A stretch of DNA of 20,000 nt from an uncultured virus (IMG/VR IMGVR_UViG_3300037792_000004) (lineage: Duplodnaviria; Heunggongvirae; Uroviricota; Caudoviricetes). Of this stretch, positions 1-20,000 are shown piece by piece (position 1 is the first letter of the stretch; each line of letters opens with the position of its first letter). The stretch lies in IMG/VR virus record IMGVR_UViG_3300037792_000004. One strand, 5' to 3'. The position numbers and the translations under genes were made by a program. Under the pieces are notes generated by a model. It saw only the letters and a list, made by a program, of their open reading frames with translations. It did not search any database and was not told the DNA's origin.

Positions 1-141
1 ATACAGATCCCGCCAGACACCGCGCAGGAGGCCGAGGCAATCGCAGCCGGCGCCCTTGCAGCTCGCCTGATGCACATACGGCGTGCCGATCCAAGATCGG
101 GCCGTTGCAACGATATCGGTGCGGGTGACCGGAACGCTCAT
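1..141 (-). CDS. NlpC/P60 phage cell-wall peptidase (RcGTA g14-like), 5' part only
   Basis: Own translation from ATG 141: MSVPVTRTDIVATARSWIGTPYVHQASCKGAGCDCLGLLRGVWRDLY, with WIGTPY and catalytic GCDC motifs. ATGA overlap with the upstream stop. Confidence 0.93.
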   Translation of the reverse strand, partial: MSVPVTRTDIVATARSWIGTPYVHQASCKGAGCDCLGLLRGVWRDLY

Positions 142-1022
142 TTGAACAGGCTCCCGCCATCGTTCAGATCATCCTTGTCCGCATAACCGATGATCACCTG
201 ATTGCCTGGAATATGCGGGAAGCCGCCGAAGTTGGCGCCATTCAAAAAACGCGCCTGGCAGGTCTCAAACCGCTTGTCGCATCCGGCCTGAACCGAAAAG
301 GTATCGTCCGGCTCAATGCTGTCGGCCATCGGCAGCGAGAGTTCAAACGTCACTGTTCCAAGAGCGTTTGAATGCCGTTTGATCTCCATTTTTCGGCCCG
401 CATTGCCGCCGCTTGTCCAGGTCAAGAGACCATGGCGGAACAATCCGTCGTCCTTGTCATCGAGACCCGAGGCGGTGAAGCTGAGGAGATCGAACCCTTC
501 CACCACCACGCCGGGGAAGGTCCACCCCGCCAGCGCCACCTGGCAGCGCTTGTCGCCCAGCTCCCAGGAGCACGTCCGGTCGAACTGGCGGCCATACGTC
601 TGCCCGAGCCGGTGCGCCAGGCCGCGCAGTTCCGCCAGAAAGGCGGTCGGTCCCCGGGTGATCTCGCCGATGTTGCCCTTGCGCAGCAGCAGCCGGCTCG
701 CCGGATTGCTCCAGTCGGTCAGCCAGATTTCGATCTCCGCATCGTCCCAAAGCCTGCGGGCAATGTCGTCCTCGGTGATGGTTGAGGAGGAGAGGGCTCC
801 CTCGACATCGAGGTTGTCGACCGCAAGTCCGAGGCTGGTTTCCATGGAAGTGGCGGTAAAGCCCGTCGCCGCTTCATAGGTAAGGCCATCAACGCTCAGC
901 GGCCGGTCGTGATCGGTAAAGCCGAACACCGCCCCATCTCGGCGCTCCACCCGCCACAAGCGGCAATGGGTGGTCGCCCGGCTGTTCAGATTGGCCTGCA
1001 TGGCATCCGGCACTGTTTTCAT
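138..1022 (-). CDS. DUF2163/BR0599-family tail hub protein (RcGTA g13-like)
   Basis: FGFTDHDRPL, LAVDNLDVEGAL, AELRGL, conserved Cys motifs CSWELGDKRC and GCDKRFETC, NFGGFPHIPG; synteny. Confidence 0.93.
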   Translation of the reverse strand: MKTVPDAMQANLNSRATTHCRLWRVERRDGAVFGFTDHDRPLSVDGLTYEAATGFTATSMETSLGLAVDNLDVEGALSSSTITEDDIARRLWDDAEIEIWLTDWSNPASRLLLRKGNIGEITRGPTAFLAELRGLAHRLGQTYGRQFDRTCSWELGDKRCQVALAGWTFPGVVVEGFDLLSFTASGLDDKDDGLFRHGLLTWTSGGNAGRKMEIKRHSNALGTVTFELSLPMADSIEPDDTFSVQAGCDKRFETCQARFLNGANFGGFPHIPGNQVIIGYADKDDLNDGGSLFK

Positions 1023-1645
1023 ATCTTCACCTCCACGACTGGAATGGCGCGGATCTCGCCGAGGCGGATGTTGGTGAGATTGGTCTGGATGATGTCCGTG
1101 TCGAAGCGGCAGGGCACATCGAACTCAAACCCCGCCGTGATCATCCCGGAGGCCGGAGCAACATCGAAGGTGACCTGGCCGGTCGCCAGATCCACTGACC
1201 AGCCGGAAGCCTGCGGCGTCCCATCGACGGCCACCACCACCGTGCCTGCGACCGGCTTGGTGATCGTGCGGGACCAGCTGCGCCCGCCGGAAGAATACGC
1301 CTTGCTGAGCTGGAAGGTGGTCCGGGTTCCGTCCGCCGCGCCGATCTCCTGATCCAGCGGCGTCAGCGGCGCAGACGGTCTCGCCGATTTGTAATCAGAC
1401 CAGTCCTTGAACCGGAAACCCCTGAGGCGGCCGGAGCGGGCTTCAAAAAACGAGACCACGGCGGCCAGATGATCCGGGTGGCGGATGCCGGAGCCGACAT
1501 CGTATTTGCGCCGGCTGTCCGCCCATGGCGTGTTGCGTTCTTCAAAGCCAGATGTCAGTTCGACGATTTCCGTGCGCCGTTCTGGCCCGCCTTGCGCGCC
1601 CCTGGCCACAATTTCCGGGAACTGGATCTCGTCAAAATCGGCCAT
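1019..1645 (-). CDS. DUF2460 (TIGR02217) distal tail protein (RcGTA g12-like)
   Basis: GGPERRTEIVELTSGFEERN, FFEARSGRLRGFRFKDWSDY, AGFEFDVPCRFDTD. Confidence 0.95.
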   Translation of the reverse strand: MADFDEIQFPEIVARGAQGGPERRTEIVELTSGFEERNTPWADSRRKYDVGSGIRHPDHLAAVVSFFEARSGRLRGFRFKDWSDYKSARPSAPLTPLDQEIGAADGTRTTFQLSKAYSSGGRSWSRTITKPVAGTVVVAVDGTPQASGWSVDLATGQVTFDVAPASGMITAGFEFDVPCRFDTDIIQTNLTNIRLGEIRAIPVVEVKI

Positions 1646-1649
1646 GGCG

Positions 1650-2552
1650 TTATCCGTTCCGGCCTCCGCGCAGGTTCATGCGGGCGAACTCTCCGGCGAG
1701 CTGCGATCGGGACGCCCGGAAGCTCTGGATGTCCGGCGTTGCGATGTTCATGATGAACGTGTCGCCGGTCTGCTGGACCGGACCGGGTTGGCTTCTTGCC
1801 GTTTCGGTTTGCGTCAATCTCGGTGCTGAAAAAGCGGATGTCGTGACCAGGCCGCCGTCCTGATAGCCACGAAGAGCGCCCTGACGCAGAGCTTCCAGGG
1901 TATTGACGCCGATCTTCCGGGTGGACTGAGCGTCAAAGACATATTCGTTCCGGTGCACCAACCCGGCGACCTCCGTGTCGCTCCCCCTGCCCGTTGAACC
2001 GCCACTATCGAAGGATCCGAACAATCCACCCAGAAAGCCGCCGGCCGCGCCAAGCGTCGGACGCGCTGTCCCAAAGAGCGCATTGGTGAGCGGATTGATT
2101 GCGGCAAGCTGCAGTCCGAGCTGCGAGACCTCCGTAATCACCGACCGTAACGCGCCGGTCAGATCCCCATCCGCCAACCGGGTCACAAGCGAGCGGATCG
2201 CCGTTTCCCCGGTCCGCTGCACCGCGCTCCAGGCACTCTGAAGCTCCTCAAGCGCCAGCGTTTCCTCCGCGATCGCCCGGGCATTGTCGCGCAGGCTTGC
2301 GGCCGTCCCCCGGCTGTGGCCGTCTATATCCGCCAGCGTGATCGTCAGCTCCGGAATGGTCCGGGCGAGCTCTCCGGCGGCCGCGCCGGTGTCTTTGAAG
2401 CCGCCCGCCACGCCGCCGAGCTGTTCTTGTTGCGCGGTCAGAACGTCCGTTCCGGTCTCGCCAAGACCGGCAATCGCTTTTTGAGCATCCTTGGCCCCAT
2501 CCACCACGCCCGTGGCATCCAGCGTTGCCAGCATGGTCAGCTTCAAGGTCAT
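1650..2552 (-). CDS. Short (300 aa) tail tape measure protein
   Basis: Start moved from 2624 to ATG 2552 (AAAAGGA RBS upstream; the extension runs through palindromic repeats). Ala/Gly-rich helical sequence; TMP C-terminal motifs FDSGGSTG..AGLVHRNEYVF and GYQDGGLV; directly upstream of the distal tail gene. Confidence 0.85.
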   Translation of the reverse strand: MTLKLTMLATLDATGVVDGAKDAQKAIAGLGETGTDVLTAQQEQLGGVAGGFKDTGAAAGELARTIPELTITLADIDGHSRGTAASLRDNARAIAEETLALEELQSAWSAVQRTGETAIRSLVTRLADGDLTGALRSVITEVSQLGLQLAAINPLTNALFGTARPTLGAAGGFLGGLFGSFDSGGSTGRGSDTEVAGLVHRNEYVFDAQSTRKIGVNTLEALRQGALRGYQDGGLVTTSAFSAPRLTQTETARSQPGPVQQTGDTFIMNIATPDIQSFRASRSQLAGEFARMNLRGGRNG

Positions 2553-2576
2553 CCACCGTCCTTTTTCTTCCGCGCC

Positions 2577-2621
2577 GCCCCGGACCCGATCCGGGGCCTG
2601 CCCCGAACCACGATCCGGGGG
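2577..2621. repeat. Two tandem REP/RPE-like palindromes in the TMP leader
   Basis: gccccgga-cccga-tccggggc (2577-2597) plus degenerate gccccgaa-ccacga-tccggggg (2600-2621); same family as copies at 8804, 8885, 11905, 14805. Confidence 0.7.
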
Positions 2622-2677
2622 CACTCAGGGGCTCTTCGAAACACTCGGCCCTCGGGCGCTCGTCTCCGGCGTTGCGC

Positions 2678-2723
2678 AGTGTCGCGCGCGCGCGGCCCGT
2701 CCAACACCCGGGCGGGTGCACGG
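2678..2723 (-). promoter_or_regulatory. Putative activator-dependent late promoter (copy B) for TMP and tail-tip genes
   Basis: Minus strand CCGTGCACCCGCCCGGGTGT (2723-2704), 18/20 identical to the copy upstream of the protease gene, then 20 nt, then GACACT (2683-2678). Confidence 0.6.
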
Positions 2724-2922
2724 GGGATTGGGAAGGGTTGGTTTAGCGCGGGGCGGGCGGTGATGCCGGTCCCTTGGGGTGGGGGAACTGGGAGGGGGAT
2801 TCGGCAGGGGTGGTAGGTGACGCGAATCGTGCGTATATGCAACCGGAGCTACAGCGTACGTTTAACTCATTTTGCGTGTGCCTACTGCAACAGAACGGAT
2901 AGAGAGAGGTTTCAGCCGCTTC

Positions 2923-4284
2923 ATGGAATGGTTCAGCCAGTCCTTCAACAACCGGGAAATTGCTTCAGCGATCTGGTTGGCTATCGGGGCGGTGTTTTTT
3001 GTCCCGTACTTATTGCCGACAGCCGATTTGAAGAGATTGGTCTTCGAGTTATTGAAGGCTCTTTTCCAGCCAAGACTGGTAGTCTTGTTTGGTGCCTACG
3101 CTCTTTGGGTCACGCTAGGGGCCTATCTACTGTCCCTTGTAGGTTTATGGACCGCATTTGAGCTTAAAAACACCATCATGTGGTTCTTGTTTTCCGGTGC
3201 GGGCTTGCTTGCCAGAGCTATACAGCACGACGGTGATGCCTCGTTCTTTGGTGAAATTATTCGCGATCAATTTCGGATTTTGGCCGTCTTTGAGTTTGTT
3301 GTGGTTGCCTACTCGTTTGCGCTTTGGCTGGAGCTATTGCTCGTTCCCTTCGTGACATTGCTGACCGGTTTACAGTTTGTCGCCGAACGGGAGGAAAAGT
3401 TTGCTCCGGTGAAGAGGCTCATTGACGGGATATTGCTCGGCATAGCTGTGATGGCTATTTGGCATTTCGTTGCATCTGTAATGGAAAATACAGGCACTTT
3501 CTTTTCTTTGCAGACCATGCGCGATGTGTTGCTGCCGATCCTGCTAAGCGCGTTCTCGATACCAATATATTATTTGACGTATTGTTATTCGCGTTGGGAA
3601 AATGCAGTAATCCGGATTGGATTGAAGACCTATCAATCTGACGTATTGAAAGAACAAGCCAAAGCTACTTTCTGTCGGAATCTCTTTCTTCAACCAGTGT
3701 TATTGGACCGGGCGGTTCGCCAGTTTCAAACCCTGCCTGCCAAAAACAAACCAGATCTCGATGAGATCGTTGCCGAGATTAGGCAGTACGAGCGCCTGAA
3801 GGCATCACCACCCACAGTACCGGCAGAAAAAGGATGGTGTCCCTACAAAGCTGAACAATTCCTGACGGAACAGGAATTGGAAACGTCGGACTACCATAGC
3901 ACAGGTTTTGACGAAAAATGGTTTGCAGAATCCAGTTCCAAATACATTTCTGACACCTTCCCGCGAGAAAAGCTGACGTATAGCCTCCACGGAAAAAAAG
4001 GCGCTGCCAACGCGCTAAAACTTAGGGGCAGCTTCCAGATTACACCGCATCCAACGACAGGGTTGTCCGCGCTTCAAGATGCAGCGGCAACATTGGCTAA
4101 AAATGCCATTGGCGTTGAAGACCTGCCAGGCCTAATAGTCTCCGCGATTCGTGAAGCATCGGATGCCGAAACGTTTGTTGATCGCCATGTCCTGTCTGTG
4201 GCTGCATCGCGTTTTGGCGAAGCGAATATCCTTGATATGGAATTTTCTATCCGCCCGCAAAAGCGTGGCAGAAATGGAAACTGA
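2923..4284 (+). CDS. Multi-pass membrane protein of unknown function with soluble C-terminal domain
   Basis: Long ORF opposite to the phage genes; roughly 6-7 hydrophobic segments in the first ~220 aa. Start at ATG 2923 after AGAGAGG (track start 2872). Confidence 0.8.
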   Translation: MEWFSQSFNNREIASAIWLAIGAVFFVPYLLPTADLKRLVFELLKALFQPRLVVLFGAYALWVTLGAYLLSLVGLWTAFELKNTIMWFLFSGAGLLARAIQHDGDASFFGEIIRDQFRILAVFEFVVVAYSFALWLELLLVPFVTLLTGLQFVAEREEKFAPVKRLIDGILLGIAVMAIWHFVASVMENTGTFFSLQTMRDVLLPILLSAFSIPIYYLTYCYSRWENAVIRIGLKTYQSDVLKEQAKATFCRNLFLQPVLLDRAVRQFQTLPAKNKPDLDEIVAEIRQYERLKASPPTVPAEKGWCPYKAEQFLTEQELETSDYHSTGFDEKWFAESSSKYISDTFPREKLTYSLHGKKGAANALKLRGSFQITPHPTTGLSALQDAAATLAKNAIGVEDLPGLIVSAIREASDAETFVDRHVLSVAASRFGEANILDMEFSIRPQKRGRNGN

Positions 4285-4376
4285 AATATCAATCTTGAAT
4301 TCAAATCATTTCCCGATCAGCCCGGCAGCTCGGCCGAGTTTGCAGCCTTCATTTGTAACTTAAACGGGGCAAAGAC

Positions 4377-5351
4377 ATGAACCTAACGCTCGATCAATGT
4401 GATGCGCTCGATCGTGAAATTGACAGTTTGAATGGAAAAACAGAACTTCGCATACGCGATGTGGAAGAAACATTTGGCAAAGTCTTGAACGTGCTCCTTG
4501 TACAGGAGGGGTTTGGCCGCATAAATACGCCTCGTAGTTCCGATGGAGGTGTCGACTTCATTTGGGAAAGAAACGCTTCAGGCGATCCACTGGATTCGGA
4601 GAAATGTGGCGTCACTATCAAGTATTATCGAAACAAAGTTGGCATATCAGAGCTCCAGAAACTGCTTGCAGTTTCGGTTCTAGGCAGTTTCAACCGAGCC
4701 CTTTTAGTCAGCAACTCCGAATTCACGCAAAAAGCACACGATCTGGTCAACCGAGAGCTTCCGGTCAAGGTTGAGTTGGTAGGGCTTTCCGATTTAAAAA
4801 ATTGGGTCGCGCGGTTTCGGAATAATGAGCCCGATATTGAAACGGAAGTCCGAATAATAATGCGAGATCTAAGCGAAATTCTCGCGCGCATGATTGCTCG
4901 GGATAAAAGTACGCTTGTTCATTTGGAATGGCGCGATGTCGAGCGGGTTGTAGCAGAAGTTTTTGATGGCTTGGGATTTCGAGTTGCCTTGACCCCAGGG
5001 TCGAAGGACGGTGGCAAGGATGTGGTAGTCACTTGTTTTGCCGAGGGGCGCGAAGCCGAGTATTATATCGAAATCAAGCATTGGCGATCATCGACAAAGG
5101 TTGGTTCTGGTGCGGTTGAAAAGCTCCTAAAAGTGATTGTCGAAGAGAAGAAGGATGGGGGGATGTTTCTGTCCACATACGGCTTCACTTGCAATGCATT
5201 CGAGCAGTTGACCACGATTGACAGGCAAAAATTATGTTTCGGCGATCAGGAGCGGATCGCGACTTTCTGCAAGACATATGTGAAAGCAAAGGCAGGCCTC
5301 TGGTCTCCACCTGAAAACTTGGGAGAGGTATTATTTGACAAGAAAAACTGA
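4377..5351 (+). CDS. Mrr-like restriction endonuclease with two tandem PD-(D/E)xK domains
   Basis: Domain 1: EETFGKVL..EGF..TPRSSDGGVDF..TIK..KVG..LVSNSEFT. Domain 2: VERVVAEVF..LGF..TPGSKDGGKDV..EIK..KVG..LSTYGFT. Confidence 0.85.
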   Translation: MNLTLDQCDALDREIDSLNGKTELRIRDVEETFGKVLNVLLVQEGFGRINTPRSSDGGVDFIWERNASGDPLDSEKCGVTIKYYRNKVGISELQKLLAVSVLGSFNRALLVSNSEFTQKAHDLVNRELPVKVELVGLSDLKNWVARFRNNEPDIETEVRIIMRDLSEILARMIARDKSTLVHLEWRDVERVVAEVFDGLGFRVALTPGSKDGGKDVVVTCFAEGREAEYYIEIKHWRSSTKVGSGAVEKLLKVIVEEKKDGGMFLSTYGFTCNAFEQLTTIDRQKLCFGDQERIATFCKTYVKAKAGLWSPPENLGEVLFDKKN

Positions 5352-5412
5352 AGCGGAGGCTTCCGTAAAACAGTGACGAGTTCTAATTCTACTGATGCAT
5401 CAGCGCTTAGAA

Positions 5413-7791
5413 TTATTCGTCATTTGCGCCGTACTGGTGTTTCCGGAGCTCAAGAGACTCTTGCGCGCGTTCGCGTTCGTGGACCTCGGCAACTTTGAGG
5501 CTTTCAATGTGCCGTTCAGCGAATTCTCGCACATTTAAATCTTCATTATACAACCAGTCTTGCAGTTCAACTGCCTTTCGAGCATAGGCGTCCGCAATTC
5601 CAAATTCCCCGGAGACGACACCTGTCGACGTTAATACAGAGAATACGTCAGACATCAGTTTTTCGTCTGAAGAATGTGTTGCAACTACTTCTCGGCAAAC
5701 ATTGTGCAAGAACGGCTGACCGTGGTAATTTTTTAGAATGTCGAGAGAAAATTTTGCATGTGATTTCTCGCCAGTTCTCACCAGAGCAATGAGTTCACGT
5801 TCCAATTCCTCACCAAAATTTGGGTAGACATTGGCGATTAGGCGTCCACCGCGAAACTGAAACAAAACATCTTTTTCATCATACCATGAGCGCACAGTGC
5901 TCACGATAAGCTTTGCGTTTTTCGAAAGTGGTTCTATCAATTCATGGAAATCGAACGGAATTGCTTCACAATCATCCAAACATTCTTCCGAGATAATACG
6001 CTGCCTGAAAAAGTCGAGGACCAAATCCGGTCGCAATTCCGCGACTGGTTTGAGAAGTTCCTCGGCCGTATTGTCAATCCGCTGGACACATAACAAAGCC
6101 TCTATCAGCACCATCAGTTTGTCTTCAGGCAGCTCCTCAGTTATTTTTTGGAGACGACGAACGTCCCAGATGAATTTCACCCAGTCTTTGCTTTGCAAGT
6201 CGGTCAATCGCCTTAACACAGGCACAAACAGACGATCTACGGCGACACCGGGATCGCTTTCATATATGTGGCTGCCGACTTCCAGCAGCAGTGACAAGAT
6301 ATATTCGTTTTTATTTGCGAACGCTTGCTCAAGAACAATTTCCAACAGCTCAATATCGAGCTGCTGATCGCCAAGAAAGAGCTTGGCAATTGCTTCAAGT
6401 TCCAAACCCTCATCAGCGCGTTGCTTCAGCAGCGTCTGACAATCATTCCTATATGTCGTTTGAAGGAGGCCTCGGTAGATTGGGATAGTGAATTTTTCGA
6501 CCTGCTCAAGATGATTGCCAACGAGTTCAAAAGCGAGGTTAGGCTTTAATTCCGCCAGTTCTCGCAAGAATCCAAAGAAAATCGGAAACGTAGCCAAGTC
6601 GGTGGACTCGGTCTTGCAAAATTCAAGGATCCTCTCTTTCCAGGTGGCCCAATTCTCTTCGCTCACTTCGTGTGCGAATTCGGATGAATTTTGCTGGCGC
6701 TCACCCTCGACCTTAGCGAAGTCTGTTTCTGTAGAAAGGGACTCTTCCCAATCCTCGAACACGCTCTCAAACCCGATGAGAACCCGATAAATCTGATATT
6801 CTGGATTTTCGTAAAGGGTATCGCGTATTTCTAGGCAAGACTGCCTGATCGCGTCAGATATACCGTGATAATAGCGCCAATAGACGTCGTGTTCAGTTTT
6901 TTGAAGCACGGGAAAGCGCTCCTCGGGGATCTTGCCTTTAATCCAATCAAGAACATCCAAACCGTTCTCGACGATTACTTCTTTAAGATCATCTCCACAC
7001 TCACCTCTAGAGGGAACATCCATTGAAGCCATCATTAAGCGAATAAGTGATATTTTCTCCGAAATGGATCGGTCTGCATGATAGATGCTTTTTAAGAAGT
7101 TTACCGTCCGGTTCCGGACGTCAATCGTTTGATCGCAAACTGGAAGCGCTCTGCTGGACCATGTGACGCTCTTGTAATCCCAGGATGTTCCTTCCAACGA
7201 TGGAGAAAGGAGTTCCTCACAAAGACATTGAACAGCTTCAATGTGCCCGTGCATGAACTCGGTCTGGTTCTTTTCCAAATAAGCCAATATTTCAAGCTGT
7301 GGCGAGGCCCCTAAACCAGGCCGACCTTCGCCTCCATAGAATACTTGGATATCGTAAGACGCACACTTTCTCAGGGCCTCGAGAGCGGCTCTGACCACTG
7401 TTTCATCGGTATCCTCGCAATACCGAATGAATATGTCTACAACTGCCGGCGTATCGAAGTAGCGAAAGAGCTGAACAAGTTCCAACGTCTCCTTGGTGAG
7501 ATAAGTTTGTGCTTCTACAGGCGATGTTGGGTCATATTCTGTAACGCTGTTTATGAATACAGGCCCCCGCAGCTTCTCAAGAAACTTTGATAAGGTGGGG
7601 ATCAGGTGATCAGCAACCCTATGCCCGTAAACAGTCAGTTCCTCCAAGACAGATTCCAATTGATGATAATCTGTGCTTTCAGTCAGAATTACTGCGGCTT
7701 TCTGAAACTCGTTTTTGAGCGCCAAGGAGGCCTTATCGCTTTGTGACCGGCTGAGTTGCTTCAGTATTTTGAGCTTGTCATCCCGCGCCAT
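5413..7791 (-). CDS. 792-aa alpha-helical (HEAT/ARM-like) protein, putative anti-phage sensor
   Basis: Leu/Glu-rich amphipathic helices throughout, no Walker A motif, GGAGG RBS inside the upstream gene. Resemblance to Avs4/STAND C-terminal regions is recalled, not searched. Confidence 0.6.
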   Translation of the reverse strand: MARDDKLKILKQLSRSQSDKASLALKNEFQKAAVILTESTDYHQLESVLEELTVYGHRVADHLIPTLSKFLEKLRGPVFINSVTEYDPTSPVEAQTYLTKETLELVQLFRYFDTPAVVDIFIRYCEDTDETVVRAALEALRKCASYDIQVFYGGEGRPGLGASPQLEILAYLEKNQTEFMHGHIEAVQCLCEELLSPSLEGTSWDYKSVTWSSRALPVCDQTIDVRNRTVNFLKSIYHADRSISEKISLIRLMMASMDVPSRGECGDDLKEVIVENGLDVLDWIKGKIPEERFPVLQKTEHDVYWRYYHGISDAIRQSCLEIRDTLYENPEYQIYRVLIGFESVFEDWEESLSTETDFAKVEGERQQNSSEFAHEVSEENWATWKERILEFCKTESTDLATFPIFFGFLRELAELKPNLAFELVGNHLEQVEKFTIPIYRGLLQTTYRNDCQTLLKQRADEGLELEAIAKLFLGDQQLDIELLEIVLEQAFANKNEYILSLLLEVGSHIYESDPGVAVDRLFVPVLRRLTDLQSKDWVKFIWDVRRLQKITEELPEDKLMVLIEALLCVQRIDNTAEELLKPVAELRPDLVLDFFRQRIISEECLDDCEAIPFDFHELIEPLSKNAKLIVSTVRSWYDEKDVLFQFRGGRLIANVYPNFGEELERELIALVRTGEKSHAKFSLDILKNYHGQPFLHNVCREVVATHSSDEKLMSDVFSVLTSTGVVSGEFGIADAYARKAVELQDWLYNEDLNVREFAERHIESLKVAEVHERERAQESLELRKHQYGANDE

Positions 7792-7793
7792 AG

Positions 7794-8636
7794 CTAGAGG
7801 GCCTCCAGTTTTGCAAGGAATTGGTCAGCGTATGCCTCGGCGGCTTCGCTGCAGATTGCTATATTCAGCGGAAGAATGTGTGATGCGGTTACTTTTATGA
7901 GACCCATCTGAGCAAGACGTTCAACGTTTGCAGCAATGGCAGATACGTCCAAACCACACTCAGCGATCAAGTCATTAAGCTGTTCTTTTGACATAGGATC
8001 GAGCCACATGCTGTATCCTAGGATGCGGCGCCTTATCTCACGGTCGCCGGCTTCAATGTCGTCCAATACCTGTTCAAGCGACGGTTGGTTTGTTAGGGTT
8101 TCTACCGGCGCTTCCAATGGTGGTTTCCGGCTTTTGTGGTCGGCAACAATTCGCTCAAATTGGTCAATAACAGCATCGTCGAATTCATGATCTTGCGAGC
8201 TCAGTTTGCATATTTTTCTTAGACGATGAGGAGAAAGCTCCATCGCCATATTCAGCAAATCATTTCTGCACCAAGCACGTATTTCAATGCCAGGGTGTTT
8301 TTCGCGTAGATCTCCCAGAAGTACGTTGCAAGTAGTCCATAGTTCGCGCTGATTGAAGACAAATACCCATTTTAACATGCGGTTGCCAAAATGTTTTACG
8401 GCACCATGAAAGTCTTCATTAATTTTCTTCGCTGTATCTGCAGGATTAGGTTTCTCCGGTCCGTAACACTGGAATACAGTTTGTTCCGTTACATGATAAC
8501 CGTCACATTTATGGTCACCATGCCGCCCTTGAGGTTTCCAGCTTTCGAAATCCTCTCCCCATCTCTCCTTAGCAAGTTCGATAAAGAAATCCTCAAAACC
8601 CTGCATCGTTTTTTCGCGCAGGAGATCCGCAATCAA
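7794..8636 (-). CDS. PD-(D/E)xK REase-fold nuclease with putative C-terminal winged helix
   Basis: QGFEDFF..F...KPQGRHGDHKCDG..VFQCYGP..KINEDF..KWVFVFN, the pattern of REase effectors in ABC-3C/Lamassu-like and STAND systems. C-terminal LIAECGLD..VERLAQMGLIKV looks wHTH-like. Start uncertain (TTG 8636 or ATG 8606). Confidence 0.7.
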   Translation of the reverse strand: MIADLLREKTMQGFEDFFIELAKERWGEDFESWKPQGRHGDHKCDGYHVTEQTVFQCYGPEKPNPADTAKKINEDFHGAVKHFGNRMLKWVFVFNQRELWTTCNVLLGDLREKHPGIEIRAWCRNDLLNMAMELSPHRLRKICKLSSQDHEFDDAVIDQFERIVADHKSRKPPLEAPVETLTNQPSLEQVLDDIEAGDREIRRRILGYSMWLDPMSKEQLNDLIAECGLDVSAIAANVERLAQMGLIKVTASHILPLNIAICSEAAEAYADQFLAKLEAL

Positions 8637-8800
8637 GAGAGCTTCTAAGGGATAAGCCAGGGCGAAACACCGAGTCGTTCACAATTGTCTGCAACTTAGC
8701 TCAAAAATCTTCAAAAAATCAAAAAAGTACAGTGCCGCTAATTCTCGGAACTTCACGACATCTGATCAAAGGGCCTGTCACCGGCCGCCGAGTATCGGCA

Positions 8801-8830
8801 TGGATCACCGGATCAAGTCCGGTGATGACG
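8801..8830. repeat. REP/RPE-like palindrome
   Basis: atcaccgga-tcaag-tccggtgat followed by gac. Confidence 0.8.
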
Positions 8831-8881
8831 GCAGTGGGTATGGGGGCGTCGGTTTTTAATCTCCAAGGCTCTGGAAATGAT

Positions 8882-8908
8882 TGGATCCCCGATCAAGTCG
8901 GGGATGAC
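8882..8908. repeat. REP/RPE-like palindrome
   Basis: atccccga-tcaag-tcggggat followed by gac; same loop and tail as the 8801 copy. Confidence 0.8.
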
Positions 8909-8909
8909 A

Positions 8910-9077
8910 TCAGAGGGGGGACCCAAGGACGTGCCTTGACCGGCAGCTGCAGTAACACCCGCAAAACCGCATCAAACAGTGAGAACCGATCCCGGCAATG
9001 GCTCGGCCAGCCTCCCGGGCGCCGCTTTCGACGCCCGAGGCATCCAACCGGGCCAGCATTTGCAGGTTCAAGGTCAT
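8910..9077 (-). pseudogene. Truncated duplicate of the tape measure gene 5' end
   Basis: Own translation MTLNLQMLARLDASGVESGAREAGRAIAGIG is 20/31 identical, ungapped, to the TMP N-terminus MTLKLTMLATLDATGVVDGAKDAQKAIAGLG. Similarity ends near 8985; stop at 8910-8912. Confidence 0.85.
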
Positions 9078-9083
9078 GCCCGC

Positions 9084-9129
9084 ATCGTCGCGCGCGGGCG
9101 AGGGTCAAGCTATCCGGGTGGATGCGTGG
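9084..9129 (-). promoter_or_regulatory. Putative late promoter (copy C) ahead of the TMP fragment
   Basis: CCACGCATCCACCCGGATAG (9129-9110; 13/20 to copy B), 20 nt, GACGAT (9089-9084), ATG 6 nt further. Confidence 0.5.
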
Positions 9130-9159
9130 GATGCGAGAAGCAGGCAACCTGGACCAAAC

Positions 9160-9299
9160 CAAGTCTGTATCCAATTCGCCTAGTTGCCGATTGAGTAGTC
9201 GTTTGCGTAGCGAACCGATCCAATTTCGGCGCACCAAACGAGTTGGACAGATTTCATAATCGCCAGAACCAGTGGGTCAACTTAAATCAAGTCTGTATC
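9160..9299. repeat. 12-bp direct repeat CAAGTCTGTATC with an imperfect inverted partner between the copies
   Basis: Exact copies at 9160-9171 and 9288-9299; 9239-9254 is an imperfect reverse complement of 9161-9178. Confidence 0.55.
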
Positions 9300-9351
9300 T
9301 GCCGTGAGTTTATTCAAATTAGGATCAGGTTCTTTGGGGATCGCGGTTTAT

Positions 9352-9372
9352 AAAAATCGAACCAGATTCGAT
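9352..9372 (-). terminator. Possible intrinsic terminator of the SLATT gene
   Basis: Minus strand ATCGAA-TCTGG-TTCGAT then TTTT, immediately after the stop; weak stem. Confidence 0.45.
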
Positions 9373-9373
9373 A

Positions 9374-10021
9374 TTAACGGGCCCAAAAATACAGTGTAGT
9401 TATCACGGTGGGCGGCACCATGATCGAGATCAACATTATTGACCAACAATCAAACCAATATTTTATTGGCTGATAAAATGAATATATGTAATCACCAGCA
9501 TGTTTGCCGATGTTTATTCTGAAAGTACGATAATCAGTCTCTGAATGGTTATCTGCGAAATCATGGACCAACTCATTGTAACTTTTGACTGCATCTGCGA
9601 CGTCTTCTTTGGAAAGGCGACTGATACGTCGGGCAAACTCAAGTTCATCTCGTAATCTTTGTATTCCCTGTGCGCATCGTAAGAACAGTTCTGCCTTAAG
9701 ATCATGCTTCTTACCCTGCTCAAGAACTGAAAAAGCAATAATGAATGCAGACATTACCATGTTGGCGATTATGAGGTGTTGTTCGAGGTTTCCGAACGCG
9801 CTCAAATCGTAGATAGCCAGAATTGTGCTAGTAGTGAAAACGTACATTGAGAGCGCAATAATGGACCAAATAGATGCAGTAGCGCGCCTTTGATGCCTTC
9901 TTGCGGCCTGGTATCTGGCACCCTTTGTAAGGTGCATTCTATACAGCAGAGTGTCGACGTATTCATCAAGCTCAGCCTCGCTCGGCTCTGGGGTGCTTTT
10001 CACAACCTCAGCTACAGTCAT
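9374..10021 (-). CDS. SLATT-domain (SLATT_5-like) transmembrane effector
   Basis: TKGARYQAARR before two TM helices, KAELFLRCAQGIQRL, YNELV...NHSETDY, and a third C-terminal TM. Confidence 0.82.
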   Translation of the reverse strand: MTVAEVVKSTPEPSEAELDEYVDTLLYRMHLTKGARYQAARRHQRRATASIWSIIALSMYVFTTSTILAIYDLSAFGNLEQHLIIANMVMSAFIIAFSVLEQGKKHDLKAELFLRCAQGIQRLRDELEFARRISRLSKEDVADAVKSYNELVHDFADNHSETDYRTFRINIGKHAGDYIYSFYQPIKYWFDCWSIMLISIMVPPTVITTLYFWAR

Positions 10022-10112
10022 ATGCGACTTCCCCGCGTTATTTCCTGAACCACACCAGAATATTGATGAATAATTTTAATGTATCAAGATATCATTTCTG
10101 GATACGTCCGCT

Positions 10113-10484
10113 TCACCTATTCAAAACCTCCAGCGCCGCCGCTTCCATAACCCGCAGCTCCCCCAAAAGCCGCTGCCAGGCCCGTCGGTTCCGGCCCCGG
10201 AACGCCGCCGCCGCCGCCGCATAATCCAGCCCGCACCAGATCAGCCCGCCCGCCCCGGCGACCACCCGCCACTGGGTTTCCAGCGCCACAAAGGCCGTGA
10301 CCGCACGCCAGTTGACACGCGGGACGTCGAAGAACTCTAGGTCTGTTGGATAAGTGTCCGGCACTTTGAGGCCGAGCGCCCGGAACTCATCGGCAGTGTC
10401 CGTGTCCAGTTCGGCTGGTTTTTCGGGATCGGACAGGCCGCGCCACGCATGCGCCCAGGCGCGGGCAGCCTCCTTCAGTTTTTT
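10113..10484 (-). CDS. DUF1799-like tail chaperone extension (T part of gpGT), reached by -1 frameshift
   Basis: NWRAVTAFVALETQWR..GLDY..LRVMEAAAL motifs; no convincing own start; frame is -1 relative to the upstream chaperone. Confidence 0.8.
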   Translation of the reverse strand, partial: KKLKEAARAWAHAWRGLSDPEKPAELDTDTADEFRALGLKVPDTYPTDLEFFDVPRVNWRAVTAFVALETQWRVVAGAGGLIWCGLDYAAAAAAFRGRNRRAWQRLLGELRVMEAAALEVLNR

Positions 10485-10831
10485 GCCCTTGCACCGTGAC
10501 CATTTGGGGCTGCCTGGCCGTTCAAGGCTGACAGATAGGCCCGGTAAACAGCGATCCGGAAATGCTGATAGGGAAGGCACTTCCTGAGCGCTTCGCCGCT
10601 GAAAGGGGCCGGATTGCCGTCCTCATCATGGACATTGCGCCAATCGGTCAAGATCGTTGAGATCAGCTGCTCCTGGCCCTCAGATTCCAGTTCGGCCAGC
10701 TGTTCGTGGCTGGTCATCAGGAACTTGCCCTCAAAGTCCTGCTGGCAGAGTTCGCCGGGCCTGTCCGGGTCGGGCAGGGAAACCGTGACCGGCCACCAAA
10801 ACGAATAAGGATCGCAGATCTGGAAATGCAT
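10475..10831 (-). CDS. Tail assembly chaperone (lambda gpG analogue)
   Basis: FWWPVTV..P, DWRNVHDEDGNPAPFS, ends AKN* on a slippery site; follows the tail tube gene. Confidence 0.85.
   Translation of the reverse strand: MHFQICDPYSFWWPVTVSLPDPDRPGELCQQDFEGKFLMTSHEQLAELESEGQEQLISTILTDWRNVHDEDGNPAPFSGEALRKCLPYQHFRIAVYRAYLSALNGQAAPNGHGARAKN
10478..10484 (-). promoter_or_regulatory. -1 ribosomal frameshift heptamer A AAA AAC
   Basis: GCA AAA AAC TGA at the chaperone end; the -1 frame continues ..K L K E A A R A W into the DUF1799-like ORF. Confidence 0.8.
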
Positions 10832-10839
10832 GATGGTTC

Positions 10840-11763
10840 CTATCTGATGCTGAGTGTGAACTCGTCGTCACCGGTCTGAGGCTGGAAGATCAGCGGCAGT
10901 GTGTAGTTTGTGATGCGGTTGGTCTCGCCTGATGTGGGGCGGCCGATTTGAACGGACGGTGCATTCAGCCGGACGATGTGGCCAGCCACAGTGCCGTGGG
11001 TGAGTTGCAAGGCCCCGGTGGTCTTGGCCTGGGCAATGTCGAACCAGTTGATGTCGGCCATCGCCTTGGCTTCGACCACCACTGAGCCCGTCGATTGCCG
11101 GTCAACCAGCTGGATGCGTTCATCCCCGATCAGAAAGCGCGGGACCACCTCGACGCCGAGATCGAACGCCACCCGCTCGGAAATCCGGGCAGCCCCGTGC
11201 AGCGAAAAACTGGTGTTGGCATTGGAGACCGGAAGCGGTTTTTGAAACGCGGTGACATCGGCCGCGGGCAGGGCGCTGTCCGAAACGGTGCCAAGCAGAC
11301 CCATAAGCGTGAACCGGAACCGGGGGATCTGCTTTGGCGCAAACTCAAGCTGGAAGGTTCCGCGGCACCCCAGCGCGACATGCCGGACGCCGTCCTGATT
11401 GAAATAGACCGAGACACTTTCTTCGCCGTCCGAAACCGGCTCATAGTCCACCGATGTCGCTGGGGTGATCGTCTCAGATAGACCGCAGGCCCGCAGCAAA
11501 GCGCCATAGGCAGGCAAGGTTCCGGCCGCCCCGGCGCTTGCAGCTTCGACCGAAAACTCCATCTGCACATAGTTGCCGACAAGCTCGATGCCCTGATGGC
11601 CCAGCCAGGGAAGCAGCAAATCCCGGTTGATGTCCTCCCCGGCCAGCGGTGTCAGGGTGACATCCGTTGCTAGGATCGCATTGGCGGCACCCGTCGGAAC
11701 ACTGTCGGTGCCGTAAACCGGTTCGATTTTCGCCAGGATGGCAAGTTTCCGGTGCTTGCGCAT
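10840..11763 (-). CDS. Major tail tube protein
   Basis: Start ATG 11763 after AAAGGA. LAKIE..YGTD, P.YGALLRACG, GCRGT, LTHGTVAGHIV, DDEFTL motifs; no sheath gene present. Confidence 0.85.
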   Translation of the reverse strand: MRKHRKLAILAKIEPVYGTDSVPTGAANAILATDVTLTPLAGEDINRDLLLPWLGHQGIELVGNYVQMEFSVEAASAGAAGTLPAYGALLRACGLSETITPATSVDYEPVSDGEESVSVYFNQDGVRHVALGCRGTFQLEFAPKQIPRFRFTLMGLLGTVSDSALPAADVTAFQKPLPVSNANTSFSLHGAARISERVAFDLGVEVVPRFLIGDERIQLVDRQSTGSVVVEAKAMADINWFDIAQAKTTGALQLTHGTVAGHIVRLNAPSVQIGRPTSGETNRITNYTLPLIFQPQTGDDEFTLSIR

Positions 11764-11765
11764 GG

Positions 11766-12011
11766 TTATTTGTCCTTTCTTCTCACGGGCGGTTCGCACG
11801 ACGTGCTGCCCTCCGAAGCAGGCGGCGCATCCGCGCCTGCGCGCGGTCGCGCTTGCGGCGCTTTTGGCGCTGGGCTCTTTTTCCTTGGAAGTTTGGATTT
11901 AGCCGTCCCGGACTTGATCCGGGACCGCTCATCTTCGCGCACCCGTTCGCCCGTGTCCGGATCCCGCAGATACCGCCCGCCCAGGCGTGGGGCACAGGTC
12001 GTCTCGCTCAT
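11766..12011 (-). CDS. Small hypothetical phage protein
   Basis: Fills the gap with an ATGA overlap; GGRYLRDPDTGER motif then a basic low-complexity tail; contains an in-frame palindromic repeat. Confidence 0.6.
   Translation of the reverse strand: MSETTCAPRLGGRYLRDPDTGERVREDERSRIKSGTAKSKLPRKKSPAPKAPQARPRAGADAPPASEGSTSCEPPVRRKDK
11905..11925. repeat. REP/RPE-like palindrome inside a CDS
   Basis: gtcccgga-cttga-tccgggac; read as SRIKSGT in ORF 11766..12011. Confidence 0.75.
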
Positions 12012-12436
12012 GAGGAGTGCTCCAGGTAGGAGGTCGCGCCATAAAGGTCCTCAAACCAGACGGTGCCCGATCGTGCTTTCAGCAGCTTGCCGGAGATGAA
12101 AATCAGTTCTGCATCGGTGCCAGCCGGAACAAATCCGATCAGCCTGGTGCGCACCCAGCCTTTCAAGGCCTCGATATCCCCGGCTGCGGCTGACATCCGG
12201 CCATCGGTGAGGTTCTCGGCGACAAGAATAACCGCGATGTCCGAGGCAAGCTCCTGAAGCACACCGCCGGTCGACCGGCTGTTGTCGCTGGCAGCTTCTT
12301 CAGCAATCAGCACATAGGCCGCCGGGACCGCGCGCCGGCGCTTTTCGATCGCGGCAAATTCTATGGCACCGGCAACCTCTTTAAACGGCGTTCCAGACCC
12401 CTTTAAACGGCCGATAATGGAGGCAATCAGGCTCAT
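12008..12436 (-). CDS. Gp37-like tail terminator/completion protein
   Basis: VAGAIEFAA, PAAYV, LIGFVP, SGKLL..TVWFED; position between neck and tube genes. Confidence 0.75.
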   Translation of the reverse strand: MSLIASIIGRLKGSGTPFKEVAGAIEFAAIEKRRRAVPAAYVLIAEEAASDNSRSTGGVLQELASDIAVILVAENLTDGRMSAAAGDIEALKGWVRTRLIGFVPAGTDAELIFISGKLLKARSGTVWFEDLYGATSYLEHSS

Positions 12437-13032
12437 GCGGGTTTGTCTCCCTCGGCTGCGGCTTCAAAATGGGCCTCAGTGATCGCTAAAATCTCGGCAC
12501 GGTCTCCGTCTGAAAACCCGAGATACGGGCGCGCAGGAATGACGATCGTGCGCTGCCCATATGTGACTTGCTTCTCGGTGACCCGTTTTTGGGCTTTACG
12601 GGCAAAGCGGAGCTGATTGCCCACCTTTCGGAACCGCACCTTCCGGCTCTGCGGGTACTGCGTGATGGTGCCGCCATGCTGGTGGATACCGGCATAGGTG
12701 AGATTGGTGCCGGTGGCCGCTTCCGTTTCCGATGCCTCCGCCACGATCGACTGGTACAGCCGGTTGCTGTCACGCAGGAGTTTTGGTGTGACGTCCTGAT
12801 CCGCACTTCGCGCCCTGTTGATCCGCGCTTGGGCCGTTTTCGGTGCATGGCGCGGCCAGGCAGCTCCCTCCGGATCGCTTTCGGTTTCAAAGCGCCGCTG
12901 GACAGAGAACAGCATGGCGCCGGAAATCTCCTGCATCAGCGCGAGGGTGTCGCCGTCGGCGGCCGCGACCCGGGACAGGGCCGCATTGATCTCGGCATCT
13001 TCGATCGTGATGGCAGAAGACACACCGGTCAT
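12433..13032 (-). CDS. Phage virion morphogenesis protein (Mu gpG/P2 gpS family)
   Basis: RRFETESDPEG..W, LRDSNRLYQSI, GTNLTYAGIHQHGG, IPARPYLGFS. Confidence 0.92.
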   Translation of the reverse strand: MTGVSSAITIEDAEINAALSRVAAADGDTLALMQEISGAMLFSVQRRFETESDPEGAAWPRHAPKTAQARINRARSADQDVTPKLLRDSNRLYQSIVAEASETEAATGTNLTYAGIHQHGGTITQYPQSRKVRFRKVGNQLRFARKAQKRVTEKQVTYGQRTIVIPARPYLGFSDGDRAEILAITEAHFEAAAEGDKPA

Positions 13033-13463
13033 CAGAAGCCTCCGAGCGTGTCACGACTGAAGATGCGGCCAGGTGCGCTCACCTGGACCGCGCCGCCGCC
13101 GCTTTGTCCGGAGGTTTTGCCGTCGGCTTCGAGCTGCACGGTGCCATTGGCAACGTCTTTCAGCCAGGCAATGGCCCGCTCAAAGTCCCGCGTCACCGGA
13201 TCGTCCTTGTCCAGCCGGCGCCCGTGAAGATAATAGCGGCCGATCTGGCAGATCATCGGGATCAGCACATCGGGGACAGGGACAAGCGGCACCTGATATT
13301 TCTTGGCGATGTAACTGTCGGCCAGGTTCTCCGCATCTCTGATCGCCGCCGAGACAACTGCCGCGTCGATGGTGGTGGCCGGCAGGTTGGCCCGGTCGGT
13401 CAGCTGGATCAGCTCATCCTCGCCATACCGGTCAATCAGATCCTGTTGGGATGCATAGGCCAC
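13032..13463 (-). CDS. Mu gp36-like (DUF1320) head-tail connector
   Basis: YASQQDLIDRYGEDELIQLTDR, YQVPL, IGRYYL, AIAWLKDVANG; GTG start after GAGGA. Confidence 0.92.
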   Translation of the reverse strand: MAYASQQDLIDRYGEDELIQLTDRANLPATTIDAAVVSAAIRDAENLADSYIAKKYQVPLVPVPDVLIPMICQIGRYYLHGRRLDKDDPVTRDFERAIAWLKDVANGTVQLEADGKTSGQSGGGAVQVSAPGRIFSRDTLGGF

Positions 13464-13472
13464 GGCTTGTCC

Positions 13473-13703
13473 TCAGAGCTCGTGAACAACCAGATTGGCT
13501 TCGCTTTTCAGCGCACGGATCTCCGCCGCTGAAAACCGGCCCTCCGGATAATCGATAGCGTTCGCCGGATGATGCACACCGCAGCGCCGGAAGCCTTCGG
13601 CCGGTTTTGCCGTGATCCGGAGCGCCATTTTCGGTTGCTCTGCCTCTGATGGGGCAGGGGCAGACTTTGAGGCGGTTGCTTTTGTTTTGGTCGCGGTGGT
13701 CAT
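13473..13703 (-). CDS. HI1506/FluMu gp35-like small protein
   Basis: LRITAK..GFRRCGVHH..LKSEANLVV; position right after the capsid gene. Confidence 0.8.
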   Translation of the reverse strand: MTTATKTKATASKSAPAPSEAEQPKMALRITAKPAEGFRRCGVHHPANAIDYPEGRFSAAEIRALKSEANLVVHEL

Positions 13704-13757
13704 GACAGGGTGTCCTTATGGTGAGGCTTGCGGACAGGCGCGGGCGGCGCCGGTTCG

Positions 13758-13795
13758 AAAACCCCGTTGTCCGGAGGCGGGCACCCGGACAACGG
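13758..13795 (-). terminator. Stem-loop terminator/attenuator after the major capsid gene
   Basis: Perfect 11-bp stem ccgttgtccgg (13764-13774) / ccggacaacgg (13785-13795), followed on the minus strand by GGTTTT. Confidence 0.7.
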
Positions 13796-13815
13796 AAAAG
13801 GGCGGGGGAGCGGGC

Positions 13816-14712
13816 TTAGGCGAGCCAGGGAACGACCAGGACTTCGGCTGTACCGGCCCATTTGTTGGTTTCGCCGCCGTTGATCAATTTGCTTTGCACG
13901 ATCTCGTTGGCCGCCCCTTCCAAAGACGGCGGAACAACCAGCAGGCGGGGATTGATGGCAAGCGGTTTGCCGAAATCCGCTTTCAACTCCCCCAGGCCAA
14001 CCCGTGCGTTTTCATAGGTGGCCGCGTTGAGCGTCTGTTTGGAGCCCCAGGCCATTTGCCAGAAGCCATATCCGCTTTGCGCCCGGCCATCGAGGCCGTA
14101 GATGAACTGCTTTTGCATGAAGACGTTTTGATCGTCTTCCTTGTCCATGCGGATCAGCCGGTTCGGCCGTTTGCGGTCCTGAAAGATGAACGGTTTGAGC
14201 GGTCGGCTGACATCAAGCAGGTACCAGGGCGTGCCGGAGCCGCCGTCGGTGTTGGCAACGGAGATAGGCTCGCCGTTTTCATCCAGCACCGGGTGGTCGG
14301 TATCGAAGAAATACTGGCCGTCGTAACATGTCTGGCTGAAGCCGTTTTTCAAAAGCGGCCAGATCAGATCATCGGGAAAGGTGGCCGAGGCCATGCCGAG
14401 ATCGCGGAACATTGGTCCATAGATCCCGAGATTGTCGTCATCGAAATCATCCCGGTCGACCTCGACGGTCAGTTCAAACGACCTGTTCTTGAGCGTATAG
14501 CCATGTTTGGCGAGCGAATTGATCACCCGGTCGCCGACCCATTCGCGGAACCGTGGAAACTTGCCGAGCCAGCCATACTCGTTTTCCCGGGTGGTCGAGG
14601 TGACGGTGGTCGCAACCCGGCTGGCCATGCTGCTCGCCTCGGCAAGCCCGTTTTGAAACGCGGCGTTAAAACCGACATAGGCCGACTGAAGGGTCTGTGT
14701 GTTGATGTCCAT
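13816..14712 (-). CDS. Mu-like major capsid protein gpT
   Basis: YGWLGKFPRFREWVGDR, CYDGQYFFDTDHPV, WYLLD..KPFIFQDR, GYGFWQMAW, LVVPPSLE. Start ATG 14712 after GGAG. Confidence 0.96.
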   Translation of the reverse strand: MDINTQTLQSAYVGFNAAFQNGLAEASSMASRVATTVTSTTRENEYGWLGKFPRFREWVGDRVINSLAKHGYTLKNRSFELTVEVDRDDFDDDNLGIYGPMFRDLGMASATFPDDLIWPLLKNGFSQTCYDGQYFFDTDHPVLDENGEPISVANTDGGSGTPWYLLDVSRPLKPFIFQDRKRPNRLIRMDKEDDQNVFMQKQFIYGLDGRAQSGYGFWQMAWGSKQTLNAATYENARVGLGELKADFGKPLAINPRLLVVPPSLEGAANEIVQSKLINGGETNKWAGTAEVLVVPWLA

Positions 14713-14757
14713 GTCAAAGGGACTCCGTTGTCCGTGCGGGTGCCCCGCCACTTAAAA

Positions 14758-14825
14758 CCTCATCCTGAGGGCCGCGAAGCGGCGTCTCGAAGGATCTCAA
14801 TGCCGCCCCGGACCTGATCCGGGGC
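14758..14825. repeat. Two adjacent REP-like elements between decoration and capsid genes
   Basis: cctcatcctgagg-gccgc-gaa-gcggc-gtctcgaagga (a second repeat class) and gccccgga-cctga-tccggggc (14805-14825). Confidence 0.7.
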
Positions 14826-14835
14826 CTCTCCTTGA

Positions 14836-15246
14836 TCAGCGGAACTCGACCCAGACGCCGTTCGCATCGACGTCAAAGACCGTGCCGGCAGCGGACCGGG
14901 TTCCGGTGCCATCGGTTTTGGCAACGGTCTGATCATCGACGCCGTAACAGGTCGTCCCGATGTCCGATTGGGTGATTTCATCGGCTGCAGCTGAATTGGC
15001 GAAACGAAAACAGCCGGTTTTCACTTGGGTCCGGATGGCGCCTGAAGCACCGGCGGAATTGTCGGCACGCGCCTCGCAGCGGCCAACGGCGCGCAAGGCA
15101 CTGGAGGCCGACATCGGGACAAGTTCATTGGACGCGTTGAGCGCGGCCATTGCCCCGGCATAAAGGGTGGTTGCGGCGGCGAGCGGAAATTCCCGGAGAG
15201 CGGCAACGCGTTCCGGCGTGCGCCGGTCTGTGGTCAGGGCGGTCAT
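14836..15246 (-). CDS. Capsid decoration/cement protein (DUF2190-like)
   Basis: ALTTDRRTP, ADNSAG, DIGTTCYGVDDQTV, GVWV; between protease and capsid genes. Confidence 0.8.
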   Translation of the reverse strand: MTALTTDRRTPERVAALREFPLAAATTLYAGAMAALNASNELVPMSASSALRAVGRCEARADNSAGASGAIRTQVKTGCFRFANSAAADEITQSDIGTTCYGVDDQTVAKTDGTGTRSAAGTVFDVDANGVWVEFR

Positions 15247-15776
15247 GACTGCAGATCCTTTTTCGCGGCAACCATGGCGTCCCGGTCAAGTCCCATCTGG
15301 GACATGATCTCAAGATCAGCGTCACTCAGATCCGGATCGCCGGTCTGTTTGGGCTGACTGCCGAGCTGGGTGCTGGTGAGCTCCGGAGCGCTGGCCGTGA
15401 AGGCCTCGAATTTCTCTGGATCTTTGCGGGCAAGATCCAGGCCCCAGTCTTTCAGCGCCGGCGCAAGCTTGCCAGCTTCGATCGCCGCAGTGACCAAGGT
15501 CTCAGCCTTGCCGTCAGCGTGATCGCTCTGAAGCTTTTTGACATCCGCTTGCAGGGCTTCAACCTGTGCGATCGGCACGTATTTGGCCGGATCGGGGGGC
15601 GTGCCGGCCATCGCCTTGGTGACGGCTGCCGTGATCGCCTCTGTGCTTGCATCCTCATCCAGGCTGACGGCAAGCGCGATGGCGGATTGAGTGGCGGTCA
15701 GGGCTTTGATCGCCGACACCGCATCGGCCACGGTCGCGTCCCCGGCAAGACCGAGGGCTTCCAGGAGTTCGTCCAT
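15243..15776 (-). CDS. Scaffold protein (Mu gpZ-like) from an in-frame internal start
   Basis: AAAGGA-TCAGAC-ATG in frame within the protease gene (MDELLEALGL..DPAKYVP..), as known for Mu I/Z. Confidence 0.65.
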   Translation of the reverse strand: MDELLEALGLAGDATVADAVSAIKALTATQSAIALAVSLDEDASTEAITAAVTKAMAGTPPDPAKYVPIAQVEALQADVKKLQSDHADGKAETLVTAAIEAGKLAPALKDWGLDLARKDPEKFEAFTASAPELTSTQLGSQPKQTGDPDLSDADLEIMSQMGLDRDAMVAAKKDLQS

Positions 15777-16289
15777 GTCTGATCCTTTGGTGAGAGAGAG
15801 CTCGGCATGCGCGGCAACCGCGGCCAGGTCCATGGCCGGCGTGTTCAGAAGCGCTGCGCTGAAGAGCAGGGAGACGTGCCGGGTTGTCTTGTCCGGAGCA
15901 AAGGTCGGAGAGATGTAGCGGTATTCACCGGCGTCAATGGCGTCCCGTGCCGCGGCCGTCCATGCGACCCGGCCGTAGATCCCGTCGCCGCGGACCTCAA
16001 AATCCTTGACCCAGCCGGCCGCCTTGGCCGTGCCGCCAACGCCTTTGACCGCACCAAAGACGGACTGGTGATCGTAATCGATCATCAGCTCCGTGCCGCC
16101 GAGATAGTCTTTGGTCCGCTGGATGATAGCGGCCATCTCGTCCGCATCGCCGGCATGAAATGGGCCGCGCCCGTCCCGGGTCGAGAACGTTCCAGACGGC
16201 AGCAGCTTGATCCAGGCACCGCCCTCCGGCGGACCGGCATCAGCGGGGTCAGTGGCGCAAATAATGAGCTGTGAGGCGGATAAGGTCAT
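15243..16289 (-). CDS. Mu-like prohead protease gpI
   Basis: WIKLLPSG..RDGRGP, IDYDHQ, AAGWV, YRYISPTF, AALLNTPA. Start set at ATG 16289 (track start is TTG 16316, inside the putative promoter). Confidence 0.93.
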   Translation of the reverse strand: MTLSASQLIICATDPADAGPPEGGAWIKLLPSGTFSTRDGRGPFHAGDADEMAAIIQRTKDYLGGTELMIDYDHQSVFGAVKGVGGTAKAAGWVKDFEVRGDGIYGRVAWTAAARDAIDAGEYRYISPTFAPDKTTRHVSLLFSAALLNTPAMDLAAVAAHAELSLTKGSDMDELLEALGLAGDATVADAVSAIKALTATQSAIALAVSLDEDASTEAITAAVTKAMAGTPPDPAKYVPIAQVEALQADVKKLQSDHADGKAETLVTAAIEAGKLAPALKDWGLDLARKDPEKFEAFTASAPELTSTQLGSQPKQTGDPDLSDADLEIMSQMGLDRDAMVAAKKDLQS

Positions 16290-16296
16290 GCGGCAC

Positions 16297-16342
16297 AGAG
16301 TGCCGGTCAGACCCAATCAAAAACACCCGCGCGGATGCACGG
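16297..16342 (-). promoter_or_regulatory. Putative late promoter (copy A) of the head operon
   Basis: CCGTGCATCCGCGCGGGTGT (16342-16323), 20 nt, CACTCT (16302-16297), ATG 7 nt further with no SD. Confidence 0.6.
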
Positions 16343-16451
16343 TTAGTGTCAGTCAGTGGTTAAGGTTTAGAATTCTACGCTTGCTGAGATAATGGCCGTA
16401 AATTGTATGGAGTGTAGTCATACGCCTAGACTTCAAAGACAGGATTTGATG

Positions 16452-17939
16452 CTACCAGCATGTTGGATCCCTGTCTTCCTGAGGTTGAGATGCAATACTG
16501 TTTAAATCCACCAAAGTGTTCAAAAAATACTCTGAAAAGTGTTGGCTCTGTGGGGCTGAATTCCCAATTGATTTTGAAGGACATGATAGTTTTTGACACT
16601 CATCTCCAATGCATAAGTCACTTAATTGAACGGCACTTGATTGAATGGAAATTGGATGTACTGAAAGTCCCTGCCGCTCGTAGTGGTCATGTAGACTGTC
16701 TTCTTCCCTGTTCAGTCTTCTAACAATCTGTTCGATCGGCTCGCCCCATTCTGCAGATATAAAATAAGTTCCGAGATCTACATGTTGATCTTTTTCACCA
16801 TTACAGGTTTGTGGGACGTTGACGCCTTCCGGTACCAAAGGTGGACCATTTAGCGAGAATTTGCGTCGTATGTATTTTTTAGGCGTTCCATTCGGAGTGC
16901 AGCCAACAGCAACAATGTCCAGATGCACTCCTTTTTCACTATAACAAGCTTCCGATAGGAAGTCTGGATCGGTGTATTTTACGCTTCGAAAATCCGCTCC
17001 CGTTACGTTGGCGCCGCGAAAAACTGTGTTGGATATCTTAAGATCGTAATCAGCTGGGTTCTCCAAACACCCTGCCCCATCACCACTTCCGCAGGATCCT
17101 CTTGCAAAAATAGATCCAGCCAAGTTGGATTCCTGGAAATTAGCGCCAGTCATATCGATCGCAACAAATTCACTTATCGGGAAAACCGTTTTTTCGAAGT
17201 CGCTTTCTTTCATCGTTGAATAGGAAACTCTGGCTCCTGGGATGTCCGCAAGCTTCCATTTAAACTGAACTTGATCAAAATTCGTATCGTAGAAATCAAA
17301 AACTCTTAAAGGCTGGCCAAGCCTACCGGTTTCGATTTGACTATCCGTATGAGTCTGCAGATCCTCTTGGATTTTTGCGCGCGAGAAATTTATTCCAGAG
17401 TTGTTAGTAGTTGAGAAGTATACTTTCTCGAGTATAGCTCCCGAGAAGTCAGCATCATTTAGATGAGAGTGCCGAAAATCTACTTTATGGAATCGAGCTT
17501 CTGAGAAATTTGTTTTACAAAATTTACCTTGGCGCAGATCAATATCGCGAAATGGTATACCACTCAGATCTACATTGGATAACGAAACACCCATTTTGTT
17601 GAGGCGTTCCAAGGCCTCAGATTGACCAATTTCGCCTGAAGCACCAATACGCCCTGCACGATCTATTATTGAAAAATACTCGTTTATTGCTGGGATGCGT
17701 CGATCCTCAGCAGAGGAGCGAAGTTCAGAAATTTTCAACCCAAAGTCCGAAAAAACCAAATAAACGCCAACAAGTGCAAGTGCAAAGCCGGCTACTTCTA
17801 TTCTTTGGAAAAGCCAGTTAGGTGCTTCATATCGGAACAAAAATTTGAATGGGAAAAAAAATTTGCTTATGAACAGGTCACGCCGGTTCTTAGTCCGCAA
17901 AAATCGATACCAAATTCTTAATCTTCGTGTAGCAGTCAT
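16452..17939 (-). CDS. Membrane-anchored pentapeptide-repeat protein
   Basis: Basic N-terminus, TM VAGFALALVGVYLVF, repeats LSNVD LSGIP FRDID LRQGK FCKTN FSEAR FHKVD FRHSH LNDAD FSGAI; 10 Cys. Confidence 0.85.
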   Translation of the reverse strand: MTATRRLRIWYRFLRTKNRRDLFISKFFFPFKFLFRYEAPNWLFQRIEVAGFALALVGVYLVFSDFGLKISELRSSAEDRRIPAINEYFSIIDRAGRIGASGEIGQSEALERLNKMGVSLSNVDLSGIPFRDIDLRQGKFCKTNFSEARFHKVDFRHSHLNDADFSGAILEKVYFSTTNNSGINFSRAKIQEDLQTHTDSQIETGRLGQPLRVFDFYDTNFDQVQFKWKLADIPGARVSYSTMKESDFEKTVFPISEFVAIDMTGANFQESNLAGSIFARGSCGSGDGAGCLENPADYDLKISNTVFRGANVTGADFRSVKYTDPDFLSEACYSEKGVHLDIVAVGCTPNGTPKKYIRRKFSLNGPPLVPEGVNVPQTCNGEKDQHVDLGTYFISAEWGEPIEQIVRRLNREEDSLHDHYERQGLSVHPISIQSSAVQLSDLCIGDECQKLSCPSKSIGNSAPQSQHFSEYFLNTLVDLNSIASQPQEDRDPTCW

Positions 17940-18119
17940 TTAGTAGTTTCCCAAAAGATACAAAATGATGGAACAAATATTATATATTCGCCGGTTAGGG
18001 GTTGTGATTAATAAAGTATTTTTTCAAAGTTGGTCGGGCGGAAAATATAATCGAGAGCATTTAAAATATAAATCTTAACGTACTGCAACTAGTTGTTGCA
18101 TTCTTCTGATTATTAATAG

Positions 18120-19769
18120 CTATCTATGAGCAAATAGTAGCCCCATTGGTGATTTCTTCAGTTCCTGATGAGCGTTTCTGAGATCACGAAACCTTTCCGG
18201 GATTTCCTTCAGTTTTGGTGCGTCTATCACTTGATTGATTGCGAAAGCTGCAGCACCAAAAGCAGGTGTTCCTGTTGCGATTGCTGCGACTTCGACGGTG
18301 CCAGCAACTAACCATGATCCCAAATCGTGCCCAGCAAACTTCAAGCCTTTGGCCTTTAGTTCTTTGATGTTTTCCTGGTGCTTTTCGAAAGCATCTTGAA
18401 CATTGTTGACTATTTGATCGCTCGACCGAAAAAATCCATCTGGCTTGGCATTGGCTATCTCGTTGATACCGGCAGATAACGTTTCTCTAATCTCTTCAAA
18501 TGCTCCTTGTTGGCGCATCTCTATCAGCGCTTCGGAAGGAATGTTGCCCAGCCACTGCATGTCGGTATCAGCAACTCTTTGCAGCCCCTTAATCATATGT
18601 AAATGGGTTACTTCGTCATCGGCCATCGCGGAGTTGTATTCCAGCTTCCAATTGAAATATTTCCAGGAAGTCGGAGCGTCCAGCAATGGAGTTCCATAAA
18701 GGTATCGGCTCTTTAGCAGTATATCGGTGGCTTGCATCATCCGACCCATACATTGCATAGCAGCAAAATCTCCCGCCGCGATCTCGCCAGGAAACAATGA
18801 TCCATCGTTCTTGAGCGCCCGTTTTATTTGATCCTCAAGTGTGCCGTCCCAATCAAGGTCGAACAGCAGTTTCTCTCTATCGATTACCTCCTTGACGAGC
18901 TTTTCTGGAGTTTCCAGCGTAGAGCAAAATCCAAAGAGTTCTTCAATGCTTTCAAATTTCCTGCCAAACACTTGCCCCGCGTGAATGAGTCCATCTTTTT
19001 CGGCAATTTTCTCCAAAAAAACGCGCTCATCTTCATCAATCGATGACTTGAACGGCGTTACGATAATTACCGGATTATCAAGCTCAGCCAAGGCTAGATC
19101 TCGATATTTCATAAGATTTATTGCGTGCTTTACTAAGAAATAAACTTGCTTTTCATGGGAAGAGTTTTCAAATACTGCTTTTGATTGCCAAAAAGGGTCT
19201 GACAATATGATTGTATCGACATATAGGCCGACACTACTGGCTATGTTCTTTTGATATGAAGGGAAGAGATCGCCACCGTAGACGGCTTTTGTTCCGTTTA
19301 AGTCTTGAATGTGGTAATGAGAAGACTCAGAAAGCGCGCTCCAAAGCTCTTGAAGTCCCTCGAGAAAGTGTGGGATCTGTGGACTTATGTCCTTAACCGC
19401 CAAGGGTTGCTGAGATATCGCTAAAGCGAAGTCATGCGCATCATAACCTTTTTCACGAGCTTCCGTGACGAAGAAACCCAAATTTGACTCGATGTACTTG
19501 AAGTATGATGCAGCAATTTCTTCTAGCGAAATGGCGTCTTTAGCTTCTTGTCGATCTTGCATAACTGCTGCAATCATGGCTAACGAGCGGATTCGCGCAT
19601 CGACGGTCGCCAGATCTATTTTGCCATCTGTACCGTAACGTATCGCGTTTAAGCTTTTCTCGAGATCATCGGCAAGATGTGCTGCAACATGGATTTTACC
19701 TTCTTCGAAGCGTGCGCGAAGTACCTCTAGCCGCCAACGGAGTTCTTCATCCCGGTCTTCTTTGTTCAT
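18120..19769 (-). CDS. 549-aa hypothetical protein, candidate anti-phage cargo
   Basis: Long intact AT-richer ORF; no family recognised with confidence; Ala/Gly-rich hydrophobic stretch near the C-terminus. Confidence 0.75.
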   Translation of the reverse strand: MNKEDRDEELRWRLEVLRARFEEGKIHVAAHLADDLEKSLNAIRYGTDGKIDLATVDARIRSLAMIAAVMQDRQEAKDAISLEEIAASYFKYIESNLGFFVTEAREKGYDAHDFALAISQQPLAVKDISPQIPHFLEGLQELWSALSESSHYHIQDLNGTKAVYGGDLFPSYQKNIASSVGLYVDTIILSDPFWQSKAVFENSSHEKQVYFLVKHAINLMKYRDLALAELDNPVIIVTPFKSSIDEDERVFLEKIAEKDGLIHAGQVFGRKFESIEELFGFCSTLETPEKLVKEVIDREKLLFDLDWDGTLEDQIKRALKNDGSLFPGEIAAGDFAAMQCMGRMMQATDILLKSRYLYGTPLLDAPTSWKYFNWKLEYNSAMADDEVTHLHMIKGLQRVADTDMQWLGNIPSEALIEMRQQGAFEEIRETLSAGINEIANAKPDGFFRSSDQIVNNVQDAFEKHQENIKELKAKGLKFAGHDLGSWLVAGTVEVAAIATGTPAFGAAAFAINQVIDAPKLKEIPERFRDLRNAHQELKKSPMGLLFAHR

Positions 19770-20000
19770 TTTTCGCTTTGAGTTCGTTTAATGTCAGGGT
19801 TGTAAAGTACCATGGGTAGTATCCCTACTGACCTCGGCCCAGAAAGACAACTTTTAGCTTTCTAGGTTCCAACTGAGCTACTCCCCATCCGTTGGACAGG
19901 ATCTGGCGTAATTTAAGCTACTCTCTGCACCTGCTGATCCATTGCCCGACAGGTGATGTTCACATCACCGAGAGGGAGTTGGTTTTGTTCAATGCGCTGC

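Follow-up and report, generated by a model that had tools for sequence, protein, structure and literature searches.

In receptors of the Avs/NLR type, the NTPase has two tasks, to restrain the receptor and to power its assembly (PMC13581612). That an Avs sensor can be used in other ways is illustrated by Dsr1, which has an Avs7 sensor without an NTPase and senses a capsid protein (PMC13581612). A further described system, Olokun, consists of a helical protein and a PD-(D/E)XK nuclease that form a 2:2 complex, and in vitro it cuts some phage DNAs and leaves host DNA uncut (10.1101/2025.07.10.664194). Here we analyse a two-gene locus, probably a STAND-derived, NTPase-less, two-subunit anti-phage sensor-effector, in a 20,000-nt window (the whole stretch of DNA considered) from an uncultured virus. 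The novelty proposed in a preliminary description of this sequence holds in that the pair matches no named system; it is less unprecedented than was thought, since Dsr1, which lacks an NTPase, already shares its sensor with Avs7 (PMC13581612), so that the pair varies an established principle in a new way.

The two genes and their products

The locus comprises the following features:

2872..10021, no strand assigned: region enclosing both genes
5413..7791, minus strand: gene 2, a HEAT-like alpha-solenoid of 792 aa from ATG; intact ORF
7802..7806, minus strand: GGAGG Shine-Dalgarno of gene 2, read from the sequence, within the 3' end of gene 1
7794..8636, minus strand: gene 1, the effector subunit, 280 aa from TTG; intact ORF
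8217..8636, minus strand: REase domain, gene 1 residues ~1-140, from VIA structure matches and relatives in ABC-3C operons
7797..8084, minus strand: wHTH domain, gene 1 residues ~185-280, from profile and structure comparisons

Two nucleotides separate the TAG stop of gene 1 (7796-7794) from the ATG of gene 2, and the GGAGG at 7806-7802 lies 10 nt upstream of that ATG, so the earlier statement that two intact genes stand 2 nt apart, the second with its own RBS, is correct. Gene 1 may begin 8 codons further upstream, at CTG 8660, giving a protein of 288 aa, because the upstream frame reads LAYPLEALLIADLL and homologs have starts like MAHAIEAIVLENILL. The cassette is part of low-GC prophage cargo that also contains SLATT and Mrr genes; scans for promoters (9 vs 8.2) and terminators (7 vs 8.9) returned chance levels.

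Gene 1 consists of an ABC-3C-type PD-(D/E)XK nuclease, a linker and a wHTH that is a putative docking domain. The REase motifs that had been noticed (FEDFF, GDHKCDG and FQCYGP) are all found, and E15, G40-D41-x-K43-C-D45-G, Q56, Y58 and K71 are invariant or near-invariant in 22 aligned homologs; we infer catalytic roles for E15, D41, K43, D45, Q56, Y58 and K71. VIA matches of the nuclease domain include AF1548 (Z 11.1), FokI (Z 10.3), LlaBIII (Z 10.2) and the Avs4 nuclease 8dgf (Z 9.0). The wHTH-like character ascribed to the C-terminus is confirmed by a match to Pfam HTH_24 (E 0.0086), by the AF2 model and by structural matches to wHTH folds (Z 8-9), among which the archaeal ATPase wHTHs (Z 9.2 and 9.1) stand level with regulators of a generic kind (Z 8.7-8.5).

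The helical repeats reported for the 792-aa product of gene 2 form an all-helical solenoid in the AF2 model (pLDDT 92.7, pTM 0.81). In fold searches with Foldseek and VIA, the best 50 matches are eukaryotic HEAT proteins of generic HEAT/ARM type, with Foldseek TM values of at most 0.40 and a best VIA match (Z 14.7, rmsd 7.1, 270 residues aligned) that is at about chance level for helical repeats. Avs chains are absent from the best 50 matches of either search, further down which one may occur. In the Atlas, gene 2 matches, with a TM of 0.61, a cluster of which 16% of the members have nSTAND3.

Relationship to STAND NTPases

Profile comparisons indicate that gene 2 is almost certainly homologous to the sensor of STAND proteins. 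The similarity extends end to end over the C-terminal sensor found in one family of STAND NTPases, which are ~1,200-1,350 aa long, and begins directly past their winged-helix domain (WHD). Hhalign of the solenoid against the STAND sensor gives 99.96% (E 9e-39, 725 columns), and two proteins with a Walker A are matched by the solenoid HMM from profile position 7/8 to 780/783 (E 1.8e-67 and 5.6e-54). Our STAND comparison set contained six proteins, one of which, L108, was not matched by the solenoid HMM (E 0.13); the Pfam NTPase scores of all six are below cut-offs. Within the 1,354-residue STAND, the best site of the wHTH profile is the WHD (44.5%, E 2.3e-4), compared with 0.1-0.2% for three unrelated control profiles, and single-chain DUF4365 homologs align without a break over the WHD and the start of the sensor (96.7%, 227 columns). 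A profile built from REase proteins only (A2) likewise has its best site at the WHD, at a level that is not significant (0.5%, E 0.13). We have moderate confidence, from these alignments, that the gene 1 wHTH corresponds to the STAND WHD, a match that is modest when taken alone.

With gene 2 as the whole STAND sensor and gene 1 as the effector plus the preceding winged helix, the pair would thus have the order effector-WHD in one gene and sensor in the next, in line with the earlier proposal of a split STAND without its NTPase. The STAND parent is an unnamed nSTAND3/nSTAND5-like family (e.g. Aulosira BAZ78633.1; for Avs/STAND proteins see Lee et al. 2026, PMC13581612), with which the pair shares the sensor from end to end, the WHD and swappable N-terminal effectors. 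It differs in that the nucleotide-binding and helical domains (NBD/HD1) are absent and the chain is broken between WHD and sensor to give two genes, and it cannot oligomerise by ADP/ATP exchange. The more specific suggestion of an Avs4-like tail is not borne out: PADLOC gives no Avs match for the window protein, ~80 free-solenoid homologs or the six STAND relatives, and PDB sequence searches with profiles A3 and A4 do not match the sensor to Avs4. Six accessions were looked for in source data of Lee et al. 2026, which lists Avs8, Avs10-24 and 90 sensor clusters, and were absent there. By a quick tree (SH-aLRT 90), in which the STAND branches are long and the root is not a true one, the direction of change may have been a loss of the NTPase; 35 of 93 rows went into the second tree.

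Recurrence of the pair with exchanged effectors

An important question is whether the two genes belong together. From 161 confirmed genome matches, 80 loci were listed, 8 of them partial or broken and excluded from counts. A free solenoid is present in 43 of the 80 listed loci, and in 43 of these 43 an effector gene adjoins it upstream, so that pairs recur without an NTPase, a point the preliminary description had raised for checking. That the two genes are a real linked unit is virtually beyond doubt. The effectors in the 43 listed loci are PIN_12 (34, 4 of them below cut-off), REase (5), SIR2, HNH, DUF4365 and HsdR-N-like (one each), and the wHTH is common to gene 1 and partner proteins with unrelated effectors: in a search seeded solely with C-termini of the REase family, it was found non-circularly in 41 of the 43 partners and in no non-partner among 4,400 ORFs. 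The reverse search, starting from the REase, found the wHTH in 4 of 55 loci, three of which continue with a solenoid; the fourth is at a contig end. Single-chain forms also occur. The 38 long homologs comprise 30 with RelA_SpoT, 6 with DUF4365 and 2 without a recognised effector; RelA_SpoT fusions account for 29 of the 80 listed loci, and the DUF4365 chains have the order DUF4365-wHTH-solenoid. Since the RelA/SpoT fusions are without a wHTH (0.4% profile match), this domain is dispensable in some forms. Fused homologs longer than 1,438 aa were not found, which is weak evidence.

The 43 listed loci span Pseudomonadota, Cyanobacteriota, Nitrospirota, Bdellovibrionota and one Bacteroidota-labelled MAG. 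Clustering at 50% identity divides the solenoid family into 1,108 clusters, 486 of them at E 1e-30 or better; homologs are on only 2 viral contigs, and none was found in INPHARED phages. These data bear on the idea that the locus is an Avs gene that has decayed or was assembled wrongly, or that an orphan Lamassu/ABC-3C nuclease has come by chance to lie beside a helical gene to which it has no relation. STAND relatives do exist, and relatives of the nuclease domain are mostly in ABC-3C operons (30 of 51), but the recurrence of one break point, spacing and wHTH across the 43 listed loci at 27-54% identity, the separate RBS of gene 2 and the size of the family largely refute such an origin, which we regard as extremely improbable.

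The earlier statement that the pair lacks a Walker A motif and has no ATPase nearby is accurate for both genes and for the five low-GC cargo genes. Among homologs, none of the 38 long proteins has a Walker-A pattern; of the 122 mid-length proteins 3 have one, at scattered positions. No SMC/ABC ATPase was detected in the 119 of 137 neighbours scanned, the other 18 all being under 175 aa.

Comparison with described systems

Searches of both window proteins against Pfam, PADLOC and NCBIfam gave nothing at cut-off, and PDB sequence searches gave nothing meaningful; together with the Olokun comparison below, this upholds the view that no named system matches the pair. The nuclease had been assigned to a type that needs an ATPase in Lamassu/ABC-3C, and indeed its relatives are beside an ABC ATPase in 30 of 51 loci. 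Besides this common REase domain, one homolog (P0056) has a CTD10 (PF20275) and a weak LmuA match. Unlike ABC-3C/Lamassu, gene 1 has a wHTH in place of the CTD, and the pair is accompanied neither by the middle gene (~81 aa) nor by the ATPase (~588 aa). Dsr1 resembles the pair in that it links an Avs sensor to an effector and has no NTPase, but is a single gene. As a candidate relative, the Dsr1/Avs7 sensor was rejected at this sensitivity (E values of 0.27 or higher for the solenoid profile on 7 Dsr1 ORFs; hhalign 0.2% with a shallow Dsr1 profile), and the NCBIfam Dsr1 model matches a single partner protein, in its SIR2 domain only.

Olokun was examined because some homologs have weak PADLOC OloA matches (best E 5e-9). 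It likewise has two genes, for a helical protein and a PD-(D/E)XK nuclease in a 2:2 complex (10.1101/2025.07.10.664194), with no evident NTPase in the pair, and one could imagine our locus as a similar restriction complex, i.e. a constitutive nuclease-scaffold that itself tells phage DNA from other DNA and whose wHTH is a DNA-binding domain. However, OloA is ~570-600 aa and, in 9 proteins, has no detectable homology to the solenoid; the first ~500 aa of OloB give no wHTH match, and the 9 Olokun loci examined show no effector swapping. An OloA search of 401 genomes returned weak matches only, by eye mostly short HEAT-repeat-like proteins, and true OloA, obtained in a second search, proved unrelated to the solenoid (all E values 0.47 or higher; hhalign 5.5%). 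Olokun has its two genes in the opposite order, and the chassis of our locus also bears PIN, SIR2 and RelA/SpoT effectors, none of which cuts DNA. A restriction complex of this kind is thus quite improbable.

The sensor of CapRel is a small antitoxin domain, whereas that of the RelA/SpoT fusions is an ~800-aa STAND-type solenoid. These fusions resemble single-chain sensor-toxins such as the fused toxSAS CapRel (PMC9712102).

Predicted complex and proposed mechanism

A complex prediction for the solenoid with gene 1 residues 176-280 scored 0.55, against 0.00 for the best of three controls, in a range (0.60 or under) where only 18 of 157 solved pairs but both passing mismatches are found and with a measure that split-gene halves tend to pass by likeness; overall the mark is passed by 116 of the 157 solved and 2 of 215 mismatched pairs. 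The runs share at least 96% of contacts, with a partner pLDDT of 81-83. This model lends weak support to binding of the wHTH region to the solenoid. Such predicted binding, weak as it is, and the tight two-gene operons with toxin-like effectors (PIN, HNH, REase, SIR2) would also suit a type II toxin-antitoxin logic that involves no pattern recognition, in which the solenoid is a large antitoxin that grips the effector via the wHTH, and its loss by phage-induced shut-off, proteolysis or stress frees the effector. We consider this unlikely: a conserved 800-aa solenoid that is homologous to a STAND sensor over its full length far exceeds the needs of an antitoxin, and differential decay is impossible for the single-chain fusions.

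We prefer the STAND-derived sensor-effector. An anti-phage role is very likely, and activation through a phage protein bound to the solenoid is, on balance, the expected route. The wHTH would dock the effector on the solenoid, rebuilding the WHD-sensor junction in trans, and in an uninfected cell this contact would hold the nuclease inactive. The solenoid would clamp a conserved phage protein, as Avs sensors do, and its change of shape would free or cluster the nuclease, which would then degrade DNA and cause abortive infection. The cassette probably kills phage-infected cells, and a prophage would carry it against competing phages.

More tentatively, the family could be an undescribed, widespread class of bacterial pattern-recognition receptors that arose when NLR-like STANDs lost their nucleotide switch, with the WHD as a plug for interchangeable effectors (PIN RNase, REase, HNH, SIR2, DUF4365) on a separate HEAT solenoid that senses a conserved phage protein, possibly a new trigger. 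It seems to dispense with the NTPase and to keep the WHD as a putative docking module. Full STANDs, effector-WHD-sensor single chains, two-gene splits and RelA/SpoT-sensor fusions without a WHD make up a natural series; since intact STAND, single-chain and split forms all survive, these natural variants allow tests of what the NTPase contributes to NLR signalling and of effector exchange in trans. The solenoid is unrecognised by the copies of Pfam, PADLOC and NCBIfam searched, and its homologs (the 486 clusters at E 1e-30 or better), including the RelA/SpoT-solenoid fusion class, mark many candidate defence loci. In the literature, with subscription journals thinly covered, we found no description of the pair or of the fusions.

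Genomic neighbourhood of the homologs

Among 222 neighbours, no family recurs in more than 2 loci as a possible third gene. Housekeeping genes are neighbours at many homolog loci, and RM, Hachiman, HEPN/RES, Fic, IrrE, integrase or transposase genes are found beside some homologs.

A conserved two-gene system

As in the preliminary description, the pair comprises two intact genes 2 nt apart, the second with its own ribosome-binding site:

7794-8636, minus strand: gene 1, intact ORF of 280 aa
5413-7791, minus strand: gene 2, intact ORF of 792 aa
10 nt upstream of the ATG of gene 2, minus strand: Shine-Dalgarno sequence GGAGG

Gene 1 may alternatively start at CTG 8660, since the frame upstream resembles the N-termini of homologs. 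In its AF2 model (pLDDT 79.9) a loose linker joins an alpha/beta domain to a wHTH. In structure comparisons the first domain resembles restriction-endonuclease folds (AF1548, Z 11.1, rmsd 3.1, 115 aligned; FokI, Z 10.3; LlaBIII, 10.2; Avs4 nuclease, 9.0), and the second resembles wHTH domains, the top matches being two archaeal ATPases (Z 9.2 and 9.1) tied with ordinary regulators. Gene 2 is modelled as a confident solenoid (pLDDT 92.7, pTM 0.81), for which fold searches gave only eukaryotic HEAT/ARM proteins among the matches listed, at generic scores; Pfam, PADLOC and NCBIfam searches gave no match at cut-off. At 50% identity the family falls into 1,108 clusters when matches up to E 0.001 are counted, and into 486 at 1e-30.

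Architecture counts rest on 80 classified genome loci, those listed of 161 confirmed matches: 43 free solenoids, 29 fusions, all carrying RelA_SpoT, and 8 partial loci. Within this set, homolog pairs recur without an NTPase: an upstream effector partner, a same-strand gene of 231-460 aa, abuts the free solenoid in 43/43, and no SMC/ABC ATPase was found among the 119 of 137 flanking proteins scanned. The N-terminal domain of these 43 partners is PIN_12 in 34, of which four score under the Pfam cut-off, the REase of gene 1 in 5, and SIR2, HNH, DUF4365 or HsdR-N-like in one each. A C-terminal wHTH is common to 41/43 partners and occurs in no other ORF among 4,400, in a search whose only seeds were C-termini of the REase family; the search missed the partners at loci L034 and L080. 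No wHTH was found in the fusions; a further six long proteins combine DUF4365, wHTH and solenoid in a single chain. RM, Hachiman, HEPN/RES, Fic, IrrE, integrase or transposase genes adjoin some homolog loci and housekeeping genes many, and among 222 ORFs no neighbour family recurs in more than two loci. The pair is a real, conserved two-gene system; that it merely reflects decay strikes us as exceedingly improbable.

The RelA/SpoT-solenoid fusions of ~1,000 aa (L031, L036, L039 and 26 other loci; P0134 and similar proteins) belong to an Atlas cluster of 216 members, 96% with PF04607, which has a sensor of the gene 2 type without wHTH; they are candidate single-gene toxSAS-like receptors. A 1,310-aa fusion on a Rhizobium rhizogenes plasmid (L098:4906-8838) adds a C-terminal poly-gamma-glutamate hydrolase domain. 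The DUF4365-wHTH and solenoid pair at L034:5106-8331 suggests a recent and independent event, either a split or an effector swap, because its solenoid is sister to the RelA/SpoT fusion P0145. A third split point is possible at L046:4764-8073 (P0154-like), where a 230-aa REase-like gene precedes an 871-aa protein whose extra N-terminus is wHTH-like by eye and unmatched by the wHTH HMM.

Origin of the nuclease

The gene 1-type REase is encoded at 55 metagenome loci, and at 51 of them it lacks the wHTH. At 30 of these 51, a protein of ~575-700 aa is encoded next downstream, mostly beyond an intervening gene of ~81 aa; it has an NGxGK[ST] P-loop and, with few exceptions, an HDSH motif. We take this to be the ABC-3C layout, a name backed by PF20275 on homolog P0056. 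The remaining four loci bear the wHTH, with the solenoid next in three and the contig end in the fourth. On this distribution, ABC-3C systems were the source of the nuclease, which pairs with the solenoid only when wHTH-bearing. At L180/L181 the same REase domain is joined to a TPR-like protein of 979 aa in which no Walker A pattern occurs.

A probable STAND-derived sensor without an NTPase

Walker A (GPGGIGKT, GSGGLGKT), Walker B, a GxP motif and a WHD are present in two proteins: Aulosira BAZ78633.1, reached via a weak plasmid match, and a second one from a search of 401 cyanobacterial genomes, of which 4 matched. In each, the last ~780 residues are spanned by the solenoid profile (E 5.6e-54 and 1.8e-67). 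The profile matches three further STAND relatives (1e-20 to 3e-8) and fails to match one (0.13). The NTPase of these relatives scores under Pfam cut-offs (AAA_16 E 2e-6), and they lie near the nSTAND3 and EAD10 clusters in the Atlas. In profile-profile comparison the solenoid aligns with the STAND C-terminus (99.96%, 725 columns), starting directly after the WHD; the partner wHTH maps to the WHD (44.5%, E 2.3e-4, against 0.1-0.2% for unrelated controls). Over WHD and sensor start, the alignment of the DUF4365 single chains is unbroken (96.7%). These matches bear out the earlier proposal of a split STAND without NTPase: the pair therefore corresponds to effector-WHD and sensor, and lacks the nucleotide-binding and helical domains. 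All NTPase-less forms fall on one side of a branch (FastTree 0.998, 93 rows; IQ-TREE quick tree, SH-aLRT 90, 35 rows), and in the trees the split form has at least two separate origins. That the NTPase was lost would be the simplest reading only, since STAND branches are long and few.

The pair is probably a STAND-derived sensor without NTPase. In its predicted mode of action it resembles an Avs, but it is not an Avs, because the NTPase that defines Avs is absent; the resemblance to Avs4 proposed earlier was not recovered by PADLOC or against PDB sequences. Olokun identity was rejected by direct comparison with OloA proteins, Dsr1/Avs7 identity was not detectable by profile comparison, and ABC-3C identity was also rejected. 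In the available text of Lee et al. 2026 (PMC13581612), which examines split proteins, the Avs7 sensor is common to NTPase-less systems such as Dsr1; on that text, the principle of an Avs sensor without NTPase is therefore already in print. The pair itself is apparently undescribed: the accessible portions of the literature searched, including 10.1101/2025.07.10.664194, PMC12926258, PMC13092281, PMC13601566 and PMC12803255, held no description, a keyword search of the accessible PMC13069673 gave no match, and the main supplementary tables of Lee et al. 2026 (PMC13581612) may list its STAND parent.

Predicted binding and mechanism

For the solenoid modelled together with residues 176-280 of gene 1, the score was 0.55 (best control 0.00); at least 96% of contacts were shared between runs, and the partner pLDDT was 81-83. 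The score mark is reached by 116/157 solved and 2/215 mismatched pairs; those that do so with a score no higher than 0.60 are just 18 of the 157 solved pairs and both passing mismatches, and the two parts of one split gene may reach it because they are alike. The model weakly suggests that the wHTH part binds the solenoid. Beyond the observed linkage, domain content and homology of the pair, we infer a mechanism modelled on SeAvs7, where, in the available text of PMC13581612, the lobes of the sensor become clamped in relation to the WHD when the target binds, and a nuclease sequestered until then is freed. The effector would be docked on the solenoid by its wHTH in a complex inactive at rest; once the solenoid has clamped a phage protein, the effector would be released or clustered, and its action would stop or kill the cell. 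We hold this sequence of steps to be moderately probable, and release of the effector as from an antitoxin to be unlikely. The effector range (RNase, DNase, NADase, RelA/SpoT-type) favours signal-triggered toxicity over DNA recognition, and so speaks against an Olokun-like restriction system, which we regard as quite improbable.

Prophage setting

Four related viral contigs, none carrying gene 1 or gene 2, comprise one without insert at the site of the low-GC block, one with a different insert and two diverging in the tail region. The chaperone/tape-measure junction, where inserts differ between the window (2872-10021) and L190 and none is present in L193, is likely a cargo hotspot. The tape-measure ORF (1650-2624) is about half the length of its closest relative's (324 vs 669 aa). 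The block also encodes a membrane protein; further genes in the window are:

4377-5351, plus strand: one protein with two tandem Mrr_cat domains, in the block, converging on the pair; matches to PDC-S02 and type IV REase, both weak
9374-10021, minus strand: SLATT_5 effector, two TM, in the block, upstream of gene 1; no cyclase or RT partner within the block
16452-17939, minus strand: low-GC pentapeptide-repeat protein, hydrophobic N-terminal stretch; Qnr models far below cut-offs
18120-19769, minus strand: 549-aa low-GC gene, possibly another defence gene; DitB-like middle (PADLOC E 3e-13), weak Avs1c-like N-terminus (E 2e-4)

The interval from SLATT to gene 1 (~8790-8935) contains stretches that are richer in GC and look palindromic, e.g. 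GATCCCCGATCAAGTCGGGGATGAC near 8885-8909, and similar-looking text comes after DUF2460 in L190.
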